Assembly (NCBI GenBank): GCA_964522195.1
Contig: CAZFSV010000003.1
Coordinates: 29,575-93,574 of the forward strand
Length of the DNA: 64,000 nt
Source: an uncultured Candidatus Saccharibacteria bacterium
GTDB lineage: Bacteria > Patescibacteriota > Minisyncoccia > Phycocordibacterales > UBA9973
Reading direction: 5' to 3'
Shown here: piece after piece, positions 1 through 64,000 of the stretch
How the letters are laid out: the number at the start of each line of letters is the position of its first letter
Position numbering within the stretch: position 1 is the stretch's first letter
Notes under the pieces: generated by a model
Databases searched by the model: none
Seen by the model: only the letters and a program-made list of their open reading frames with translations
Told to the model about the DNA's origin: nothing
Position numbers and translations under genes: made by a program

Positions 1-1768
1 TGCTTATGGTGCTAAAGATATTTTACACGCTTATTCTTCTGGTCGTGGAGGTGTTGTTTGTCGTGGAGAAGCGGAAATAGTAGAACAAAAAGGAGGAATG
101 TATCAAATAATAATTACTTCTATTCCTTATAGAGTGAATAAAGCAAATTTAATCACAAGTATTGCTGAATTAGTTCAAGAGAAAAAGTTAGATGGTATCA
201 AAGGTCTTCGTGATGAATCAACAAAAGATATACGTATAGTTATAGATTTAAAATCTGGAGCTTATCCTGAAAAAGTTTTAAATTATATTTATAAAAATAC
301 TCAGTTAGAATCAAATTTTAATTTCAATATGCTTGCTTTGGTTGACGGAGTACCTCAAACATTGTCTTTGCATTCTATACTAGATAATTTTATTTCTCAT
401 AGAAAAGAAGTAGTTATTCGTCGTAGTCAATATGATTTACGAAAAGCCGAGGAAAGAGAACATATACTTTTAGGTCTTAAAAAAGCTTTAGATAAAATCG
501 ATAGAGTTATTACCATTATTCGTTCCTCTAAAGATAGTGCGACGGCAAAGGTAAATTTAATTAAAGAGTTTAAATTTTCAGACTTGCAAGCTACTGCAAT
601 TTTAGAAATGAAATTAGCAAAACTTGCAGGACTTGAAAGAAAAGCAATTGAAGATGAGTTGAAAGTAAAACAAGATTTTATTGCAGAAATGAAAGATTTA
701 CTTGCAAGCCCTAAGAAAATTTTGAAAGTTATTTCAACTGAATTAAAAGAGATTACTGATAAGTATAGGGATGAAAGAAGAACAAAAGTAGTAAAAGGTG
801 GAGTAAAAGAAATTAATGAGGAAGATTTAATTCCAGAAGAAGAAACTGTGTTGGTTTATACCTCTGGAGGATATGTTAAAAGAACAGACCCAAAAGAATA
901 TCATTCTCAAAAAAGAGGTGGTGTAGGGGTTATTGATCTTGAAACTAAAGAAGAAGATTTTGTAACTTTGCTTATAAATGGATCAACTCATGATGACTTA
1001 CTCTTTTTTACTAATTTAGGTAAAGCATATAGTATCAAAATGTATGATATTCCTGTAGGACGTAGAGCAACTAAAGGTAAATCTATTATGAATTTCTTAG
1101 CTCTCTCTTCTGAAGAGAAAGTAACATCTATTTTACCTACACCAAAAGCAAATGACAAAGACTCTTCTTTGATGCTTGTGACTCAAAACGGTACAGCAAA
1201 AAAGATGGCATCAGCAAGTTTTAAAGATGTCAGAAGGAGTGGTATTATTGCAATTAAGCTTGATAAAGATGATAGTCTAGTTTCTGCTTTTATTACTAAA
1301 AAAGGTGATAGTGTTATAGTTGCTACAGGCGAAGGTCAGTCTATTAGATTCAAAGAGTCAGATATCAGAGAAATGGGTAGAACAGCAGGAGGAGTAAGAG
1401 CTATTAAATTAGATAAAAAAGATGAAGTTATTAGCGTAGATGTTATTTTGAAAGAAATGGGAGATAAAGGATTTTTCTTAACGATGAGTGCAAATGGTTT
1501 AGGTAAAAAGACTTCACTTTCAGAATATAAAATTCAAAATAGAGGAGGATCTGGAATTAAAACAGCAAAAATAACTCCTAAAACTGGTAAATTAATTGTT
1601 GCAAAAGTAATAGGAGACGAACATGAAGAATTAATTGCTATGTCTAAAAAAGGACAAGTTATTCGTACAGCACTTAAAGATATTCCAGATCTTGGTCGCC
1701 AAACTCAAGGAGTTACAATTATGAGACTTAAAGGTGGAGACGGAATAGCATCACTTACTTGTTTTTAA
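1..1768 (+). CDS. gyrA: DNA gyrase subunit A, C-terminal part (5' end lies upstream of the window)
   Basis: The reading frame is open from base 2 (AYGAKDILHAYSSGRGGVVCRGEAEIVEQ...). There are six beta-pinwheel blades with repeated GG/KG motifs and a GyrA-box-like QKRGGVG. It ends at 1768 and is followed by a terminator hairpin. Confidence 0.8.
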   Translation, partial: AYGAKDILHAYSSGRGGVVCRGEAEIVEQKGGMYQIIITSIPYRVNKANLITSIAELVQEKKLDGIKGLRDESTKDIRIVIDLKSGAYPEKVLNYIYKNTQLESNFNFNMLALVDGVPQTLSLHSILDNFISHRKEVVIRRSQYDLRKAEEREHILLGLKKALDKIDRVITIIRSSKDSATAKVNLIKEFKFSDLQATAILEMKLAKLAGLERKAIEDELKVKQDFIAEMKDLLASPKKILKVISTELKEITDKYRDERRTKVVKGGVKEINEEDLIPEEETVLVYTSGGYVKRTDPKEYHSQKRGGVGVIDLETKEEDFVTLLINGSTHDDLLFFTNLGKAYSIKMYDIPVGRRATKGKSIMNFLALSSEEKVTSILPTPKANDKDSSLMLVTQNGTAKKMASASFKDVRRSGIIAIKLDKDDSLVSAFITKKGDSVIVATGEGQSIRFKESDIREMGRTAGGVRAIKLDKKDEVISVDVILKEMGDKGFFLTMSANGLGKKTSLSEYKIQNRGGSGIKTAKITPKTGKLIVAKVIGDEHEELIAMSKKGQVIRTALKDIPDLGRQTQGVTIMRLKGGDGIASLTCF

Positions 1769-1774
1769 AAAAAT

Positions 1775-1803
1775 AAACCGAAGAAATTCGGTTTATTTTT
1801 TTA
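1775..1803 (+). terminator. intrinsic terminator after gyrA
   Basis: aaaccgaa-gaaa-ttcggttt hairpin followed by a T-run. Confidence 0.6.
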
Positions 1804-1845
1804 AAAAACTTTATTTTTATTTTCTAAAAGTGTTATAATTATATT

Positions 1846-2379
1846 GTGTTTATAAAACCTGAAGAAATTTTAAAATATTTAGATTTACATAAAGATATGG
1901 TCTTAGTTGATTTAGGAGCTGGGACTGGATTTTATTCTATTTTAGCAGCAAAATTTTTACCTGAAGGTACAGTTTATGCTATTGATATAAATAATGATTT
2001 TCTAAAAACCATTAATCAGAAAGCTCGAGATTTACACTTAGATAATATTAGAACAGTGGTAGGGGATTTAGAGGAATCTTATGGTAGTAAATTAAACGAC
2101 AATATTGCTGATAAAATAATTATTTCAAATATGTTTTTTCATATTAAAAATAAAGAAATTTTTTTTAAAGAAATAAATCGTATTTTAAAAAAAGGAGGAC
2201 AGGTATTGTTTGTTGATTATCATCCTAACTCATTAATTTTCGGTAAATTACATAAAAATCTTTTGCCAAAAGAAGAAATAATGGATTTGTTTCAAAAAAA
2301 TCATTTTTCTTTTAATAAAGAAATTTTTGCAGGAGAGCATCATTATGCTATTATTTTTAATAAGGATTTTAAAATATGA
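1846..2379 (+). CDS. class I SAM-dependent methyltransferase
   Basis: VLVDLGAGTGFYS glycine-rich SAM-binding motif. It uses a GTG start just after a TGTTATAAT extended -10 (possibly leaderless). Its stop overlaps the start of the next gene. Confidence 0.6.
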   Translation: MFIKPEEILKYLDLHKDMVLVDLGAGTGFYSILAAKFLPEGTVYAIDINNDFLKTINQKARDLHLDNIRTVVGDLEESYGSKLNDNIADKIIISNMFFHIKNKEIFFKEINRILKKGGQVLFVDYHPNSLIFGKLHKNLLPKEEIMDLFQKNHFSFNKEIFAGEHHYAIIFNKDFKI

Positions 2380-3665
2380 AAAATTTTCAATTAGTTTTAG
2401 TTATAATTTTTATTTTTGGTGGAATTTTAGGAATTTTAGTTTTTGCTGGTTTTATAAATTTAGATGATACTGCTGTAAATAAACAATTTTCTGGAACTGT
2501 TAAGGTTTGGGGTAGTATTCCTGGTTCAGTTATGGCACCTTTAATTGAAGATCTTAATAAAAATAAAACTTATAATATTAATTACTATTTTATAAACCCT
2601 AATACTTTTAATGAAGAATTACTTGAAGCTATTGCTTTGGGTCAAGGTCCAGATTTATTTTTAGTTTCTAATGATTCTATTTATGAACATATTAATAAAA
2701 TTTCAGTAATACCTTATACTAATTATCCTTTAGTAAACTTTAAAAATAATTTCGTGCAAGCAAGTGATGTTTTTTTAGTTAATGAAGGTGCGCTCGCTCT
2801 ACCTTTAGTTGTTGACCCATTAGTTCTTTACTATAATAGAAGTATTTTAGACTCAAATGGTACAGTTTTTCCACCTTATTTTTGGGAAGATTTAGAGGAT
2901 TATTCAGAAAAATTTACTAAAAAAGATGAAGCAGGACAAATAGAAAGGAGTGCTTTTGCTTTAGGTGTTTTCGATAACATCAATCACTCAAAAGATATTT
3001 TGTCGGCTATGTTTCTACAAACAGGTAATCCTATAATTCAAAAAGCAAAATACCTGTTTGAAAGTGTTTTGATTGCTAATTTAGATAACCAGAATAACAC
3101 AGCTCAAGCACTAGATTTTTATACAAGCTTTTCTAATCCTTTGAAGGATAATTATTCTTGGAATAAATCTTTTCCGAATTCGCTCGATATGTTTAGTAAA
3201 GAAGATTTAGTTTTTTATTTTGGTTTAGCAAGTGATTTTAAAATTTTAATAAATAAAAATCCAAATCAAAATTTTCAAATAGCAGAATTACCTCAATATA
3301 AAAACACTCAAAAAGCAACCTATGCTAAAGTTTTAGGGGTAGCTATGTCTAATTTCAGTAAGAATCAAGGGGCTGCATTTGATGCTATGTATTCTATGTC
3401 TGAGTCTAGCTTTGTAGGTCAAATTAGTAAAATAGAGAATTTGCCACCTGCCCGTAGAGATTTATTAAATCAAGGTTCTGCGAATTCGTATTTACCAGTA
3501 TTTTATTCTTCGGCTTTGTTCGCTAAAAGTTGGCTAGATCCTTCTTTTAGAGATACAAATATTGTTTTTAGGGCTATGGTTGATCAGGTTTTATCTAATG
3601 AAAGAGATGCAATTGAATCAATTACTGCAGCAAATAATCGTATTAATATTTTATTTAGAAATTAA
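2376..3665 (+). CDS. membrane-anchored extracellular solute-binding-protein-like protein (SBP family 1-like)
   Basis: An N-terminal TM/signal anchor is followed by a periplasmic-binding-protein-like pattern (VKVWGS...PDLFLV...YYNRSIL...TWEDL). No ABC permease or ATPase lies adjacent. Confidence 0.35.
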   Translation: MKNFQLVLVIIFIFGGILGILVFAGFINLDDTAVNKQFSGTVKVWGSIPGSVMAPLIEDLNKNKTYNINYYFINPNTFNEELLEAIALGQGPDLFLVSNDSIYEHINKISVIPYTNYPLVNFKNNFVQASDVFLVNEGALALPLVVDPLVLYYNRSILDSNGTVFPPYFWEDLEDYSEKFTKKDEAGQIERSAFALGVFDNINHSKDILSAMFLQTGNPIIQKAKYLFESVLIANLDNQNNTAQALDFYTSFSNPLKDNYSWNKSFPNSLDMFSKEDLVFYFGLASDFKILINKNPNQNFQIAELPQYKNTQKATYAKVLGVAMSNFSKNQGAAFDAMYSMSESSFVGQISKIENLPPARRDLLNQGSANSYLPVFYSSALFAKSWLDPSFRDTNIVFRAMVDQVLSNERDAIESITAANNRINILFRN

Positions 3666-3668
3666 ATT

Positions 3669-4028
3669 ATGAAATTTATAACAACTTTTTTATTCATCTT
3701 TATTTTACCAATTACTAGTTTTGGAGCTGGTTTAGTATCTTGTGATGGGGTTACAGTAAAATGTGACTATGATGCTTTTATTGAATTAGTTAATAATGTT
3801 ATAAAATTTATCATGGTTAATCTAGCCTTACCTTTAGCTGCTATTGCTTTTGCTTATGCAGGATTTTTATTTTTAACTTCAGCTGAAAATCCAGGTCAAA
3901 GAACTCAAGCTAAAAGTATATTTACAAATGTACTTATTGGTCTTTTGTTAATTGGAACCGCTTTCCTTTTAGTAAAATTAGTCTTAGAGATTTTAAAATA
4001 CAAAAACGCTGGATCTCTTGGTTTTTAG
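3669..4028 (+). CDS. small secreted two-TM protein, VirB2/TrbC-pilin-like topology (subfamily A)
   Basis: Signal peptide, then two hydrophobic helices separated by ENPGQRTQAK. The motif Y.GF.F.T...NP.....AK....VIG is shared with the next gene. Confidence 0.45.
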   Translation: MKFITTFLFIFILPITSFGAGLVSCDGVTVKCDYDAFIELVNNVIKFIMVNLALPLAAIAFAYAGFLFLTSAENPGQRTQAKSIFTNVLIGLLLIGTAFLLVKLVLEILKYKNAGSLGF

Positions 4029-4052
4029 AATTAAAATAGTTATAATTTATAT

Positions 4053-4427
4053 ATGAAAAATTTATTTATTAAAAATTTGCAAAAATATTTCTTGATTTTT
4101 ACTTTCTTGCTTTTACCTTTAGTTTCTTTAGCTGATGGTACTCAGCCAAGTGGAGGAACCACAACCCTAAAAAATCCTTTAGAATATGAAACCATAAATG
4201 AATTTCTTAAAGCCATAGTTGAAGGTGTACTTAAATTAGGTATTCCTATTATTGTGCTTGCTATTATTTATTCTGGATTTTTATTTGTGACTGCTTTAGG
4301 TAATCCAACTAAATTAGAGAAAGCAAAAGAAGCCTTTCTTTATACAGTTATAGGCGCAGCTATTCTTCTGGGGTCTTGGGGCCTTGCTCAATTAATATCA
4401 GAAACAATTATTCAAATTAGTAAATAA
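4053..4427 (+). CDS. small secreted two-TM protein, VirB2/TrbC-pilin-like (subfamily A paralog)
   Basis: Same topology and motif as 3669..4028 (IYSGFLFVTALGNPTKLEKAKEAFLYTVIG). Confidence 0.45.
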   Translation: MKNLFIKNLQKYFLIFTFLLLPLVSLADGTQPSGGTTTLKNPLEYETINEFLKAIVEGVLKLGIPIIVLAIIYSGFLFVTALGNPTKLEKAKEAFLYTVIGAAILLGSWGLAQLISETIIQISK

Positions 4428-4442
4428 TTATATATAAAAAAT

Positions 4443-4901
4443 ATGAAAAACCTTAAATACAAATTTATAAATCTAGCTTTTATTCTTTTGTTTAGTGTTA
4501 TGCCTTTGATGTCTTTCGCTCAATTAGGTACTGATCTAGGGGCTGATGATAATGTTGATTATTATAATGGTAATACCTCACCTTCCTCATCTTCTTCTAG
4601 TAATTTGAGTTGCTCTGTTGGTCAAGAACCTACAATAGCTAGTATTTTTGATTATATGCTTTGTATTATAAACCGATCTATAATTCCTTTAATATTCGGC
4701 TTAGCTACTTTATTATTCATTTGGGGTGTAGTTAAATTTGTATTAAATACAGATAATGAAAGTGAAAGAGAAAAAGGTAAGGAATTCATGATTTGGGGAA
4801 TTATAGCTCTTACAGTCATGATAACTGTTTGGGGAATTGTAAATTTGCTTGGTAGTAGTTTTGGCTTAGATACAAAATATATACCATCCGTAAAACCTTA
4901 A
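4443..4901 (+). CDS. small secreted two-TM protein, VirB2/TrbC-pilin-like (subfamily B)
   Basis: Signal peptide, a variable Ser-rich N-region and a conserved C-terminal module IIPLIFG...WGVVKF..N.DNESEREKGKEFMIWGIIALTVMITVWGIVN. Bases 4758..4840 are identical to 5158..5240. Confidence 0.45.
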   Translation: MKNLKYKFINLAFILLFSVMPLMSFAQLGTDLGADDNVDYYNGNTSPSSSSSSNLSCSVGQEPTIASIFDYMLCIINRSIIPLIFGLATLLFIWGVVKFVLNTDNESEREKGKEFMIWGIIALTVMITVWGIVNLLGSSFGLDTKYIPSVKP

Positions 4902-4905
4902 TTGT

Positions 4906-5301
4906 ATGAAAAATTTTAAATATAAATTTTTAAATGTTTTATTTATAGCCTTACTTTTGTTTACTGATAATATTGCTTTTGCTCAAAATTCTAATAACTC
5001 TTGTTCTGTTTCTAAAGCAGGAGCAAAAACAACTTTTAAGAGTTTATTAGAATATTTTACTTGTATTATTAATTCCTCTATTATTCCTTTTTTATTTGCT
5101 ATTGCTATTATTGCTTTTCTGTGGGGTGTAGTCCAGTTTTTCTTAAATGGAGAGAACGAAAGTGAAAGAGAAAAAGGTAAGGAATTCATGATTTGGGGAA
5201 TTATAGCTCTTACAGTCATGATAACTGTTTGGGGAATTGTGGCTATTGTGGGAGGAAGTTTTGGCTTTGAGGTTGATGTTATTCCACAGGTGGGTCTATA
5301 A
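4906..5301 (+). CDS. small secreted two-TM protein, VirB2/TrbC-pilin-like (subfamily B paralog)
   Basis: Shares an 83-nt perfect identity with the previous gene across the C-terminal TM module. Confidence 0.45.
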   Translation: MKNFKYKFLNVLFIALLLFTDNIAFAQNSNNSCSVSKAGAKTTFKSLLEYFTCIINSSIIPFLFAIAIIAFLWGVVQFFLNGENESEREKGKEFMIWGIIALTVMITVWGIVAIVGGSFGFEVDVIPQVGL

Positions 5302-5442
5302 ATTGCTTTATTTTAAATAACCCTATGATATAATTTAATTAACCTAGTATTTAGGAAATAGAAAAGGTCGATATTCAAAAATAAATAAAATTAAAAATTA
5401 TCAGTTAATTTCTTTAAAAAGAAATAAATTTAAATAAAAAAT

Positions 5443-5880
5443 ATGAAGAAAAAATTAATTAGTTTAGGTTTAGTAACAAGTTTAGTTTTAATGTTTGCAA
5501 TGTTTGCTTTACCAGTTGCTACTACTTTTGCGCAAGCACAACAAAATGTTGAAGGAGATTGTGCTTCTATAAATGAAGCTAACCCTTTGCAAGTTTTCTT
5601 GTGTAGAATTGCATTGCTTCTAAACTCAGCAATACCTGTTATGATTACTCTTGCTGTAGTTTACTTTATTTGGGGTGTTATTACTTATGTTATTGCTGAA
5701 GAAGAAGAAGCTAAAACAAAAGGTAGAGATAAAATGATTTGGGGTATTATAGGACTTGCTGTTATCGTTTCTGTTTGGGGTCTTGTGAATTTCTTGAAAG
5801 GTTTCGTTGGAATCGGAGATTCTAATGTTGTTAATATTCCTTGTATTCCAGGTCCAGGTATTACTTGTCCACAACAATAA
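5443..5880 (+). CDS. small secreted two-TM protein, subfamily B paralog
   Basis: Signal peptide plus the ...KGRDKMIWGIIGLAVIVSVWGLVNFL module. Confidence 0.4.
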   Translation: MKKKLISLGLVTSLVLMFAMFALPVATTFAQAQQNVEGDCASINEANPLQVFLCRIALLLNSAIPVMITLAVVYFIWGVITYVIAEEEEAKTKGRDKMIWGIIGLAVIVSVWGLVNFLKGFVGIGDSNVVNIPCIPGPGITCPQQ

Positions 5881-5887
5881 ACTTAAA

Positions 5888-6220
5888 ATGTATTTACTTT
5901 TATTTTTATTACCAAATATTGCCCTAGCTTCATTTGATTCATTTTTAAATAATGTAAATAATTTAATAGTGAATCCATTGATAAATTTCTTGTTTGCAGT
6001 TGCTTTAGTTTTTTTCCTTTATGGATTGTTTAACTTTATAGCAAATGGAGATAATGAAAGTATTCGCACTGAAGGTAAAAGTCATATGCTATACGGAATT
6101 ATTGGTATGGTTATTATGATGGGGGTTTGGGGAATTACAAATTTACTTATCAATACTTTAGAAATTGAAGGTATTGATCCGGAAAAAGGTGAAGTAAATT
6201 TAGAGGATTTTCCAGAATAA
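5888..6220 (+). CDS. small secreted two-TM protein, subfamily B paralog
   Basis: ATG at 5888 (MYLLLFLLPNIALASF...). The track's 5807 start overlaps the previous gene in another frame. It carries the ...NESIRTEGKSHMLYGIIGMVIMMGVWGITNLL module. Confidence 0.4.
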   Translation: MYLLLFLLPNIALASFDSFLNNVNNLIVNPLINFLFAVALVFFLYGLFNFIANGDNESIRTEGKSHMLYGIIGMVIMMGVWGITNLLINTLEIEGIDPEKGEVNLEDFPE

Positions 6221-6226
6221 AAATAA

Positions 6227-6262
6227 ACTAAAAACTCTCTTTTCAGAGAGTTTTTAGTTTGT
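6227..6262 (+). terminator. intrinsic terminator after the pilin-like array
   Basis: aaaaactctct-tttc-agagagttttt hairpin plus a T-run. Confidence 0.55.
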
Positions 6263-6281
6263 GGATTTTAATATAAAAATA

Positions 6282-6318
6282 AAAAAAGGTTTCGCTTAAG
6301 CGAAACCTTTTTGGGTTT
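6282..6318. terminator. bidirectional terminator hairpin
   Basis: aaaaaaggtttcgc-ttaa-gcgaaacctttttgg. It serves the + array and the convergent minus-strand operon. Confidence 0.55.
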
Positions 6319-6929
6319 TAATAATAAACAATTTCCACCGCTGTTGTGTTATCGTTTATTTTTTCAAAAATGTACTTATTTGTACCAAATTTTTTAGGGT
6401 AGTAATTATCTACCCCGGGGCAATCTTCCTTTGGTTGTTCTCCGGGAGCTGTATATAATACACAGCCACCTTTTGGATAAAATTTGAATGGTGGAGTAAG
6501 GTCTTTTTCAATAATCTTACTATTACCAAAATACAAATACTCACTCCGAGGTCTTTGTGAAATATTTTGATTATTAGTTTTTGTTGTGTCATTTTTCAAA
6601 GAATTTTTAATATCATTTCCTTTGAAATAGATTATTAAAAAAAAGAAACAACTAAGATATAAAGCCCAAGCATAGTCCCATTTCCAAATGTATTGGAACA
6701 GAGAAAGAATTACCATAAAAATCAACACAAACCATAATTCCCACATTTTCTCTGGTCCAATTATGTAATACAGCAAACCAAACCAAAATGTGTTCCACAT
6801 CATGGCCGAAAAAAGCATTTGGATATCGTATTTTTTTACTCCACCTGTATTTAAATTTTGATTTTTTAAAAAAGCAAAATAAATAATTACAAGTAGTACA
6901 AGAATACTTATTCCTAAAAAAATTTCCAT
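6318..6929 (-). CDS. hypothetical polytopic membrane protein
   Basis: Several TM helices followed by a Cys-containing soluble tail. It sits downstream of the SPFH gene, so it could be an NfeD-like partner. Confidence 0.3.
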   Translation of the reverse strand: MEIFLGISILVLLVIIYFAFLKNQNLNTGGVKKYDIQMLFSAMMWNTFWFGLLYYIIGPEKMWELWFVLIFMVILSLFQYIWKWDYAWALYLSCFFFLIIYFKGNDIKNSLKNDTTKTNNQNISQRPRSEYLYFGNSKIIEKDLTPPFKFYPKGGCVLYTAPGEQPKEDCPGVDNYYPKKFGTNKYIFEKINDNTTAVEIVYY

Positions 6930-6955
6930 TTTTTTTGTTTTTAAAAGTTAAAGAA

Positions 6956-7876
6956 TTAGATACCAATATTGGTATTTGTGTTTCCTAAAACCAAAGTCCC
7001 TTGATGTTTTTCAATTCCCTGACTTTGTTTTAAACTCATAACAGCTGCCAAAATCTCTTTTGGATTTGCTCCTGTTTTTTGTAATCTATCAATCAAAGAA
7101 TCTATTTCAGCCACCGCTTGCTTACTTCTGTAGTTAGCATCCGCATCCGCATCAATTCTACGAGCTTCTGCGCGTAAATCCGCTATGGCTTTTGCATTAG
7201 CTGCCTCCAGTAAAGCGTTATCAGCACTATATTCACTGATATTAAAAGCAGTTGCAATTGCTCCCGTGTTTAATTTCAAAATTTCATTAAGTTTACTTAA
7301 GTCTCCTGAAATAGGGTCATTAAGTAAATTTTTGAAAAAATTAGATCCTTCACCTTTGTCTTCATTAATAAATTCAGTTAAATTGTCAATGTTTTTAACC
7401 AAATCATTAACCTTTGAGGAAATTATAGTTATTAAAGCCCTGTAATTACCTTTTAAGTTAAAAACAAATATTTTAGGTTCTTCAAATTTTAAAATCACGT
7501 TTACTAAAAGACTAATTTTTGTTCTGTCTTTTAGCTCTACGTCGCTCATTAAGATCGGCAGTGTTACAATCTTGCGAAGAGTGCCTGTTTCAAAGTTTTC
7601 TTCGTGAGAAATCCAGGTCTTTGGATCTTCTGGTTTTCTGTCCGGATTTAGCTTATATTTGTTTATCACAAAATTATGAACTTTGTGAATAAACCTAAAG
7701 CCAACCCAATAATACCCAAAAATATGGAAATGTTTATTAGGGTCGTCACCATCTATTGTTTTTACCCAGGTTTCTCCTTGAACTATAAACTTATAGTTGC
7801 CGGATTCAACTGTAGTGAAATTGTAGGACATGATTGCAAGAATTAAAATCCAAATACAAATAATTGTTAGTGTCAT
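6956..7876 (-). CDS. SPFH/band-7 (stomatin/prohibitin-like) domain membrane protein
   Basis: N-terminal TM. The core VELKDRTKISLLVNVILKFEEPKIFVFNLKGNYRALITIISSKVNDL fits the SPFH pattern V.TKD..V.VD.VV.YRV.DP. A C-terminal coiled coil (AIADLRAEARRIDADA) is present. Confidence 0.5.
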   Translation of the reverse strand: MTLTIICIWILILAIMSYNFTTVESGNYKFIVQGETWVKTIDGDDPNKHFHIFGYYWVGFRFIHKVHNFVINKYKLNPDRKPEDPKTWISHEENFETGTLRKIVTLPILMSDVELKDRTKISLLVNVILKFEEPKIFVFNLKGNYRALITIISSKVNDLVKNIDNLTEFINEDKGEGSNFFKNLLNDPISGDLSKLNEILKLNTGAIATAFNISEYSADNALLEAANAKAIADLRAEARRIDADADANYRSKQAVAEIDSLIDRLQKTGANPKEILAAVMSLKQSQGIEKHQGTLVLGNTNTNIGI

Positions 7877-8018
7877 TTTTTAAAATTTTAAAAAGTTAAT
7901 AAATAGTTTTTGGAAGAATAGAATAGGGAATTATTCCGCCGAAAACTATTTATTAACTTAAAAATCTCTTTGTCAAAGTACTATTTTCTTTGTATATAAT
8001 ATCATAAAATAACAAAAA

Positions 8019-8048
8019 AGTCAATCTTTTTGATTGACTTTTTTGTGT
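8019..8048. terminator. terminator for the minus-strand gene 8066..8905
   Basis: aaaaaagtcaatc-ttttt-gattgactttttt, a perfect 13-bp palindrome flanked by A/T runs. Confidence 0.6.
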
Positions 8049-8065
8049 TTAATTATAATTATTTA

Positions 8066-8905
8066 TTAAGCGTGTTTTAGAGGTTGATTGATTTCTCTTT
8101 CTGTTACCCAGAGTTTTCTGAAAAGTAATACTCCTAAGAATACAAGAACGAAAAGCATTAACCATCCAAGGAAACTATCAGGCATAAAACCTTTCACACT
8201 ACTTGATACACTTGCTGTTAATTTTGTATTTGAATCATTATCATTTGTAGTCGCAGATGCTAAACAATTAGTATTTTCTGCTACAGCTACTTTTTTAGGT
8301 TCTTCTTTTTTAACGACTGTTTTTGCTGGTGTTTTCTTTGCTACTGTTGTGTTAGCTGTTTTTGTAGTACTTGCTTTTGTTGTTGTAGCACTTTTTACTG
8401 TTCCTGTTTTTCCTTCAAGTAAAGTTATGATTTTAGGATTTGAGAACACTCCACCTTCAGTACTCGGATTAACAACTGTCACAATATATTTTCCTGGTGT
8501 TTTAGTATCTCCACTATCAAGACGCATTTTTAATTGATTTGCACTTACAAAAGTAGTAGGGCGGTCTTGACTGTTAAAGCGTGCAATTGAGTCTGGTTTG
8601 AAACCTGTACCATAGATTGTAATAGTTTTTATATCATCCCCAGTGTAAGCTTCTTCTGGATTTATTGAATATATGGTAGGTACTTTGTTTTTGTCTAAAA
8701 CATTAGGATTAAAGTTTGAATTGTTATTTGTATTATTGCCTGTTGTGTTTATAGTACTAGTTCCATTACATGGTCCGTCACAATAAGTATAAGCTCCTAG
8801 TGTTAGATAAGCTTCAGCTGCAGTAGGAGAAAGAAAAGCTGAAAATACAAGGAAACCAAAAGCTAAAAATCCAAATATTAAATTGTTTGTATTTTTATTA
8901 TTCAT
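8066..8905 (-). CDS. surface-anchored protein with an IPT/TIG-like Ig domain
   Basis: Signal peptide, an IPT/TIG-like segment (PTIYSINPEEAYTGDDIKTITIYGTGFKPDSIARFN...YIVTVVNP), a Thr/Lys-rich linker and a C-terminal TM anchor. Confidence 0.45.
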   Translation of the reverse strand: MNNKNTNNLIFGFLAFGFLVFSAFLSPTAAEAYLTLGAYTYCDGPCNGTSTINTTGNNTNNNSNFNPNVLDKNKVPTIYSINPEEAYTGDDIKTITIYGTGFKPDSIARFNSQDRPTTFVSANQLKMRLDSGDTKTPGKYIVTVVNPSTEGGVFSNPKIITLLEGKTGTVKSATTTKASTTKTANTTVAKKTPAKTVVKKEEPKKVAVAENTNCLASATTNDNDSNTKLTASVSSSVKGFMPDSFLGWLMLFVLVFLGVLLFRKLWVTEREINQPLKHA

Positions 8906-8986
8906 ACCTATAGTATAGCATATTTAAATATATTTGTCAAGTCTTTGTTTTTTCTTATTTTTTATGTATAATTTCTTTATCCTTTT

Positions 8987-9068
8987 GCCTGAGTGGCGGA
9001 ATTGGTATACGCGCACGACTTAAAATCGTGTCTCGCAAGGGATGTGGGTTCGACCCCCACCTCAGGCA
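8987..9068 (+). tRNA. tRNA-Leu (anticodon TAA)
   Basis: Acceptor GCCTGAG/CTCAGGC, anticodon loop CTTAAAA, long variable arm, T-loop TTCGACC. Confidence 0.85.
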
Positions 9069-9167
9069 CAAAATATTAAATATTTTTAGGTATGCGCCCA
9101 TAGCTGTTTTGGTAGGTCGTTAGATAAATAGTAAAATAAAAGTTTAATTTAAAAATAAATATAATAT

Positions 9168-9240
9168 GCGCCCATAGCTCAGCTGGTAGAGCAGATCCCT
9201 CTTAAGGATAAGGTCCAAGGTTCGATCCCTTGTGGGCGCA
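9168..9240 (+). tRNA. tRNA-Lys (anticodon CTT)
   Basis: Acceptor GCGCCCA/TGGGCGC, D-arm TAGCTCAGCTGGTAGAGC, anticodon loop CTCTTAA, T-arm CAAGGTTCGATCCCTTG. Confidence 0.8.
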
Positions 9241-9345
9241 CAAAGCATGTTATGCTTTGTGCGAATAGCAGGCACGATTGATGCCGAGACGGGGTAGCGA
9301 GATTTTTCAGCAGAAAAATACTTGTGACTACAAAGTAATTATATA
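9241..9345 (+). repeat. tRNA-adjacent mini-element, copy 1 (after tRNA-Lys)
   Basis: A hairpin overlaps the tRNA 3' end (cgcacaaagcat-gtt-atgctttgtgcg). It is followed by atagcaggca...gccgagacggggtagcgagatttttcagcagaaaaatacttgtgac, which is about 80% identical to 9556..9605. Confidence 0.4.
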
Positions 9346-9363
9346 TGTTAGTATATAAATTTT

Positions 9364-9445
9364 GGGTAAGTGGCGGAATTGGTATACGCGCTGGTCTTAG
9401 GAACCAGTGCCGCAAGGCTTGAGGGTTCGAGTCCCTCCTTACCCA
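9364..9445 (+). tRNA. tRNA-Leu (anticodon TAG)
   Basis: Acceptor GGGTAAG/CTTACCC, anticodon stem CTGGT/ACCAG with loop CTTAGGA, long variable arm. Confidence 0.85.
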
Positions 9446-9449
9446 CAAA

Positions 9450-9627
9450 AATTCACAAAAGACAGCTAAATGCTGTCTTTTGTGTTATTTTTTTGTGTGG
9501 TAAAGGAGAGGCGAGAAAGACGGAGGCGGTATACAAGAGGAGCACAGCGAGTGCTTGTGGCCGAGTCGGGGTCGCGAAAATTTTCTTTAGAAAATTATTT
9601 GTGACCGAGTCCCTCCTTACCCACAAA
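9450..9627 (+). repeat. tRNA-adjacent mini-element, copy 2, ending in a 22-nt exact direct repeat of the tRNA-Leu(TAG) 3' end
   Basis: cgagtccctccttacccacaaa occurs at 9428..9449 (inside the tRNA) and again at 9606..9627. The internal motif gccgagtcggggtcgcgaaaattttctttagaaaattatttgtgac is shared with copies 1 and 3. Terminator hairpins lie on both sides. Confidence 0.55.
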
Positions 9628-9669
9628 TTTTAAAAAACAGTGATTTTTATCACTGTTTTTTAAATAATG

Positions 9670-9741
9670 AGGCCTGGGGCGGAATCGAACCGCCGTGTGG
9701 AGATTTTGCAGATCTCTGCCTTACCACTTGGCGACCAGGCC
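9670..9741 (-). tRNA. tRNA-Cys (anticodon GCA)
   Basis: Reverse complement GGCCTGGTCGCCAAGTGGTAAGGCAGAGATCTGCAAAATCTCCACACGGCGGTTCGATTCCGCCCCAGGCCT. Confidence 0.8.
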
Positions 9742-9753
9742 GTACTAATAATA

Positions 9754-10077
9754 TTACTTTTCTCTAAGTAATTCGTCAATTTTTTGCCTATTTTTTTCTC
9801 CTTTATCTATTTCTATGTCTATAAAAGGTATGACTTTTGTTTCCATATATTTTTTTAAATATTCACGAATTTCTCCTCTTTTTCTTTTTGCAAAATCTAA
9901 TGCAGGTTTTTCTTTGGATTCTGGTAGTACTGTTATTAAAATAGTACCTTTTTTTAAATCAGGAGAAACAGAAGCTGAAGTAACAGTAATCAAAGAAGTA
10001 TTATTATTTTCTTTCATTAAAAATTCTGCTACATGTTTTTTTATTAATTGGCTAACTTTTTCTTGTCTATCTGTCAT
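9754..10077 (-). CDS. rbfA: ribosome-binding factor A
   Basis: About 107 aa and directly downstream of infB on the same strand, with an RbfA-like sequence. Confidence 0.7.
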   Translation of the reverse strand: MTDRQEKVSQLIKKHVAEFLMKENNNTSLITVTSASVSPDLKKGTILITVLPESKEKPALDFAKRKRGEIREYLKKYMETKVIPFIDIEIDKGEKNRQKIDELLREK

Positions 10078-10081
10078 ATTT

Positions 10082-11587
10082 TTATTTTTGAATTACTGAA
10101 AATGATTCTATAATATCTCCAGCTACTATTTCTAATTTTGATTCTAGCATCATTCCGAATTCTGATCCTTCTTCTACTGTGCTTGTTTTATTTTTTGCTT
10201 TCTCTAGATTTACTAGTTTTCCACGACCAATTTCATTATCTCGACGCATTATGCGAACTGTACCTAAAGAAATATTTCCTTCTACTACTTTACCACCTAA
10301 AACTTGGCGTTCTTTAGTTCGACTAAAGGCTTTTAATATTTTTGCTTTACCTGTAACTTCTGTTGTTTCAACCCTAGGTCTTCTTTTTTCTATTTCTTCT
10401 GTTAGCCATTCAGTCATTTTGTAAATGATATCAAAAGTTTGAGTAGTTATATTTGTTCGGTCTGCAAAATTCCTAGCATTATTTTCTATTTTAACATTAA
10501 AACCTAAAACAATAGTTTCTTCCGTTGCAGTTTTTATATCGTTCTCTCCAATATTCCCTTCACCTTTTGAAATAATCTTGAAATAAGCTCCTTCATTTTC
10601 AATTTTTAAGATTTCTTTTTCTAAAGCTTCGAGTGTGCCTGAAGTGTCGGCTTTTATGATTATAGGAATTATTTTTTTATTAACATTATTTAAATCTCCA
10701 TTATCTATTTGCTTAGAATTAGGATTGTTTAAATTTTCAGTTTTAAATTTTAAAGCTTCATCTTTTTTATCAAAGCTAAAAAATTTCTCTCCAACCTTAG
10801 GCATTTTATCAAAACCAATTAAGCGAATAGGGGACGAGAAAGAAGCCTCGTTTATTGCTTTACCTTTAAAATCTTCTAAAATCCTAACAGGACAAGCGCT
10901 ATCACCTGAAACAACCCACATACCTTTTTCTAAACTACCATTTTTTATAACTAAACTTGCTTCTATTCCTCTTCTTTGGTCTAAGTTTGCTTCAATTATA
11001 AAACCTTCTGCTTTTTGATCTAGGTCTCCTGTGAAATTCTCCATTTCAGAAACTAAGTTTATTAGATTTAATAATTCTTCGATGTTTTTACCAGTTTTTG
11101 CAGAAATTTCTACAAAAGGAATATTGCCACCATAGTTTTCTAAGTAAATACCATTTTCTGCTAACTCTAATTTTACTCTTTCAGGATTTGCTTCTGGTTT
11201 ATCTATTTTGTTAATAGCTACAATTACAGGTATTTTACTCTCTTCAATTGTTTTCCAAGCTTCCAATGTTTGCATTTTTACACCATCTTCAGCTGAAACT
11301 ATTAATATTGCAATATCTGCAGTATTAGCACCTCTTTCGCGCATTTTAGAAAAAGCTGCATGACCTGGTGTGTCTAGAAAAGTTATTTTTTTATCTTTAT
11401 TGTTTTCATCTTTTGCTAAAACTTCATAGCCGGAAATATGTTGAGTTATTCCTCCAGCTTCAGTATCTACAACATTACTTTTCCTAATATAATCCAAAAG
11501 AGTAGATTTACCATGATCTACGTGTCCCATTATAACAACTACAGGTGGACGAATTACTATAGAATTTTCTTTTTTATTTTTTTGCAT
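10082..11587 (-). CDS. infB: translation initiation factor IF-2 (short form)
   Basis: G-domain motifs GHVDHGKS, DTPGH, NKID and the IF-2 C-terminal domains. Its 501 aa lack the long N-terminal extension. Confidence 0.85.
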   Translation of the reverse strand: MQKNKKENSIVIRPPVVVIMGHVDHGKSTLLDYIRKSNVVDTEAGGITQHISGYEVLAKDENNKDKKITFLDTPGHAAFSKMRERGANTADIAILIVSAEDGVKMQTLEAWKTIEESKIPVIVAINKIDKPEANPERVKLELAENGIYLENYGGNIPFVEISAKTGKNIEELLNLINLVSEMENFTGDLDQKAEGFIIEANLDQRRGIEASLVIKNGSLEKGMWVVSGDSACPVRILEDFKGKAINEASFSSPIRLIGFDKMPKVGEKFFSFDKKDEALKFKTENLNNPNSKQIDNGDLNNVNKKIIPIIIKADTSGTLEALEKEILKIENEGAYFKIISKGEGNIGENDIKTATEETIVLGFNVKIENNARNFADRTNITTQTFDIIYKMTEWLTEEIEKRRPRVETTEVTGKAKILKAFSRTKERQVLGGKVVEGNISLGTVRIMRRDNEIGRGKLVNLEKAKNKTSTVEEGSEFGMMLESKLEIVAGDIIESFSVIQK

Positions 11588-12045
11588 TAATTTACTTTTG
11601 ATTTATTTATTACTTCTTGCTCTTCTTCTGATAATTCATACACAGATTTTCCTTTTTTTATTGGTTTTGCAAAAACACTCATTCTTTCACGAGCATAAAG
11701 ACTAGATATTACAACTCCGTCACCTTCTTCGTTTTGCATTCCAATAGCAAAACTTTGAGTTCCTCCTTGGTCTTTAAAAGGATTAAATCTGATTGTTTCA
11801 AGTCCTCTTATGCTTTTCTTTAATTTTTTATTAATTAATTCAAGTTCAGAAAGAATTTCATTTTTTGCTTGTTTTAATTTTAGGACTTCTTCTTCTAATA
11901 TATTTATATTGTCTTCTAAACTACGAGCTTTTTTACCTAAGAAAAATATCTTTAATCTTTTTTCTGTTCTAATCATCCAAAACCAGTTTATTAGTAAAAC
12001 TATAAGTATAAAGACAGAAAAAATAATTTGTAATTTAGTATCCAT
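11587..12045 (-). CDS. hypothetical membrane/coiled-coil protein (DUF4446-like)
   Basis: N-terminal TM, a coiled coil and an RFNPF motif. It overlaps the infB start. Confidence 0.35.
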   Translation of the reverse strand: MDTKLQIIFSVFILIVLLINWFWMIRTEKRLKIFFLGKKARSLEDNINILEEEVLKLKQAKNEILSELELINKKLKKSIRGLETIRFNPFKDQGGTQSFAIGMQNEEGDGVVISSLYARERMSVFAKPIKKGKSVYELSEEEQEVINKSKVN

Positions 12046-12137
12046 ATTATTTTAATATATAACAACTTTGGAAAATTAACAAGGTTTGTGTTATATTTAC
12101 TTAATTTAGTTTTGAGATTATAGTATTTAATATTGTT

Positions 12138-13355
12138 ATGAATAATAAAAAAAATAACCCAAAAAGAATAGTTTATTTAGATAATGCTTCAGCGACAAAG
12201 CTAGATAAAAATGTTTTAAATAAAATATTTTCTGTATTTAAAAAAGATTATGTAAATCCTAGCGCTTTATATGATTTAGGACTGGATTTAAATATTCAAA
12301 TTAAAGAAATTAAAAAACATATTTTAAATTTGTTTAAAAGTGAAATAGGGGAAATTATTTTTACAAGCGGAGCTACTGAGTCTAACAATTTAGCAATTTT
12401 AGGTTTTTTGAATGCTTTACCAAAAAAGAAAAATTTTTTACCTCATATTATTATTTCTAATATAGAACATTCATCAATTTTAGAGCTTTGTAAGAAATTA
12501 GAAAATGATAAAAAAATAGAACTAACTTTATTGCCAGTAGAAGAAAATGGAATTTTAAATTCTAATCTTTTAAGAAAAAATTTAAAAGAAAATACTGTTT
12601 TAGTTTCTGTGATGTATGTTAATAATGAAATAGGCACAATTCAACCTTTAAAAGAAATTACAAAAGAAATTAGACATTACAGGAAACATAATGAAACAAT
12701 TTTTCCAATTCTTCATAGTGATATAACTCAAGCTTTAAATTATTTAGAAATAAATTTTGGAACCTTGGGTATAGATATGGCTTCTTTTAATAGCGCTAAA
12801 ATTTATGGACCAAAAGGAATAGGGATTTTGTATAAAAGAAAAAATTTAAAATTAAACCCTATAATAATAGGAGGCAATCAAGAGAGTGGTTTAAGAGCCG
12901 GAACAGAGAATTTCCCTTTAATAATTGGTTTATATGAATCAGTGCTTGCAACTTTAAAAATTAGAGACAAAGAAGTAAAAAGACTTGTTCCTTTACAGAA
13001 ATATTTTATACAAAAATTAAAAAAAGTTTTTGAAAAATATAAAATTAAATTTACTCTAAATGGAGATTTAGAAAAAAGAATTCCAAATAATATAAATATT
13101 ACTATTTCAAATATTCCTAGTGATCTTATTTTAATAGAATTAGCTAATTATGGAATTTATATTTCAGAGAAAAGTGCTTGCAAATCCGGTGAAAAGAAAA
13201 ATTCTTATGTTATTGAAGCTTTAAATAAAGACACCAATTCTACGTTTAATAGTTTGCGTTTTTCTTTAGGTAGAGAGACAACAAAAGAGGATTTAAATTA
13301 TGTTATATCTATTTTAGATAAAGTTTTAAAAAAGCTTCATAAATGGTATAATTAG
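12138..13355 (+). CDS. cysteine desulfurase / class V aminotransferase
   Basis: N-terminus IVYLDNASATK, PLP fold and a conserved SACKSG region. Confidence 0.7.
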   Translation: MNNKKNNPKRIVYLDNASATKLDKNVLNKIFSVFKKDYVNPSALYDLGLDLNIQIKEIKKHILNLFKSEIGEIIFTSGATESNNLAILGFLNALPKKKNFLPHIIISNIEHSSILELCKKLENDKKIELTLLPVEENGILNSNLLRKNLKENTVLVSVMYVNNEIGTIQPLKEITKEIRHYRKHNETIFPILHSDITQALNYLEINFGTLGIDMASFNSAKIYGPKGIGILYKRKNLKLNPIIIGGNQESGLRAGTENFPLIIGLYESVLATLKIRDKEVKRLVPLQKYFIQKLKKVFEKYKIKFTLNGDLEKRIPNNINITISNIPSDLILIELANYGIYISEKSACKSGEKKNSYVIEALNKDTNSTFNSLRFSLGRETTKEDLNYVISILDKVLKKLHKWYN

Positions 13356-13358
13356 CTT

Positions 13359-13775
13359 ATGCATAATCAAGATGGAATAATTAAAGTATTACACCCGCAT
13401 TGGTTTTATTATTTAGATTTGTATGTATTTTGTATTATTGCTTTAGCTGTAGGTATTGTTTTTGTTTGGCAATTTATAATTTTTTCTATTCTGTTATTTA
13501 TTGGAATTGAAATTTTTCGTAGAGCTCATAAATATTATTTACTTGAAACCGGAGTTTCTAGAGAATATAAATTATTTTCTACTTCTAGAAAATATGCAGA
13601 ATATTATAAAATTCAAAATATAGAAGTTCACCAGACTTTTTTGCAAAATATTTTAGGAGTAGGAACAATAAGGTTTGATACTCCAGGTTCTGATCTATAT
13701 GAAATACATTTTGACGCTGTTTCAAACCCTTATGAGATTGAAAAGAAGGTTCGTAGTTTTTTGAGTCGAGGATAG
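13359..13775 (+). CDS. membrane protein with a bacterial PH-like (YdbS/DUF304-type) domain
   Basis: Two N-terminal TM helices followed by ...GVGTIRFDTPGSDLYEIHFDAVSNP. Confidence 0.4.
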   Translation: MHNQDGIIKVLHPHWFYYLDLYVFCIIALAVGIVFVWQFIIFSILLFIGIEIFRRAHKYYLLETGVSREYKLFSTSRKYAEYYKIQNIEVHQTFLQNILGVGTIRFDTPGSDLYEIHFDAVSNPYEIEKKVRSFLSRG

Positions 13776-13810
13776 TTTTTAAAAATTAATTTTTATGTTA
13801 TATAAAATAT

Positions 13811-14197
13811 ATGGACTTAAAAGATTTAAATAAAGGACAATTTATATTACTTATTATATTGCTTTGTTTTATAGTTTCTATTGCAACTAGTATTACTACT
13901 TATTCTCTTTTGTCTGAGGCTCCTGATACTGTGAAAAAACCTATTACTCAAGTTGTTCAGAAAACTGTTGAAAGAATTGTAGAGATAGAGAAAAATAATA
14001 CCCAATTATCAAAAGAAGAAGCAGAGTTATTAAAAGACTTGAAAGCTCTTAAGCCTCTTATTGATAAATTAGCCCAAGAACAAGATAATTCGAATTCAGA
14101 CACAACTACAGATCCAGATCCAGTAAATACAACAAATAAAAATACAGAAAACACTAATCCAGAAAATCCAAATACGACAGAAAATCCAAATCCTTAA
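13811..14197 (+). CDS. hypothetical membrane-anchored coiled-coil protein with an N/T/P-rich tail
   Basis: N-terminal TM, a coiled coil and a low-complexity NTENTNPENPNTTENPNP C-terminus. Confidence 0.3.
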   Translation: MDLKDLNKGQFILLIILLCFIVSIATSITTYSLLSEAPDTVKKPITQVVQKTVERIVEIEKNNTQLSKEEAELLKDLKALKPLIDKLAQEQDNSNSDTTTDPDPVNTTNKNTENTNPENPNTTENPNP

Positions 14198-14228
14198 ACT
14201 TTAACAACTTTTAATTTTATAACTTACT

Positions 14229-16919
14229 ATGCCACCATTAAATAAATTTACAACTAAAGCAAAAGAAGCAATTAAAAAGGCTCACGAACTCGCTATAGAG
14301 CGGGGTCAGAACCACGTTTCTTCAATGCATTTATTAGGAGCCTTATTGCTTCAAGAAGAAAGTATAGTTTATTCTATTTTAGATAGACTAGAAGTGGATA
14401 CAATTTTATTAACTGATTCTGTTTTAGAATATATAGAAAATCCTGAAAGCCGTAGTACTTTATCTCCTTCATATCAAATTTATTTAAATCCAGACTTAGC
14501 TCAAATAATTGAAAACTCTTTGAAAGTTACAGAATACACAAAAGATGAGTTTGTTTCTACGGAGCATTTATTTATTTCTATGCTTGAAGTAAATGGTGAA
14601 GCAAAAGATATGCTTTCAAAATTTAGAATAAACAAAGAAATGGTTTTGAAGGTGTTATTAGAATTAAGAGAAAATGATTCTGGTGGAGCATCTGAGCCAA
14701 AAAAGTTTAAATTAATTTTAAAGTATACTAGAAATTTAACTCGATTAGCGCGTGAAGATAAATTAGACCCTGTAATAGGTCGTGACAATGAAATAATTCG
14801 TTTAATGCAAATACTTTCTCGTCGTACAAAAAATAATCCTATTTTAATAGGCGAAGCAGGAACAGGCAAAACTGCTGTTGTGGAAGGGCTTGCCCTCCGG
14901 ATTGTAAAAGGCATGGTACCAGAATCTTTGAAAGACAAAGAATTAGTTTCTCTTGATTTAGGTTCTCTTATCGCTGGTACAAAATACAGAGGAGAATTTG
15001 AAGAAAGATTAAAAGGAATAATGAAAGAAATAGAAAAAACAGACGGAAAAATTATTCTTTTTATTGATGAAATACATACTATTGTTGGAGCTGGTGGAGG
15101 AGAAGGAACCTTGGACGCTTCTAATATGTTAAAACCAGCTTTAGCTCGCGGTGAATTGCGGGCTATTGGTGCTACAACAATAAAAGAATATCAAAAGTAT
15201 ATAGAAAAAGACCCAGCCTTGGCTCGTCGTTTTCAACCTATTTATGTTGAAGAACCAAATATTGAAGATGCTATCGCTATTTTGCGTGGACTTAAAGAAC
15301 GTTATGAATTATTTCACGGAGTTCGTATAACAGATGATTCAATTTTAGCTGCGGTGAATTTATCTTCAAGATATATTACAAATCGCTTCCTTCCAGATAA
15401 AGCTGTGGATTTGATAGACGAAGCTTCATCTTCGCTTAAAATTTCACTTGAAAATAAACCACCTATTTTAGAAGAAGCAAATAGAAAAATTATGCGTTTT
15501 GAAATAGAAAAAGAAGCTTTAAAAAAAGAACTTAATTTAACCGAAGACAAAGAAAAAAATAAAGAGATTAAAGATCGTATTAAGAATATTGATATGGAGA
15601 TAGCTAATTTGTTTGAAAAAACTAAAGAGCTTGAGCTTAAATGGCAAAACGAAAGAAGTATAGTTTTAGAAATTAGACAAATTAAAAAAGATTTGGAAGA
15701 TTCTCGCATAGAAGCAGAAAATGCAGAAATGAAATCCGATTTATCTTTAGCTGCAGAGATACGTTATGGTAGAATACCAAATTTGAAAAAAGAATTAGAT
15801 AGTAAATTAATTAAATTAAAGAAATTACAGAAAAATCGTAGAATCTTAAAAGAAGAAATTACTGAGGAAGATATCGCTGAAGTTGTTGCAAGGTGGACAG
15901 GAATACCTGTTTCTAAAATGCTTGAAGAAGAAAAAGAAAAATTAAGTAAAATAGAAGATCAATTAAAAAATAGAGTTATTGGTCAAAACGAAGCTATTTC
16001 TCGTGTTGGTGAGGTTATTCGTCGTTCTCGTGCAGGTATATCAGATCCTAATCGCCCAATAGGTTCTTTCATTTTCTTGGGTCCTACTGGAGTAGGTAAA
16101 ACTGAACTTACTAAAGCCTTAGGGGAATTTATGTTTAATGACGAGAAAGCTATTATTAGAGTTGATATGTCAGAATATATGGAGCGTCATAGTGTTTCTA
16201 AACTTGTAGGTTCTCCTCCAGGATATGTTGGTTATGATGAAGCTGGTCAATTAACCGAAGCTGTACGTCATCGCCCTTATTCTATAGTTTTATTTGATGA
16301 AATAGAAAAAGCTCACCCGGAAGTATTTAATATATTGCTTCAAGTTCTCGATGAAGGACGAATGACAGATGGTAAAGGTAGAGTAGTTAATTTTAAAAAT
16401 ACTATCATAATTATGACTTCTAATATTGGATCTCAACATATAGAAAAAATGGAATCTATTGGATTTTCTAATAATTCTGAAAAAGATGATTATATTCATA
16501 CTAAAGATAAAGTTATGGAATCATTAAAAGAACATTTCCGTCCAGAATTTTTAAATCGTATAGATGAAATTATTTTATTTGATATCTTGTCTAAAGAATC
16601 AATTAAAGAAATTGTAAACATTAGAATTAAAACTATCAAAGAAAGAATTTTAGCCAAAGGAATTAATTTAGAAATTGATGAAAAAGGTTTAGAGTATCTA
16701 GCAGAGGAGGGGTATAATCCACATTATGGAGCAAGACCATTAAACAGACTTATTCAAACTAAAATTTTAAATCCTGTAGCTGGATATATGATTTCAAATG
16801 AAGTAAAAAAAGGAGATAGTGTATTTATTACAACTGATAAAAATAAAAATTTATCTATTACTATAAAAAAGGGAAAAGTTAAAAGTAATTTAAAAATTAA
16901 AAGCAGACTAAAAGCTTAA
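14229..16919 (+). CDS. clpB: ATP-dependent chaperone ClpB
   Basis: An 896-aa protein with a Clp N domain, two AAA modules (GEAGTGKT; GPTGVGKT) and a long middle coiled coil. Confidence 0.9.
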
Positions 16920-16921
16920 AT

Positions 16922-16955
16922 TAAAAAATCCCTCACACAACATGAGGGATTTTTT
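16922..16955. terminator. bidirectional terminator (clpB / tRNA-Tyr)
   Basis: aaaaaatccctca-cacaaca-tgagggatttttt. Confidence 0.6.
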
Positions 16956-16960
16956 AATTG

Positions 16961-17044
16961 TGCGCCGGGAAGGATTCGAACCTTCGTAGGGCAAAGCCCG
17001 ACAGATTTACAGTCTGTTGTAATTGACCACTCTACCACCGACGC
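16961..17044 (-). tRNA. tRNA-Tyr (anticodon GTA)
   Basis: Reverse complement GCGTCGG...CAGACTGTAAATCTG...long variable arm...GGTTCGAATCC...CCGGCGCA. Confidence 0.8.
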
Positions 17045-17107
17045 ATTTACAATATATAAAATAACATATTTTTATTTTTTTTGCATCTTTTTAAAGACAT
17101 AGTTTTT

Positions 17108-17143
17108 TTGTTTGTGTTTTTTTAAAAATGTGTTATTGTGAAT
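17108..17143 (+). promoter_or_regulatory. promoter, repeated at 18011..18046
   Basis: ttgtttgtgtttttttaaaaatgtgttattgtgaat, with extended -10 TGTGnTATTgTgAAT. A near-identical 36-mer lies ahead of typA. Confidence 0.45.
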
Positions 17144-17180
17144 TTGAATATTTTTTCTTTCACAATTTAATTTTGAAATC

Positions 17181-17966
17181 ATGAATAGTGATATTAGTTT
17201 CCAAACATCTCAAGCTGCTTTGGCTTTTTATAAGCAAACAGCACAGGATAATGTTGATAAATTAAAAAACAATCCTTACCCTGGTAGAGGTATCGTTTTA
17301 GGTGTTAGTGAAGACGCTAAGTCAGTTTTCCAAATTTATTGGCTCATGGGTAGAAGTGAAAACTCTAAAAATAGAGTTATGAAATTTACTAATACCCCAG
17401 GTATAATTCAAACTGACTTTTTCAATCACAAAAAAGCAGGGGATCCTTCTCTTGTAATATACAATGCTATGCTAGAAGAGGTACATCTTATGCCTGAAGC
17501 TGTTCATTGTTTTGCTGTAAGTAATGGTAACCATACAAAAACTTTATTAAAAAAACACCCTATGGTAAAATTTTATTCCAATTGGTCCTATGAACCAGAT
17601 GAACCTAATTTTACCCCAAGAATCGGAGGTCTCACTGTGATTAGTCAAAACAAGTTATTAAAAAATTTTTTAACTATTATTTCAAAATCAAAAAATTCTT
17701 TTGAAAAAAAGTTTGATCTTTTTGAATTAAAAGATATTGCTGGTGGTGGATATTGTATTCATACTTATGCAGGAGAAGATGAGCCCTTACCTTCTTTTGA
17801 AGGCAAACCTTACCTTTTACCGTTATTAGGTGAATGTGAAGAAATTGTAAATTTTTATTGGGATTTATTAAATCCTGATTACCGTGTTTCGCTTGTGGTA
17901 AAAAAGATTTCAATTCAAGAACCTGCTAATGTAGAAGTTTTGATTAAAAATCAAAACCAAAATTAA
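17181..17966 (+). CDS. IMP cyclohydrolase-like protein (PurO family-like)
   Basis: YPGRGIVLGVSEDAKSVFQIYWLMGRSENSKNR resembles the PurO signature (GRI.AVG...YRVSSRSFPNR). This is a recalled similarity, not an alignment. Confidence 0.35.
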   Translation: MNSDISFQTSQAALAFYKQTAQDNVDKLKNNPYPGRGIVLGVSEDAKSVFQIYWLMGRSENSKNRVMKFTNTPGIIQTDFFNHKKAGDPSLVIYNAMLEEVHLMPEAVHCFAVSNGNHTKTLLKKHPMVKFYSNWSYEPDEPNFTPRIGGLTVISQNKLLKNFLTIISKSKNSFEKKFDLFELKDIAGGGYCIHTYAGEDEPLPSFEGKPYLLPLLGECEEIVNFYWDLLNPDYRVSLVVKKISIQEPANVEVLIKNQNQN

Positions 17967-18010
17967 ATTAATATTTTTTTAAAGCCCGTTTAACTTTGCT
18001 AAACGGGCTT

Positions 18011-18046
18011 TTGTTTGTGTTTTTTTAAAAATGTGCTATTATAAAT
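18011..18046 (+). promoter_or_regulatory. promoter repeat ahead of typA
   Basis: ttgtttgtgtttttttaaaaatgtgctattataaat. Confidence 0.45.
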
Positions 18047-18121
18047 ATGTTGAATTTTAAGCCTTTGGGCTTTTTTTCTTTAAAACAAACTTATTAAATT
18101 ATTAATTAGAAATATTATTTT

Positions 18122-19930
18122 ATGGATATTAGGAATATTGCAATTATCGCTCACGTAGACCACGGCAAAACAACTTTAACAGATGCTTTGATGAAGCAAA
18201 ATGGAGCACTTGTAGATGAAGGTGTTTCAATGGATTCTAATGATTTAGAAAAAGAAAGAGGTATTACTATTTACTCAAAAAATACTTCGATTACTTATAA
18301 AGGTACAAAAATAAATATAGTAGATACTCCAGGTCACGCTGACTTTGGTTCTGAAGTAGAACGCGTATTGCGTGCTATTGATTCTGTGTTGCTTTTAGTT
18401 GACGCTGTAGAAGGTCCTATGCCTCAAACTCGTTTTGTATTAAAAAAGTCTTTGGAACTTGGCCTTAAACCAATAGTTGTGATAAATAAAATAGACAAAC
18501 CAGCTTCTGATATTGCAAGAGTTCATGATGAAATTTTAGAATTATTTTTAGAATTAGGAGCGACGGACGAGCAAGCAGATTTTAAAACTATTTATGCTAT
18601 TGGTAGAGAAGGAAAAGCTTTTAAAAATATAGGCGATGATTCAAAAGACTTGTCTCCATTAATTGATTTGATTTTAGAAGAAGTTCCAGTTGCTTCAAAT
18701 AAAGAAGCGGGAGATTTACAAGCTCAAGTCTTTAATTTAGGTTATGATAATTTCTTGGGTAGAATGGCTATTGCTCGTATCTATGGTGGTACCATAAAAT
18801 CTAGTTCTCAAGTTGTAGTGAAAAATGAAAATGGTTCAAGAAACGGTAAAATCACTAAACTTTTTATTTTTGAAGGAATAAATAGAAAAGAAGTTAGTGA
18901 AGCTTCTGTTGGTGATATTGTTTTGCTTGCTGGTATTCCTGATATTTTTATTGGAGAAACTATTTGTGGAAATGAAAATGTAGAAGAAATGCCACATATT
19001 GCAATTGATGAACCAACACTATCTCTAAATTTCTTGGTTAATGATTCAACTTTTGCAGGACGCGAAGGTAAATTTGTAACTTCAAGACAAATTAAAGAAA
19101 GATTAGAAAAAGAATTAGAAATAAACGTTGGTCTTAAGGTAGATTTTTCTCCTAATCAAGAAAGTAATAATAGTGGACCTTCTTTCTTTAAAGTTTATGG
19201 TAGAGGAGAATTACATATTGCAGTTTTACTTGAAAATATGAGAAGAGAAGGTTTTGAAATGCAAGTTTCTCAACCTGAAGTTATTATTAAAACAGATGAG
19301 AGTGGAAACAAAACAGAACCTTATGAAGAATTAGTGATAGACGTTCCAACAGAGTTCTCAGGAGCTGTAATAGAAAAAATCGGAAAAAGAAAAGGTTTAA
19401 TGAAAGACATGCAAGAGAAAGAAAATGTTTCTCGTATTGTTTTTGAAATACCAACAAGAGGGCTTTTGGGCTATAGAGGTGAATTTATTATTGATACAAA
19501 AGGTGAGGGAATTATGTCTTCTCGTGTTATTGGCTTTAAAGATTATGCTGGTGAAATAAAGAAAAGAGAATATGGTTCTATGACTTCCATGATTTCTGGT
19601 AAAGCAGTTGCCTTTGCCCTTGCAAATTTACAAGAACGTGGTATACTATATATAGACCATGGAACAGAAGTGTATGAAGGAATGGTTATTGGTAATGTTC
19701 TTAAGGGTGAAGATATGTCTGTTAACCCTATAAAAGGAAAGCAGCTTACAAATATGAGAGCGTCTGGATCTGATGATGCAATTGTATTAAAACCTGCTTT
19801 TACTTTAAATATTGAAAGAGGACTTGAAGTTATGAGTCAAGATGAATACTTAGAAGTTACTCCTAAATCAGTTCGCTTGCGTAAAAAATATTTAACAGAA
19901 TTAGATAGAGTTCGTGCAAATAGAAAATAA
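18122..19930 (+). CDS. typA: translational GTPase TypA/BipA
   Basis: IAIIAHVDHGKTTLTDALM, EF-G-like domains and a length of 602 aa. Confidence 0.85.
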   Translation: MDIRNIAIIAHVDHGKTTLTDALMKQNGALVDEGVSMDSNDLEKERGITIYSKNTSITYKGTKINIVDTPGHADFGSEVERVLRAIDSVLLLVDAVEGPMPQTRFVLKKSLELGLKPIVVINKIDKPASDIARVHDEILELFLELGATDEQADFKTIYAIGREGKAFKNIGDDSKDLSPLIDLILEEVPVASNKEAGDLQAQVFNLGYDNFLGRMAIARIYGGTIKSSSQVVVKNENGSRNGKITKLFIFEGINRKEVSEASVGDIVLLAGIPDIFIGETICGNENVEEMPHIAIDEPTLSLNFLVNDSTFAGREGKFVTSRQIKERLEKELEINVGLKVDFSPNQESNNSGPSFFKVYGRGELHIAVLLENMRREGFEMQVSQPEVIIKTDESGNKTEPYEELVIDVPTEFSGAVIEKIGKRKGLMKDMQEKENVSRIVFEIPTRGLLGYRGEFIIDTKGEGIMSSRVIGFKDYAGEIKKREYGSMTSMISGKAVAFALANLQERGILYIDHGTEVYEGMVIGNVLKGEDMSVNPIKGKQLTNMRASGSDDAIVLKPAFTLNIERGLEVMSQDEYLEVTPKSVRLRKKYLTELDRVRANRK

Positions 19931-20006
19931 TAAACAAAACATTGACACAATTTAAAAACAAGGTTATACTAAAAAAAGTTAAAAATAAAAAATAATTTAA
20001 AAATTT

Positions 20007-21041
20007 ATGTCATCATCTATATCATTTAAACCTAAACAAGTTACAAAGAAAATAATCTCACATTTACCAGAAAGAGCTGTTGATGTGATTGTGAATAGAT
20101 TTGGACTTGATCCAAATGACTTGGAAAGAAAAACCTTAGAAGAAATTGGTAAAAAATATAATATTACTCGTGAAAGAGTTAGGCAAATTAAAGAAAATAG
20201 TATTTCTTTAATCAAAAAATCTCCTACTTTTAAAGCAGAGCAAGCCTTATTTGAAGAATTAAAAACTTTAATCCATTCTTTAGGTTCTGTTGTTTCTGAA
20301 CATGAATTTTTAAATTATATTTCTAAAGATAAAGCTACTCAAAATCACATACATTTTTATTTAGTTTTAGGTGATATGTTTAAGAAACATAAAGAAGACG
20401 ATCATTTTAAGGCTCGCTGGAGTGTGGATGATGAAATGACTGACAAGGTTCATGATTCTTTGAAAAAACTTTATGCTTCTTTGAAGGATGAAGATTTAGT
20501 TCCTGAAACAGAAATGATAAAGAAATTTTTTGAGCAAATGAAAGACGTTGCTGATAATTATAGAGATGAAGAAGTTGCAAAAAGATGGCTTGCTATATCA
20601 AAGAAGATTTCTAAAAATCCACTTGGTGATTGGGGTAAATCAGAATCTCAAAATGTAAGTACTAGAGGAGTTAAAGATTATGCATATTTAGTTATGCGTA
20701 AACATGGCTCACCTATGCATTTTAAAGAAGTAACTGATTCTATTTCAAAAACTTTTGGTAGAAAATCTCACTACGCTACAACTCACAATGAACTTATAAA
20801 AGACACTCGTTTCGTTTTAGTTGGACGTGGACTTTATGCTTTATCTGAATGGGGATATTCAAGAGGTATTGCTCGTGATGTTATAGCAGATATTCTAAAA
20901 AAAGAAGGTCCTTTATCTAAAGAAGATATTATTGAAAGAGTTATGAAAGAAAGATACTTTAAGAAAAATACAATTTTAGTTAATCTAGCAAATTCTAAAT
21001 ATTTTAAGAAAAACAAAAACGGACTTTATACTAATGCTTAA
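20007..21041 (+). CDS. sigma-70 region-4-like HTH plus C-terminal HARE-HTH domain protein
   Basis: The N-terminus LEEIGKKYNITRERVRQIKENS is a sigma r4-type HTH. The C-terminus MHFKEVTDSISKTFGRK...FVLVGRGLYALSEWGY resembles the RpoE-delta N-terminal HARE-HTH. Confidence 0.4.
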   Translation: MSSSISFKPKQVTKKIISHLPERAVDVIVNRFGLDPNDLERKTLEEIGKKYNITRERVRQIKENSISLIKKSPTFKAEQALFEELKTLIHSLGSVVSEHEFLNYISKDKATQNHIHFYLVLGDMFKKHKEDDHFKARWSVDDEMTDKVHDSLKKLYASLKDEDLVPETEMIKKFFEQMKDVADNYRDEEVAKRWLAISKKISKNPLGDWGKSESQNVSTRGVKDYAYLVMRKHGSPMHFKEVTDSISKTFGRKSHYATTHNELIKDTRFVLVGRGLYALSEWGYSRGIARDVIADILKKEGPLSKEDIIERVMKERYFKKNTILVNLANSKYFKKNKNGLYTNA

Positions 21042-21105
21042 GAAAAATCCCTCAAAAGAGGGATTTTTCTTTTACATTATTTATTTTTTATAATAAAATA
21101 TAAAT

Positions 21106-22524
21106 ATGCTTAATTATGCTTTAATTCTTGGATCGATTGTTTTAATATTTTTTTATCCAAAATTTTGGTTTTTGCCTTTTGTGTTTATTTTTTTTAATGC
21201 AACAATTATTGCTTGGCAAGGATTATCTCTGTTTTATTGGGTACCAACAATAGCTTCTTTTTTATTGGGATTCTTTTTCCCATTTTTTTGGTTATTTGCA
21301 GCAGTGTTAGTTTTTGGAAGATTAACTTGGTTTTTATGGCTTCATTATATTCAACAACATTTCATCGCCGGTATAGATTTTGTTTTGCTTGAAATAATTC
21401 CACCTCGTGAAGTAGAAAGAAATCCAAAAGCTATGGAACTTTTTTTTACGAACGCCCTTTATCACTGGAGCATTAAAGGTGGACGTGAAGAATATTGGCA
21501 AGGTGCTGTTTGGCTTTGGTTTTCACTTGAAATTGCTTCTATAGAAGGACAAGTGCATTTTTATATTCGCACTCCAACTAGAATAAGAGGACTTATAGAA
21601 ACTCAAATGTATGCTCAATATCCTCAAGCTCAAATTAAAGAAGTACCTGATTATACTTTAGCGATCGATGAAATTTCTCCTAAAAGTGATTGGCAACTTT
21701 GGGGTTGTGAATGGAATTTAGAAAAACATCATGCTTATCCTATTAAAACTTATGTTGATTATGGACTCGATAAAGACCCGGATGAAGAATTAAAAATAGA
21801 TCCACTTTCGTCTATTATTGAACTATTTGCAGCATTAAAAAAAGACGAACAAATGTGGCTTCAGATTTTAGTTAGACCATCTAAACTAGAATTTACTTCA
21901 CCCGGTTCTAGAGAAAAACATGACTGGGTACAAGAATCTCGCTTAGAGCTTGAAAGATTGCTTGAAAAATTTGCTCGAATGAATATTATTGAAGGTGATA
22001 CCGTTCAAAGAGTTCGTCCTCCTTATACTATGGAGAAGGAAGCAAAAGGTATCGGTGATAAAATACAAAAAATTGGTTTTGATGTTGGAATTAGAACTTG
22101 TTATGTTGCAAAGAAATCAGCTTGGGATTTAAACAATCGCCGTAATATTCGTTTGGTTTTTAGGCAATACTCAAATCCTCAATTAAATAGTTTAGTTCGT
22201 ACTAATAGTACACAGGCGGATGCTTATGGTGGTTTAATTACTGTGTTAAATAGTGAACAAGTTATGGTTTTATCAAACAGAATGCTAGGTGAGTACAGAG
22301 ATAGATCTTTCTTTCATGATCCAATGAAAAAACAACTTTTAACTGATTTGTCTTGGCCACTGTCACCTTTGCTTTTTATGTCTTTTAAACCTTCACCTGT
22401 TTATGTTTTGAATGTAGAAGAAATAGCTAGTCTTTGGCACTTTCCAGGTCAAATTCTTAAAATTCCTACTCTTGAAAGAGTTGAAAGTAAAGAAGCTTCA
22501 CCACCTACAAATTTACCTATATAG
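21106..22524 (+). CDS. hypothetical membrane protein (N-terminal multi-TM plus ~350-aa soluble domain)
   Basis: Hydrophobic N-terminal helices. No recognisable catalytic motif. Confidence 0.3.
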   Translation: MLNYALILGSIVLIFFYPKFWFLPFVFIFFNATIIAWQGLSLFYWVPTIASFLLGFFFPFFWLFAAVLVFGRLTWFLWLHYIQQHFIAGIDFVLLEIIPPREVERNPKAMELFFTNALYHWSIKGGREEYWQGAVWLWFSLEIASIEGQVHFYIRTPTRIRGLIETQMYAQYPQAQIKEVPDYTLAIDEISPKSDWQLWGCEWNLEKHHAYPIKTYVDYGLDKDPDEELKIDPLSSIIELFAALKKDEQMWLQILVRPSKLEFTSPGSREKHDWVQESRLELERLLEKFARMNIIEGDTVQRVRPPYTMEKEAKGIGDKIQKIGFDVGIRTCYVAKKSAWDLNNRRNIRLVFRQYSNPQLNSLVRTNSTQADAYGGLITVLNSEQVMVLSNRMLGEYRDRSFFHDPMKKQLLTDLSWPLSPLLFMSFKPSPVYVLNVEEIASLWHFPGQILKIPTLERVESKEASPPTNLPI

Positions 22525-22530
22525 CTTTAT

Positions 22531-23463
22531 ATGGAACAACAAAATTTTTCAATAGAAAATAATAAGTTTGAATTTAAAAAGAAATTTAATTTCTTAAAGT
22601 TTTTTTCTTTTATCTTTTTTATTGTTTTATTTATAATTGGTTTTTTGTTTATTTATAATATACAACCTCCAAAAAATTTTAATACAGAATTAATTTTCTC
22701 TATTGAGAAAGGAGACAGTGTCAGGAAAATATCAAAAAAATTAGAAGAAAATAATTTTATAAAATCCAGAATGCTTTTCGAAACCTTTGTGATTTTATTT
22801 GGTGGTGAGAAAAATATTAAAGTAGGAGATTATGTTTTTAAAGAAAAATTAAGCGTAATAAGATTAGCTCAAAATATTTCTTTAGGAATTAAAGGATTAA
22901 GTCCTATTAAAATTACAATACCTGAAGGATTTACAAATGAAGAGATTGCGTCTTTAATTTCAGAAAAATTAAAAAACTTTAATAAAAATAATTTTTTAAA
23001 TGAAGTTAGCAATAAACAAGGATATTTATTTCCAGATACATATTTTTTCTTAACTTCAGATGGTGAGAATGTTGTTATTGAGAGTTTAGAAAATAATTTT
23101 AAAAAAAGAACTAAAGATGTTTTTCTTAATCTAAGTGAAGAAAAGGTTAAAGAAATAATAGTTATGGCTTCAATAATAGAAGGAGAAGCAAATGGAGATA
23201 ATGATAGAGAAATTATTTCAGGAATTTTATGGAAAAGAATAAGTATTAATATGGCTTTGCAAGTAGACATAGCTCCTATTACTTATAAAGAGAGAGGTTT
23301 ACCTAATATTCCTATTAATAATCCAGGATTAAAAGCAATAAATGCCTCTTTAAAACCAAAAAGTTCACCTTATCTTTATTATATTCACGATAAAGAAGGG
23401 AATACTTATTATGGTAAAGATTTTAAGGAACACAGACAAAATATAGAAAAATATTTAAAATAG
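22531..23463 (+). CDS. mltG: endolytic murein transglycosylase MltG (YceG family)
   Basis: N-terminal TM, KVGDY, GYLFPDTYFF, IIVMASIIEGEA and a C-terminal GLPNIPINNPGLKAINASL...YLYY. Confidence 0.7.
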   Translation: MEQQNFSIENNKFEFKKKFNFLKFFSFIFFIVLFIIGFLFIYNIQPPKNFNTELIFSIEKGDSVRKISKKLEENNFIKSRMLFETFVILFGGEKNIKVGDYVFKEKLSVIRLAQNISLGIKGLSPIKITIPEGFTNEEIASLISEKLKNFNKNNFLNEVSNKQGYLFPDTYFFLTSDGENVVIESLENNFKKRTKDVFLNLSEEKVKEIIVMASIIEGEANGDNDREIISGILWKRISINMALQVDIAPITYKERGLPNIPINNPGLKAINASLKPKSSPYLYYIHDKEGNTYYGKDFKEHRQNIEKYLK

Positions 23464-24650
23464 TGTATAAATATAAGGTGAGTAAGAAAAATCAAAATTC
23501 CAATAAAACAGTCTTTGTGGGTATGTCTGGGGGTGTAGATAGTTCTTTGTCTGCTTATTTACTTAAAGAACAAGGATATAATGTGGTGGGAGTTTTTATC
23601 AAAACCTGGCATCCGGATTTTATAGAATGTAACGAAGAAGAAGAACGTAGGGACGCTATGAGAGTAGCAGCGTTCTTGGATATTCCTTTCCTGACTTTTG
23701 ATTTTGAAGATGTTTATAAAAAAGGTGTGGCAGATTATATGATAAATGAATATAAAGCTGGGAGAACTCCTAATCCGGATGTTATGTGTAATCGAGAGGT
23801 TAAATTTGGTGCGTTTTTAAATAAAGCTTTATCTATGGGAGCAGATTTTGTAGCAACTGGGCATTATGTAAATGTCCGACAAGAAAATAATTCTTTTTCT
23901 CAGGTCCTCGGGTCGTCTTCGCCTCAACCAGACCATTCCAAAAAGAACAATTCTCTTGTCGCTTTAAATTATTATTTTTTTGATTTGCTGAAATCTATTG
24001 ATCCGACAAAAGATCAAAGCTATTTCCTGTGGACTTTAAAACAAGAACAGTTAAAAAATATTTTATTTCCTATTGGTAATTTAACCAAGAAGCAAGTTAG
24101 AGTTTTAGCAAAAAAATACAAATTACCAGTTGCTTTTAAAAAAGATAGTCAAGGAATTTGTTTTTTAGGCATGGTTGATTTGAAAGATTTTCTTAAGCAC
24201 TACATAAAAGAAAAAAAAGGTAAAGTTTTAAATGAAAAAGGAGAAAAAATAGGAGAGCATGAAGGAGCTTTTTTCTATACCTTAGGAGAAAGAAAAGGAT
24301 TTAAAATTATAAAGAAAAATCCAAATGATAAACCTTATTATATTTTTGCAAAAGATATAGAAAAAAACATTTTACACGTCAGTCAAAACAAAGATTACTT
24401 AAAAGAAAATAAAAAAGATAATAATTTTCATATTTTGGAAAATTTAAATTTTATTAATGAAATTCCAAAAGAAAATAAAGAGTATACAGCTCAAGTGAGG
24501 TATCATGGAGAATTTTATAAATGTAAATTAGAATTTATAGATTCAAAAAAACTAAAAATTTATTTTGGAAAAGAGGTTTTAGTGGATTCAGGTCAATCTG
24601 TGGTTTTTTATGATAAAGATATTGTTTTGGGTGGAGGAATAGTGGTTTAG
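23463..24650 (+). CDS. mnmA: tRNA-specific 2-thiouridylase MnmA
   Basis: VFVGMSGGVDSS PP-loop and the Cys motifs of the MnmA family. Confidence 0.8.
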   Translation: MYKYKVSKKNQNSNKTVFVGMSGGVDSSLSAYLLKEQGYNVVGVFIKTWHPDFIECNEEEERRDAMRVAAFLDIPFLTFDFEDVYKKGVADYMINEYKAGRTPNPDVMCNREVKFGAFLNKALSMGADFVATGHYVNVRQENNSFSQVLGSSSPQPDHSKKNNSLVALNYYFFDLLKSIDPTKDQSYFLWTLKQEQLKNILFPIGNLTKKQVRVLAKKYKLPVAFKKDSQGICFLGMVDLKDFLKHYIKEKKGKVLNEKGEKIGEHEGAFFYTLGERKGFKIIKKNPNDKPYYIFAKDIEKNILHVSQNKDYLKENKKDNNFHILENLNFINEIPKENKEYTAQVRYHGEFYKCKLEFIDSKKLKIYFGKEVLVDSGQSVVFYDKDIVLGGGIVV

Positions 24651-24685
24651 TTTTATTTTTTTGTATTTTAAGCTACAATATTTAA

Positions 24686-25153
24686 ATGGAACAAATTTTT
24701 GTAGAAAATAGTGATATGTTTGTTAAATTATTACTAGCTGTATTTTTAGGGGCTTTAATTGGTCTTGAAAGAGTTTTGGTTCATAAAGAAGCAGGTATGA
24801 AAACTCATGCTTTAGTTGCTTTAGGTTCCGCTCTTTTTATTATAATTTCAGAAGCCATCGCTCTTAAATATTCAGGTCTAACTGATTTTGATGCTAGTCG
24901 TATTGCCTCACAAGTTGTTGTAGGTATTGGTTTTTTGGGGGCAGGTTCTATTATGCTTAAGGGCTCATATATTAGTGGATTAACTACCGCATCAGGACTT
25001 TGGGTTACTGCTGGGATTGGTATGGCTGTTGGATTTGGACTTTATACTCTTGCGATAAGTGCAAGTATTTTAGTTTTACTTGTTTTTGTTTTAATGAGTA
25101 TATTTGAACGCCCGATTAAAAAAATTATAGAAGAAAATAATAAAGAGAATTAA
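24686..25153 (+). CDS. MgtC/SapB family membrane protein
   Basis: LLLAVFLGALIGLERVLVHKEAGMKTHALVALGSALF. Confidence 0.7.
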   Translation: MEQIFVENSDMFVKLLLAVFLGALIGLERVLVHKEAGMKTHALVALGSALFIIISEAIALKYSGLTDFDASRIASQVVVGIGFLGAGSIMLKGSYISGLTTASGLWVTAGIGMAVGFGLYTLAISASILVLLVFVLMSIFERPIKKIIEENNKEN

Positions 25154-25154
25154 T

Positions 25155-26894
25155 ATGCAGTCAAATGAGATTAGGGAAAAATTTTTAAAGTTTTTTGAAA
25201 AAAGAGGACACTCAATAATTCCTTCGGCTTCGCTCGTACCTGAGAATGACCCTTCTGTACTTTTTAATACAGCTGGTATGCAACCTCTTGTACCTTACCT
25301 TTTAGGTCAAACTCACCCTATGGGAAAGAGAATTGCAAACGTTCAAAAATGTGTCCGAACAGGGGATTTAGAAGATATTGGAGATAATAGACATTTTTCA
25401 TTTTTTGAGATGCTTGGTAATTGGTCTTTAGGAGAATATTTTAAAGAAGAAGCTATCAAATGGTCTTATGAATTTTTAACTTCTAAAGAAGAAGGTTTAG
25501 GGCTTGATATAAATAGACTTTATTTTACTGTTTTTGAAGGTGATGAGAATGCTGCTTTTGATGAAGAATCAAAAAGGATTTGGATGGGTTTAGGAATACC
25601 TGAGAATCGTATTTATGCTTTACCTGCAGAAGATAATTGGTGGAGTCCGGGAGATAACGGTCCTTGTGGTCCTTGCTCGGAGATGTTTTATGACATGGAG
25701 GGGGACGTTGGAGATTTAAATCATTCAGAATTTTTAAAAGCAATAGAAGAAGAAAGAGTTATAGAAATTTGGAATGATGTTTTTATGGAATACGAGAAAA
25801 AAGATGGAAAAGTTATTGGTAAACTTTCTCAGAAAAATGTAGACACAGGTGCTGGGCTTGAGAGAATGACTGCAGTTATGCAAGGCAAAAAGACTGCTTA
25901 TGATACTGATATTTTTGAAGGAGCTATGCAAATTATTAAAGAAGGTTCTCAAAAATTTGATTTAAGATCCGCAAGAGTGATTGCTGATCATGTTAGAACT
26001 TCAGCTTTTTTAATTTCAGATCATGTTTTACCTGATAAAAAAAATCAAGGATATGTATTACGTAGATTAATCAGAAGAGCTGTTTTAAAAATGAAACAAA
26101 TTGAATCCCATAACGTTTTAAGTGCTAATTTAATTAAATATTTTATAGAGAAATATTCAAGTATTTACACAAATTTAAAAAACTTAAAAATTAAAGAAAT
26201 TTTTATTGAAGAAGAAGAAAGATTTTTAAATACTATAGAACAAGGATTGAAAGAGTTTGAAAAAGGAGTTGATCCTTTCATTTTAGCTACTACTTATGGT
26301 TTTCCAATAGAATTAACGCTGGAATTAGCTAGGGAAAAAGGGTTAGAAGTTAATTTAGAAGACTTTAAGAAGAAAATGGAAGAGCATCAAAAGCTTTCCG
26401 CTACTGCGTCCGCAGGTATGTTTAAAGGTGGACTTGCGAATCATAACGAGAAAACTATTCGCCTGCACACAGCGCACCATTTACTTTTAGCAGGGTTACA
26501 GCAAATTGTAGATAAGAATATTAAACAAAGAGGAAGTAATATCACTGAAGAGCGTTTGCGTATTGATTTCCTTTGTGATCACAAGCTTACCGATGAAGAA
26601 AAAAAGAAAGTAGAAGATTTTGTAAATGAGAAAATTAATCTTGGGCTCAATGTCGTCCGAAGAGAAATGCCTTTGAAAGAAGCAGAAGAGATAGGGGCTG
26701 AGATGGAATTCGGAGCGAAGTATCCTGAAGTTGTATCTCTTTATTTTATTGAAGACGAAAATGGTAATCCAGTTTCTAAAGAATTCTGTGGCGGACCGCA
26801 CGTACAAAATACAAAAGAAATAGGAAAATTCAAAATCCAAAAAGAAGAAGCCGTAGCTTCTGGTATCCGCCGTATTAAGGCAATCTTGGAATAA
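25155..26894 (+). CDS. alaS: alanine--tRNA ligase, short form lacking the C-Ala domain
   Basis: N-terminal catalytic core FNTAGMQP...QKCVRTGDLEDIG...FFEMLGNWS, an editing-domain HxxxH (HTAHHLL) and a CGGPHV end. It is only 579 aa. Confidence 0.8.
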   Translation: MQSNEIREKFLKFFEKRGHSIIPSASLVPENDPSVLFNTAGMQPLVPYLLGQTHPMGKRIANVQKCVRTGDLEDIGDNRHFSFFEMLGNWSLGEYFKEEAIKWSYEFLTSKEEGLGLDINRLYFTVFEGDENAAFDEESKRIWMGLGIPENRIYALPAEDNWWSPGDNGPCGPCSEMFYDMEGDVGDLNHSEFLKAIEEERVIEIWNDVFMEYEKKDGKVIGKLSQKNVDTGAGLERMTAVMQGKKTAYDTDIFEGAMQIIKEGSQKFDLRSARVIADHVRTSAFLISDHVLPDKKNQGYVLRRLIRRAVLKMKQIESHNVLSANLIKYFIEKYSSIYTNLKNLKIKEIFIEEEERFLNTIEQGLKEFEKGVDPFILATTYGFPIELTLELAREKGLEVNLEDFKKKMEEHQKLSATASAGMFKGGLANHNEKTIRLHTAHHLLLAGLQQIVDKNIKQRGSNITEERLRIDFLCDHKLTDEEKKKVEDFVNEKINLGLNVVRREMPLKEAEEIGAEMEFGAKYPEVVSLYFIEDENGNPVSKEFCGGPHVQNTKEIGKFKIQKEEAVASGIRRIKAILE

Positions 26895-26936
26895 AATTAA
26901 TTTTGAATAAAATTTTATACAGGTTATAATATTGGT

Positions 26937-28109
26937 ATGGGATTTTTTTCAAAAAAGAAAAAAGATGAGTTAGTTTTAGTTTTTGATATTGGATCTTCTT
27001 CTGTAGGAGCTTCTTTTTTTATGATGAGAGAAAATTCTTCTCCTGAAATAATTTACACCCATCGCGAGGCTATTGTTGTTATAGAAAATTTGGAGTTAGA
27101 TTCATTTTTAAATAATACTTTAAAAGCTTTAAGGATCGTGGTTGCAAAAATGTGTCTTGCTGGTATTGGAAAACCAGAAAAAATATTTTGTACTTTATCT
27201 TTACCTTGGTTTCATCCTGAAACAAGAATCATTAAATATTCCCAAGAAGAACCTTTTATTTTTAGTAATAAATTAGTAAATTCTTTGATTGAAAAAGAAG
27301 TAGAATCTTTAATAAAAACATACAATAAAGATGTAAACAATCAAACAGTTATACCTATCGAAATGAAAACTATGGGTATTTCTTTAAATGGTTATGAAAC
27401 CAAAGATCCTGAAAATAAAAAAGCTAAAGAATTAGAAATTTTCACTTTTTTTTCTTTAAGCGAAAAAGATTTTTTAGATAAAATAGAAGAAGAAATTCAA
27501 AAACATTTTCATTATAAAAGTATAAAATTTTCTTCTTTTTTAATAAATTCTTTTACTGTTGCTCGTGATATGTTTGTAAATTATGACAGATTTTTACTTG
27601 TAAATATAGGAGGAGAATTAACAGAATTATCTTTAGTTAAAAAAGAAAAAATTAAAGATAATTTGTCTTTTCCTATGGGTTGCAATTTTATGTTACGAAA
27701 CTTGGCTAAAAATTTAAATTTAGATATAAAGCAAGCCCACAACTATCTTTTAATGTATAAAGATAATCATCTTATAAATCAAGCTGATCCTAAGATAGAA
27801 GAAAATATTAATATTTTTAAAAATGAATGGTTGCAATCTTTTCAACAATCTTTAAATAATCTCTCTAATGATATATCATTACCATCAATAGTTTTTATTA
27901 CCGTAGATCAAGATCTGGCTTCATTTTTTTCTGAAATCATAAAAGGAGATCAGTTAAATCAATATTCTTTAACAGAAGATAAATTTAAAATTATATTTTT
28001 AAGTACAGAAGCTTTGCATGGTATTGTTACTTTTAAAAACAATGAAATTAAAAAAGATTCTTTGTTGATTATTGAGTCGATTTATATTAATCGTTTTTTA
28101 AATAAATAA
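26937..28109 (+). CDS. actin-like ATPase of the FtsA/PilM family
   Basis: LVLVFDIGSSSVGASFF (phosphate-1) and LLVNIGGELTELSLV (phosphate-2-like). Confidence 0.45.
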   Translation: MGFFSKKKKDELVLVFDIGSSSVGASFFMMRENSSPEIIYTHREAIVVIENLELDSFLNNTLKALRIVVAKMCLAGIGKPEKIFCTLSLPWFHPETRIIKYSQEEPFIFSNKLVNSLIEKEVESLIKTYNKDVNNQTVIPIEMKTMGISLNGYETKDPENKKAKELEIFTFFSLSEKDFLDKIEEEIQKHFHYKSIKFSSFLINSFTVARDMFVNYDRFLLVNIGGELTELSLVKKEKIKDNLSFPMGCNFMLRNLAKNLNLDIKQAHNYLLMYKDNHLINQADPKIEENINIFKNEWLQSFQQSLNNLSNDISLPSIVFITVDQDLASFFSEIIKGDQLNQYSLTEDKFKIIFLSTEALHGIVTFKNNEIKKDSLLIIESIYINRFLNK

Positions 28110-28119
28110 ATTTAAATAT

Positions 28120-29490
28120 ATGCATAAAAATATTTTTCAAGATATGGTAAAAACAAAAAACGAAAATAGAAAAACCGATCTTTCTAAAAACAATAAAATC
28201 AAAGAAGATATTTCTCCTGTTTTTATTAAAAAAACTAATCAAAATATAAAAATAAAAAAAGTTACTGAAACAAGCTTGCCTTTAAAAAATAAAGAAGAAA
28301 ATTTTTCTGAATATAATTATACAATAGAAGATTTTAATAAAGATAAAATAAATAAGAATAAAAACAATATTGGTATATGGTTTTTTGTATTTTTAAGCTT
28401 ATTTTTCTTATTTTTTACTCTTTCTTCATATTTAACAAAAGCTTCTATTGTAATAAATCCGAAAGTAATTGATTTAAATTTATCTGATTCTTTTAAAGCT
28501 AACAAAGATTTAGATATTTTAAATGAAAACTTGGCTTTTCAGTTAATGATTATTGAAGATTCTATTTCAAAAGAAATTATAAGTAGCGGGGAAGTTGATG
28601 CACAAGAAAAAGCAGTAGGCCGAGTAGTTATTTATAACGCTTTCAGCAATACTCCTCAATCTTTAAGTGCTGAAACTAGATTAGAAAATCCTGATAAAAA
28701 AATCTTTAAAATTAAAGAAAAAGTTTTAATCCCTGGTATGTCAGAAGATGGTATACCTGGTTCTATTGAAGTAGATATTATAGCGAATGAAGCAGGAGAA
28801 TCTTATAATATACCACCAACAGATTTTGAGCTTATTGGTTTTAAGGGTACTAGTAAATATAAAAAAATATATGCTAGATCTTTAGGAGCAACTACAGGTG
28901 GTTTTAAAGGTAAAAAAAGTGTAATAGATGAAGAATTAAGAAATAACACAGAAAAAGAAATAAAACTAGAACTGGAAAGTCTTTTGTTGAAAAAAGCATT
29001 AGAGCAAATTCCTCCTGGTTATGTATTGTTTAAGAATGCTTCTTTGTTTAAATTTTATCCAGAATTAAAGACTTATGAAGGTGATTCTAAAAAAGCCTTT
29101 TTAGAGGTAAATGGTAAATTGAGTGCATTTCTGTTTGAAGAGAAAAATTTGACTAAAAATATTTTAAAAACAAAATTGCCTAAAGAAAGTACTGATGACG
29201 TGTATATTCTTAATTTAAGAGATCTTAATTTTAGCTTAGAAAATCAAAACACCAATTTAGAGCAATTAGCAGAAATAACTTTTAAGTTAACAGGGAATTC
29301 TTTTGTTGTGTCTTTAATAGATGATAAAGAATTGTTAAATAAATTGCTAGGTCAGCCAAAAAAGAATTTTAATAATATTTTATTTAAATATGACAACATT
29401 AAAGATGCAGATTTAGTGATTAAACCATTTTGGCAAAACAAAATTCCAGAAGACAAAAATAAGGTTAAAATAGAAGTAAATTATCCTTAG
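28120..29490 (+). CDS. bitopic membrane protein with a large extracytoplasmic domain
   Basis: An ~85-aa basic N-terminus, a single TM (IGIWFFVFLSLFFLFFTL) and an ~350-aa external part. It is adjacent to the FtsA/PilM-like gene. Confidence 0.3.
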   Translation: MHKNIFQDMVKTKNENRKTDLSKNNKIKEDISPVFIKKTNQNIKIKKVTETSLPLKNKEENFSEYNYTIEDFNKDKINKNKNNIGIWFFVFLSLFFLFFTLSSYLTKASIVINPKVIDLNLSDSFKANKDLDILNENLAFQLMIIEDSISKEIISSGEVDAQEKAVGRVVIYNAFSNTPQSLSAETRLENPDKKIFKIKEKVLIPGMSEDGIPGSIEVDIIANEAGESYNIPPTDFELIGFKGTSKYKKIYARSLGATTGGFKGKKSVIDEELRNNTEKEIKLELESLLLKKALEQIPPGYVLFKNASLFKFYPELKTYEGDSKKAFLEVNGKLSAFLFEEKNLTKNILKTKLPKESTDDVYILNLRDLNFSLENQNTNLEQLAEITFKLTGNSFVVSLIDDKELLNKLLGQPKKNFNNILFKYDNIKDADLVIKPFWQNKIPEDKNKVKIEVNYP

Positions 29491-29545
29491 TTGTTAATTA
29501 GCATTTGACTGAATTTATTTAATTTGGTATGATGTTTTTGTATAA

Positions 29546-29767
29546 ATGAGTGATTTAAAAACAGATAAACCCTTAACAAAAATAGGTGTTATAATAGAAG
29601 CTTTACCTTCGACTTTATTCAAGGTTCGTTTTGAGACCGAGGAAGAAATTCTTGCGTATTTAGGTGGAAAAATGAGAATTAATAGAATTAAAGTTCTAAT
29701 AGGTGACAAGGTTGAAGTTTTATTAGATCCTTATGGTGGAAAAGGTAGAATTATTAAAAGATTATAA
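29546..29767 (+). CDS. infA: translation initiation factor IF-1
   Basis: A 73-aa S1-like OB fold: ...KMRINRIKVLIGDKVEVLLDPYGGKGRIIKRL. Confidence 0.85.
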   Translation: MSDLKTDKPLTKIGVIIEALPSTLFKVRFETEEEILAYLGGKMRINRIKVLIGDKVEVLLDPYGGKGRIIKRL

Positions 29768-29893
29768 TAAAGTTATAAACACTTGTAATTTTTTTTAAAT
29801 AGTGTATTATTGTTATATTATTTAATTATATAAAAATTACAAAAATAAGGTTATCCTTATTTGTTTTGTTTTGTAATATTAAAAGGTAAATTT

Positions 29894-30004
29894 ATGAAGA
29901 TTAGAGCATCAGTAAAAAAGATTTGTGATAAGTGTAAAACTGTAAAGCGCAAAAGACATTTGCACGTTATTTGTTCTAACCCAAAACATAAGCAAAAACA
30001 ATAA
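29894..30004 (+). CDS. rpmJ: 50S ribosomal protein L36 (absent from the ORF track because it is under 60 aa)
   Basis: [36 protein letters not shown], positioned between infA and rpsM as expected. Confidence 0.8.
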
Positions 30005-30009
30005 AAATT

Positions 30010-30390
30010 ATGAGAATTTTAGGAATTACAGTACCAAATGAAAAAAGATTAGAAATAGGTTTAACTTGCCTTTATGGTATAGGTATACCTAAAGCTCGCA
30101 AAATTCTAACTCAAGTTGGAGTAGATCATGGTAAAAAACCAGATCAATTAACCACAGAAGAAGAAAATAAAATTCGTACTATTATAGAAGGAATGACTAT
30201 AGAAGGAAATTTAAAAAGAGAAATAGCTTCTAATATTAAAAGATTAAAAGATATTAAAAGTTACAGAGGAACAAGACATATGAAAAGATTACCAGCTCGC
30301 GGACAAAGAACAAAAACCAATTCAAGAACAGTAAGAGGTAATGTGAGAAACACAATGTCATCAGGTAGAAGAAAAGAAAGTAAAACATAA
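30010..30390 (+). CDS. rpsM: 30S ribosomal protein S13
   Basis: MRILGITVPNEKRLEIGLT.LYGIG. Confidence 0.85.
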   Translation: MRILGITVPNEKRLEIGLTCLYGIGIPKARKILTQVGVDHGKKPDQLTTEEENKIRTIIEGMTIEGNLKREIASNIKRLKDIKSYRGTRHMKRLPARGQRTKTNSRTVRGNVRNTMSSGRRKESKT

Positions 30391-30423
30391 AAATTAGTTA
30401 TAAAGTTAAAGGTTATATATAAA

Positions 30424-30855
30424 ATGCCAAAATCAAAAACAACTGAAGAAACAAAGAAACAAGAAGGAGAGGTAAAAACTGCTTCTGGACCAAAAGCGTC
30501 TAAAAAGAAATTAGCTTCTGGTATTTTAAATGTTGAAGCAACTTTTAATAATACAAAAGTAGTATTTGCTGACAAAAACGGTAATACTGTTTTTTGGTCT
30601 TCATCTGGAAGTTTAGGTTTTAAAGGAGCTAAAAAAGGAACACCCTTTGCTGCTGGAAAAGTTGGTGATTTGATTGGAAACAAAGCAGCTAGTATCGGAG
30701 TAAAAGAAGTTGATGTTGTGATTAAGGGAGTTGGTTCGGGTCGCGAGCCAGCAGTTAGAGCTTTTATGGCTTATGGTATTGAAATAAATTCTGTTAAAGA
30801 TGCTACACCAGTACCTCATAATGGTCCAAAACCAAAGAAACCTAGAAGAGTATAA
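30424..30855 (+). CDS. rpsK: 30S ribosomal protein S11
   Basis: ...NTVFWSSSGSLGFKGAKKGTPFAA...VKGVGSGRE. Confidence 0.85.
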   Translation: MPKSKTTEETKKQEGEVKTASGPKASKKKLASGILNVEATFNNTKVVFADKNGNTVFWSSSGSLGFKGAKKGTPFAAGKVGDLIGNKAASIGVKEVDVVIKGVGSGREPAVRAFMAYGIEINSVKDATPVPHNGPKPKKPRRV

Positions 30856-30884
30856 AATAAGTTATAAAATAAAAGTTAAAAAAT

Positions 30885-31481
30885 ATGTTAACAAAACCAA
30901 AGTTTAAAATTTGCAGAAGATTAGGAGGAGGAGTTTATGATAAATGTCAAACTCCAAAATTTTCTAGTTCTTCATTTGGAACAAATTCAAAAAAACCAAA
31001 AGCTTTATCTGAATATGGATTACAACTTATTGAAAAACAAAAGATAAGATTCTCTTATGGTATTACTGAAAAACAATTATCTAATTATGTTAAAAAAGCT
31101 TCTAAAATAAAAGGAGCTGGAACTGCAGAAAAATTCTACGAACAATTAGAACTTCGCTTAGATAATGCTGTTTATAGAATGGGACTTGCAAGTAGTAGAA
31201 GAGCTGCAAGACAAATGGTTTCTCATGGTCATTTTGTTATCAATGGACATAAAGTTACAGTTCCTTCTTATGAATTAAAAACAAATGATGTTATTAAAGT
31301 TCGTGAGGGTTCAAAAACTAAAAAGATTTTTACAGTTTTAGAAGAAACATTAAAAGATTATATAGCACCTTCTTGGATCTCATATGACCAAAATAAAATG
31401 GAAGGCAAGGTTTTAGCTTTACCTAAAAATTCAGACAGCTTTATAGACCTTAATGCTGTGTTGGAATTCTATAGTCGTTAA
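30885..31481 (+). CDS. rpsD: 30S ribosomal protein S4
   Basis: N-terminal CRRLG... plus an S4 RNA-binding domain, 198 aa. Confidence 0.8.
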   Translation: MLTKPKFKICRRLGGGVYDKCQTPKFSSSSFGTNSKKPKALSEYGLQLIEKQKIRFSYGITEKQLSNYVKKASKIKGAGTAEKFYEQLELRLDNAVYRMGLASSRRAARQMVSHGHFVINGHKVTVPSYELKTNDVIKVREGSKTKKIFTVLEETLKDYIAPSWISYDQNKMEGKVLALPKNSDSFIDLNAVLEFYSR

Positions 31482-31520
31482 TTATTTTAATATTATTATT
31501 AATTAAATTTTTATATAATT

Positions 31521-32504
31521 ATGCCTGAGTACAAAATATTAATACCTTCAAAACCAAAAGCTGTTTTAGAAGAAGGTAATAAAGGGGTTTTTGAAATAGA
31601 TGGTTTGTATCCTGGATATGGACACACTTTAGGTAATTCTTTAAGAAGAATTATTCTTTCCTCTTTGCCAGGTGCTAGTATTACATCAATTAAAATTGAT
31701 GGAGTTAGTCATGAATTTCAAACTGTAGATGGTATTAAAGAAGATATTATAGTTTTAATATTGAATCTTAAAAAAATTCGTTTTAAGATTTTAACAGACG
31801 AAGAACAAGTTGTTAATATTTCTGTAAAAGGACCAAAAGAAGTTTACGCTTCTGATATTAAAACTTCCGGTCAAGTTGAAGTTTTAAATCCAGAGCTATA
31901 TATAGCAACTCTTACAGGTAAAATTGATTTAAATATTGAATTAAAAATTGAAAAAGGACTTGGTTTTATACCAAAAGAAATGTTACAAAAAGAAAAAGTA
32001 GAAATTGGTACAATTGCTGTTGATGCTATTTTTACTCCAATTCGTAGAGTTTCATATGAAGTTGAAAATATGCGTGTTGCTGATAAAACAAATCACAACA
32101 GACTACGTATTTCTATTGAGACAGATGGAACTTTGACTCCTCGTGAAGCATTAACTCAATCAATTATTACTATGATTGAACAATTAAAAGCTATTGTGGA
32201 TTTTAAAGAAGAAATGATTGAAACCAAAGTAGTTAAATCCAAATCTAAAGAAAAAGCAGAAGAAGAAAAATCAGAAAAAGATGAAGAAGAAAAAGACATG
32301 ACTGATGTTTTAAAAACAAGAATTGATAATTTAGATTTATCTACTCGCACTATGAATGCTTTAAACGGAGCAAATATTAGAACATTAGGAGGACTTGCTC
32401 GTAAAAAAAGAGAAGACTTATTAGAATTAGAAGGAATTGGCGAGAAAGGTATTACAGAAATTAAAAAAGTTTTAAGTGATTTTGGACTTAATTTAAAAGA
32501 TTAA
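31521..32504 (+). CDS. rpoA: DNA-directed RNA polymerase subunit alpha
   Basis: [23 protein letters not shown]-type N-terminus and a C-terminal domain ending LSTRTMNAL... Confidence 0.85.
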   Translation: [327 protein letters not shown]

Positions 32505-32531
32505 ATAAATTATTAGCCATAAAAAAAAGAT

Positions 32532-32885
32532 ATGAGACACCATAATAACAAAAGAAAATTTGGAAGAAAGAAAAATCAAAGAAATGCTTTAGTTCATTCT
32601 TTGGCTCTTAATTTAATAGTTCGTGGTAAAATTAAAACCACTTTAGCAAAAGCTTCAGAATTACGACCTTTTATTGAAAAATTAATTACTCATGCAAAAA
32701 CTGATACTTTAGCAAAAAGAAGATTAGTTATGGCAAAGATTGCAAACCGCAGACCAGAAACAAAGAAATTATTTGAAAAAATTGCACCTAATTATGTTGA
32801 CCGCAAGGGAGGTTATACAAGAATTTTAAAATTAGGTCAAAGAAAATCAGACGGAGCTGAAATGGCTTATATAGAATTTGTATAA
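32532..32885 (+). CDS. rplQ: 50S ribosomal protein L17
   Basis: MRHHNNKRKFGRKKNQRNAL... Confidence 0.8.
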   Translation: MRHHNNKRKFGRKKNQRNALVHSLALNLIVRGKIKTTLAKASELRPFIEKLITHAKTDTLAKRRLVMAKIANRRPETKKLFEKIAPNYVDRKGGYTRILKLGQRKSDGAEMAYIEFV

Positions 32886-32905
32886 TTATTATTTAAGATT
32901 TATTT

Positions 32906-33274
32906 ATGAAAAAAGAAGCAATAAAAAAAGAAATAAAAACAATTGACGCAAGCTCTAGAACTTTAGGTAGAGTAGCTAGTGAGGTAGCAAAAATTTTGAT
33001 GGGTAAAGATAAGGCTACTTTTGAAAGAAATAAATTTTCAGGATCACCTGTAAGTGTTTTGAATGCTTCTAAAATTAAAATTACCAACAAGAAGCTAGAG
33101 AATATGTATCACACAAGATATTCAGGATATCCAGGAGGACTTCGTGTTTTAACTGGAGATTTTACTAAAAGAACAAAGGGAATGAAAGAATTAGTAAAGT
33201 TATCAGTATATCAAATGCTTCCAGACAATAAGCTTAGAAGAGAAATGATGAAAAATTTACAAATAGAAGATTAA
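32906..33274 (+). CDS. rplM: 50S ribosomal protein L13
   Basis: IDASSRTLGRVASEVAKIL.GK. Confidence 0.8.
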   Translation: MKKEAIKKEIKTIDASSRTLGRVASEVAKILMGKDKATFERNKFSGSPVSVLNASKIKITNKKLENMYHTRYSGYPGGLRVLTGDFTKRTKGMKELVKLSVYQMLPDNKLRREMMKNLQIED

Positions 33275-33303
33275 AAAAGTTATAAAGTTAAAAGTTAAAA
33301 AGA

Positions 33304-33723
33304 ATGGAAAAAAAACAAACAACCGAAAAATATTTTGAGGGAATAGGTAGAAGAAAAACATCAACAGCAAGAGTGCGTGTTTTTGAAAGTTCAAAATCTT
33401 CTTTTGTGGTAAATGATATGCCAGCGAAAGAATATTTTAAAACAGATGAAGAAAGAACTATCGTTTCTGCTCCTATTGATGTTGTATCTGAAAAAGATAA
33501 AACTACTAAATTTCATATTGAAGTAAAAGTAAAAGGCGGTGGTACGCATTCTCAAGCTGAGGCTGTTCGTCATGGACTTTCTCGTGCATTTTTACTTGTT
33601 GATAAAGAAATGCGTGATGAACTTAAAGATTTAGGATTCTTAAAAAGAGATGGAAGAGCAAAAGAAAGAAGAAAATTCGGACTCAAAAAAGCTCGTAAAG
33701 CTCCACAATGGTCAAAACGTTAG
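33304..33723 (+). CDS. rpsI: 30S ribosomal protein S9
   Basis: GRRKTSTARV... with a C-terminal ...KAPQWSKR. Confidence 0.85.
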   Translation: MEKKQTTEKYFEGIGRRKTSTARVRVFESSKSSFVVNDMPAKEYFKTDEERTIVSAPIDVVSEKDKTTKFHIEVKVKGGGTHSQAEAVRHGLSRAFLLVDKEMRDELKDLGFLKRDGRAKERRKFGLKKARKAPQWSKR

Positions 33724-33781
33724 AACAAAAAGACTTCGCAAGAAGTCTTTTTTCTTTTAAGATTTGTGCTAAAATAGATGT

Positions 33782-34402
33782 ATGAGTGAAGAGAATAATA
33801 AACAAAATCAAGAAGAAAATATACTTGCCCGAAATACTTCGCCTAGCGATACAGACGGGGAAGAAACAGAAGATGTTGTAGAATTTGAATATAATGAAGA
33901 CGGGGAAGAAGACTTAAAGAAAACCCTTAAAAAGCTTAGATTAGACTTAAAACAAGCGAAAAAAGAAAAAGAAGAGTATCTCATTGGTTGGCAAAAAGAG
34001 AGAGCGGATTTTGCAAATTACAAGAAACAAGAAGAAGATAGAAAAACCATGTTTTCCGAATCTATGCGCGAAAGAATTCTTTCTCGTTTTTTGACTGTAA
34101 TGGATAGTTTTAATATGGCTTTTGCGAATAAGGAGGCTTGGGAAAAAGTTGATTTGAATTGGAGAAAAGGAGTTGAATATATTCATTCTCAAATGAATAA
34201 TGTTTTTGAAGAATATGGAGTTTTGGAGATAGGTAAAATAGGTGAAGCTTTTGATCCAAACATTCACGAATCTTTGGAGATGGTTACCACAGATAAAAAA
34301 GAATTAAATCACACAATATCAGAGGTTATTCAAAAAGGTTACAAATTAAGTGATAGAGTATTAAGACCTGCAAGGGTGAATGTTTTTGAATTTAAGGAAT
34401 AA
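33782..34402 (+). CDS. grpE: nucleotide exchange factor GrpE
   Basis: Coiled-coil N-terminus followed by the ...RVLRPARV C-terminal domain. Confidence 0.75.
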   Translation: MSEENNKQNQEENILARNTSPSDTDGEETEDVVEFEYNEDGEEDLKKTLKKLRLDLKQAKKEKEEYLIGWQKERADFANYKKQEEDRKTMFSESMRERILSRFLTVMDSFNMAFANKEAWEKVDLNWRKGVEYIHSQMNNVFEEYGVLEIGKIGEAFDPNIHESLEMVTTDKKELNHTISEVIQKGYKLSDRVLRPARVNVFEFKE

Positions 34403-34420
34403 GACCTGATTAATAAAAAT

Positions 34421-35608
34421 ATGGAACACCAATCCGAAAATAAGGTTTGCCAGAATTGTAAAAATGATTTCACTATAGAGCCTGATGATTTTTCCTTCTA
34501 TGAAAAGATAAAGGTTCCACTACCTACTTTTTGTCCGGAGTGTAGAATGATACGAAGATTTAATTTTAGAAATGAAGGTATGTTATTTAGAAGGCTGGAT
34601 TCTTCTTCTGAGCAAGAAAGTTTTTCAGGTTATCCTCCAGAAGCAAAAATAATTACATACGAAAATAGTTATTGGTTTTCGGATAAATGGAATTCCGATA
34701 ATAATTTCTTAGATTATGATTGGAATGAAAATTTTTTTAATCAATTTAAAAAATTATTAGAAATTTCTCCAATACCTATAAAGAGTGTTTATAATTTAAT
34801 TAATTCTGATTATTGTAATGAGGCTAGTGAATTAAAAAATTGTTACCTTTGTTTTAATGTAGATTTTCTAGAAAATTCAGCATATGTCAGAAAAACCACA
34901 CACTCAAAAGATGTTTTTGATGTATATGAATGTGCTGAGTGTGAATTATCTTATAGTAGTGTAATTTTAGATAAATGTTACAACACTTTTTTTTCTTATA
35001 ATTGTAGCAACTCTTTCGATGTTTGGTTTTCTAAGAATTTAAAAAATTGTTCTAATTGTTTTGCTTGCGTAAACTTGATAGGCAAGTCTTATTGTATTTT
35101 TAATAAGCAATATTCTAAAAAAGAATATTTTAAGTATATTGAAAATTTAAATTTAAACTCTTATAAAAATTTTCAAAAGACATTCGAAGAAGCTAATATT
35201 TTTCATCTTAAGTTTCCAAATAAATATTTTAATGGGTATCGTAATTTGAATTCTTCAGGAGATAAAATTTATGATACAAAAAATGTAAAGTTTTCTTACT
35301 CTGTAAGAAATGGAGAAAATTTAAAATACTGTCAAGACATACAACCAAGCGCTGCAAATTCCTATGATTATACTATTTGGGGTCATGGTGAAAATATATA
35401 TGAATCCATAGTTTGCGGGCTTGGAGTTTTTAATTTAAAATTTTGTTTTAATTGTTGGGAAAATGCAAAAGACCTTGAATATTGTTCTTATTGTTTGAAT
35501 AGTTCTAATTGTTTTGGTTGTGTGGGTTTAAGAAATAAGCAATACTGTATTTTTAATAAACAGTATTCTAAAGAAAATGGTCGAAAAAATAAAAAAACAC
35601 ATGTATGA
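34421..35608 (+). pseudogene. Cys-rich multi-zinc-ribbon protein, N-terminal 395-aa piece of a gene split by a frameshift
   Basis: MEHQSENKVCQNCKNDFTIEPDDFSFYEKIKVPLPTFCPECR is paralogous to the N-terminus of 37860..39569. The frame breaks at the aaaaaataaaaaaa tract (~35585..35600). Confidence 0.5.
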
Positions 35609-36110
35609 TATGCCTTATTTAGATAAAAAAGGTAGATTGTATAAATATGGAGAATTCTTTCCTTTTGAAATATCTCCATTGTCTTATAATCAAAGTATGG
35701 TTCAAGATTATTTTCCTCTAGAAAAAGAAGAAATTTTATACAAGGGTTATCTTTATTCACCCATAAATAGAAAAGAATTTAAAATAACTAAAAAATGCAT
35801 AGATTTAGAAGATGATATTAGTTTAGTTGATGATTCTATTTTAAAAGAAGTTTTGGGTTGTAAAAATTGTAGTAAAGCTTTTAAGTTGATAGAAAAAGAA
35901 TTTTTGTTTTATAAAAGATTTAATTTACCAATTCCTAGAAATTGTAATTTTTGCAGAATAGAAAAATTAATTAAATCTGTAAATCCACCAAGATTTTATA
36001 ACCGTAAATGTATGAAAGAAGGATGCAATAATGAATTTGAGACTAGTTATTCTCCAGAGAGACCGGAAATAGTGTATTGTGAAAAATGTTATCAGAGTGA
36101 GGTGTATTAG
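35577..36110 (+). pseudogene. C-terminal 177-aa piece of the same split Cys-rich gene
   Basis: MVEKIKKHMYDMPYLDKKGRLYKYGEFFPFEIS aligns with ...EDMTNNPYIDSKGRIYKYGEFFPVEFS of the 569-aa paralog. 395+177 aa is about 569 aa. Confidence 0.5.
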
Positions 36111-36124
36111 TATATAATTAAAAC

Positions 36125-36721
36125 ATGATAGATCAAATTATTTTAAATGATAAAGTTAGAGATTTTGATGGAAGTATTTTGCCTTGTCTTATTAACTATG
36201 AAGAAAAAAGTGGAGGTTCTCATTATTCTGTAACCTTGGTTGCTAATCTTTTTAAGCAGGGTTTTAAAATATTATTTTTTACAGCTTATCCTATGGCAAA
36301 AGAAAATTTCATCGAACAAGTAGGTCTCAATGAAGATAAGATTGCCTTTGTTTTAAATCAACAAGATTTGTCAGCTAACTCAAATAAGCAATGCCTAATA
36401 TTAGAAAGTGGCAATCAGGAATTACTAGATTTTACTCTAAATAATTTGCCAGATATTAAAGAAAGAATAATCCTAATTAAAAATATTGAAAAATTTGAAG
36501 ATCAGATAATTTCTCAAGTTTTAGGTTTTGATAAAATAATTCTCTCTGGTCATTTAGATGAATGTAGTTTAAAAGAAAGTATAATTCAAAAAGAGTACAA
36601 AAATATAGTTTTGTTCAACAATCCAAAGATTAAATTGAGTGTTACAGCTCCAGATCTAGAAAAATATAATGCGTATTTTTGGACAAAAGAAGAAGAGGGA
36701 ATCACTAAAATAATAAAATAA
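36125..36721 (+). CDS. hypothetical protein
   Basis: A 198-aa ORF with no recognisable motif. Confidence 0.3.
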   Translation: MIDQIILNDKVRDFDGSILPCLINYEEKSGGSHYSVTLVANLFKQGFKILFFTAYPMAKENFIEQVGLNEDKIAFVLNQQDLSANSNKQCLILESGNQELLDFTLNNLPDIKERIILIKNIEKFEDQIISQVLGFDKIILSGHLDECSLKESIIQKEYKNIVLFNNPKIKLSVTAPDLEKYNAYFWTKEEEGITKIIK

Positions 36722-36737
36722 GTATAGTTGTCTACTA

Positions 36738-36765
36738 TTGACTTTTGGCTATATTGTGATATAAT
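36738..36765 (+). promoter_or_regulatory. near-consensus sigma-70 promoter (TTGACT-N16-TATAAT), duplicated at 55080..55107
   Basis: ttgacttttggctatattgtgatataat against ttgactttttgttatattatgatataat. Confidence 0.5.
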
Positions 36766-36812
36766 ACTCAGTGAATGAAGTAGTAGTTTGCTATTTCACA
36801 AAAAAATATAAA

Positions 36813-37067
36813 ATGGATAGATTTGGTAATTTTTTGGTTAATTTCTTTTTCGGTTCTTGGGAAAGAACCAGAGGTACATTAATTTTTGTTGGTATTATAG
36901 TATTAATTTTTTGGATACTAAATAACCAAGGAATTATCGTTAATTTTTTTAACGAAATTCTGGCATTTCTATACAATGTCCTCATGCCATTTGGTTTATG
37001 GGTGGCATTAATATATTTTGGATTTTCTTTAATCCTTAAATCTTTTAAAGGTGGAAAGAAAAAATAA
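36813..37067 (+). CDS. small membrane protein (paralog of 55130..55426; C-terminal ...LILKSF)
   Basis: ATG at 36813 (MDRFGNFLVNFFFG...) and two TM helices. The track's 36771 GTG start would lie inside the promoter. Confidence 0.35.
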   Translation: MDRFGNFLVNFFFGSWERTRGTLIFVGIIVLIFWILNNQGIIVNFFNEILAFLYNVLMPFGLWVALIYFGFSLILKSFKGGKKK

Positions 37068-37120
37068 AAAATATAAAAACAACTTTTATCTTATGAGAGA
37101 GTTGTTTTTTTTATTATAAA

Positions 37121-37813
37121 TTAGTTTATTGCTTTATAAGTAGCTACTATAGCCGCGGTCTCGGCCCTTAATGTATTTTCTCCTAATGATTCTATTTTGT
37201 AACCATTTTCGAGAGCTATGTGATTTTCTTTTTCAGTGAATCCTCCTTCAGGACCTACGAATATACTAATATTTTTTGAATTTGTATTCTTAGTATAATT
37301 TTTGTTTTTAGTAAAATCAAAAAATATCTTCTCTTCATTTTTCTTGCCGTCTTGTATTGCGTCAGTAAATTTTAAAGTAGGATATAGAGTAGGTAAAATA
37401 GTACGGCCGGATTGTTCACTCGCTTCACGGATGATTTTATTTAATCTCTCAACGTTGAGTCCAGTTTTAACTGTACGTTCGGTGATTATCGGTATGATTT
37501 CATTGACCCCGATTTCAACAACTTTCTGTATAGCTAATTCAAAATTTTCTTTTTTAAGAATTGCTAGGTATAGACTTACTTTTTTATATTTATTTTCCTT
37601 TCTTGTTTTTTCTACAATTTTAGTGGAGATATGAGTTTTTTTCATTTCTGTTATTTCTACTTTAGCTTCTGTACCTTTGCCGTCACAAAGTATCAGAAAG
37701 TCTCCGACGTCTAGCCTTAAAACACCCTTTATTTGCTTGATATTTTCAGGATTTGTGATTTCTGTATTTTCACCAGTTAAATCAAATTCCCCGATAAATC
37801 TATGTAGCTTCAT
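37121..37813 (-). CDS. rsmE: 16S rRNA (uracil1498-N3)-methyltransferase RsmE
   Basis: MKLHRF...PEGGFTEKE...LGENTLRAETAAI. Confidence 0.7.
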   Translation of the reverse strand: MKLHRFIGEFDLTGENTEITNPENIKQIKGVLRLDVGDFLILCDGKGTEAKVEITEMKKTHISTKIVEKTRKENKYKKVSLYLAILKKENFELAIQKVVEIGVNEIIPIITERTVKTGLNVERLNKIIREASEQSGRTILPTLYPTLKFTDAIQDGKKNEEKIFFDFTKNKNYTKNTNSKNISIFVGPEGGFTEKENHIALENGYKIESLGENTLRAETAAIVATYKAIN

Positions 37814-37859
37814 ATCTTTATATGATATACTTTAATTATTAAAATTCAAAATATATTAT

Positions 37860-39569
37860 ATGGAACACACACCCGAAACCAAGAATTGTCAGAATTGTAA
37901 AAATGATTTCACTGTAGAGAGTGAAGATTTTTCTTTTTACGAAAAGATGCAAGTCCCGGCACCAACTTGGTGTTCATTGTGTCGCTTTACAAGACGCATT
38001 GCATTTATTAATGCTTGGACTATGTATTTTAGAAAATGTGATCTCTGTGGAGAGAAAACAATGTCCATGTACCACCCTGATTCTAAATTAAAACTTTATT
38101 GTCAGCCTTGTTGGTGGAGTGACAAATGGGACGGGACTGAATACGCTATGGATTATGATCCTAGTCGTAATTTTTTGGAACAAGTTTTTGAATTAAAACA
38201 AAATACTCCTTTTTGTGCCCTAGAAACTACATATTTAAATTTAAAAAATTCTGAGTATACAAACGCTATATCATTTGCTAAAAATTGCTATTTAGTTTTC
38301 TGGGCGGATTATTGCGAGAATGTTTTTTATTCCTCTCTTTTAAACACGGTTAAAGATAGTTTAGATTTATTGAGAGTATTTAAATCTGAATTATCCTATG
38401 AGTCTGTTGGTGTTGGTAAATCTAGTAAAGTATTTTTTTCTGATACTTGTGATGATTGTGTTGACGTTTGGTTTTCTAGAAATTGTTATGGATGTATGAA
38501 TGTGGTTGGTTGTGTAAATCTAAGAGGCAAAAGTTATATGATTTTTAATCAACAATATTCTAAAGAAGAATATTTTGAAAAATTAAAAGAATTTAAGCTT
38601 GATACCAGAGAAGGAATTAAAAAGCTTTGGCAAGAATCACAAGACTTTTGGCAAAAGCATCCATATAGAGAATATACAGGCAACCCTCAGAACCTAAATG
38701 TATCTGGTGATTATATTTTTGAATCAAAAAATGCTAAAGATTGTTATATTTCTATGGGTGTTGAAGATTCTAAATATGTTCAATTTGCAACTGTACTAAA
38801 AACTACAAATTGTATGGATTACTCTGGTTGGGGCAATAATGCGTCCATGATGTATGAGTGTGCTTCTATGGGAGAAGATGTTTCAAATTCAAAGTTCTCT
38901 TTTTACAGTTTCCCTGATGTTCTAGGTTTAGAATATTCTATGCATTGTATTTCTGGGAAAAATAATTTTGGGTGTGTGAATTTAAAAAGAAAAAAATACG
39001 CTATTTTAAATAAAGAATATTCCAAAGAAGAATACGAGATTTTGCGGGCAAAAATTATTGAAGATATGACTAATAATCCTTATATAGATAGCAAAGGTAG
39101 AATTTATAAATATGGTGAATTTTTCCCTGTGGAATTTTCTTCTTTCCCGTATAATGATTCAAATGCATCTCGCTTTACTCCTAAAACCAAAGAAGAGGCT
39201 ATTTCTGAAGGGTATAATTGGATAGATAAACCGATAAATAATTATACAGTTACGATAAAGGGGCTTGATCTACCTCAGACTATAGAAGAAGTAGATGAAG
39301 AGATATTAAAAGAAGTGGTAGGGTGTACTAATTGTAATAACGGGTTTAGATTTACTGGAGGGGAGTTGAATTTATACAAAAAGTTGAATTTACCGTTGTC
39401 GGAGAATTGCCCTAAATGCAGAGAAGAGAGAAGATTTAATTCTATCAATAAACCGTATAGTTTTGAATCCAATTGTATGAAATGCAACAAAGAGATTACT
39501 ACTATGCATAATCCAAAAGACAATAAAATAATTTACTGTGTGTCCTGCTATCAGCAAGAGATATTATAA
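37860..39569 (+). CDS. Cys-rich multi-zinc-ribbon repeat protein (intact 569-aa paralog)
   Basis: CxxC pairs at both ends sit inside the conserved F.FYEK..VP.P..C..CR and L.LYKKLNLP....C..CR modules. Internal repeats have the form ...C..C.DVWFS.NC.GC.NVVGCVNLRGKSYMIFNQQYSKEEYF. Confidence 0.55.
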   Translation: MEHTPETKNCQNCKNDFTVESEDFSFYEKMQVPAPTWCSLCRFTRRIAFINAWTMYFRKCDLCGEKTMSMYHPDSKLKLYCQPCWWSDKWDGTEYAMDYDPSRNFLEQVFELKQNTPFCALETTYLNLKNSEYTNAISFAKNCYLVFWADYCENVFYSSLLNTVKDSLDLLRVFKSELSYESVGVGKSSKVFFSDTCDDCVDVWFSRNCYGCMNVVGCVNLRGKSYMIFNQQYSKEEYFEKLKEFKLDTREGIKKLWQESQDFWQKHPYREYTGNPQNLNVSGDYIFESKNAKDCYISMGVEDSKYVQFATVLKTTNCMDYSGWGNNASMMYECASMGEDVSNSKFSFYSFPDVLGLEYSMHCISGKNNFGCVNLKRKKYAILNKEYSKEEYEILRAKIIEDMTNNPYIDSKGRIYKYGEFFPVEFSSFPYNDSNASRFTPKTKEEAISEGYNWIDKPINNYTVTIKGLDLPQTIEEVDEEILKEVVGCTNCNNGFRFTGGELNLYKKLNLPLSENCPKCREERRFNSINKPYSFESNCMKCNKEITTMHNPKDNKIIYCVSCYQQEIL

Positions 39570-39592
39570 TTTTGTGCTAAAATATATAAATA

Positions 39593-41047
39593 ATGGCGAA
39601 ACCAAATCGAGTTCAAATAATTAAATACGGTCCACCACCACCAGAGCTTCCAGTTTATGGCAAGGTAAAACCTGAAGAGGTTTCTTTTATTGGGCGGACT
39701 AATTACGTCGCTTCTCTCGAAGAGAAGAAATTTATTTTCGGTTTCAAGAGAGTCGACCGTCGTCGTCACTTGTATATTATAGGTAAGTCTGGAGTAGGTA
39801 AGACTAAACTTCTCGAACTTTTCTTGCGCCAAGATATCACTTATGGTCACGGACTTTGTCTTATCGATCCTCATGGAGACGTGATAGATTCTATGCTCGA
39901 TTATATTCCAAAAGAACGTATTGAAGACGTTTGTATTATCGATCCGTCTGACGTGAATTTCCCAGCCTCTTTCAATCCTCTAGCGAACGTCGACCCTATG
40001 TTTAAATTTCAATTGACTCAAGGTTTGATTGAAGTTTTTCAAAAGCAATTCGGTGCTAACTGGACTCCTCGTCTCGAGCACGTTTTTCGTTTTACATGTC
40101 TGGCACTACTGGACTATCCGTATGCGACCATGCGCGGAATGATATCTATGCTTACTGATAGAAATTATCGTCAGAAAGTAGTGGAATATATTCAAGACGA
40201 TATGGTCAAAAGATTCTTCGCTATTGAATTCGCGGACTGGTCTGAGAAATTCGATACTGATGCTATTATCCCGCTCGTGAATAAACTCGGTCAATTCTTG
40301 TCTGACCCTTTGCTCCGCAATATCTTCGGTCAGAAAGAAAATAAAATAGATATTAGTACTTTGATGAATGAGCAGAAAATTATTTTGATAAATCTTTCTA
40401 AAGGTAAAATCGGTGAAGAGAATTCTTCTTTCTTTGGATCTATGTTTTTGACCAAGATTAAACAAGCTGGTATGGAACGCGCGCATATCTTAGAGAAAGA
40501 TCGTAAAGATTTTTATATTTATGTCGACGAGTTCCAAAACGTCGTGACTCAAACTTTCGAAAATATTCTATCGGAGGCTCGTAAATATGGATTGAACTTA
40601 ACCATGGCTCACCAATACGTCGGGCAGATTCAACCGAAAATCTATCAATCCATTCTCGGTAACGTTGGATCAATTATTTCTTTCCGTGTGGGAGGAGAAG
40701 ACGCGACTCGTTTGAAACCAGAATTCGACCCGCTTTTCGGAGTCAAAGATATGATCAACCTTGCTGTGGGAGAATTTTATATCAAGATGACTATCGACGG
40801 GGAGAGTTATGACCCTTTCTCAGCAGAGACTCTACGAGTATTACCTCCGACTCATACCTCCTACAGAGAAGAAATCATGGCAGCTTCACGTCGCAAATAT
40901 GCTATCTCAAAAGGTGACGCTCAGAGATTGATCCAAGAAGAGGAGTCTACTATAATTCGTAGTGCTGAAGAAAAAGCTGCGATAAAAGGTGCCGGCAGAA
41001 CAGAAGAAGGAGATAGAAAAGAAACGGAATCTGAACCTATGATATAA
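39593..41047 (+). CDS. TraD/VirD4 (type IV coupling protein)-like AAA ATPase, no TM segments
   Basis: Walker A IIGKSGVGKT, LCLIDPHGD...CIIDPSD..FNPL, Walker B IYVDEFQNV and LTMAHQ. Confidence 0.5.
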   Translation: MAKPNRVQIIKYGPPPPELPVYGKVKPEEVSFIGRTNYVASLEEKKFIFGFKRVDRRRHLYIIGKSGVGKTKLLELFLRQDITYGHGLCLIDPHGDVIDSMLDYIPKERIEDVCIIDPSDVNFPASFNPLANVDPMFKFQLTQGLIEVFQKQFGANWTPRLEHVFRFTCLALLDYPYATMRGMISMLTDRNYRQKVVEYIQDDMVKRFFAIEFADWSEKFDTDAIIPLVNKLGQFLSDPLLRNIFGQKENKIDISTLMNEQKIILINLSKGKIGEENSSFFGSMFLTKIKQAGMERAHILEKDRKDFYIYVDEFQNVVTQTFENILSEARKYGLNLTMAHQYVGQIQPKIYQSILGNVGSIISFRVGGEDATRLKPEFDPLFGVKDMINLAVGEFYIKMTIDGESYDPFSAETLRVLPPTHTSYREEIMAASRRKYAISKGDAQRLIQEEESTIIRSAEEKAAIKGAGRTEEGDRKETESEPMI

Positions 41048-41120
41048 AACATAGAACATATTTTTTGCGGTCGCAAAAAATATGTTGATTTTTGATTGGA
41101 GCTTTGGTAAAATATGGTTC

Positions 41121-41984
41121 ATGAGTAAAGATTACTATCAAACATTAGGAGTAAATAAAAATGCCTCAAAAGACGAAATCAAAAAGGCTTTTTATAAGTT
41201 GGCTCATAAATATCATCCTGACAAAAAAGAAGGAGATGAAAAGAAATTCAAAGAGGTAAATGAAGCTTATCAAACCCTTTCAGATGATCAAAAACGAGCT
41301 CAGTATGATCGTTTTGGCTCAAATTATCAAAATATGGGTGGATCAGGTTACGGACAACAAGGTGGCGGTTTTGGAGGTTTTGAAGGTTTCGATTTCTCTC
41401 AAGGGTTCGGTCAAAATGGCGGAATGGAATTTGACTTGAATGATATCTTTTCTGATTTCTTTGGTGGAGGTGGAGGTAGGGCTCAAGCTCGTCGTGGACG
41501 AGATTTACAAACTGAAATAAATATTACTTTCTCAGAAGCTATACTAGGAGTAAATAAAAAAATTAGTATTACAAAAAATAGTGAATGTGATGCTTGTAAC
41601 GGTAAAGGAGCTAAAAAGGGAACTAAGATGGAAACCTGTAAAACTTGCGCGGGAAAAGGTAAAATTCAAGAAATGAAAAGAACTATCTTTGGTAATATTG
41701 CAAATACTCGTATTTGTGATACTTGCCAAGGAGCAGGAGAGATACCAAAAGAGGTTTGTGATACTTGCCACGGCAAGGGAATTATTAAGAAGACAGAAGA
41801 AATAAATATACCTATTCCGCAAGGGGTCTTAAGTGGTCAGAATTTGCGTATGTCTGGAGCTGGAGAAGCTGTATTTAGAGGAACGAAAGGGGATTTATAT
41901 ATAAAAGTAAATATTAAAATACCTAGCAAAATATCATCCAAAGCTCGTGAACTATTAGAAAAACTAAAAGAAGAAGGAATATAG
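41121..41984 (+). CDS. dnaJ: chaperone DnaJ
   Basis: The J-domain [11 protein letters not shown]...HPDK, a G/F-rich region and a CxxCxGxG zinc finger ([32 protein letters not shown]). Confidence 0.85.
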
Positions 41985-41989
41985 GAATG

Positions 41990-42020
41990 AAAAAGCAAGG
42001 TTATAAAACCCTTGCTTTTT
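41990..42020 (+). terminator. terminator after dnaJ
   Basis: aaaaagcaagg-ttataaaac-ccttgcttttt. Confidence 0.55.
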
Positions 42021-42111
42021 ATCTTAATATATGTTATAGTATTTTTGATATGTTCCTTGAGAATTTTCTTTTTCAAGAACAAAAAAATTAATTAAATAAA
42101 AATATTAAATC

Positions 42112-42513
42112 ATGAATTGGTTAGTAATTTTTAAAAATTTCTTTATTTTTTTAGCTGTGGTCATATGGTCTTGTTATGCATTACTTTACAATGAAATACC
42201 AAATGGTAAATTTGTATTTATAGTTTATGCAATAACAGGTTTGGCATTCTTTTTAACAAAAGAAAATCAAATAAAAGTATCGCTGCTTATGTTGCTTGTA
42301 CTTTCTCCTGTTGTGGAAATTTTTTGGTTATTCTTTGAGTATAGTTTAACTATTAATGAATATGTAATCGATAAAAATGCCAATTTTAATTTTGCAGGGA
42401 TTGGAAGTATTATACTTTTTTGTGTAGGTATACCAATATTTTTAGTTCTTTTTGACGAAATGGTTTTAAAAAAAATTAATGAATTAAAAGCCAAAAAAGA
42501 ACAAAAATTTTAA
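42112..42513 (+). CDS. hypothetical membrane protein
   Basis: Three to four TM helices. Confidence 0.3.
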   Translation: MNWLVIFKNFFIFLAVVIWSCYALLYNEIPNGKFVFIVYAITGLAFFLTKENQIKVSLLMLLVLSPVVEIFWLFFEYSLTINEYVIDKNANFNFAGIGSIILFCVGIPIFLVLFDEMVLKKINELKAKKEQKF

Positions 42514-42805
42514 TTAATTTTTAAATTTTTTTTAAAATGAATAATATTAATTTTAATGAAATATTCACTAAAAGCTTAATCGCTTTAGTGAGTACAGGTG
42601 TTGGAGTACTTGGACTTCAAATATATCAATCCACAAAAATTGATATAGCATACCTTGCTTTTGAAATAATTTTAATTTTTTTTGTTTTTATTCTAATAAT
42701 TTTTAAATGGGAATAAGAACAAATTAATAAAGAAAACTTTAATCTTGTCTTGTTTAACTTCAAAAAACAAAAATCGGGCGATTTATCTACCCGATTTTTT
42801 TATTT

Positions 42806-43705
42806 TTATTTCAACCTATTTTTAAACTTTTTAGTAATTATTGAATAGATTAGTTGAGCGGAAGAGTATTCTGTAATTACCGTTTCTTTTTGTGGACTTA
42901 CTTCGACTATATCGGCTCCAATTAATTCAAATTTTGAGATTGCTTTATCTAGTAGTTCCATACCGTAGTCCCAAGTTAATCCTCCTGGTACAGGAGTTCC
43001 AGTGCCAGGCATGACAGAGGGATCAAATCCGTCCACGTCGATAGTGATATATAAATATTTAGTTTTGATAGATTTTATAATTTCTTCTATCTTTGGTAAT
43101 TTTTTTGGAAAACCTGATTCAAACATTTGAATATTTTTATTTTGATTTACGTATGTGTATTCGTCACTTGAGAAACTTCTCGCTCCGACGTTTAAAATAT
43201 TGTATCCAAGTTCATGAGCTCGACGCATTATGGTCGAATGAGCCAGATGGGTAGGATTGGTACTATAATCTGAATCGTCGTTGCGTAAATCCAAATGAGC
43301 GTCTATTTGTAGAATAGTCACATCTTTTGGATTATATTTTTGACTTAAAGTTTTATATAGTCCAAGTGGTACAGAATGTTCTCCACCTAAAATAAAAACA
43401 AATTTATCAGCATTTACTAATTTGTCTGTAGATTTATGAATTTTTTGATAAACTGCTTCTGGTTTTAGGGTGTTTAGATTACCTAGATCTGTGTGTGAAG
43501 TTTTAACATAATCAATAATTTCTTTTTGGTATTCACGATCAAAGAACTCTATTTGAGTTGCTAGATTTTTAATTACACTCTTTGGGCCGTTGACTGTACC
43601 TTTGTGACTTGAGGCTGTTTTGTCATAAGGAGCAGAAACTAATACCACATCCGCATTTTCCCATTTTTTTTCATTAATTATTGATTTGATTTTTTGTTTT
43701 GACAT
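42806..43705 (-). CDS. arginase/agmatinase-family ureohydrolase
   Basis: GGEHSV, DAHLD and DVDGFDPSVMPGTGTP, which are the Mn-binding motifs. Confidence 0.7.
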   Translation of the reverse strand: MSKQKIKSIINEKKWENADVVLVSAPYDKTASSHKGTVNGPKSVIKNLATQIEFFDREYQKEIIDYVKTSHTDLGNLNTLKPEAVYQKIHKSTDKLVNADKFVFILGGEHSVPLGLYKTLSQKYNPKDVTILQIDAHLDLRNDDSDYSTNPTHLAHSTIMRRAHELGYNILNVGARSFSSDEYTYVNQNKNIQMFESGFPKKLPKIEEIIKSIKTKYLYITIDVDGFDPSVMPGTGTPVPGGLTWDYGMELLDKAISKFELIGADIVEVSPQKETVITEYSSAQLIYSIITKKFKNRLK

Positions 43706-43926
43706 TAATAAATTTTAGCATTTTATGATTTATATGAAAAGTGATATAATGCCCATGTGAATATAAATTTATTATATGCAATCAGAATTAATAAATATTA
43801 TTTAAACTAAAAGTTTTTTATAAGATTTTTAGTGGTATTTTGGATTCTTGAAATAGAAATTACTGATAATAAATAGTAAGTTTAATAATTTTAAATACAT
43901 TAAAAACATAATTTTAAAAGTAAAAA

Positions 43927-44901
43927 ATGATGAATAAAAAATTAAAATTAGGAGTTATTTTTGGAGGCAAATCAGCAGAGCATGAAGTTTCTATAAATTC
44001 AGCTAAAAACATAATTAATTCTTTAGACAAAGAAAAATACGAAGTTATACCTGTAAAAATAGGTAAAGACGGTAAGATTCCTTTTAATAAACTAATTAAA
44101 TTGGATGTAGCTTTTCCTATCATTCATGGACCTTTTGGAGAAGATGGATCTTTGCAGGGGGTTTTTAAGATTTTAAATATTCCTTTTGTGGGTCCTTCGG
44201 TTTTAGGTAGTGCAGTAGGTATGGATAAAGATGTTATGAAGAGACTACTTAATGAAGCGGGTATAAAAAACGCTAAAGGTATAGTTTTAAAATATAATGA
44301 AAAATTAACTTTTGAAAAAGCTAAGGCTGTTTTAGGATTACCTATGTTTGTAAAACCTGCTAATTTAGGTTCTTCTGTAGGAGTATCTAAAGTAGAAAAT
44401 AAAAAAGATTTTATTGAAGCTATAAAAGAAGCTTTTAAATATGATATTAAAATAATAATAGAAGAAGCTATTATAGGTCGCGAGCTTGAATGTTCTGTTT
44501 TAGGAAATGAAAAACCAATTGCGTCCCCAATAGGCGAAGTTATAATGAATACAAGTTCGTTCTATTCTTATGATGCAAAATACATAGAGTCTGAAGGAGC
44601 TATCACTGAAATCCCAGCGAAAAATTTATCGAAATCAGATATCAAAAAATTACAAGATACTGCAATTGCCGTTTTTCAAACTTTATGCTGTGAAGGTTTA
44701 TCGAGGGTTGATATGTTTTTAACTAAAAAAGGAGAGATATATGTAAATGAAATAAATACTTTGCCAGGTTTTACTGATATCAGTATGTATCCTAAGCTTT
44801 TTGCACTAAAAGGAATAAATCAAAGTATTCTGATTGATAAATTAATATTACTTGCAATAGAGAGATTTGAAAGAGACTCTAAATTAATTACTAGTATCTA
44901 A
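43927..44901 (+). CDS. ddl: D-alanine--D-alanine ligase
   Basis: LGVIFGGKSAEHEVS plus an ATP-grasp domain. Confidence 0.8.
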   Translation: MMNKKLKLGVIFGGKSAEHEVSINSAKNIINSLDKEKYEVIPVKIGKDGKIPFNKLIKLDVAFPIIHGPFGEDGSLQGVFKILNIPFVGPSVLGSAVGMDKDVMKRLLNEAGIKNAKGIVLKYNEKLTFEKAKAVLGLPMFVKPANLGSSVGVSKVENKKDFIEAIKEAFKYDIKIIIEEAIIGRELECSVLGNEKPIASPIGEVIMNTSSFYSYDAKYIESEGAITEIPAKNLSKSDIKKLQDTAIAVFQTLCCEGLSRVDMFLTKKGEIYVNEINTLPGFTDISMYPKLFALKGINQSILIDKLILLAIERFERDSKLITSI

Positions 44902-44902
44902 A

Positions 44903-46036
44903 ATGACAAAAAAACCTTCATCTTATATAGAAATTTCAGGTCAAAATTTGATTTACAACTTGACTCAATTTAGAAAACTTATAAAAAAAGAAACAGAATT
45001 AGCTTTTGCTATTAAAGGTAATGCTTATGGACACGGTCAAAATGAAATTGCTAAAATTGCCGAAAAATACGTGGATTATTTTTTTGTAAATAGCTTACTT
45101 GAACTTGAGCTTCTACGAAAAGTTAGTAAGAAAAAAACTTTTCTTTTTGGTTTCGTGCAAAACTCTGATTTGAAAAAAGCTATTAAATTAAAGGCTATTT
45201 TAGCAATCTTTAGTAAAGATCAATTATTAGAGTTGATTAAAATTACAAATAAAACAAAAGAAATAATTGAAATCCATATACCTGTGGATGCATTACTTGG
45301 ACGAGAAGGTTTTTTAATGGAAGAATTTAAAGAAATTTTAGATATTTTAAAAAATTCAAAATATATTAAACTTGCTGGTATTTATGGACATTTTGCAAAC
45401 ATAGAAGATGTGAATAATTTTACTTATGCAAAAAAGCAAATAAATGAATATAAGAAGTTTTTAAAAATTTTAGAAAAATCTGATTTTAAAAACATTAAAA
45501 CTCATATTTCGGCAACTTCTGGAGTTTTAGTTTATGAAAAAAATTTAGGTTTAAATAATATTGTAAGAGTTGGAATAGGAGCTTATGGTCTTTGGCCCTC
45601 AGCACATATTAAATATATATACAAAAATAAATTAGAATTAAAACCTGTTTTAAGTTTTAAAACAAAATTAGCACAAATTAAAATTTTGGATGAGGGAAAA
45701 ACTATAGGTTATGGACTTACATATATGACCATAGAAAAAACTAAAATCGGAATAATTCCTTTAGGTTATGCTGATGGTATAGACAGGAGACTCTCTAATA
45801 TTGGTGAAGTTTTAATTAATGGAGAACGGTGCAGTATTTTAGGTAGAGTTTCTATGAATATGATCGTAGTTAATTTAAATAATTTAAAAGAAGTAGAGGT
45901 AGGGGATGAAGTAGTAATGATTGGCAAGCAAGGGAAAAATGAAATATCAGCTGAAGATATTGCTTTTAAAATAGGTTCTATAAATTACGAAGTAGTAACT
46001 AGATTGAGTTCTGTTTTGCCTAGAGTGATAAAATAA
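44903..46036 (+). CDS. alr: alanine racemase
   Basis: AFAIKGNAYGHG PLP-Lys motif, a TIM barrel and a C-terminal domain. Confidence 0.8.
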   Translation: MTKKPSSYIEISGQNLIYNLTQFRKLIKKETELAFAIKGNAYGHGQNEIAKIAEKYVDYFFVNSLLELELLRKVSKKKTFLFGFVQNSDLKKAIKLKAILAIFSKDQLLELIKITNKTKEIIEIHIPVDALLGREGFLMEEFKEILDILKNSKYIKLAGIYGHFANIEDVNNFTYAKKQINEYKKFLKILEKSDFKNIKTHISATSGVLVYEKNLGLNNIVRVGIGAYGLWPSAHIKYIYKNKLELKPVLSFKTKLAQIKILDEGKTIGYGLTYMTIEKTKIGIIPLGYADGIDRRLSNIGEVLINGERCSILGRVSMNMIVVNLNNLKEVEVGDEVVMIGKQGKNEISAEDIAFKIGSINYEVVTRLSSVLPRVIK

Positions 46037-46112
46037 ATATTTTTACTATTGATTTTTTGTTTAAAATGTGTTTTAATTTATTTGAATAAAAATATTTTTT
46101 AAAAATTTAAAT

Positions 46113-46784
46113 TTGAAAGTTATGAGAAATTTATTTTTTTTATTGTTCTTAGTAATTCCTTTTTCAGTTTTTTCACAATATGATGAGAAAGAAAAAGAAG
46201 AAGAAAAAACTGAAAAGCAAACCACAAAATTCACCTGTGATGACTTACTCAAAGAGCATTTGGCTTCCTGCGAGCGTTGCGCTACTGGGGACAAATGTTA
46301 CACTCGGCGAGATATTATTGACTTTTGTTCTGGTAAAAAAGAGCAAGAGTTAATAGTGGTTGATCCTGGCTCGGATAATTGTGGATGTCCTACTTATGGT
46401 TTTCATTATCCTCAAGTAAGTCCTTGGTTTAATGAATATTATACACCTTACAACACAGGATTTTATTATACGGGACCTACTTTTGGTTATGGTTCTGGTT
46501 TAAATCTTTCTGTAGGAGTTAGGGGAGGATATTTTGTTGGAGGAGCTTATCCGAATTTAGGGTCTTATTATGGTAGAGCCTATTATAATTCTTACGGAGG
46601 ATATTACGGCCGAGGGTCTTATTATGGTAGAGGCTATTATAATTATCAAGGAGGATATTACGGTAGAGGTAACTACTACGGTCAAGGTGGTTTCCATGGT
46701 AATGGAAATTATTATAATCACGGAGGAGGAAGTAGTAGAGGGAGCTATTATGGCTCTAGAAAAACGACACAACGGGGTCGTTAA
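46113..46784 (+). CDS. secreted Cys-containing protein with a Gly/Tyr/Arg-rich low-complexity tail
   Basis: Signal peptide, an eight-Cys N-domain and the repeats GGYYGRGSYYGRGYYNYQGGYYGRGNYYGQGG. Confidence 0.4.
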   Translation: MKVMRNLFFLLFLVIPFSVFSQYDEKEKEEEKTEKQTTKFTCDDLLKEHLASCERCATGDKCYTRRDIIDFCSGKKEQELIVVDPGSDNCGCPTYGFHYPQVSPWFNEYYTPYNTGFYYTGPTFGYGSGLNLSVGVRGGYFVGGAYPNLGSYYGRAYYNSYGGYYGRGSYYGRGYYNYQGGYYGRGNYYGQGGFHGNGNYYNHGGGSSRGSYYGSRKTTQRGR

Positions 46785-46880
46785 AAAAAATAAAACAAAA
46801 AAGGAATACCCCTACTTATCATTTTTGGTAAGTAGGGATTTTTATTTGCTTTTTTAGGTTTTTTATACTATTATGTAGAA

Positions 46881-47036
46881 ATGTCACAAGATAGACTTAT
46901 AAAAATACAAAACAAGGATACAAAAGAGATTTATTATACAAGAAAGAACAAGAAAACTGTTACCAAGAAACTTGAACTTAAAAAGTATAGTAGAAAGCTT
47001 AGAAAACATGTTGTTTTTAAAGAAATCAAGAAATAA
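46881..47036 (+). CDS. rpmG: 50S ribosomal protein L33, Cys-less (non-zinc) form (absent from the ORF track because it is under 60 aa)
   Basis: MSQDRLIKIQNKDTKEIYYTRKNKKTVTKKLELKKYSRKLRKHVVFKEIKK matches the L33 pattern ...LELKKY.P..RKH...KE.K. Confidence 0.55.
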   Translation: MSQDRLIKIQNKDTKEIYYTRKNKKTVTKKLELKKYSRKLRKHVVFKEIKK

Positions 47037-47174
47037 TTTCTCTTTTAAAATTTATTTGTTATAATAACTAAACGATAAGGTAAAACTTATCGTTTAGTTC
47101 TTTTTAGGGTATTTATATCCTATTGAAAACATTATTATTCGTATGTTTTCACCCTAGCGCAAGCTAGGGTTTTA

Positions 47175-47245
47175 GGGCGATTAGTTTAGTGGTAGAACAA
47201 CGGTCTCCAAAACCGTTGGCGGGAGTTCGATTCTCTCATCGCCCG
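47175..47245 (+). tRNA. tRNA-Trp (anticodon CCA)
   Basis: Acceptor GGGCGAT/ATCGCCC, anticodon stem ACGGT/ACCGT with loop CTCCAAA, T-arm GGGAGTTCGATTCTCTC. A terminator hairpin follows at 47252..47279. Confidence 0.8.
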
Positions 47246-47280
47246 CAAAAAAAGAACAGCGAAAGCTGTTTTTTTTGTTG

Positions 47281-47428
47281 GGCGATAGCAGGCAAACTAC
47301 TTTGCCTGTGTGAGGAATCGAAAGGCGGAACTATATTTTTTGAGCACAAAAAATAAGTGAGCCAGGGTTGTGAAAATTTTCAAGCGACGGCGAGAAAATT
47401 ATTCCTGACCGGTCTCTCATCGCCCGCA
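47281..47428 (+). repeat. tRNA-adjacent mini-element, copy 3, ending in a 16-nt exact direct repeat of the tRNA-Trp 3' end
   Basis: It starts gggcgatagcaggca (the tRNA 5' end plus the atagcaggca motif). It contains gaaaattttc...gcgacggcgagaaaattattcctgacc. tctctcatcgcccgca occurs at 47232..47247 and again at 47413..47428. Confidence 0.55.
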
Positions 47429-47566
47429 TTTGACAAAATAGCTAAAATATGTTAATCTACTTCAAGTAGTAGAGTTCTTTAATATTTTGTTTTGTGTATT
47501 GCTTTTTGGACGTCATTTATTGATTTCTAGGGAGCAATATGCAATAACAATTAAAATAATTTTTAA
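47429..47566 (+). promoter_or_regulatory. cassette promoter (TTGACA-N17-TAATCT) plus conserved structured leader, copy a
   Basis: About 85–90% identical to 48422..48549 through the start codon. It contains the hairpin ctact-tgaaa-tagtag and a 9–11-bp stem that pairs tattgctttttgg with ctagggagcaa over the SD-like AGGGAG. Confidence 0.5.
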
Positions 47567-48277
47567 ATGAAATTTAAAAAAGAAAATGATGGTACACATA
47601 TTTATGTGGAAAGTAATGAAGGTGAATTTGAAGTTTTACGTGCCATAGTACAGGCTTCATTTGATTCCTCTGTTCCTGTAGGAATGGGTTTACTAAACTT
47701 TAATAAGGGCGACAAGTTAAGCAGAAATGATGCAGAAAAATTTATTAACAAAACTGATTGGGATAGACCAGGGGCAAGTTTGGTTAATATGGATTACGTT
47801 GGCGGACGTCAGTGTAAAACATATATCAGTCGCGTTGATAAAAATCACTTCAGAATAGCAACTAATTCTTTTGAAAGAGATAGAGGCAATATTGAATTGA
47901 TGCTTGATTTGGTAAACCCAATCATTGAAAAAGACCGCAAGCCTGGTGAAAAAGTTAACCTGACTTCAACTTTTGTTGGTGAAAGTTTAGACAAAAAACT
48001 TACAGAATATGGTTACCAAAGATTACAAAATGAAGATGACTGGTCATTCAGAAAAAGAATTTTCCCTGATCTCTTTATTAAATGCCCTGGTGATCAAAGA
48101 TCTTTGGAATTTTTGTATGGCAAACCATTATCTGATTGGAATGAAATTGAAAGCATGCTTTCTCTAACAGTTTTAATGGAATCAAATGTTGATTATGCTC
48201 AATTGAAAAAGTTTGCAGATGATTTTGGTGGTGATCCATTAAAAATGTGGCCTATTGATCAAAGTATAGCTGTTTAA
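47567..48277 (+). CDS. hypothetical protein (cassette 1 cargo)
   Basis: A 236-aa soluble protein with no recognised motif. Confidence 0.4.
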   Translation: MKFKKENDGTHIYVESNEGEFEVLRAIVQASFDSSVPVGMGLLNFNKGDKLSRNDAEKFINKTDWDRPGASLVNMDYVGGRQCKTYISRVDKNHFRIATNSFERDRGNIELMLDLVNPIIEKDRKPGEKVNLTSTFVGESLDKKLTEYGYQRLQNEDDWSFRKRIFPDLFIKCPGDQRSLEFLYGKPLSDWNEIESMLSLTVLMESNVDYAQLKKFADDFGGDPLKMWPIDQSIAV

Positions 48278-48393
48278 TTTTTTTTCTTAAAAAATCACAA
48301 ATAAAAGGTAATTTATTTTATAAGTTGCCTTTTTTATTTTAGTTAATTTAAATATTATTGATACTAATTCTGATTAGCTCATGATTCTTCAAT

Positions 48394-48549
48394 AGTTCTG
48401 AAATCCAAACATCAAGTCCGCAGTTGACAAAATACTAAAATATGTTATTCTACTTGAAATAGTAGGGTTCTTTGATATTTTGTTTTGTATATTGCTCTCT
48501 GGGTGTCATTTTGGTTTCTAGGGAGCGATATGCAAATCATAATTTAAAT
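48394..48549 (+). repeat. cassette boundary: degenerate tRNA-Trp 3' end-like site, then promoter and leader, copy b
   Basis: agttctgaaatccaaacatcaagtccgc is followed by TTGACA at 48424. The leader shows compensatory changes in its stem (ctctc/ttttt both pair with gggag). Confidence 0.5.
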
Positions 48550-49005
48550 AATTTTAAAATGAAATTAAAAATTTCAGTAGAACAAGTAACAAATGGAAGA
48601 GAGTATAAGGGAATCATTGAAGGTTTGGGTGAAGACTTAAATTACAAATTAAAATTTGGTGTTCCTATAGACCAATTGGATAATCAAAAAGTACCTGAAA
48701 GTAAGGAAGAAGCAAGTATTTTTGCAAAAAAACTATTTAATTTTACTGTAAAAAAAGGAGAAGATTCTCTTGAAATGTCAGATGAACTATTTGCTTTTAT
48801 GGTTCAAACAGCAGGTCATCTTACGCTCACTTTTTACAGCGATGAACAAGCCCAAAGTTATAATAATGGCTCAGGTGTTTTATCAGAAGCTCTTAATAGT
48901 AAAGAAAACAGTTTAATGGGAGCTTTTGGTGCCAGTGTCTCGATTGGAATGTCTCGTTCAATCGATTTACCAAAAGAAAAATTACCTACTATTTTACAAA
49001 ATTAA
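48550..49005 (+). CDS. hypothetical protein (cassette 2 cargo)
   Basis: ATG at 48550 (MKLKISVEQ...) aligns with the start of cassette 1. The track's 48472 start lies inside the conserved leader. Confidence 0.4.
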   Translation, partial: NFKMKLKISVEQVTNGREYKGIIEGLGEDLNYKLKFGVPIDQLDNQKVPESKEEASIFAKKLFNFTVKKGEDSLEMSDELFAFMVQTAGHLTLTFYSDEQAQSYNNGSGVLSEALNSKENSLMGAFGASVSIGMSRSIDLPKEKLPTILQN

Positions 49006-49117
49006 AAAAAATTTAAATTTTATTTCATAAAAAATAAAAGAGTAACTTAACTAAGTTGCTCTTTTTTATTTTTTATACTATTAATATCCCGTTTTATTAA
49101 ATTAGAATTTCTCAAAA

Positions 49118-49266
49118 GTTCTGAAATCCACTCATCAAGCCCGCATTTGACAAAATACTAAAATATGTTATTTTATTTTAAATAGTAGGGTTCTTTGATA
49201 TTGGATTTAGTTGGGTTTTCAGAGGAGATTTGGTCTTTTCTGATAACCTAATTAAATAATTAAAAA
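49118..49266 (+). repeat. cassette boundary plus promoter, copy c (leader diverges after ~49205)
   Basis: agttctgaaatccactcatcaagcccgca-tttgacaaaatactaaaatatg. The segment ctcatcaagcccgca resembles the tRNA-Trp 3' end ctcatcgcccgca. Confidence 0.5.
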
Positions 49267-49521
49267 ATGAAAAAAGAAAATTTATGTTGCTTAGTAGTGT
49301 TCGGTAATTTTGTTGCCTTAAATAGAAAAAAATTAGATGAAATTCCTGAAAATGAAAAACCTGAAATTGATTTAGAAAAAGGCTTGTGGAAAGACGAAAA
49401 ATGGGTTTGGCGTAAAATTGGAGAAGAAACTGGTAGTGGTTTAATCCGCTTTATCTTTGATCACACTAACTATGCTCATTCAGGACGAGCCCTCGGAATA
49501 GTCGCAGATTTCAATAGATAA
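49267..49521 (+). CDS. hypothetical small protein (cassette 3 cargo)
   Basis: 84 aa: MKKENLCCLVVFGNF... Confidence 0.35.
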   Translation: MKKENLCCLVVFGNFVALNRKKLDEIPENEKPEIDLEKGLWKDEKWVWRKIGEETGSGLIRFIFDHTNYAHSGRALGIVADFNR

Positions 49522-49687
49522 GACGAAAAGATTGCCTGCTAGGAGTTAATGTCAAAATACAATCTACTAAATTATCTTAAGGAATAGTCATTCGTGATTG
49601 TTCCTTTTTTATTTTATTTTTTTTAAAATGAATAATACTTAATTTAATCAAAGAGCTACTAACTAATAGTTCGGAAATCCAAACATC

Positions 49688-49715
49688 AAGTCCGCTCGTG
49701 AACTTTGTGAATGTT
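49688..49715 (+). repeat. fourth degenerate tRNA-Trp-end-like site (no TTGACA module follows)
   Basis: agttcggaaatccaaacatcaagtccgc. Confidence 0.4.
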
Positions 49716-50019
49716 GTGAACTTGATTGTTTTCTCTATGAGAATTATTCTGTTAAATAACTTGCTTTTTTATAAAAATATGGTATAAACTATTTGATATT
49801 GTACTTAAAAATTTTTTAAAAATTAGACTCATGAAAGCCTGTTTAATATTTTCTAGAGATGGAAAAACTGCATTTATTAAATTTGAAAACGGATCAGAAT
49901 CGCTAGATTTTGAAAGTAAAGAAGAAGTAATTCATGGAATAAATCATTGCCAAGTACTTGGCAAAATTACCAAAAATGAGGCAAGGTAATTCTTAAAAGA
50001 AATTAGCTTAGCTGAGAAT

Positions 50020-50343
50020 ATGCCTAATCACAACAAAGTACTTTCTTTGTTTCCTTTGATAATTCTTTCCTTGCTTCTTAATTCAAGGATAGAACAAGAA
50101 CAAGAGAAAGAAGAAATTTTTGAACCTTATGTTGAGATTTGTGATTGTGGACATAAAACACCACACGCATACATTTATAATGGTAATAAAAAAGTTATTG
50201 GACCTAACTTTCAATTTAAATCTGAGGGATTTGATATTGTTGAAAATCTTTTTACATCAGGATATATTGATGAGGGAGATACCTCTCGATTAAATACTTT
50301 AATTGATTTGCTTAAATTGCCAGAGAGTCCAATTTTGAATTAA
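50020..50343 (+). CDS. hypothetical small protein (cassette 4 cargo)
   Basis: 107 aa with an N-terminal hydrophobic segment. A further 52-aa ORF lies upstream at about 49831..49989. Confidence 0.3.
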   Translation: MPNHNKVLSLFPLIILSLLLNSRIEQEQEKEEIFEPYVEICDCGHKTPHAYIYNGNKKVIGPNFQFKSEGFDIVENLFTSGYIDEGDTSRLNTLIDLLKLPESPILN

Positions 50344-50496
50344 GTTTATTTGAATTTTAGAAAACTTAGACAAAAACCAATTGATTGAATGATTAATTGG
50401 TTTTTTATTTTATCAATTTATTTTAAGATAGAGGCAATTCCTTAGTTTTTTTATTTTAAATTAGAATTGTTTACTGTATTATGATATATTTTTAAT

Positions 50497-50940
50497 ATGA
50501 AAAATAATAAAAAAATATATTTTTTGGTTTTTGCTTTATTAATATTTGGTGGATTTTACTGGTTTTTAAATCCTGTGAATTGTTATGGTGATAAATGTGA
50601 AGTTCAAAATAACAATACAAAATCTTTTACTGAGTTCCCAGAAATGAATCCCGTAGAGCTTGAAGAAAAATTAAAAAATGAAGAAATTTATCTTTTAGAT
50701 ATTAGGGAAGAAGTAGAATGGAATGCTGGTCGTATAGCTAATGCAAATTTTTTACCTTTAGGGATGATAAATATTGAAAACACTAAAGACATACCAAAAG
50801 ATAAACCTGTTTATGTATATTGTCGTACTGGTAATAGAGCAAAAGAAGGTACAGAAAAATTACGCTCCCTTGGTTTTGATGCATATAATATTGGTGGGAT
50901 AGTCCAATATACTGAAAGAGGTGGAAAATTAGTTAAATAA
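50497..50940 (+). CDS. rhodanese-like sulfurtransferase, membrane/secreted
   Basis: N-terminal TM and the CRTGNRA active-site loop. Confidence 0.65.
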   Translation: MKNNKKIYFLVFALLIFGGFYWFLNPVNCYGDKCEVQNNNTKSFTEFPEMNPVELEEKLKNEEIYLLDIREEVEWNAGRIANANFLPLGMINIENTKDIPKDKPVYVYCRTGNRAKEGTEKLRSLGFDAYNIGGIVQYTERGGKLVK

Positions 50941-50992
50941 AAACTTAAAAAGTATTTACTTTCTTTTTTAGAAAATTTATAATTTATTTAAT

Positions 50993-53900
50993 ATGACTTC
51001 AAAATTTCACATGAAATTTTGGTTAGTGTTTATTGTCGTTTTTACGATATTGCTATTACCTCGTTTTATTTTTGCTAAGACTTTTATTAAAGATGATATT
51101 TCTGTTGATACAACTTGGACTAAAGCAAATAGTCCTTATATATTAGAGCGTTCTATTGTTGTTTTCGAAGAAGCTACTTTAAATATAGAACCCGGGGTAG
51201 AAATTAAATTTCCGTATTTTTCGCCTGGGAATAGTATTTATTTTTTTGGTAAATTGATAGCAATAGGTTCAGAAGAAGAACCTATTTATTTTACTTCAAA
51301 TTCTGATGATGCTTTAAGTAATACAGATGATGAAGAATATTGTGATGAAGAATATGATGAAGAAGGAAATTTAATTTCTAAAACAAATTGTGAATATTTT
51401 GATTTTAATGAACCTTTTGTGGGTGATTGGGGTGGTCTTTATTTTATAGATAGTGAAAATAATATTTTAGAAAATATTAATATAAATTACGCAAATGTAG
51501 GTTTGACTTTTCAAAACTCAGAAGCAAGCTTAAAACATTTTTTAATAATAAATAGCCAAGAAGGAATTTTAGCATTTAATAATAGTTCTATTGATATTTT
51601 AGATGCTCAATTACTTGATTTAGAACAAAATGCTTTAATTTTATATAATAATACTTTAATTAATTTTAGTAATTTAATCATTGAAAATGTTATAAATAAT
51701 CCTATTAATGTTTACAATGAATCCTCTCTTTCAGGTAATTATTTAGAATTTAATGGTTCTTCTTTGAGTGGATATACTGAAGCAATTATTTTATTTAATG
51801 GTTCAAATTTAGTTTTAAATAGTGCTAAATTTAACGATTGCCCTTTAAATAGTTGTATCACTTTCTTTGATAGTGAATATTTTTTAGGTGAAACCTCTTT
51901 ATTAGAAATAAATGATACCTTATTTGCTGAAGGTAGGGGTAGTGGGCTGCTTACTTTTTCAGGGAAACCAACAAATTTAAAAATAACTAATTCGGCTTTT
52001 TTAGATTTTGATTTGTTTGCAATAGAGTCTTATCGTGATATTTCAACTATAGATGCAAGGAATAATTATTTTGGAGACATGTCTGGGCCTTATCATAGTA
52101 CACAAAATTCAGAAGGAAAAGGTGAGGCTATTTATGGTAATAATATTTTATTTTATCCTTGGCTTTTTAATAATCCTTTTGAGTTATGTATAGAGGATTG
52201 TGCTTCAAATGTTTTATTTATTCCTGGGATGCAAGGTTCTCGTTTGTATGCAGATTTGGGAAGTGGAGAAAAAGAGCTTTGGCTCTCTAGGAAAGATTCT
52301 TATCATGAAGCTTTATTTTTAGACGAAGAAGGTAAAAGTATTAATGAAGTTTATACTAAAAATGACATTAGAAATAATGGAGATAAAAAAGAAACAGGTA
52401 TAATTGACGAAGCAATTTTAGGAATAAATATTTATAAATCTTTAGGAATTCAATTAAAAAATCTTAAAACTGATAAAATAATTAATGATTATTCTTTCAT
52501 TCCCTATGATTGGAGGCTTGCCTTAGATGATATTTTAAATAATGGTAAAGTTTTTGGTAATAAAAATCAGAATTTATCTTATCTTGAAAATTCTACTTTG
52601 GAAGAAAGTTTTATTTATAAAGAATTATCAAAATTAGCTAAAAGTTCTAAATCAGGCAAGGTTTCTATTGTATCTCATTCAAATGGAGGATTAGTTACTA
52701 AAGCTTTAATTCAAAAATTAAAAGATAACAATGATCCTTTGTATGAAAAAATTGATGAGATTTTTTTTGTAGCAGTGCCTCAAATAGGCGCTCCGGAAGC
52801 AGTGCTTGCTTTGCTTTTTGGGACAGGAGTTGGTCCTTTTGATTCCATTATGGATCAAGATGTTTCGAGAGGGTTAGGAGAAAATATGCCGACTCTTTAT
52901 AACCTTTTACCTAGGGAAAGTTATTTTAATTTAATTAATAATAAAGATTCTAAAAAAGCAATTATTAATTTTTCAACTAAAACAAAATTTGAAAATGAAA
53001 AACTTAAAAATACTATAGAAAAATATGGTAATAACATAGATTCTTTTTCTGAGCTTGAAGATTATTTAAAAGGTGGTGACTATAGAGAAAAACCAGCAAT
53101 TAATGATACTAAAAATGCAAATATCGCAAATATTTATTTATATAATAATGCAATTAATCTTTATGAAATGCTTGATAATTGGCAAGCAAATCCTACGACT
53201 AAAGTTTACCAAGTAGGAGGTTTGGGTATGGAAACTATCTTAGGGCTTGATTATAAAGAAGTTAAAAAACTTTTAGGTAAAAAAGAAATATCTCCTAAAG
53301 CAAGAAAAACTATTTATGGAGACGGAACTGTGCCTTTAGTGAGTGCTACTTTTATGAATGAAAGTCAAAATATAGAGCAATGGTATGTTGATTTAGATAA
53401 AGCAAATAAAGATAATGTGATTCCAAAAGATCATGCTTTTATTTTGGAAATACCTAATTTATTGGATTTTATAAAAAATAAATTAAAAGGTGAAAAAACT
53501 TTTTTAGATCCAGAAAATATAATTTTTAGAAATAGAACTACACTAGCATCACACCCAAAGAAGTTAATCTATACTTTGCATTCACCTTTGTATTTAGGAG
53601 TTTTTGATAAAGATGGTAATTTCTCAGGTAAAGACGAACAAGGTAATATTATAAATGAAATTTTAGGAGCAGAATATTCTATAATCGGTGAAGTTCAGAG
53701 TTTATCTATACCGATAGAATTAGCTCATACTTTAGTTTTGAATGGATTTGATGATGGTTATTTCTCTTTAGAATTAGATGAATTTTCAAATGATAATTAT
53801 TCTGGTAATCAAATATTTGATGGTATAAAAAATACAAAAAATACTAAAGCAAAATTAGTTTTTGAAAATGAGAATAGTTTAGATAATTTAAAATTATTAG

Positions 53901-54373
53901 TTGATTTAGAAGGGGATGGAGAATTTGAATTAGAATATTTACCTTACAAAGAAGAAGTGATAATTCCGATACCTGAAATTATAAATAATCCTGGAGTGGT
54001 TTTGATTAATGCAAACAATAATACTAGAAATATAGTACCAGCAGTTTTGGGAGAAAGTATTGAAATTAATGAACAAAATAAGAAGGTAATTACAAATAAT
54101 GAAGAAAATTTACACATTGAAAAAGATAATACTTTAATAATAAATAATCAAAATTTGAATTCAACTCAATATAAAAACCTTGATGTTGAAGGTGATTTTA
54201 ATAAAAAAAATGAGGCTAAAACTTTAGATAAAGATATCAAAGAAGAAATAATTATTGACGATAAAATTCCACAAGATCAAAAAAGACAAGAAGGTAATTA
54301 TAGATATTTAATTATTTTCTTAGTTTTAATAACATTATTAATTAGCTTTAAATATCTTTTTAAGATAAAATAA
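50993..54373 (+). CDS. giant surface-anchored protein: beta-helix-like N-region plus an LCAT/PGAP1-like alpha/beta-hydrolase (lipase/acyltransferase) domain
   Basis: Signal/TM at the N-terminus and N-rich parallel-repeat-like segments. It carries the nucleophile elbow IVSHSNGG and a YGDGTVPLVSA motif, which I recall as LCAT-family, plus a C-terminal TM anchor YRYLIIFLVLITLLISF. Confidence 0.5.
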   Translation: MTSKFHMKFWLVFIVVFTILLLPRFIFAKTFIKDDISVDTTWTKANSPYILERSIVVFEEATLNIEPGVEIKFPYFSPGNSIYFFGKLIAIGSEEEPIYFTSNSDDALSNTDDEEYCDEEYDEEGNLISKTNCEYFDFNEPFVGDWGGLYFIDSENNILENININYANVGLTFQNSEASLKHFLIINSQEGILAFNNSSIDILDAQLLDLEQNALILYNNTLINFSNLIIENVINNPINVYNESSLSGNYLEFNGSSLSGYTEAIILFNGSNLVLNSAKFNDCPLNSCITFFDSEYFLGETSLLEINDTLFAEGRGSGLLTFSGKPTNLKITNSAFLDFDLFAIESYRDISTIDARNNYFGDMSGPYHSTQNSEGKGEAIYGNNILFYPWLFNNPFELCIEDCASNVLFIPGMQGSRLYADLGSGEKELWLSRKDSYHEALFLDEEGKSINEVYTKNDIRNNGDKKETGIIDEAILGINIYKSLGIQLKNLKTDKIINDYSFIPYDWRLALDDILNNGKVFGNKNQNLSYLENSTLEESFIYKELSKLAKSSKSGKVSIVSHSNGGLVTKALIQKLKDNNDPLYEKIDEIFFVAVPQIGAPEAVLALLFGTGVGPFDSIMDQDVSRGLGENMPTLYNLLPRESYFNLINNKDSKKAIINFSTKTKFENEKLKNTIEKYGNNIDSFSELEDYLKGGDYREKPAINDTKNANIANIYLYNNAINLYEMLDNWQANPTTKVYQVGGLGMETILGLDYKEVKKLLGKKEISPKARKTIYGDGTVPLVSATFMNESQNIEQWYVDLDKANKDNVIPKDHAFILEIPNLLDFIKNKLKGEKTFLDPENIIFRNRTTLASHPKKLIYTLHSPLYLGVFDKDGNFSGKDEQGNIINEILGAEYSIIGEVQSLSIPIELAHTLVLNGFDDGYFSLELDEFSNDNYSGNQIFDGIKNTKNTKAKLVFENENSLDNLKLLVDLEGDGEFELEYLPYKEEVIIPIPEIINNPGVVLINANNNTRNIVPAVLGESIEINEQNKKVITNNEENLHIEKDNTLIINNQNLNSTQYKNLDVEGDFNKKNEAKTLDKDIKEEIIIDDKIPQDQKRQEGNYRYLIIFLVLITLLISFKYLFKIK

Positions 54374-54377
54374 TTAT

Positions 54378-54755
54378 ATGAATTGGTTAAAAAACAAAAA
54401 ACAACAAATTTACTTTTTTATTTTCAGTATTTTATTTTTTTTATTAATTAATTTTTTAGAGTTTGTAAATTTATATTCTATTTGGAGAAGTGTACACACA
54501 ACCTTTTTATTTGTATTTGGTGTTACTAGTATTTTTTCATTTATTTTTATTTTTACTAAAATTTCAAGATGGTTAATTTGGTTAAAAACTGTAACAATTT
54601 TTTCTATTTTAAGTTTTTTAATAATTATATTTTTACCGTCAAATGATGGAGATTTTTTTGTTTCTTCACAAATACTTTTGTCTTTTATTTTCGTAATTCT
54701 CTACTCCCTAATCTCGCTAGGTATTCTTATTTACGGGTTTTTTATAAAAAATTAA
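54378..54755 (+). CDS. hypothetical polytopic membrane protein
   Basis: Four TM helices in 125 aa. Confidence 0.3.
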   Translation: MNWLKNKKQQIYFFIFSILFFLLINFLEFVNLYSIWRSVHTTFLFVFGVTSIFSFIFIFTKISRWLIWLKTVTIFSILSFLIIIFLPSNDGDFFVSSQILLSFIFVILYSLISLGILIYGFFIKN

Positions 54756-54785
54756 AATTTCTAATATTTATGCTAAAATTCAGTA

Positions 54786-55073
54786 ATGATTCTCAAGCGA
54801 GATTTTAGTTTTAAGACGAAAGTTTGGATTTATCCCGGGGATGGAGGATGGCATTTTGTGACTTTAGATCAAAAATATAGCAATACTATTAGACAAGCTT
54901 TTCCTAGAGGTTTCGTCAAAATAGAAGTGAAAATAGGGAAGAGTATTTGGCGAACTTCTCTTTTTCCTCACAAACTATCAAAAGGTTATATACTTTGTAT
55001 TAATAAATCTATTCGTAAAAAAGAAAACATCTTTGCAGGGGATATAATAAATTTAAAGATTAAAATTCTTTAA
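54786..55073 (+). CDS. DUF1905-like small protein
   Basis: VWIYPGDGGWHFVTLDQ... Confidence 0.35.
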   Translation: MILKRDFSFKTKVWIYPGDGGWHFVTLDQKYSNTIRQAFPRGFVKIEVKIGKSIWRTSLFPHKLSKGYILCINKSIRKKENIFAGDIINLKIKIL

Positions 55074-55079
55074 TTTATA

Positions 55080-55107
55080 TTGACTTTTTGTTATATTATG
55101 ATATAAT
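55080..55107 (+). promoter_or_regulatory. near-consensus promoter, duplicate of 36738..36765
   Basis: ttgactttttgttatattatgatataat. Confidence 0.5.
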
Positions 55108-55129
55108 ACTTTTAAGTAAATTCTTTGAT

Positions 55130-55426
55130 ATGGCAAAAAATAAAAAATCCTCAGGAGCTAATCCTGCAGTTGATTTATTGGTTTGGGCATTCCGCTTCTC
55201 CTTTGCTTGGGCTGAGAGATTTGTGATAAAATTTTTCCAAGCAATAAAATTCTTTTTTAGGAATGTCCCAGTTTGGAATACTCAGTTTGATAATTGGACT
55301 CAAGTTCAATTCAATCAAACTGTACATACGGCTATAAAGATAGCCGTAATTACAATAATTTTACTGATTTTTTGGTTACCTATCTCAATAATTTTTCTTG
55401 GATATTTAATCTTAAAATCTTTTTAA
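55130..55426 (+). CDS. small membrane protein (paralog of 36813..37067)
   Basis: MAKNKKSSG... with a C-terminal TM ending LILKSF. Confidence 0.3.
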   Translation: MAKNKKSSGANPAVDLLVWAFRFSFAWAERFVIKFFQAIKFFFRNVPVWNTQFDNWTQVQFNQTVHTAIKIAVITIILLIFWLPISIIFLGYLILKSF

Positions 55427-55482
55427 GCTTAGGGGAAACCCTAAGCTTTTTATTTTATTTGAAATTGTTGTATATTATTTCT

Positions 55483-55773
55483 ATGACTTTTTATGAATTT
55501 TCTAGAAATTTAAATAATGATACTAATGAGCCGGAATTGGTGATAGATTTACACGGTTATACCACTTTTGAAGCAGAAGAATTTTTAAGTGAAATTCTAG
55601 ATTCTAATCAATATTTCTTTTTAAGGATAATAGTAGGTAAAGGCAAGAATAGTGAGAACGGAGCTGTCTTGCGGGATTTTGTAAAAAATTATTTAAAACA
55701 AAGAAGAATAAACTACAGTTATGCAAGTCCTAGAAATGGAGGTGAAGGTGCTTTGGATGTGTTTTTAAAATAA
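55483..55773 (+). CDS. Smr-domain protein
   Basis: ELVIDLHGYTTFEAEEFL...LRIIVGKGKNSENGAVLRDFVKNYL. Confidence 0.55.
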   Translation: MTFYEFSRNLNNDTNEPELVIDLHGYTTFEAEEFLSEILDSNQYFFLRIIVGKGKNSENGAVLRDFVKNYLKQRRINYSYASPRNGGEGALDVFLK

Positions 55774-55804
55774 TATGTTATAATTTATTTACAATTAAAT
55801 ATTG

Positions 55805-56002
55805 TATCAAGAGTGAGGATATTCTTTATTTAAAGAAAAGAGAATTGGCTCTAACCTCCAGCAACCCTGAAAGTAGTAAAGCGAAATCGATGGGTGCTAA
55901 ATCCAACCATTCGCCAAAGAGGCGAAAGGAAAGATATGTTTGTATTTAGTCTATGCAAAAATTCTTTCCTTCATTATTAATAATGTAGGAATTTTTTATT
56001 TT
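55805..56002 (+). promoter_or_regulatory. candidate SAM-I (S-box)-like riboswitch with terminator hairpin ahead of metK
   Basis: TATCAAGAGTGAGG...GGCTC...CCAGCAACCC...GGGTGCTAAATCC matches the SAM-I core (AUCAAGAG.GG / GCAACC / GGUGCUAAAUCC). A hairpin ttccttca/gtaggaa plus a U-tract at 55964..56002 abuts the metK ATG. Confidence 0.45.
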
Positions 56003-57010
56003 ATGGTTAAAAATATTAAAAATGGTGTGCGGACTGCTGAATTTGTAAGTCCTATGCATCCAGATAAAATTTGTGATTTTATTGCAGATTCTTTGTTAGA
56101 TAAATATCTAGCGCTTGATCCTAAAAGTCGAGTGGCTATAGAAGTCATGGGTGGGCATAATTTAATTACAATTAATGGAGAAGTAAGTTCTCAAAATTCA
56201 TTTAACATAGAAAATGAAGTATTAACTATTTTAAATAGACTTAATATTGATACTTTAGATTTTAAAATAATTTATAATATAGATATTCAAAGTCCTCAAA
56301 TTGCTCGCAGCGTAGATATTGGTGGAGCAGGAGATCAAGGTATAATGCTCGGCTATGCTACAAATCAAACAGAAAACTTTATGCCTTTAGAATATGAACT
56401 TGCGAGAGATTTATGTAAAAGTATTTTTGAAATTTATCCCTACGATGGTAAAACTCAAGTGACGGTAGACGGAAATAAAGTTCTGGTAGTTTTAGCTAGT
56501 TTCCAAAATTCTAAAAATGAAAATTTATTAAAATTAGTTAAAGAAAAGATAGAAATTTGGTCTCAAAATGGCTTAGATATTACAAATGTTAAATACTTGG
56601 TAAATCCAAGCGGAGAGTGGGATTTAGGCAATTTTGACGCTGATACAGGGCTTTCTGGGCGTAAACTTATAATAGATAATTATGGCCCTGAGGTTAGGAT
56701 TGGAGGAGGTTCTTTTTCTGGTAAAGATTATACAAAAGTAGATCGGAGTGGAGCATACATATCTCGTAAGATTGCCCTTGATTTACTCAAAAAATATTCT
56801 GCAGAAGAAGTAATAGTAAAAATAGCATATGCTATAGGTATAAAAGACCCAGTTATGAAAATAGCAATTATAGATGGCAAGGAAACAGAAATTGAAGATT
56901 ATGATTTGAGTCCAAAAGGTATTTACGAAAAATTAGAATTAAATAAAATAAAATTTTCTGAAACTGCAAATTGGGGACATTTTGGTAGAAATTTTTCTTG
57001 GGATAAATAA
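56003..57010 (+). CDS. metK: S-adenosylmethionine synthetase (short bacterial type)
   Basis: TAEFVSPMHPDKICDFIADSLLD and GGGSFSGKDYTKVDRSGAY. Confidence 0.8.
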   Translation: MVKNIKNGVRTAEFVSPMHPDKICDFIADSLLDKYLALDPKSRVAIEVMGGHNLITINGEVSSQNSFNIENEVLTILNRLNIDTLDFKIIYNIDIQSPQIARSVDIGGAGDQGIMLGYATNQTENFMPLEYELARDLCKSIFEIYPYDGKTQVTVDGNKVLVVLASFQNSKNENLLKLVKEKIEIWSQNGLDITNVKYLVNPSGEWDLGNFDADTGLSGRKLIIDNYGPEVRIGGGSFSGKDYTKVDRSGAYISRKIALDLLKKYSAEEVIVKIAYAIGIKDPVMKIAIIDGKETEIEDYDLSPKGIYEKLELNKIKFSETANWGHFGRNFSWDK

Positions 57011-57013
57011 AAT

Positions 57014-58630
57014 TTGAAAATAAGTTATAATAGGTTAATGACTCAAGAAGAAGCCTTGAATATTTTAAAGACTGGAGCTAATGTGTTTTTAACTGGAGAA
57101 CCAGGATCAGGGAAAACTTTTACTATAAATAAATATATAGCTTATTTAAAAGAGCGTGAAATTGATGTTGCTATTACAGCTTCAACAGGTATTGCTGCTA
57201 CTCATATAGGGGGCGTTACTATTCATTCTTGGAGTGGGATTGGTATTAAGGAAAACTTAGATAAATATGATTTAGATAAATTATCTACTACGGAATATTT
57301 AGTAAAAAGAATTTCAAAAACTAAAGTTTTGATTATAGATGAAATATCGATGCTTCATGCTAAAACTTTAAATATGGTAGATAGAGTTTGTAGACTTATT
57401 AGAAGTAGCGATGAAGCTTTTGGTGGACTGCAAGTGGTCTTTGTTGGAGATTTCTTTCAATTACCTCCAATTAATAAAAAGATAAAAGAAGAGAAAGAAA
57501 TTCAATTATTTGAAGAAGAAAAAAAAGGGGATTTTGCTTATGATTCTTTTGCTTGGGTGAAAGCAAGCCCGATTGTTTGTTATATCAAGGAACAACACAG
57601 ACAAGACTCTGAAGAATTTTTAGATTTATTACTCGCTATTCGTAGCGGGAATTTAGAAAGAGAGCATGTAGAATATTTAAAATCTCGAACTATTAGCAGA
57701 GAAAAATTTCCTCCAAATATTACAAAACTTTTTTCTCATAATTTTGATGTAGATAGAGTTAATTCTCAAATGCTTTCAAAAATATCTGGAGAAGAGAAAG
57801 TATTTAATATGATATCTTCAGGTAATGCGAATATTGTAAATAATTTGAAAAAAGGTTGTCTTTCTCCCGAGGTTTTGATTTTGAAAAAAGGAGCTGTTGT
57901 AATGTGCACCAAAAACAATCCTAAAGAAAAATATGTAAATGGAACTTTAGGTGAAGTTATTGATTTTGATTCTTTCTCTTATGAACCAATTATCAAGACT
58001 AAAGATGGAAGAGAAATAAAAATAAGTCCACTTGATTGGAGTATAGAAGAAAATGGAAAAATAAAAGGTAAAGTAAGTCAGATACCACTTAGGCTTGCTT
58101 GGGCTATAACCGTTCATAAAAGTCAAGGTATGAGTATGGATAGTGCTATTATGGATTTATCTTCTGTTTTTGAATACGGGCAAGGTTATGTAGCTCTTTC
58201 TCGGGTGCGTAGTATCGAAGGCCTATATCTTTTAGGGTTTAATGATATGTCTCTTTTAGTTCATCCAGAAATTTTGGAGCAAGATAAAATTTTTTTAGAT
58301 TTTTCAGATAAAGCAAGAAAACTTTTCGGTGAAATGGAAAAAGAAGAATTAGAAAAAATGCACAAGAATTTTATTGTAGCTTCTGATGGAAAATGGAAAG
58401 ATAAGAAAGAAAAAAATAAAGAAGAAAATACAGAATTAGAAATTTCTAAATTAGAAAAAATTAGGCAAAAGCATACCAATGCTTATAAAAAATGGACTCC
58501 CGAAGAAGAAGAGGATTTAATCAAAAGTTTCAATCAAGGTAAAAAGATAAAAGATATTGCTAAAGATAGTGGTAGGCAAGTAGGAGGTATAAAATCAAGA
58601 TTAATTAAGCTCGGTTTAATAGAAGAATAA
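57014..58630 (+). CDS. PIF1/RecD-family DNA helicase with a C-terminal HTH
   Basis: Walker A GEPGSGKTF, Walker B LIIDEISML and a C-terminal KDIAKDSGRQVGGIKSRLIKLGL. Confidence 0.6.
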   Translation: MKISYNRLMTQEEALNILKTGANVFLTGEPGSGKTFTINKYIAYLKEREIDVAITASTGIAATHIGGVTIHSWSGIGIKENLDKYDLDKLSTTEYLVKRISKTKVLIIDEISMLHAKTLNMVDRVCRLIRSSDEAFGGLQVVFVGDFFQLPPINKKIKEEKEIQLFEEEKKGDFAYDSFAWVKASPIVCYIKEQHRQDSEEFLDLLLAIRSGNLEREHVEYLKSRTISREKFPPNITKLFSHNFDVDRVNSQMLSKISGEEKVFNMISSGNANIVNNLKKGCLSPEVLILKKGAVVMCTKNNPKEKYVNGTLGEVIDFDSFSYEPIIKTKDGREIKISPLDWSIEENGKIKGKVSQIPLRLAWAITVHKSQGMSMDSAIMDLSSVFEYGQGYVALSRVRSIEGLYLLGFNDMSLLVHPEILEQDKIFLDFSDKARKLFGEMEKEELEKMHKNFIVASDGKWKDKKEKNKEENTELEISKLEKIRQKHTNAYKKWTPEEEEDLIKSFNQGKKIKDIAKDSGRQVGGIKSRLIKLGLIEE

Positions 58631-58679
58631 ATTGATTTTAAGAGCTTGACATATTTTTTAAATATGCTATACTCTATTT

Positions 58680-58895
58680 AGATTTGTAAAAAATATAAAG
58701 AAGAACGAAAAGCTAGGCGACAAGTAGCCTGCAATCCACACAAAGCCCCCTGAGTAGTTCTTCTTAAAAATATAGAGAAGGGTCAATATAGAGTACCCCC
58801 CATACGCACCCAAAAAGGCTCTTGAGGCCCTTCTCAAAAAATTAGATAACCAAAAACAGAGAATGTGGGTCCTTTTTTAAAAAGGGCCCTTTTTT
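58680..58895 (+). ncRNA. candidate small non-coding RNA (unknown family)
   Basis: A consensus promoter (TTGACA 58646..58651, 16-nt spacer, TATACT 58668..58673). It is followed by ~215 nt with no ORF and two closed stems (aagaagaac...gttcttctt; gagaaggg...cccttctc), then the strong terminator gggtcc-tttttaaaaa-gggccctttttt. Confidence 0.4.
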
Positions 58896-58949
58896 ATTCC
58901 TAAAAAAGTTATATAATAAAAGTATTATTATTATTAAAAATTAAATTTT

Positions 58950-59327
58950 ATGTTAAACGATTTTAAGCAATTTTTATTAAGAGGTAATGTTGTGGATCTT
59001 GCTGTGGGTGTTGTTATTGGTACTGCTTTTGGTAGTGTAGTTTCTTCACTCGTGGCTGATTTATTAACTCCTTTAATTTCAGCAATTGCAAAGTTGCCTG
59101 ATTTTAGTGGACTTAATTTTACTTTAAATGGTAGTACTTTTAAATATGGTAATTTTATAAATGTTTTAATTTCTTTTATTATGGTTGCAGGTGCTATATT
59201 CTTTTTTGTAGTAAAACCAATGAATATTTTAGTGAATAAAATGAAAAAAGAAAAACCAGCAGATGCTCCCAAAGGTCCTTCTGAAGTAGAGTTGTTGCAA
59301 GAAATTAGAGATTTGTTAAAAAAATAA
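58950..59327 (+). CDS. mscL: large-conductance mechanosensitive channel
   Basis: FKQFLLRGNVVDLAVGVVIGTAFG. Confidence 0.85.
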   Translation: MLNDFKQFLLRGNVVDLAVGVVIGTAFGSVVSSLVADLLTPLISAIAKLPDFSGLNFTLNGSTFKYGNFINVLISFIMVAGAIFFFVVKPMNILVNKMKKEKPADAPKGPSEVELLQEIRDLLKK

Positions 59328-59399
59328 TATTTTTAAAATAAAAGACCTCAAAGAAAATGAGGTTTTTTATTTTTAGTATTTATAGTAAACTTATAAAAT

Positions 59400-60059
59400 A
59401 TGAAGAATTATAAATATTTAACTTATATTACTGTTTTTTTTGTTTCGGTTTTAATGATATCTAATATTGTTTCTGTTAAAATTATTGATTTTGGACTTTT
59501 TACTTTTGATGCAGGGACTTTGCTTTTCCCATTATCTTATATTTTTGGAGATATTTTAACTGAAGTGTATGGTTATAAAAAAACTAAAGAAGTTATTTGG
59601 TTAGGTTTCTTTATGGCTTTCTTTATGTCTTTAGTCTTTATTTTAGTAGCTTATTTGCCACCAGCTTCTGATTGGACTTTGAATGAAGATTATAAAAATA
59701 TTTTAGGCGCTGCTCCTAGGATTGTTTTTGCTTCTTTGATAGCTTATTTATTAGGGTCTTTTTCAAATTCTATAATTTTAGCTAAGATGAAAATTTGGAC
59801 TAATGGTCGTAAGCTTTGGGCAAGAACGATAGGATCAACTTTAGTAGGAGAATTAATAGATAGCACTTTATTTATTTTAATAGCATTTTTGGGTGTTTTA
59901 CCATCATCTCTTCTTTTGACTTTAATAATTTCAAATTATATTTTTAAAAGTTTAGTTGAGATATTATTTACTCCTTTGACTTATAAAGTAGTCAATTTTT
60001 TGAAAAAAGCTGAAGGAGAAGATTATTTTGATAAAGAAACTAAATTTAATATTTTATAA
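59400..60059 (+). CDS. queuosine-precursor transporter-like membrane protein (YhhQ/COG1738 family)
   Basis: LFPLSYIFGDILTEVYGY. Confidence 0.6.
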   Translation: MKNYKYLTYITVFFVSVLMISNIVSVKIIDFGLFTFDAGTLLFPLSYIFGDILTEVYGYKKTKEVIWLGFFMAFFMSLVFILVAYLPPASDWTLNEDYKNILGAAPRIVFASLIAYLLGSFSNSIILAKMKIWTNGRKLWARTIGSTLVGELIDSTLFILIAFLGVLPSSLLLTLIISNYIFKSLVEILFTPLTYKVVNFLKKAEGEDYFDKETKFNIL

Positions 60060-60061
60060 AA

Positions 60062-60652
60062 ATGTTAGAATTTTTTGATATTCCTTATATTATTACAACT
60101 TATGGCTATGCCGGTATTTTTATAATTGTATTTTTAGAATCAGGAATATTTTTTGCATTACCAGGAGATTCTTTGCTTTTTGTTGCAGGGCTTTTGACTA
60201 TTTCTGGAATTTTAAATATTTATCTTTTAATACCTCTAATTTTTATTTCTACTTTTTTTGGAGGAGTTGCTGGCTTTCATATTGGAAAACATTTGCACGG
60301 TTTAAGAAAATTTTATATTTTTAGAAAAATTTTAAAAGAAAAATATATTAATCAAACTCATGATTTTTTTGATAAATATGGAAAAATTGCTATTTTAATT
60401 TCTCGCTTTGTTCCTATTGTTAGGACTTTTGTCCCTATTATTGCTGGTATTGCAAAAATGGATTATTTAAAATTTTTAAAATATAATTTAATTTCTTCAA
60501 TGCTTTGGGCAACCATTGTGCCATTGGTTGGATATTCTTTAGGTTTAATTTTTCCAGAAATTAAAAATTATTTATCTTATTTAATTATCTTGGTTGTTTT
60601 GATTTCTATATTGCCAGCTATAATAGAATTTTTTAGACAAAAAAAGTCTTAA
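60062..60652 (+). CDS. DedA-family membrane protein
   Basis: FFALPGDSLLFVAGLL. Confidence 0.65.
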   Translation: MLEFFDIPYIITTYGYAGIFIIVFLESGIFFALPGDSLLFVAGLLTISGILNIYLLIPLIFISTFFGGVAGFHIGKHLHGLRKFYIFRKILKEKYINQTHDFFDKYGKIAILISRFVPIVRTFVPIIAGIAKMDYLKFLKYNLISSMLWATIVPLVGYSLGLIFPEIKNYLSYLIILVVLISILPAIIEFFRQKKS

Positions 60653-61496
60653 GAAATTTAATAATTTTATTTTTTTCTTGAGGCAAAAACCAATGTATTT
60701 CTTTGTCTTTTTTAAACCAAGTTAATTGTCTTTTGGCATATTGATTTGATTTTAGAATTACAGATTCTACCTTAGGATTATAATATTCAAAACCAAACTC
60801 TTTTAATTTTTGATCAGTAATTCCAATTTTCTTTAAATTTTCTATCTCAGTTAAAAGCCCATCCTTAAACATTTTTTTAACCCTTTTTGTGATTTTTTGA
60901 TTTATTTCTTCTTTAGGTAAATTAAGTCCGATTTTAATAAATTCATATTCACTTGGCGGTTTTACCGCCAAGTGAGGTACTTTTCCTAAAGCTTCTACTA
61001 TTTCTATAGCTCGAATTAATCTAACATTGTTTTTTGCATCAATACTTAAAGCTCTTTCTTTGTCTAAAGAAAGTAGTGTTTTATAATTTTCTTCCGGAGA
61101 ATTTTTACTTAGTTCTTCTCTTAATTTTAAATTCGCTGGTACAGCAGGTAAAATAAAATTCTTTACAACAGCATCAATATAAAATCCAGTTCCTCCGCAA
61201 ATGATAGGAGTTTTGCCTCGTTTTATGATCTCTTTTATCTTATTTAAAGCGTATTTTTGATACATAACTACGCTATAAGTTTTTTTAGGACTTACTAGAT
61301 CTAGGCCGTGATGGGGAATACCTTCCATTTCTTTTGTTGTAATTTTACCTGTACCGATATCAAGGTATTTATAAACCTGTCGTGAATCAGCTGAAATAAC
61401 CTCGCCTTTATAAAGTTTGGCAATTTTAACAGATAAAGAACTTTTCCCAACTCCGGTAGGTCCTAAAATTATTAAAACTTTATTTTTAGCTTTCAT
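60633..61496 (-). CDS. miaA: tRNA dimethylallyltransferase
   Basis: [16 protein letters not shown]...ISADSRQVYK. Confidence 0.8.
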   Translation of the reverse strand: MKAKNKVLIILGPTGVGKSSLSVKIAKLYKGEVISADSRQVYKYLDIGTGKITTKEMEGIPHHGLDLVSPKKTYSVVMYQKYALNKIKEIIKRGKTPIICGGTGFYIDAVVKNFILPAVPANLKLREELSKNSPEENYKTLLSLDKERALSIDAKNNVRLIRAIEIVEALGKVPHLAVKPPSEYEFIKIGLNLPKEEINQKITKRVKKMFKDGLLTEIENLKKIGITDQKLKEFGFEYYNPKVESVILKSNQYAKRQLTWFKKDKEIHWFLPQEKNKIIKFLKTFFV

Positions 61497-62824
61497 TAGT
61501 TTTTGATGATTTTTATGTCTGCACCAAGAGAGTTTAGTCTTTCTGCTATTTCTTCGTAACCACGATTTATCATATAAACATTACGAAGAATAGAAACCCC
61601 ATTTGCGCCAAGCATAGCTATCAAGATAACCACAGAAGGACGTAATGCAGGAGGGCAGACAACTTGAGCGGGTTTCAATTTTGTAGGTCCTTCTATATAA
61701 ACTCTATGTGGGTCGGCTAAAGTTACATTTCCCCCAAGGCGATTTAATTCTGCAAAATATATAGCACGGTTCTCATAAACCCAATCATGAATCATAGTTT
61801 TTCCTGTTGCCACAAGAGCAATAGGGGCAAAAAATGGTAAGTTATCCATATTTATTCCAGGGTATGGGTTTGCATGGATTTTGTCTTCCAAGGCTTTTAA
61901 TTTAGAAGGAAAAATTTCTATATCTACTAAATTTGTCCTACCGTTATATGATTTATAAACTTTACCTAATTTAAATCGGAGTCCCATACGGCGTAATTTT
62001 TCAAGTTCTAAAGAAAGAAAATCAATAGGAGAGCGAAGTATTTTTATATTTGAATTTGTTACTATTCCAGCTGAAATAAACATCATAGATTCTATTGGAT
62101 CTTCACTGTTGGTGTATTCTATATCTTGGTTTATTTCCTTAACTCCGTGAACTATAAGTTTTGAACTTCCAATACCTTCTATTTTTACACCCAAGGACTC
62201 TAAAAAGAAACAAATTTCTTGTACCATATAATTTGCACTTGCAAAAGATATAGTAGTTTTTCCAGGTATTAGTGCTGAAGCGGTTAAAATATTTTCACAA
62301 GCAGTATCTCCAGCTTCATACATAACTATATTATTAGCTTTTAGTTTAGTGTTATTTATTTCATAACTATTATTTGTAGTTTTTATTTTAACACCTAGTT
62401 CGTTTAATGCATAAGTGTGAGCTGAGATTGTTCTTTTACCTAAATTACAACCTGAAGCGTGAGGTATAGAAAAATTTTTTAAATAATGGATTAAAGGACC
62501 TATTATCATTATAATAGAGCGTGTTTTGATTGCTGATTCTGTATTAATACTTTTTAAGTTAAAAATTTCTGGAGGAGTAATTATTAAAGAATTATTTTTA
62601 ATCCATTTTACAGAAACCCCAATACTTTCTAGAATTTCTATAACACGATAAACTTCTTCTATTCGTGCGATACCGTGCAAAGTCGTTTTACCACGATTAA
62701 GTAGGGAAGCACAAAGAAGCCCTACTGAGCCATTTTTGGAAAAATTAGTAGTAATAGAACCTGATAATTTCCTGCCTCCATTTACTTCAAAATCTATTGA
62801 GTTGTATTTTGTATTTTTTGACAT
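61496..62824 (-). CDS. murA: UDP-N-acetylglucosamine 1-carboxyvinyltransferase
   Basis: EPSP-synthase fold with the catalytic-Cys loop ASGCNLGKR. 442 aa. Confidence 0.75.
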   Translation of the reverse strand: MSKNTKYNSIDFEVNGGRKLSGSITTNFSKNGSVGLLCASLLNRGKTTLHGIARIEEVYRVIEILESIGVSVKWIKNNSLIITPPEIFNLKSINTESAIKTRSIIMIIGPLIHYLKNFSIPHASGCNLGKRTISAHTYALNELGVKIKTTNNSYEINNTKLKANNIVMYEAGDTACENILTASALIPGKTTISFASANYMVQEICFFLESLGVKIEGIGSSKLIVHGVKEINQDIEYTNSEDPIESMMFISAGIVTNSNIKILRSPIDFLSLELEKLRRMGLRFKLGKVYKSYNGRTNLVDIEIFPSKLKALEDKIHANPYPGINMDNLPFFAPIALVATGKTMIHDWVYENRAIYFAELNRLGGNVTLADPHRVYIEGPTKLKPAQVVCPPALRPSVVILIAMLGANGVSILRNVYMINRGYEEIAERLNSLGADIKIIKN

Positions 62825-63287
62825 ATTTAAAATAATTTTATCAGAAAAAGTCTTTTAAATCAAAGAGGCCCTGAACTTAAGTCCAGGGCCATTTTTATGT
62901 ATTTTACTTGTAAGTTCAGGCTTGGCCTGTTGCAAAAGTTAAAATACTTCTTTTTATTTAATTTGGGATGAGCAAATTATTTTTATAAAATTTTTTATAA
63001 AATTTCTCCTTTCAAAAATTAAGATTATTTTCATTAATAAACTTAAGCCATTTTTTAATTTATGAGAAATTTATTCTCCTTTTTTGGCTTGTAAATTAAG
63101 CTTTATCTTATTTTTTCCATTTAAAATGGTATAAAATAATAATATAAATAATAATCCACCTTCTCCCTGTAAAGAACTGTATATCTCTTATACTATAGCA
63201 TTTTTATAAAATAAAGTCAAGTGCTTAATTAAAATAAATAAATTCAATACAAAAAAGACTTAATTTAAATTAAGTCTTTTTTGTATG

Positions 63288-63369
63288 TGCCGGAGGAGAG
63301 AATCGAACTCTCACACCTTGCGATACACGATTTTGAGTCGTGCGCGTCTACCAATTCCGCCACTCCGGC
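63288..63369 (-). tRNA. tRNA-Leu (anticodon CAA)
   Basis: Reverse complement GCCGGAGTGGCGGAATTGGTAGACGCGCACGACTCAAAATCGTG...GAGAGTTCGATTCTCTCCTCCGGCA. Confidence 0.8.
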
Positions 63370-63535
63370 TATTTGCAAAATATACTTTGTATTTTGCATT
63401 TTGTAAACAAAACCATAGCCGGAGTGTCGGCCTCCTTAGGATGAAAATCAAAGCAGTTTGATTTTCATCCACTCCGGCTATTATTTTTCTTTTCCACATT
63501 TTAACTTTATCAGAAATTTATGCTAAAATCAATTT

Positions 63536-64000
63536 ATGTCTAACTTATATTCAAATTCAATTTTCTGGATCGATACAGATAAAATAAAACCAAACCCTTA
63601 TCAACCTCGTCGTGAATTCGATGAGGCTAAACTTTTAGAGCTTGCTGATTCCATCAAGCAATACGGAGTCTTACAACCTTTAACAGTTTCAAGAATAGAG
63701 AAAGAAAAAGAAGATGGAGGATTAGTAACAGAATATGAATTAATTGCAGGAGAGAGAAGATTGCGTGCTTCGATAATTGCCAAAGTAGCTCAAGTCCCAG
63801 TAATTATTAGAATGGGAGATAATTCTTTGATGAAGTTAGAGCTTGCTATTTTAGAGAATTTACAAAGAGAAGATTTGAATGCTGTTGATCGAGCAAGAGC
63901 ATTTTTTAGATTAGTAAATGAATTTAAATTTACTCATGCTGAAGTTGCAAAGAAAATGGGACGCAGTCGTGAATATGTTTCTAATTCTTTGCGAATTTTA
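63536..64000 (+). CDS. parB: ParB/Spo0J partition protein (N-terminal part; continues past the window)
   Basis: PNPYQPRREFDE...GVLQPL.V....YELIAGERRLRAS. Confidence 0.75.
   Translation, partial: MSNLYSNSIFWIDTDKIKPNPYQPRREFDEAKLLELADSIKQYGVLQPLTVSRIEKEKEDGGLVTEYELIAGERRLRASIIAKVAQVPVIIRMGDNSLMKLELAILENLQREDLNAVDRARAFFRLVNEFKFTHAEVAKKMGRSREYVSNSLRIL

Follow-up and report, generated by a model that had tools for sequence, protein, structure and literature searches.

Most integron cassettes have no promoter of their own and are expressed from Pc, and CALINs are reportedly clusters of attC sites without an integron integrase. Xer-dependent pdif modules and IMEXs carry a 28-bp site in which inverted XerC and XerD arms surround a 6-bp spacer, and phage morons are autonomous promoter-gene-terminator units inserted between other genes. 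In CPR/Patescibacteria the genomes are very small and few mobile elements can be recognised. Tycheposons are kilobases long and encode their own tyrosine or large serine recombinase together with replication genes (bioRxiv 10.1101/2020.12.28.424599). SCC-like elements without ccr are found in tandem at rlmH and are recombinase-less (PMC11470126). Antitermination leaders of the boxA/nut type have been described in rrn operons, lambda nut sites, suhB and CRISPR arrays (bioRxiv 10.1101/091223; PMC7665894).

The 3.2 kb following a tRNA-Trp gene in the 64-kb window (the whole stretch of DNA analysed here) would, with a probability of roughly 0.6, represent an array of mobile cassettes, each equipped with a promoter, that is anchored at the tRNA and served by a recombinase acting in trans. 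Relatives hold different cassettes at the same place, and the locus therefore looks like a small gene-capture site. Genes for rpmG, a GY-rich protein, Alr and Ddl are located upstream of tRNA-Trp, and a rhodanese gene (Pfam Rhodanese) starts at 50497, after the last unit. In the following list att' denotes a degenerate copy of the tRNA-Trp 3' end, A- and B-module the two types of 5' module, and U1 to U3 the first three units.

47175-47247 (+): tRNA-Trp(cca), called by ARAGORN and Rfam (gene at 47175-47246); its 3' end, 47232-47247, is TCTCTCATCGCCCGCA
47248-47412 (+): 165-bp insert with the tRNA terminator hairpin (47249-47278) and a strongly folding RNA-like element of ~135-150 nt (fold -67 kcal/mol, z -6.5)
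47413-47428 (+): second, exact copy (16 nt) of the tRNA-Trp 3' end, which makes the junction to the first A-module
47430-47566 (+): A-module U1; -35 TTGACA at 47430-47435, -10 TAATCT at 47453-47458, boxA GTTCTTTAATA at 47474-47484, long hairpin at ~47487-47550 (z -5.0)
47567-48277 (+): cargo 1, 236 aa, from a conserved family with a confident predicted fold
48303-48340 (+): terminator-like hairpin and T-run 3' of cargo 1, read from the sequence
48391-48422 (+): att' copy 1, AATAGTTCTGAAATCCAAACATCAAGTCCGCA, a degenerate tRNA-Trp 3' end
48424-48558 (+): A-module U2; -35 at 48424-48429, -10 TATTCT at 48446-48451, boxA GTTCTTTGATA at 48467-48477, long hairpin (z -6.9)
48559-49005 (+): cargo 2, 148 aa; the same cassette adjoins dinB in the relative L040
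49036-49075 (+): predicted intrinsic terminator 3' of cargo 2
49114-49145 (+): att' copy 2, AAAAGTTCTGAAATCCACTCATCAAGCCCGCA, the nearest to the tRNA sequence among the copies
49147-49266 (+): A-module U3; -35 at 49147-49152, -10 TATTTT at 49169-49174, boxA at 49190-49200, a hairpin of its own (z -4.6)
49267-49521 (+): cargo 3, 84 aa, with homologs at 80% and 44% identity
49579-49615 (+): predicted intrinsic terminator 3' of cargo 3
49665-49695 (+): att' copy 3, AATAGTTCGGAAATCCAAACATCAAGTCCGC, followed by the B-module and not by an A-module
49696-49830 (+): B-module with three GTGAAC/GTGAAT repeats and a promoter, TTGCTT-N16-TATAAA, at 49761-49788
49831-50343 (+): broken gene of a 164-aa type, with an in-frame TAA at 49987-49989
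50373-50410 (+): terminator-like hairpin closing the last unit, read from the sequence

The 3' end of tRNA-Trp (47232-47247) is the attB/attL-like anchor of the array. The initial annotation had reported a repeat of this end, and the repeat is real: the 16-nt sequence occurs as two exact copies in 64 kb, the second at 47413-47428, with 0.05 expected by chance. The 165-bp insert between the copies is missing at the orthologous locus of the syntenic relative L028, and in the window the insert and the 16-nt target duplication flanking it have the form of a classic footprint of site-specific integration. In L026 a homolog of the insert adjoins an att', and its 5' hairpin shows a single compensatory change. 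The 'acceptor stem' GGGCGAT/ATCGCCC is not kept in this homolog, so that the ~150-nt insert is not called a tRNA-like RNA. In Rfam 15 no family was found for the insert or for the leaders; only tRNA reached threshold, the sub-threshold matches were noise, and gathering as well as permissive thresholds returned tRNAs only, both in the window region and in the related loci.

Three copies of att', 28-32 nt in length, begin at 48391, 49114 and 49665, and all of them stop at the same junction, directly ahead of a 5' module. The 28-mer AGTTCTGAAATCCAAACATCAAGTCCGC has three matches at ≤3 mismatches (48394, 49117 and 49668; chance expectation 0). The position 48394 agrees with the initial annotation, and the third and last sites should be read as 49117 instead of 49118 and 49668 instead of 49688. 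When aligned from the junction with the last 24 nt of tRNA-Trp, every att' scored better than 99.8-99.997% of random 32-mers of the window (p about 3e-5 to 2e-3); in free local alignment to the tRNA, the copy at 49114 alone was individually significant. The relation to the tRNA, for which the initial annotation had asked a rigorous alignment, holds, given the significant anchored values, the fusion of the tRNA end directly to the A-module in L028 (CCCGCA followed immediately by GTTGACA), exactly where att' sits elsewhere, and the duplicated tRNA end that bounds the 165-bp insert at this junction in the window. Three indels, 5 nt in total, separate att' from the tRNA end, and the T-loop dyad used by many tRNA-targeting integrases is therefore lost; no obvious dyad symmetry was seen in att'. 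The promoters that follow att' are of the A type, the B type or others, at variable distance, which identifies att' as belonging to the junction rather than as an operator close to the promoter. Viral collections contained no copies of att' or of the A-module, and GenBank phages matched the tRNA only. A search of metagenomes with the att' pattern gave 11 matches, nine of which were chance matches on unrelated GC-rich contigs.

As in tandem tRNA islets and tycheposons, the array is anchored at a tRNA 3' end, its units are stacked at the tRNA and partial-tRNA repeats lie between them; as in tandem islets, its content varies among relatives. However, in contrast to tycheposons, the units are only 0.2-1 kb long, with one gene and without a recombinase. 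The repeat is also a diverged and strongly conserved site of ~30-40 nt, not the plain partial tRNA of tandem islets, and the units have common portable promoter/boxA leaders. Of the properties of tandem islets, insertion at the tRNA 3' end with a direct repeat and content polymorphism were found, and an element-encoded integrase was not. The locus had been likened both to tandem islets and to integrons; the former comparison holds for the tRNA-end repeat and the polymorphism, whereas the latter fails on the attC fold and on intI. What is shared with integrons is the ordered arrangement of single-gene cassettes between repeated recombination-type sites, the fixed head anchor and the shuffling between genomes, and with CALINs the lack of an integrase beside the array, but the repeats are not attC. 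The three att' copies, folded as single-stranded DNA on both strands, gave z -0.05 to +0.83 and no attC-like fold, and no GTTRRRY core could be read at the junction. Moreover, the anchor is the end of a tRNA gene instead of attI, and a promoter and a terminator are part of each cassette. On these sequence features the array is not an integron.

Small modules, repeated sites of ~28 nt, a tandem arrangement at a fixed site and, as proposed for the array, an outside recombinase are common to SCC-like elements, pdif modules and IMEXs. However, the target here is tRNA-Trp and not rlmH or dif, and the host belongs to the CPR. No XerC/XerD-like inverted arms are visible in att', which has no visible dyad and no hairpin potential, as judged from the att' sequences themselves. 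The cassettes also resemble phage morons, being autonomous and each having a promoter, a gene and a terminator, but a prophage context is missing and the units are bounded by att-like repeats at a tRNA.

The 5' modules of three cassettes are of the A type, consisting of a TTGACA-N16/17 promoter, a boxA motif that is perfect or nearly so and a long hairpin, and that of the fourth is of the B type. The promoter block noticed earlier in the first three units is confirmed at 47430, 48424 and 49147, with no other copy in the window. Its identity, put at ~85-90% through the ATG, holds for the first ~62 nt, from promoter to boxA (82-89%); U1 and U2 are 82% identical up to the ATG, whereas the leader of U3 is non-homologous past boxA. 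Little weight is given to the shared 'first codons', which are AT-rich. The core of U2 is 98% identical with copy A2 of L028, and the B-module is also found ahead of two other genes in L028, at 85% identity. The boxA of U1 is a perfect GYTCTTTAANA, and those of U2 and U3, both GTTCTTTGATA, are one base off; the motif begins 15 nt past the -10 hexamer, at a predicted position near the 5' end of the transcript. Ahead of the cargo-1 homologs a boxA motif lies 14-28 nt past the -10, in leaders that are otherwise unalignable. All five A-leaders contain a very stable hairpin of ~20-28 bp (z -4.5 to -7.4), the sequence of which differs between cassettes. The order of GTTCTTTAATA followed by a hairpin recalls boxA-boxB in lambda nut; however, unlike the described boxA/nut leaders, the leader here is on short protein-coding cassettes, and its hairpin is long and variable in sequence. 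The boxA-like NusB/NusE site and the transcription start sites in the leaders are predictions. A palindrome, CTACT-N6-AGTAG, spans the -10/+1 region of the A-core. It was considered as a boxB-like RNA hairpin and rejected: its 5' arm in the window reaches into the -10 hexamer, and the palindrome therefore probably lies upstream of the predicted transcript start and may be an operator.

On our reading of the sequence, each cassette has its own -10/TTGACA-type promoter and its own terminator. The lengths of 236 and 84 aa given earlier for cargo 1 and cargo 3 are right, while cargo 2 has 148 aa (ATG at 48559) and not 152. The '107-aa' ORF is not a gene of its own but the 3' part of a longer one. 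A single tblastn HSP connects 49831-50343 with an intact 164-aa protein of L028, and the in-frame TAA splits this gene, which is why it was listed as ORFs of 52 and 107 aa. Cargo 2 is under purifying selection, judged from a dN/dS of 0.31 against L040. The N-terminal domain of cargo 1 was also found as a small ORF of a viral contig, and cargo 3 had no Pfam match.

The comparison covered three close relatives and one distant lineage. The locus was identical across three independent assemblies and is therefore not an assembly artefact. L028 shares the order Alr-rpmG-tRNA-Trp with the window; its modules are again of the att', A and B kinds, and the five cargo genes among them are quite unlike those of the window. 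Identity between the two is 27-28/28 for att', 87-98% for the A-core and 85% for the B-module, against a background of 68% for Alr DNA and 73% for the rpmG-tRNA spacer. In L040 the cargo-2 cassette, 93% identical, is found beside a dinB-like gene, a slot filled by another cassette in L028; the homology with the window stops at 49081, and the L040 contig has A-modules at both ends. The last cassette of both L028 and L040 is without a canonical att' after it. The same genes in the same order, which the initial annotation had named as the outcome that would speak against it, were thus not seen in these relatives, and serial acquisition at a regenerated att-like site is supported by the differences in content and by the relation to the tRNA. 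The distant lineage (L014/L015; cargo-1 homolog 38% identical) shows the same layout built from sequences of its own: tRNA-like repeats, a promoter and a AGTTCTTTGAAAA motif. A well-preserved T-arm/acceptor fragment in L014 (3578-3603), considered as a tmRNA end, was supported neither by ARAGORN nor by Rfam. A contig search based on Alr returned relatives with contigs ending short of the island.

As the initial annotation had noted, no integrase is visible: neither an integrase nor another recombinase was found in the 64-kb window, including the ORFs flanking the array and the window ORFs tested for recombinase domains, or in the 7-14 kb around the arrays of L028, L026, L040 and L014/L015. The units have one small ORF each and no recombinase, primase or helicase domain, and neither phage genes nor pieces of an integrase are present among them. 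Circular cassettes, excision products and sites empty at the level of reads were not seen.

The exchange of cassettes could also be due to homologous recombination only, after DNA uptake, with homology arms provided by att', by the two kinds of conserved 5' module and by the core genes on either side, and with att' being an old scar retained as part of these arms. Such recombination alone can account for the L040/L028 swaps, in which the replacement is edged by an A-module on the left and by dinB, without att', on the right. The 85-100% identity of modules between genomes and the lack of a recombinase around the arrays point in the same direction. However, it leaves unexplained the duplicated 16-nt target on either side of the 165-bp insert, the near-invariance of a non-coding 28-nt att' between genomes with an Alr of 68% identity, and the exact ending of att' at the junction in front of 5' modules of any type; the arms of 30-60 nt are also short. 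On balance, we regard this explanation as doubtful.

It is unlikely that larger integrase-bearing elements (prophages, IMEs or tycheposon-like elements) entered tRNA-Trp serially and were reduced by later deletions to isolated cargo genes with scars of partial tRNA. In Prochlorococcus, for example, tRNA-flanking islands strewn with partial tRNAs and degenerate elements are well documented (bioRxiv 10.1101/2020.12.28.424599), and the viral-contig ORF related to cargo 1 would fit such an origin, but the units are uniformly tiny yet complete, with promoter, ORF, terminator and att', and have no remnants of integrase or phage genes. Moreover, the near-identity that att' and the 5' modules show, both inside one genome and from one genome to another, is unlike the result of independent decay, and the same layout with different cargo is seen in three genomes. 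A non-mobile origin, by tandem duplication of a regulatory unit before co-regulated small genes with an incidental likeness to the tRNA, is highly improbable and has largely been refuted already by the L028 and L040 comparisons, as the orthologous locus has quite different cargo in the former and the cargo-2 cassette is located elsewhere in the latter. The A-core is a good promoter, its palindrome could be an operator, and the repeats are limited to one locus in the window; however, att' also occurs without an A-module and at variable distance to other promoters, the exact 16-nt duplicate lies at the att' position and the anchored tRNA alignment is significant.

In a tRNA-anchored array of mobile cassettes, the reading preferred here, each cassette would consist of a portable 5' module (A, with a sigma-70 promoter, a boxA-like site and a leader hairpin, or B) and an ORF, with a small structured RNA in place of the ORF in the first-position cassette. 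It would end with an intrinsic terminator, a spacer of ~50 nt and att', ~30-40 nt long, as a diverged tRNA-Trp 3' end. Entry would be by conservative site-specific recombination of the cassette's att' with either the tRNA end or an att' already in place, with the crossover at or next to the GCCCGCA common to the junctions and the recombinase encoded elsewhere. Since the att site would be regenerated at each integration, cassettes would pile up in tandem, and since modules are common to the cassettes, homologous recombination could swap them too. Each cassette is predicted to supply its own strong promoter, and GUUCUUUAAUA RNA in the leader is the predicted target of NusB/NusE. The boxA leader would put Nus factors on RNA polymerase, which would shield the short, Shine-Dalgarno-less transcripts against premature termination and may permit read-through to the next cassette.

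More tentatively, the array may be an example of a new gene-capture platform of CPR/Patescibacteria, integron-like in function, with a tRNA-end entry site, a ~40-nt att', a trans-acting recombinase and boxA/hairpin leaders. If so, captured genes would be expressed immediately and processively through the portable leaders, and the layout of L014/L015, built from unrelated sequences, would point to a platform widespread in reduced genomes. The locus is a concrete, sequence-defined candidate for the acquisition and turnover of accessory genes in this group, with a slot that is fixed by its tRNA anchor, a short and conserved junction and plug-in cassettes with their own expression signals. The att', A-module and B-module can be used as search patterns for cataloguing flexible genes and for tracing the recombinase by co-occurrence, and a boxA-type leader on protein-coding cassettes would take Nus-factor control past rRNA in this lineage. 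The cargo of the sister arrays includes TIR, Fic and HTH proteins, an SDR, DUF805 and a transporter, types that suggest defence, toxin and niche functions; in L010 a TIR gene lies between similar repeats.

Downstream of the tRNA-Trp gene, autonomous single-gene units form an array that is anchored at the tRNA. The window comes from the chromosome of a CPR/Patescibacteria-type bacterium and is low in GC (about 29%), and the assembly of the locus was identical across three independent samples. Upstream are the housekeeping genes Ddl, Alr and rpmG together with a gene for a GY-rich protein, and downstream are a rhodanese gene and a gene for a large LCAT-like protein. The features of the array and their counterparts in L028, a syntenic locus of a related genome, are as follows; att' denotes degenerate copies of the tRNA-Trp 3' end between cassettes, and the B-type module is one of two reusable 5' modules.

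47175-47246: tRNA-Trp(cca), predicted by ARAGORN and Rfam
48391-48422, 49114-49145 and 49665-49695: att' copies of 28-32 nt, none elsewhere in the window
49696-49830: B-type module of the fourth unit, with three GTGAAC/GTGAAT repeats and a TTGCTT-N16-TATAAA, extended -10 promoter
49831-50343: broken gene, its ORFs in one frame around a TAA at 49987-49989, matching an intact 164-aa protein of L028 (360-854)
L028 3815-3994 and 4766-4828, minus strand: B-type module

The initial annotation had reported repeats resembling the tRNA-Trp 3' end, and these are real. Within the 64 kb there are exactly two occurrences of the 16-nt sequence TCTCTCATCGCCCGCA, one at the 3' end of the tRNA (47232-47247) and the other at 47413-47428. 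When the att' copies were aligned from the junction with the last 24 nt of tRNA-Trp (AGTTC-G--ATTCTCTCATC--GCCCGCA), each scored better than 99.8-99.997% of the 32-mers in the window; in unanchored local alignment to the tRNA, the copy at 49114 was the sole individually significant one. The last site, placed earlier at 49688, is at 49668. Conservation of att' reaches about 8-10 nt further left (TTCTYAAAAG...), and the extended site holds two TTCT[CG]AA direct repeats spaced by one helical turn. Unit junctions fall without exception after ...CCGC(A), and no attC-like folding was found in att'. Past the ORF, the order in the units is an intrinsic terminator, a spacer of about 50 nt and att'.

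In L028 (Alr 68% and L33 94% amino acid identity; tRNA-Trp 95%), the tRNA end is joined directly to the A-type module, the second reusable 5' module (...ctcatcgcccgca followed by gttgacaaaatgctaaaat), and therefore the window carries an additional 165 bp (47248-47412), flanked by the 16-nt duplication; the insertion at the tRNA end duplicated its target. The insert comprises a terminator hairpin and a strongly folding RNA-like element of ~135-150 nt (z -6.5), which belongs to no Rfam family and has no obvious promoter of its own. A homolog of the ~150-nt element is found in the related contig L026 (11905-12048, minus strand) beside att' and upstream of a GATase-like gene; it follows the second of two att' copies that flank a 168-aa gene. 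Scanning metagenomes for the att' pattern returned two true matches.

The variable content that had been proposed for the tRNA-Trp locus was borne out. Turnover at the orthologous site is complete: five other genes follow the tRNA in L028, encoding a 103-aa protein, a DUF805 membrane protein, an SDR, a 153-aa protein and a 64-aa protein, with A-, B- or other promoters ahead of them and three att' copies, one interrupted by an insertion, between them. No cargo is common to the two loci except the intact 164-aa homolog, located elsewhere in L028. The noncoding junctions and 5' modules are strongly conserved between them, with 27-28 of 28 positions identical in att', 87-98% identity in the A-core and 85% in the B-module, against 68% for Alr DNA and 73% for the rpmG-tRNA spacer. 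The cassette of cargo 2, comprising its A-module, ORF and terminator, occurs in another neighbourhood in L040, a contig from a third sample with both ends inside A-modules, at 93% identity over 660 bp. Immediately 3' of it is a dinB-like gene with 88% identity to its L028 counterpart; in L028, the slot ahead of dinB is taken by an A-module and the 64-aa cassette.

The A-type modules (U1, U2 and U3, at 47430, 48424 and 49147) consist of a TTGACA promoter, a boxA motif and a long hairpin, and the block starts 1-2 nt past the 16-mer and past att' copies 1 and 2. The promoter, leader and start codon had been described as common to the first three units, at about 85-90% identity. This holds in part: about 62 nt from the promoter to boxA are 82-89% identical in all three, and 82% identity between U1 and U2 persists to the ATG, but the leader of U3 differs. 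The -10 hexamers are TAATCT, TATTCT or TATTTT, 16-17 nt from TTGACA, and two copies have a TG upstream of the hexamer. The boxA motif, GTTCTTTAATA or GTTCTTTGATA, is 15 nt past the -10, and GTTCTTTAATA fits the published gamma-proteobacterial consensus GYTCTTTAANA exactly. The G variant is the core of GTTCTTTGAAAA, which appears mainly as a PCR primer in papers on Mycoplasma/Phytoplasma detection. The target of this primer is the boxA of the 16S-23S spacer. All copies form a long, highly stable hairpin 3' of boxA (z -4.5 to -7.4), its sequence differing among U1/U2, U3 and two L028 copies, and the start region is AU-rich and lacks a Shine-Dalgarno sequence. Judging from the motif match and its conserved position, the boxA leader (RNA GUUCUUUAAUA) probably recruits NusB/NusE and would thereby protect transcripts from termination or tune translation. 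A palindrome, CTACT-N6-AGTAG (TTATT-N6-AGTAG in U3), at 47457-47472, 48450-48465 and 49173-49188 covers part of the -10 hexamer and the probable start of transcription in every A-module and could possibly be a repressor operator. The B-type module heads three different genes across two genomes and is split by a 38-nt insertion in L028.

Cargo 1 (236 aa) is a member of a conserved family whose proteins are about 230 aa long, with 26 homologs found and 37 invariant positions. Its structural model is confident (pLDDT 85.6) but has no convincing relative in structure or sequence. The N-terminal domain (family residues 20-90) is homologous to a 111-aa ORF among small phage genes on an IMG/VR viral contig (L041 7968-8303) and matches the structure of a 116-aa viral protein in BFVD (E 8e-3). 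Cargos 2 and 3 (the latter 84 aa) have close homologs only. Cargo 2 is 148 rather than 152 aa long and is under purifying selection (dN/dS 0.31). The 107-aa ORF is not a separate cargo: together with a 52-aa ORF it forms one gene of the 164-aa type split by a single in-frame TAA, so that it is either a pseudogene or translated by read-through. Three other assemblies of the locus have this TAA too.

Mobile cassettes would account for these observations. The content turnover, the occurrence of one cassette in a second neighbourhood, the target-duplicating insertion and the conserved junctions and modules contradict a regulon that is fixed and was duplicated locally. As to the mechanism, the favoured view, with a probability of roughly 60%, is that the att' of a cassette recombines site-specifically with the tRNA end, or with an att' already resident there, and that the recombinase is encoded elsewhere. 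As the initial annotation had noted for integrases, the window ORFs tested showed no recombinase domain, nor did the related loci. Homologous recombination through the common modules may have contributed or provided another route, although this is rather unlikely. The units could also be remnants of larger integrase-bearing elements, but such decay is improbable given their uniformity and completeness.

Tandem islets at tRNA genes (Prochlorococcus islands, tycheposons; bioRxiv 10.1101/2020.12.28.424599) follow a like logic with partial-tRNA repeats, and integron/CALIN cassette arrays are similarly organized. However, the locus lacks the intI, attC and Pc-dependent cassettes that define integrons, as well as the own recombinase and replication genes of tycheposons. 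The locus is also comparable to modules that lack a recombinase and are mobilised in trans, namely ccr-less SCC-like elements (PMC11470126) and pdif modules. No description of such arrays was found in the CPR/Patescibacteria literature on integrons, cassettes or tRNA islands.

Analogous arrays with their own tRNA-like repeats are present in distant CPR lineages:

L014 3578-7005: array
L015 1-3500: array
L010 5590-6440: array

The array in L014/L015 contains a cargo-1 homolog (38% identity) and a T-arm/acceptor-like fragment (AGGTTCGAATCCTCTTCCTGGAGC), of which diverged copies (AGGTTCTAAYATCGTYCAGTTCCCGGAGCCA) lie immediately 5' of a TTGAC-N17-TATATT promoter, a palindrome and AGTTCTTTGAAAA. 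The cargo there comprises an MFS transporter, small ORFs and a Fic protein, and no integrase is present in this array. In L010, which has a 71% cargo-1 homolog, AAGTTCGAACYATTCMAYGAAGGT repeats flank a TIR-domain gene; cargo across these arrays includes MFS transporter, Fic, TIR_2 and HTH proteins. An element of ~145 nt (L014 5677-5816, L015 1933-2077) starts like att' and ends in GAACTGGGGAGC. Motifs like boxA are also found 14-15 nt past the -10 ahead of the cargo-1 homologs with 63% and 71% identity. Other homologs have different leaders, and several adjoin tRNA genes, as in the other lineages L019 (7671-8708, directly downstream of tRNA-Arg), L021 and L017 (11877-11950). Some of these homologs have another conserved structured leader in common (gggatagcgacatggtgccgttttcccattgaaaatcaac in L019 and L022).

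Elsewhere in the window, the GY-rich protein (46113-46784, 223 aa) combines a hydrophobic segment at the N-terminus with a Cys-rich stretch and a long tail of low complexity, rich in Gly and Tyr and with GYYGRG repeats, and a weak homolog holds the same position in L004. The region 37860-41047, of raised GC (0.35-0.40; window about 0.29), contains two ORFs: one of 569 aa, for which no Pfam domain is recorded, and one of 484 aa, which weakly matches coupling proteins of the TraG/TrwB/VirD4 type.

Follow-up and report, generated by a model that had tools for sequence, protein, structure and literature searches.

The window analysed here, a stretch of 64 kb of DNA, carries the gene for ribosomal protein L33 (rpmG, 46881-47036) followed by a tRNA-Trp(CCA) gene (47175-47246), which was identified by both ARAGORN and Rfam, has a terminator behind it and anchors an array of small cassettes, all features of which lie on the + strand. 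The 3' end of this tRNA gene (...CTCTCATCGCCCGCA, within 47175-47246) is the probable target of recombination. Between the tRNA gene and the first cassette lies a tRNA-like unit (TLU) of 149 nt (47281-47429), which starts with GGGCGAT, identical to the 5' acceptor strand of tRNA-Trp, and ends in TCTCTCATCGCCCGCA (47414-47429), a copy of the tRNA-Trp 3' end that is directly abutted by the first leader. The TLU folds at -49.8 kcal/mol (z -3.85) and is called by neither Rfam nor ARAGORN; it is present three times in the array of a related metagenome-assembled genome (MAG), where one of its hairpins shows a compensatory change.

Three units follow in the window, each in the order leader, ORF, terminator and a 27-29-nt box. 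Leader 1 (47430-47566) begins with the promoter of cassette 1 and precedes gene 1 (47567-48277), which encodes a protein of 236 aa of no known family; the cassette is closed by a box resembling a tRNA 3' end (48395-48423, GTTCTGAAATCCAAACATCAAGTCCGCA), where ..CCGCA is joined to the GTTGACA of the next promoter. Leader 2 (48424-48558) comprises a promoter (48424-48451), a core (48460-48479) and a hairpin of type A (48477-48543), and is followed by gene 2 (48559-49005) and by a second tRNA-3'-like box (49118-49146). Leader 3 (49147-49266) is composed in the same way of promoter (49147-49174), core (49183-49202) and a hairpin of type B (49205-49257), with gene 3 (49267-49521) and a third tRNA-3'-like box (49669-49695) downstream. 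The cassette ORFs encode 84-236 aa and are mutually unrelated. Behind the third box an alternative 5' module without hairpin (49696-49830; TCGTGAACTTTG.., TTGCTT-N17-TGgTATAAA, ..TATTTGATATTGTAC) is joined at an identical junction after ..CCGC and leads into a 52-aa ORF (49831-49989); this hairpin-less module also occurs twice in the MAG array (L006r 6819-6950 and L010r 3246-3390).

The preliminary description of this DNA had reported two copies of a structured leader, at 47429-47566 and 48422-48549, and both were confirmed. They match each other with 87% identity over 77 nt (47442-47518 and 48435-48511), and a third, more diverged copy (49158-49234) keeps the first half of the repeat and differs in the second. 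Judged by this layout, the repeat is evidently the 5' module of small, self-contained one-gene cassettes arranged head-to-tail behind tRNA-Trp. The cassette proteins gave no match in Pfam or PHROGs; for gene 1 a PDB profile search was likewise empty, and Foldseek matched its AlphaFold model (pLDDT 85.6) to no PDB structure.

Cassette boundaries and the serine recombinase

The box at the end of each cassette, GTTCTGAAATCCAAACATCAAGYCCGCA, is similar to the 3' end of tRNA-Trp. Read on the opposite strand, the box at 48395-48423 encodes ADLMFGFQNF and a stop codon, the C-terminus (last ten codons) of a serine recombinase found in the MAG. The MAG array ends at the gene for this large serine recombinase, which lies on the opposite strand (L010 2302-4021), specifies Resolvase, Recombinase and zinc-ribbon domains and is split by a 1-nt frameshift; an intact homologue with 96% identity is available as P0030. 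In L050 a 96%-identical recombinase gene lies directly against tRNA-Trp, after an L33-like ORF, and its 3' end overlaps the tRNA gene in antisense; this tRNA-Trp/recombinase junction is "empty", with neither cassettes nor leaders. Most members of the recombinase family end in such antisense read-through of a tRNA (..GIEP.., ..RIEL.., ..VLPLN). The 64-kb window contains no recombinase, and no integrase is present near the array, the link to the recombinase being drawn from L050 and a single related MAG.

Direct repeats of the attachment core bound the units and regenerate the tRNA-Trp 3' end, as seen in the boxes starting at 48395, 49118 and 49669 and in the copy at 47414-47429. The window carries a gene-1 cassette that is missing from the MAG at identical flanks, the join being ..CCGCA to KTTGACA. 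Other units are found at the ..CCGC(A) core as well, namely the terminator with the TLU (three times in the MAG), the hairpin-less leader and a NUDIX cassette with its own promoter; among these several 5' modules the hairpin leader is the commonest. It is thus dispensable for joining, which argues against a role of the hairpin in recombination. Site-specific recombination at the ..CCGC(A) core appears to have built up the cassettes, and the enzyme responsible is most likely the large serine recombinase, the 3' end of whose gene is the box. As the box is the 3' end of a recombinase gene, the leader would belong to recombinase-built, self-promoted mini-cassettes.

Leader types and the long hairpin

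Beyond the three of the window, two genome assemblies of CPR bacteria and three contigs from metagenomes yielded ten further copies of the leader. A search with the core motif identified true homologues in the Saccharibacteria MAG mentioned above (L006 and L010, in reverse complement) and in a Paceibacterota MAG (L008), while homologues of genes 1 and 2 led to the leaders L036, L041 and L045. The 13 leaders precede at least seven unrelated ORFs, which bears out the earlier proposal that the leader is shared by unrelated small genes and travels with their cassettes. Eleven of them form a closely related set, and L036 and L041 are distant. According to the sequence of their hairpins they were assigned to type A (win1, win2, L045, L006r3893, L010r1180 and L008_327; win denotes the leaders of the window), type B (win3, L006r4618 and L008_1250), type C (L010r66 and L010r2051), type D (L036) and type E (L041). 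A covariance model built from type B only (three copies) recovers the other types with E-values of 2e-5 to 0.035 (L010r2051 partly), and finds no additional copy anywhere in the 64-kb window. Among the matches listed, a search of metagenomes with the core motif brought up 21 loci, every one a chance match without promoter or hairpin context, and two viral scans gave chance or unrelated-promoter matches; a BLAST comparison of the array with collections of phages and plasmids returned nothing. The upstream regions of the gene-1 homologues L038, L039 and L043 are unrelated to the leader; the L040 contig begins too near its gene-1 homologue for the leader to be judged.

The leaders start with a promoter of the sigma-70 type (consensus TTGACA, 16-17 nt, TGnTATTCT), followed by a conserved segment, TAGTAGGGTTCTTTGATATT. 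In promoter 1 (47430-47458) the -35 element TTGACA (47430-47435) is separated by a 17-nt spacer, including TG at 47450-47451, from the -10 hexamer TAATCT (47453-47458); the promoters of copies 2 and 3 agree with the consensus at 10 of 12 positions, with a 16-nt spacer and an extended -10 TG. The promoter is near-invariant among the 11 close leaders (TTGACAAAAT..TAAAA.ATGTTA), and the distant L036 and L041 have a comparable one, TTGAC(A/T)-N17. Promoter activity and the transcription start, about 7 nt past the hexamer, are predicted from this consensus. The conserved 5'-proximal core of leader 1 (TAGTAGAGTTCTTTAATATT) lies at 47467-47486. The core motif TAGTAGRGTTCTTTRATATT occurs exactly three times in the window, against 0.11 occurrences expected by chance, and its GTTCTTT part is kept in all 13 leaders, the distant L036 and L041 included; a search for a partner in trans, by way of the complement of the conserved core, matched the core alone. 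Promoter and core are 78-98% identical among close leaders, whereas the hairpin region shows 44-57% identity between types A, B and C, about the background expected for its composition. An A/U-rich stretch, usually with AATTAAAT, precedes the ATG in all 13.

Two hairpins had been proposed for the leader. The smaller one, an inverted repeat CTACT-N6-AGTAG, is present in both copies (47457-47472, CTACTTCAAGTAGTAG, and 48450-48465, CTACTTGAAATAGTAG), but it was rejected as an RNA element: it is intact in 7 of 11 copies, weak or broken in the other four and compensated in none, and it is probably not wholly transcribed, because its 5' arm CTACT overlaps the -10 hexamer.

The long stem proved to be real and longer than originally described, with about 24 bp plus a 4-bp tip in both type-A copies of the window (47487-47550 and 48477-48543); in leader 1 its 3' arm includes the sequence AGGGAG (47529-47534) and a mini-ORF (47539-47547). 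The difference between TTTTT and CTCTC opposite GGGAG does maintain pairing, through G-U or G-C pairs, as had been noted. For whole leaders of about 110-127 nt the folding energies are -30 to -38 kcal/mol (z-scores of -5.5 to -7.0), with 0 of 200 shuffles as good, and for the segments from the predicted start to the ATG of the three window leaders they are -27.6 to -33.2 kcal/mol (z -5.1 to -6.0). Across all 13 leaders the z-scores range from -3.6 to -6.9, the helices measure 17-30 bp and again no shuffle out of 200 matches the fold. When every 70-nt segment on both strands of the 64 kb was ranked, the leader hairpins fell in about the top 0.1% in stability, in the company of tRNAs and terminators and, unlike terminators, on the + strand only. 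The predicted 5' UTR of about 100 nt would comprise a single-stranded start, a single long hairpin and a translation start region that is A/U-rich and lacks a Shine-Dalgarno (SD) sequence. Ahead of the hairpin the predicted RNA has about 20-25 nt of single strand, with the conserved single-stranded start ..GGUUCUUUGAUAUU. The base of the stem is conserved: AUUURRUUG pairs with CAAUUWAAU, the latter about 5-25 nt before the AUG. The distal helix is, on comparison of the leaders, freely replaceable, giving rise to the sequence types A to E.

Several observations indicate that the helix is maintained on one strand. On the sense strand, types A-C fold at -23 to -33 kcal/mol, against -6 to -22 on the antisense strand, and types D and E fold equally well on both. 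Taken together, the 13 leaders contain 77 G-U pairs and five A.C single mismatches. A DNA palindrome decaying without selection should gather mismatches of the two kinds in equal number; the helix is therefore selected on the sense strand, which points to an element acting at the RNA level. A search of Rfam 15 returned only tRNAs at or above the gathering score, and the leader gave only sub-threshold look-alikes of microRNA precursors in a permissive search. An intrinsic terminator or attenuator was rejected, as the terminator scan was silent on the leader hairpins and no U-tract follows the stem, the sequence after it being AUUAAAAUAAU... A coding function of the leader was rejected too: orthologous gene-2 leaders differ by indels of 1 and 2 nt that break the reading frame.

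The stem had also been called covarying on the basis of the two copies. This did not hold, since they differ by one-sided wobble changes only, with no double change, and do not exceed the shuffle control. Alignment of more copies gave different answers for the two best-populated types. Among the five type-A copies compared there are 0 double compensatory changes and 12 pairs with a one-sided G-U/G-C/A-U change, without excess over shuffles, so that covariation is not seen in this type. In type B (three copies), on the other hand, 5 of 25 pairs are doubly compensated and 96% of cells are paired, a result reached by 6 of 500 shuffles, and pairing collapses to 37-58% in slid controls. The evidence on pairs consists of these per-type counts together with the per-sequence z-scores; the cross-type alignment from the type-B model was not used for pair counts because the types fell in different registers. 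Orthologous leaders are 91-96% identical and synonymous sites 92-97%, so the leaders show no greater conservation, in a comparison that has no resolving power at such a short distance. The strongest argument for selection on structure is the wholesale turnover of sequence between types with the helix retained, and on the combined sequence evidence the long hairpin is, in our judgement, under selection for its structure.

The Shine-Dalgarno-like sequence and the gene starts

The preliminary description had centred on AGGGAG as an SD sequence held in the stem 4 nt ahead of a mini-ORF of two or five codons. Both features are present in the two copies: AGGGAG lies at 47529-47534 and 48520-48525, 4 nt ahead of the ATG of the mini-ORFs ATG-CAA-TAA (47539-47547) and ATG-CAA-ATC-ATA-ATT-TAA (48530-48547). 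The same 4-nt spacing is found in L045, and L006r3893 has a GGGGAG version. In two other type-A leaders, L010r1180 and L008_327, AGGGAG has changed to AGAGAG and the ATG of the mini-ORF is lost, while types B-E contain neither element; the ATG is therefore limited to four closely related type-A copies. It was also correctly observed that the main ATGs (47567 and 48559) have no SD, yet this is the norm in the source genome. Only 4 of 62 window genes have GGAG, GAGG or AGGA at -20 to -3, compared with 14 of 62 at a control position inside genes, and their upstream regions are about 90% A/T. A TATAAT-like hexamer starts exactly at -12 in 12 of the 62, and a box of this kind at -12 is the classic signature of leaderless mRNAs. 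The source genome accordingly makes no use of SD sequences, and many of its genes look leaderless. With SD absence as the rule, there is no reason to expect that AGGGAG signals to ribosomes. It belongs, like the mini-ORF, to the incidental sequence of a single hairpin type, in which AGGGAG simply pairs with CUCUCU or UUUUU.

The alternative that translation really begins at the ATG next to AGGGAG, which would shift the gene models, was contradicted by the gene-1 homologues, which align from the annotated Met, and by the 1- and 2-nt indels between orthologous leaders, and the gene models stand; gene 1 starts from an SD-less, A/U-rich region (47551-47569, including its ATG). An SD-sequestering riboregulator or RNA thermometer does not fit the leaders either, as the main ORFs are SD-less, AGGGAG is unconserved and the region from -15 to +10 is ordinary in types A and C. 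Nor does a uORF or leader peptide, the start codon of which is not kept across homologous leaders. A type I toxin-antitoxin module is at odds with ORFs of 84-236 aa that are unrelated to each other, and no antisense promoter-like site was found over the leaders.

That a sequestered AGGGAG serves a regulatory mini-ORF, with coupling or SD release controlling the main ORF, is therefore hardly credible. The 4-nt spacing of AGGGAG and ATG in win1, win2 and L045, together with the GGGGAG of L006r3893, speaks for this model. It has to be set against the loss of both features in L010r1180 and L008_327 and their absence from types B-E, the lack of SD usage in the source genome (4/62 genes), the burial of AGGGAG and ATG in a stem whose folding energy is about -25 kcal/mol or lower and the variable length and stop codon of the mini-ORF (two or five codons). 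SD sequestration and uORF coupling thus find no support in the wider set of leaders, in a genome without SD use, and this specific SD/uORF idea can be abandoned. What stands of the proposed cis-regulatory RNA module is the conserved, structured 5' leader; its SD/mini-ORF mechanism does not.

Role of the hairpin and related cassette systems

The leaders differ from other genes of the window in the region where ribosomes load. In 11 of 13 leaders the energy needed to open positions -30 to -5 ranks at the 97th percentile or higher among the genes of the window; that of -15 to +10 is ordinary for types A and C and high for types B and E. The hairpin would therefore crowd the ribosome loading region without always covering the start codon, and simple occlusion of the start codon is not universal because -15 to +10 is ordinary in types A and C. 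We consider it somewhat probable (roughly 0.55) that the long hairpin is a cis-acting RNA element of the 5' UTR that tunes translation or mRNA stability of the self-promoted cassettes. It would act in cis on the mRNA, where it abuts and often includes the -30 to -5 region, and where translation depends on leaderless or unstructured starts, as in this organism, it would throttle or gate the loading of ribosomes. As a stable double-stranded block it could, in addition, influence 5' decay or processing by RNase III, near-continuous double-stranded RNA of about 20 bp or more being the substrate of this enzyme and helices of 17-30 bp being present in 13 of 13 leaders. As to the direction of the effect, a throttle is slightly favoured over a stabiliser because of the opening result for -30 to -5. 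Cassettes can do without the hairpin, since the hairpin-less leader serves others in the same arrays.

The main competing explanation shares the RNA-level reading and predicts the opposite sign. The hairpin might be a positive element, an RNase III site and/or a barrier to 5'-to-3' decay that stabilises the mRNA and insulates the start from upstream sequence. We regard this as a possible, tentative alternative: helices of 17-30 bp fall in the length class of RNase III substrates and are free to vary in sequence, -15 to +10 stays accessible in types A and C, and the module looks complete and portable, with promoter, hairpin, A/U-rich start and terminator. Yet the hairpin stands off the extreme predicted 5' end, behind about 20-25 nt of single strand, the helix of types B and E reaches the start region, and cassettes without hairpin exist. 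A role at the DNA level, in which the segment, perhaps with the hairpin as folded single-stranded DNA, is part of a recombination site as in attC, is improbable. The junction of ..CCGCA with KTTGACA does lie at the left edge of the leader, the box forms the end of a serine recombinase gene, the spacer varies unusually little for a sequence that is only a promoter, and structure is kept rather than sequence, as in attC. However, the TLU, the alternative leader, the NUDIX cassette and the recombinase gene share the junction with widely different right-hand sequences, so that the leader is not needed for joining, and the hairpin begins about 57 nt from it, beyond a typical serine-recombinase site of 40-50 bp. 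Serine recombinases moreover act on duplex DNA, in which the many G-U pairs would be G-T mismatches. The hairpin was rejected as an attC site in particular, as it lies on the wrong side of the ORF and the R''/L''-L'/R' boxes (RYYYAAC...GTTRRRY) were not seen on direct reading. Neutral or selfish palindromes (MITE- or REP-like) that entered the leader at a hotspot and play no part in expression are very unlikely. Such insertions would be in keeping with the several unrelated hairpin sequences that fill one slot and with the symmetry of types D and E on both strands, but not with the strong sense-strand bias of the G-U pairs, the compensatory changes in type B or a basal helix that uses conserved leader sequence on both sides, and the 64 kb holds no other copy of any hairpin type.

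As a cis-acting 5'-UTR element, the hairpin can be compared with the bacterial 5'-UTR hairpins that set translation or stability, such as start-occluding leaders, RNase III-processed phage leaders and 5' stabiliser stem-loops. It shares with them a sense-strand hairpin between promoter and start codon, near the ribosome loading region, whose structure is kept. In contrast to them, there is no SD, the host is SD-less and leaderless-prone, the element is modular across unrelated cassettes and belongs to no Rfam family, and its role is predicted.

Integrons combine attC hairpins with small ORFs in attI (ORF-11 and ORF-17) that affect the translation of cassettes (PMC11511950; PMC8876359). The present array resembles them in its single-gene cassettes, each with a hairpin of conserved structure, and in the idea of a hairpin or tiny ORF modulating the translation of SD-poor cassettes. 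Integron cassettes are promoterless, and their attC, 3' of the ORF, is the recombination site of a tyrosine integrase; here each cassette has its own promoter and terminator, the hairpin is located on the 5' side of the ORF at a distance of about 57 nt from the junction, the mini-ORF is unconserved, and the enzyme associated with the array in the related MAG is a large serine recombinase, with no IntI-type integrase nearby. Tandem elements moved by large serine recombinases (Ccr) are known from SCC/SCCmec (PMC11470126), which share with the array the class of enzyme as seen in the related MAG, a site in the 3' end of a conserved gene that is regenerated at each insertion, the resulting direct repeats and the occurrence of recombinase-less units beside a recombinase-bearing one. 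The two differ in target (tRNA-Trp 3' end here, rlmH in SCC) and in size (one-gene units of 0.55-1 kb here, 20-70 kb in SCC), and the common promoter and hairpin leader, the CPR host and a mobility that is putative set the present array apart.

Full-text searches of the literature on cassettes, tRNA-linked genomic islands or serine recombinases in Saccharibacteria or Patescibacteria brought up no account of such arrays. It is conceivable, though doubtful, that CPR bacteria (Saccharibacteria, Paceibacterota) practise an integron-like capture of genes with a tRNA-targeting large serine recombinase, in which each one-gene cassette would bring along a composite of junction, promoter and structured leader, and the interchangeable long hairpin would be a dedicated switch that silences the translation of stockpiled cassettes, or stabilises their mRNAs, until it is opened or processed by a factor of the host or the element. 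If so, the switch would be a logic of cassette expression not described for integrons or SCC elements. Should the main reading, a cis-acting RNA hairpin in self-promoted cassettes, be right, this previously undescribed array, linked to a serine recombinase at tRNA-Trp, would represent a second cassette system beside the integrons, the usual model of cassette capture, and mechanistically unlike them, with per-cassette promoters and a conserved RNA hairpin. It would give a first insight into the expression of horizontally acquired genes by CPR bacteria, which are ultra-small, SD-less and leaderless-prone, as a ready-made promoter and structured leader that fits before any ORF, and its compact parts (promoter, leader and attachment box) could be of use for the genetics of organisms that are hard to manipulate.

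A further parallel is provided by the tycheposons of Prochlorococcus, serial tRNA-targeted islands with partial tRNA copies between the units (bioRxiv 10.1101/2020.12.28.424599). Unlike a cassette of the array, a tycheposon comprises several genes, including an integrase and replication genes of its own, and a shared structured leader has not been described for tycheposons. They resemble the array in their repeated integration beside a tRNA gene, and a minority of them use large serine recombinases.

Serine recombinases and tRNA-like units at tRNA genes

The serine recombinases constitute a large family of proteins of about 560-590 aa (P0030-P0149), with genes at 2302-4021 (+) of L010, a contig of the related Saccharibacteria metagenome-assembled genome (MAG), and at 10001-11722 of L050, a contig in which tRNA-Trp lies directly against the recombinase gene. 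The C-terminal 10-28 residues of these enzymes are derived from antisense read-through of a tRNA gene, leading to endings such as ..AGDEGIEPSP..VLPLN, ..RGIEPRL.. and ..RIEL, and the attachment site therefore lies within the tRNA as well as within the recombinase reading frame. The recombinase of the MAG takes its C-terminus from the cassette box (the tRNA-3′-like cassette end) rather than from a tRNA gene. Near the serine-recombinase element of L050, a gene (349-8307, -) encodes a protein of 2652 aa that resembles polymorphic toxins and has SpvB, YD-shell and Tox-REase-7 domains.

A family of tRNA-like units was found behind tRNA genes, each preceded by a terminator and carrying a 5′ acceptor copy of its tRNA at the start and a 3′-end copy of the same tRNA at the end. 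In the window these units are located at 47281-47429, at ~9497-9627 after tRNA-Leu(tag) (9364-9446), and at ~9262-9340 after tRNA-Lys (9168-9241); those of the MAG, read as reverse complement, are found at L006r 3743-3891 and ~6680-6822 and at L010r ~1028-1178. The units have internal motifs in common (ATAGCAGGCA.. and GAAAATTTTC..GAAAATTATTYSTGACCG) and give strong folds (-50 to -57 kcal/mol, z -3.85), with a compensatory change between genomes in one hairpin, and neither Rfam nor ARAGORN returned a call for them. These units could be miniature elements that target tRNAs, or else terminal parts of serine-recombinase elements.

At window 63356-63485, adjoining tRNA-Leu(caa) (63287-63369, -), there are also hairpins of very high stability (-27 to -34 kcal/mol). 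Their repeated sequence, TAGCCGGAGTG, matches the 5′ end of this neighbouring tRNA, and they could be a further example of such tRNA-linked repeats.

Cassette 5′ modules and translation starts

A second conserved cassette 5′ module is present at window 49696-49830, upstream of a 52-aa ORF (49831-49989), and at L006r 6819-6950 and L010r 3246-3390. It consists of TCGTGAACTTTGTGAATGTTGTGAACTTG.., followed by TTGCTT-N17-TGgTATAAA and then ..TATTTGATATTGTAC; it has the UUUGAUAUUGUA motif in common with the hairpin leader, the most frequent of the 5′ modules, and is without the long hairpin.

Across the 62 ORFs of 100 aa or more in the whole window, Shine-Dalgarno usage is essentially absent, and TATAAT-like hexamers show a sharp peak, with 12 of the 62 genes carrying one whose first position is exactly -12. 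Because of these two features, many genes of this genome are probably translated from leaderless mRNAs.

Proteins encoded in and near the cassettes

Gene 1, the first cassette ORF (window 47567-48277), encodes a member of a protein family with 26 or more sequences, each around 230 aa long (P0001-P0026). The family has no match in Pfam or PHROG, and its invariant residues include H11, R81-Q82, W159 and R162-R164. AlphaFold gave a confident model of the gene-1 protein (pLDDT 85.6), and a Foldseek search with this model against the PDB revealed no similar fold. On contig L036 a gene-1 homologue is found near HTH and TIR-domain genes.

The MAG cassette L006r 4618-5200 (also in L046) encodes a small Cys-rich, zinc-ribbon-like protein, but an A7 run interrupts its reading frame (MAKKVFGDLESHVKKTEI*, then ..YESPEGFHRHKCEKCKYVWEH..CPNCGDEQW); the interruption could stem from misassembly, mark a pseudogene or act as a homopolymer switch. 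Just upstream of rpmG, the ORF at window 46113-46784 encodes a Gly/Tyr-rich repetitive protein with GGYYGRG.. motifs and without a Pfam match; the ORF includes a 54-nt tandem repeat at 46559-46666.

Follow-up and report, generated by a model that had tools for sequence, protein, structure and literature searches.

The longest ORF in the window, by which we mean the whole 64-kb stretch of DNA analyzed, spans positions 50993..54373 on the + strand, starts with ATG and encodes a multi-domain surface protein of 1126 aa, exactly as an earlier note on this DNA had stated. A 100% identical protein, P0001, is present in public data (NCBI, Logan SRR13355620), and the host of the ORF is probably a Patescibacteria (CPR) bacterium. 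Only 4 nt past the stop of the large ORF lies a second gene on the same strand (54378..54755), which encodes a 125-aa protein with four transmembrane (TM) segments. The gene content of the neighborhood is that of housekeeping synteny, with no lipid-metabolism or transporter genes. A promoter-like site, TTTACT-17-TATAAT (50955..50983, + strand), is located 9 nt 5′ of the ATG and weakly suggests a promoter for the large ORF; it is a consensus match only, and the region contains as many sites of this type as shuffled sequence predicts. In the AlphaFold model of the 1126-aa protein, which has a mean pLDDT of 79.4, the predicted domain order is a signal peptide, a right-handed β-helix, an LCAT-like domain, a β-sandwich, a disordered stalk and a C-terminal TM helix.

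The LCAT/LPLA2-like α/β-hydrolase domain, with its cap and insertion regions, comprises aa 399-835 (52187..53497, + strand) and was recognized by Pfam, profile and Foldseek analyses. The Pfam LCAT model (PF02450), whose cut-off is 21 bits, matches aa 503-790 over profile positions 90-361 of 392 with a score of 56.5 (E 3.6e-15), and in the relative P0030, which scores 99.8 bits, profile positions 4-222 are covered too. The LCAT assignment of the earlier note, together with the Pfam comparison it proposed, is thus borne out. The label PGAP1-like that accompanied it is not supported, as PF07819, which requires 24.3 bits, reaches only 14.2 and aligns solely with aa 549-599, ∼50 aa around the nucleophile elbow. 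A single-sequence phmmer search of the PDB with the 1126-aa protein found no relative; these are reached by profile and fold alone. The family profile of the catalytic domain finds LPLA2 (4x90, E 1.3e-13), Tle4 (4r1d, E 2.7e-13) and LCAT (E 1.6e-8) in the PDB, and it also matches Bacillus LipA, Burkholderia and Pseudomonas lipases and the PHB depolymerase PhaZ7, mostly around the nucleophile elbow. By Foldseek, the best match of the model is LPLA2 (E 5.6e-10), and LCAT, Tle4 and BlEst2 are further matches; the TM-scores, normalized to targets of 369-378 residues, are 0.65-0.69 for LPLA2 and 0.57-0.62 for LCAT, with a probability of 1.00 for both. By this match, the model has the overall LCAT-family fold, an α/β-hydrolase core with membrane-binding and cap subdomains. 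Its pLDDT is mostly 80-96 in this domain, with low confidence at residues 460-476 and 664-667, where subdomains are expected. The α/β-hydrolase fold anticipated in the earlier note is therefore predicted, at ORF nt ∼1195-2505 and not at nt 2640-3400, which encode the β-sandwich, stalk and TM part.

Both sequence motifs on which the original assignment was based are found in the product, IVSHSNGGL at aa 559-567 and YGDGTVPLVSA at aa 775-785. The triad proposed from them, a Ser in SHSNGG, an Asp in GDGTV and a downstream His, corresponds to Ser563 (52679..52681), Asp777 (53321..53323) and His814 (53432..53434), all encoded on the + strand. These predicted nucleophile, acid and base residues align with residues 166, 328 and 360 of chain 4x90_A, which are Ser165, Asp327 and His359 of mature LPLA2. 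In addition, the YDWR motif (aa 505-508; 52505..52516, + strand) aligns with PYDWRR of LPLA2, and Pro411-Gly412 (52223..52228, + strand) forms a predicted oxyanion-hole strand motif within VLFIPGMQGSRLY, which the profile alignment matches to VIFIPGIMGTNL of Tle4. We take this strand to be equivalent to LVPGDLGNQL of LPLA2. Given that equivalence, Met413 occupies the position of LPLA2 Asp13 and LCAT Cys31 (PMC6027918). Across 30 full-length and 42 catalytic-domain sequences, with identities as low as 19%, no substitution occurs at Ser563, Asp777, His814, YDWR505-508 or PG411-412. The triad thus appears intact and in the LCAT-type order (Ser, Asp, His), and, judged from its sequence, the domain is apparently an active phospholipase/acyltransferase of the LCAT family.

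Comparison with LPLA2/PLA2G15 and LCAT (PF02450) shows that the motif order PG…YDWR…(A/S)HSxG…GDGTV…H is common to both and that these enzymes are the closest in structure across the entire ∼375-aa enzyme (TMt 0.57-0.69). However, their identity to the window protein is only 13-15%, and the Ser-to-Asp spacing is 214 aa in the window protein compared with 162 aa in LPLA2, which points to a larger cap or insertion region in the former. The window domain also lacks internal cysteines, with C399 and C403 lying at its N-terminal edge. Moreover, the window enzyme is bacterial, is set within 1126 aa between a β-helix and a β-sandwich/stalk/TM anchor, and has a dedicated four-TM partner gene.

The N-terminal signal that had been noted earlier is evident as a hydrophobic segment in the hydropathy scan (aa ∼8-27) and as a helix in the model (residues 5-21). 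It occupies aa 1-28 (50993..51076, + strand), with a basic n-region, a hydrophobic core and an end reading …IFA↓KT, and cleavage probably follows …FIFA; a similar hydrophobic N terminus is present in 97 of 135 family representatives. The N-rich, repetitive region that follows (aa 29-395; 51077..52177, + strand), previously described as β-helix-like, is modeled as an all-β solenoid with ∼30 evenly spaced strands and a pLDDT mostly above 90, and it ends in a conserved cap, NNxWGD..GPYH…PWL. The structures that Foldseek matches to this right-handed parallel β-helix are PL6 alginate lyases, AlgG, capsule depolymerases and phage tailspikes, at E 3e-4 to 4e-2; the K1 capsule lyase is matched as well. 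Neither the 1126-aa protein nor its aa 30-399 fragment matches Pfam Beta_helix (PF13229), whereas the relatives P0004 (28.9 bits) and P0030 (59.9 bits) pass its cut-off of 25.9. Unlike the tailspikes and PL6 lyases, to which it is similar in fold with modest E-values, the β-helix of the window protein, in which neither catalytic residues nor a lyase family are recognized, is fused to a lipase and not to a virion. Polysaccharide lyases and phage tailspikes use such helices to bind or cut glycans on surfaces, and the placement of this one at the outermost end of a surface protein hints that it may recognize glycans, a guess based on its fold. A β-helix-type N-terminal module is present in 47 of the 135 family representatives.

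C terminal to the hydrolase, aa 855-985 (53555..53947, + strand) form a β-sandwich with the motif HSPLxLxxxDxxGNxTG (domain model pLDDT 88, pTM 0.80), which is found in 133 of the 135 complete family representatives. When modeled alone, it had no match in the PDB at E<=1e-3. The succession of an α/β-hydrolase and a β-sandwich is also seen in the lipases BlEst2 (Bacillus licheniformis) and EstA3 (Thermoanaerobacter), in which the β-sandwich modulates activity or long-chain substrate use (PMC10816834). BlEst2 is matched by Foldseek at E 1.9e-4, although with a low TMt of 0.34 over the whole structure, and 6wpx is not among the top 50 structural matches of the window β-sandwich modeled alone. The β-sandwich is followed by a ∼115-aa stalk (aa 989-1103; 53957..54301, + strand) that is rich in N, I, E and K and appears disordered from its composition and from a pLDDT of ∼25 without secondary structure. 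The hydropathy scan and a model helix at 1104-1125 then place a TM anchor at aa 1104-1125 (54302..54367, + strand), leaving K1126 alone beyond it. The C-terminal anchor of the earlier note is therefore real in this protein, and it is a feature of 16 of the 135 representatives (∼12%).

The family to which the protein belongs is large: at E<=1e-30 it comprises 1150 cluster representatives, almost all of which measure 800-1600 aa. Its conserved core consists of the catalytic domain and the β-sandwich, while the β-helix and the C-terminal anchor are variable. Among the best 57 species-representative genome loci, all carry Patescibacteria or generic "bacterium" labels with one exception, whose 2.9-kb contig was probably assigned to the wrong bin. 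A literature search returned no paper meaningfully linking LCAT-family proteins with Patescibacteria, and the family, almost exclusive to Patescibacteria where named, is so far undescribed to judge from the literature searched. Lipid synthesis is missing from CPR bacteria, and their membranes are rich in lysolipids, which have been suggested to arise through phospholipase A (PMC7242380). These published data and the concentration of the family in Patescibacteria make an interaction with host membranes or the scavenging of lipids more plausible.

The four-TM protein encoded downstream matches nothing in Pfam or PADLOC. Homologs of ∼125-150 aa are nevertheless encoded directly downstream of the LCAT-family gene in 24 of 53 loci, often with stop/start overlap, and likewise in two further loci with ORF-calling problems. 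A profile of the four-TM family found 45 proteins, none of them annotated and every named source a member of the Patescibacteria, and five of five reverse look-ups placed an LCAT-domain gene directly upstream. The two-gene linkage is thus conserved in both directions. The four-TM protein evolves fast, with W68 as its only invariant residue, and its gene is sometimes duplicated in tandem (L009, L012 and L018). The protein would be a dedicated, co-transcribed partner of the surface enzyme and may serve as a membrane dock, as an immunity-like self-protection factor or as a component of lipid uptake.

Collectively, we favor with moderate confidence the view that the large protein is a tethered, multi-domain surface phospholipase A/transacylase that acts on host membrane lipids. 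The topology that we infer is that of a type-I protein, which would be exported by Sec, probably lose its signal peptide and stay anchored in the cytoplasmic membrane through the C-terminal helix. The ∼115-residue stalk would project the enzyme modules outward, carrying the β-sandwich, the LCAT/LPLA2-type hydrolase and, at the tip, the β-helix, which may dock on envelope glycans of the host or of a neighboring cell. As the β-helix and anchor are missing from most members, such a tethered reach fits only a subset of the family. The LPLA2/LCAT motif order, the aligned triad and the best fold match lead us to expect acyl-serine chemistry with water or a lipid alcohol as the acceptor. The catalytic domain would form an acyl-Ser563 intermediate by attacking ester-linked acyl chains of membrane glycerolipids. 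Were water to resolve this intermediate, the reaction would be that of a phospholipase A and would yield a lysolipid along with a free fatty acid; were a lipid alcohol to do so, it would be a transacylation. Either reaction could supply lipids to a cell unable to make them, damage the host membrane, or both. A comparable proposal exists for the CPR predator Vampirococcus lugosii, in which a secreted phospholipase would serve host-lipid acquisition (PMC8080830); the two cases share the proposed logic of a phospholipase exported by a CPR bacterium that is auxotrophic for lipids.

The enzyme and its partner could also be read as a phospholipase toxin, antibacterial or predatory and dependent on contact, and its immunity factor. 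Its main purpose would be to lyse the host or a competitor rather than to supply lipids, in a manner that might be likened to the Tle/Tli pairs of T6SS or to pore-forming colicins with their small TM immunity proteins. Indeed, Tle4/TplE of the Pseudomonas aeruginosa T6SS (4R1D), the second-best PDB match of the family profile (E 2.7e-13) with its PG strand and HSxGG elbow aligned, is a bacterial enzyme aimed at the membrane of other cells, and its cognate protective protein, Tli4, is encoded alongside (PMC4832377). A tightly linked, fast-evolving and sometimes tandem-duplicated partner is, moreover, the typical pattern of an immunity gene. Foldseek matches Tle4 to the model as well (E 5.9e-6), with a TMt of only 0.42; taken together, the profile and fold matches look like kinship within a superfamily rather than clear membership. 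However, Tle4 is an injected effector, whereas the window enzyme is tethered to the membrane of its own producer. Neither T6SS genes (VgrG/Hcp/PAAR) nor other toxin-delivery genes nor a Tli-type immunity gene were found near the LCAT-family loci, whose neighbors are housekeeping genes, and Tli4 is not known to be a small polytopic membrane protein. With a four-TM protein that resembles no known immunity family or PADLOC model, and with a recognizable partner absent from about half of the loci, we consider a toxin possible but unlikely; it would overlap with the action on host lipids rather than exclude it. Doubtful, too, is a role as a general lipase or esterase outside the cell that releases nutrients from substrates other than membranes, such as triacylglycerols, polyesters, or acyl and acetyl esters on β-helix-bound polysaccharides or cell-wall polymers. 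The profile matches to LipA, to the Burkholderia and Pseudomonas lipases and to PhaZ7, a C-terminal β-sandwich as in lipases of the BlEst2/EstA3 type, a β-helix fold typical of carbohydrate-active enzymes, and the hydrophobic Met413, where typical lipases carry M, V or L, are all consistent with it. Yet the best matches over the whole domain (YDWR, GDGTV and cap) are the phospholipid-specific LPLA2 and LCAT and not small lipases, and a family concentrated in lipid-auxotrophic CPR speaks for membrane lipids as its relevant substrate.

Two further explanations appear less probable. The enzyme might remodel the cell's own outer-leaflet lipids or lipoproteins, for example by producing lysolipids that ease curvature stress in ultra-small cells, with the four-TM protein as a regulator. 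Such a role would suit an enzyme tethered to its own membrane, the lysolipid enrichment of CPR membranes (PMC7242380) and the remodeling by transacylation known for LCAT-family enzymes (PMC6027918), but the stalk and the distal, tailspike-like β-helix point away from the producing membrane and most relatives lack the anchor, leaving it improbable. A noncatalytic adhesin or S-layer-type protein, in which the hydrolase fold is a mere scaffold, would account for the size and β-helix richness of the protein, both common in adhesins, and for a short β-helix cap motif shared by many unrelated surface proteins (P0032-P0065); because the triad, PG and YDWR would not be expected to stay invariant at such low identity in a dead enzyme, we regard it as scarcely credible.

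To return to a surface enzyme acting on host membrane lipids, a bolder form of this model, which we put forward very tentatively, is that the enzyme and its four-TM partner constitute a lipid-harvesting device of many CPR/Patescibacteria that transfers host acyl chains in the manner of LCAT. The variable N-terminal module would bind the host envelope, acyl chains of host phospholipids would be stripped onto Ser563, and these would be moved onto lysolipid acceptors of the symbiont, or lysolipids and fatty acids would be released for uptake. The four-TM protein might handle the acceptor lipid, by presenting or flipping it, or protect the symbiont membrane. CPR/Patescibacteria have lysolipid-rich membranes although they lack fatty-acid and phospholipid synthesis (PMC7242380), and such a device, if real, would explain both how lipid-auxotrophic CPR acquire membranes and why these are rich in lysolipids. 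If the family consists of ordinary secreted lipases, the findings still provide a useful annotation for >1000 clusters of "hypothetical" proteins. What is new here is the large family, the division into a conserved core and variable modules, and the linked, unannotated four-TM gene. The locus thus offers a testable, expressible candidate for host-lipid harvesting or host-membrane attack by CPR, and the gene pair a marker to correlate with lifestyle across CPR genomes. Among viral structures, the matches to the model are topped by LCAT-type phospholipases of giant viruses.

The largest ORF of the 64-kb window, at 50993..54373 on the + strand, starts with ATG and encodes 1126 aa, as the earlier note had it. 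Both motifs reported there are present, the nucleophile elbow as IVSHSNGGL at aa 559–567 and YGDGTVPLVSA at aa 775–785. Pfam assigns aa 503–790 to the LCAT family PF02450 (E 3.6e-15, 56.5 bits vs. a gathering score of 21), which bears out the proposed LCAT-like lipase/acyltransferase domain. However, the hydrolase domain occupies ORF nucleotides ~1195–2505 rather than the claimed 2640–3400, and the suggested PGAP1 assignment does not hold, as it reaches 14.2 bits against a threshold of 24.3. PGAP1, DUF676, DUF7379 and DUF900 were all rejected as families, since their matches cover only ~50 aa at the nucleophile elbow and lie below or near the cut-offs. NCBIfam holds no model matching the protein, the PADLOC defense models gave no match, and a single-sequence phmmer search of the PDB found no solved relative, penicillin acylase matching at chance level only. 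The catalytic domain is a genuine LCAT-family member that Pfam can detect, an assignment that in itself is ordinary. The GC content around the ORF is 26–27%, compared with 24–37% (mostly 26–31%) elsewhere in the window; with base composition matching the rest of the window, nothing suggests that the region is a foreign insertion. A promoter/terminator scan was uninformative, the count of promoter-like sites equaling the expectation from shuffled sequence.

Database searches with the large protein returned ~30 full-length relatives with 23–69% identity, as well as an identical public copy. In the alignment of 30 sequences, P411, W430, Y505-D506-W507-R508, H562-S563, G565-G566, G776-D777, V780 and H814 are invariant, and the same residues are invariant in a 42-sequence alignment of the catalytic domain that takes in one Lachnospiraceae and one Gaiellaceae outlier with 19–27% identity. 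The best PDB match of the 42-sequence profile is LPLA2 (4x90, E 1.3e-13), followed by the Pseudomonas aeruginosa T6SS effector Tle4 (4r1d, E 2.7e-13) (PMC4832377). LCAT is also matched (E 1.6e-8), and small bacterial lipases rank after it, aligning around the elbow only. The invariant Ser, Asp and His align with residues 166, 328 and 360 of chain 4x90_A, a constant offset of +1 from the published LPLA2 triad Ser165/Asp327/His359 (PMC6027918).

A full-length AlphaFold2 model built from the 30-sequence alignment (mean pLDDT 79.4) contains an N-terminal helix (residues 5–21), an all-β solenoid (residues 29–395, pLDDT mostly >90), an α/β domain (residues 399–835, pLDDT mostly 80–96 but low at 460–476 and 664–667), a β-sandwich (residues 855–985), an unstructured stretch (residues 989–1103, pLDDT ~25) and a C-terminal helix (residues 1104–1125). 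The α/β-hydrolase fold, whose absence would have spoken against the lipase assignment, is present: in Foldseek searches of the PDB, LPLA2 ranks at the top (E 5.6e-10 to 4.7e-9, target-normalised TM 0.65–0.69), followed by LCAT (0.57–0.62 on the same measure) and then by Tle4 (E 5.9e-6, 0.42) and the Bacillus lipase BlEst2 (E 1.9e-4). Among viral models, giant-virus LCAT-family phospholipases match best, ahead of phage tailspikes and pectate-lyase-like proteins.

The solenoid agrees with the β-helix segment foreseen in the earlier note, as it matches right-handed β-helix proteins in the PDB (E 3e-4 to 4e-2), namely PL6 alginate lyases, the AlgG epimerase, the K1 capsule lyase, RbmB and the HK620, P22, Sf6 and CBA120 tailspikes. 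The β-helix of the large protein reaches no Pfam threshold, and that of the relatives P0004 and P0030 passes one. It is closed, at window positions 52060–52177 (aa ~356–395), by the motif NNYFGD..GPYH...G.G....GNN..F.PWL, which is common to many otherwise unrelated β-helix surface proteins with 35–55% identity (matches P0032–P0065). These proteins, which include examples from Chloroflexus and other phyla, carry the precomputed Pfam annotation PF28492, a family that gave no match to the large protein in the Pfam version searched.

Modeled alone, the β-sandwich is well defined (pLDDT 88, pTM 0.80), and Foldseek found nothing similar at E≤1e-3, the best match having an E value of 6e-3 and a TM of ~0.3. 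A PLAT/LH2-like or BlEst2-like lipid-binding sandwich is unsupported, as neither appears in the Foldseek top 50. Some bacterial lipases have a C-terminal sandwich that influences the use of long-chain substrates or acts as an inhibitory propeptide (PMC10816834), and they serve as a functional precedent only. A hydropathy scan detects only two strong hydrophobic segments, aa ~3–33 and ~1101–1126, which coincide with the model's terminal helices and with the N-terminal signal and C-terminal TM anchor of the earlier note, and one weak segment at aa ~590 within the hydrolase core. Together, hydropathy and the model suggest that a signal peptide is cut after ...IFA and that the whole enzyme would be extracellular, anchored through the C-terminal helix, of which a single residue is predicted to remain as cytoplasmic tail. 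The unstructured stretch, a stalk in this topology, is 115 aa long and has a high content of N, I, E and K.

The family is large. With the catalytic domain as query, phmmer found 2396 matches at E≤1e-3 among 1.84 billion cluster representatives, 1150 of them at E≤1e-30. The best 150 representatives are nearly all 800–1600 aa long with a central catalytic domain. Among 135 complete representatives, 133 have the C-terminal sandwich, compared with 97 with an N-terminal hydrophobic segment, 47 with a β-helix of this type and 16 with a C-terminal TM anchor. Thus, the catalytic domain and sandwich form the conserved core, and the N-terminal module and mode of anchoring vary. The best 57 loci in species-representative genomes are, with one exception, labeled Patescibacteria (CPR) or simply "bacterium"; the labels include Nomura-, Zambryski-, Kaiser-, Yanofsky-, Moran-, Falkow- and Daviesbacteria, Paceibacterota and "Saccharibacteria." The exception is a CPR-type LCAT-like gene on a 2.9-kb contig (L033, JAGVDA010000243.1) binned as Thermosynechococcus sp. 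WC_1; the contig is probably mis-binned, and the gene not a true homologue from a cyanobacterium. Planctomycetota, Acidobacteriota and Proteobacteria have shorter, weaker-matching, stand-alone LCAT-like genes. The closest relatives of the large protein (45–53% identity) are labeled Nomurabacteria or Zambryskibacteria, and the window's gene order of MetK and PIF1 helicase recurs at loci with these labels.

A 125-aa ORF (54378–54755) with four predicted TM helices starts four nucleotides past the stop of the large ORF. It has no match in Pfam or PADLOC, and its homologues occupy the same position where the large protein is down to 34% identical. An iterated profile recovered 31 such ORFs among ~4300 from all fetched loci; each either directly follows the large gene, in many cases overlapping the stop codon of that gene, or is an additional copy in tandem. 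The partner is present in 24 of the 53 loci with sufficient downstream sequence and in two more with ORF-calling problems; 11 further loci, including the non-CPR loci L065 and L078, have small downstream multi-TM ORFs with no recognizable homology to the partner family, and these were left out of the count. In protein databases, a single-sequence search found 3 proteins and the profile 45, all unannotated, 122–155 aa in length and, where named, from Patescibacteria. In the reverse direction, an LCAT-domain gene was immediately upstream on the same strand in all five contigs looked up. The partner family, only weakly conserved overall, has a basic tail, an LY..ISL motif in TM4 and, following TM2, a Trp that is invariant; many homologues also carry a pair of Cys in the first outer loop, which the window copy lacks. 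Such weak sequence conservation speaks for a partner that is structural, docking or protective in function and against a catalytic one.

Tandem duplicates of the partner gene lie downstream of the LCAT-like gene at L012 (10386–11552) and L018 (8331–9177); tandem duplication is a frequent pattern among immunity genes. At L009 (9290–13141), two partner copies flank genes for an EcoRI-like adenine methyltransferase and a GmrSD/HNH endonuclease, an arrangement suggestive of a restriction-modification cassette that was inserted with duplication of the partner gene. The LCAT-like gene is broken into two to four consecutive ORFs at L088 (722–4998) and L089 (2807–5004), with the downstream partner intact, which could reflect frameshift or assembly error, or pseudogenization. 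Of the five loci reached via the partner protein, three have a Y1 (IS200/IS605-type) transposase gene directly 5′ of the LCAT-like gene (L086, 1742–2413; L087, 625–1290; L088, 1–612). On L087, a Patescibacteria-like contig, a called giant gene of 7214 aa (Peptidase_S74, Bact_surface_Ig-like) starts ~4 kb downstream of the cassette (9153–10438).

In the LCAT family, catalysis begins with the attack of Ser on an acyl ester in a membrane glycerophospholipid, and the acyl-enzyme is then resolved by water, as in a phospholipase A, or by a lipid alcohol, in transacylation (PMC6027918). CPR bacteria lack lipid synthesis and have lysolipid-rich membranes (PMC7242380). Given the intact triad, the predicted extracellular stalk-mounted position, the tailspike-like tip and the concentration of the family in these bacteria, the best-supported reading of the large protein is a surface phospholipase A/transacylase that would work on the membranes of host or neighboring cells; a comparable proposal exists for Vampirococcus (PMC8080830). 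Substrate and role are both inferred. The main effect may be lipid supply, host lysis, with the enzyme as a Tle4-like toxin and the four-TM protein as its immunity factor, or remodeling of the cell's own envelope. A general lipase or esterase acting on nonmembrane esters is a weaker rival to the surface phospholipase, and a noncatalytic adhesin is very unlikely, as the catalytic residues are invariant.

Our literature searches found nothing relevant linking Patescibacteria or CPR with LCAT, lipase or lysophospholipid acyltransferase. A multidomain LCAT-like family centered on Patescibacteria, its catalytic and sandwich core with swappable N-terminal modules, and its tightly linked four-TM partner appear to be undescribed in the literature searched. 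How CPR bacteria acquire lipids is an unsolved problem, for which the large protein offers a specific candidate that can be put to the test.

Besides the partner, no specifically linked neighbor was found at the compared loci. Recurrent neighbors (ribosomal L10/L12, PIF1 helicase, MetK, Obg/GatB, an MS channel and a PG-binding protein) reflect housekeeping synteny, and none was accepted as belonging to the system. The gene pair is flanked upstream by a 147-aa rhodanese-domain protein with an N-terminal hydrophobic segment (50497–50940) and downstream by a DUF1905 protein (54786–55073) that is also found in the close relative L002 and not in more distant loci. Genes for MscL, Vut_1 (queuosine-precursor transporter family) and a DedA/VTT-domain membrane protein lie 4.6–6.3 kb downstream of the large ORF (~58950–60650, from L001 15958–17660), an adjacency not conserved at other loci; DedA/VTT proteins are linked to lipid flipping. 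Farther upstream, a TrwB/VirD4-like type IV secretion coupling protein (39593–41047; PF10412/PF02534, weak but above threshold) is encoded in the highest-GC stretch of the window (37% vs. ~29%). Before it lies a 569-aa ORF without a match in Pfam (37860–39569), and this region could be what is left of a conjugative or competence-type element. Four tRNA genes, Leu-TAA, Lys-CTT, Leu-TAG and, on the opposite strand, Cys-GCA, are clustered within 760 nt at 8987–9741.
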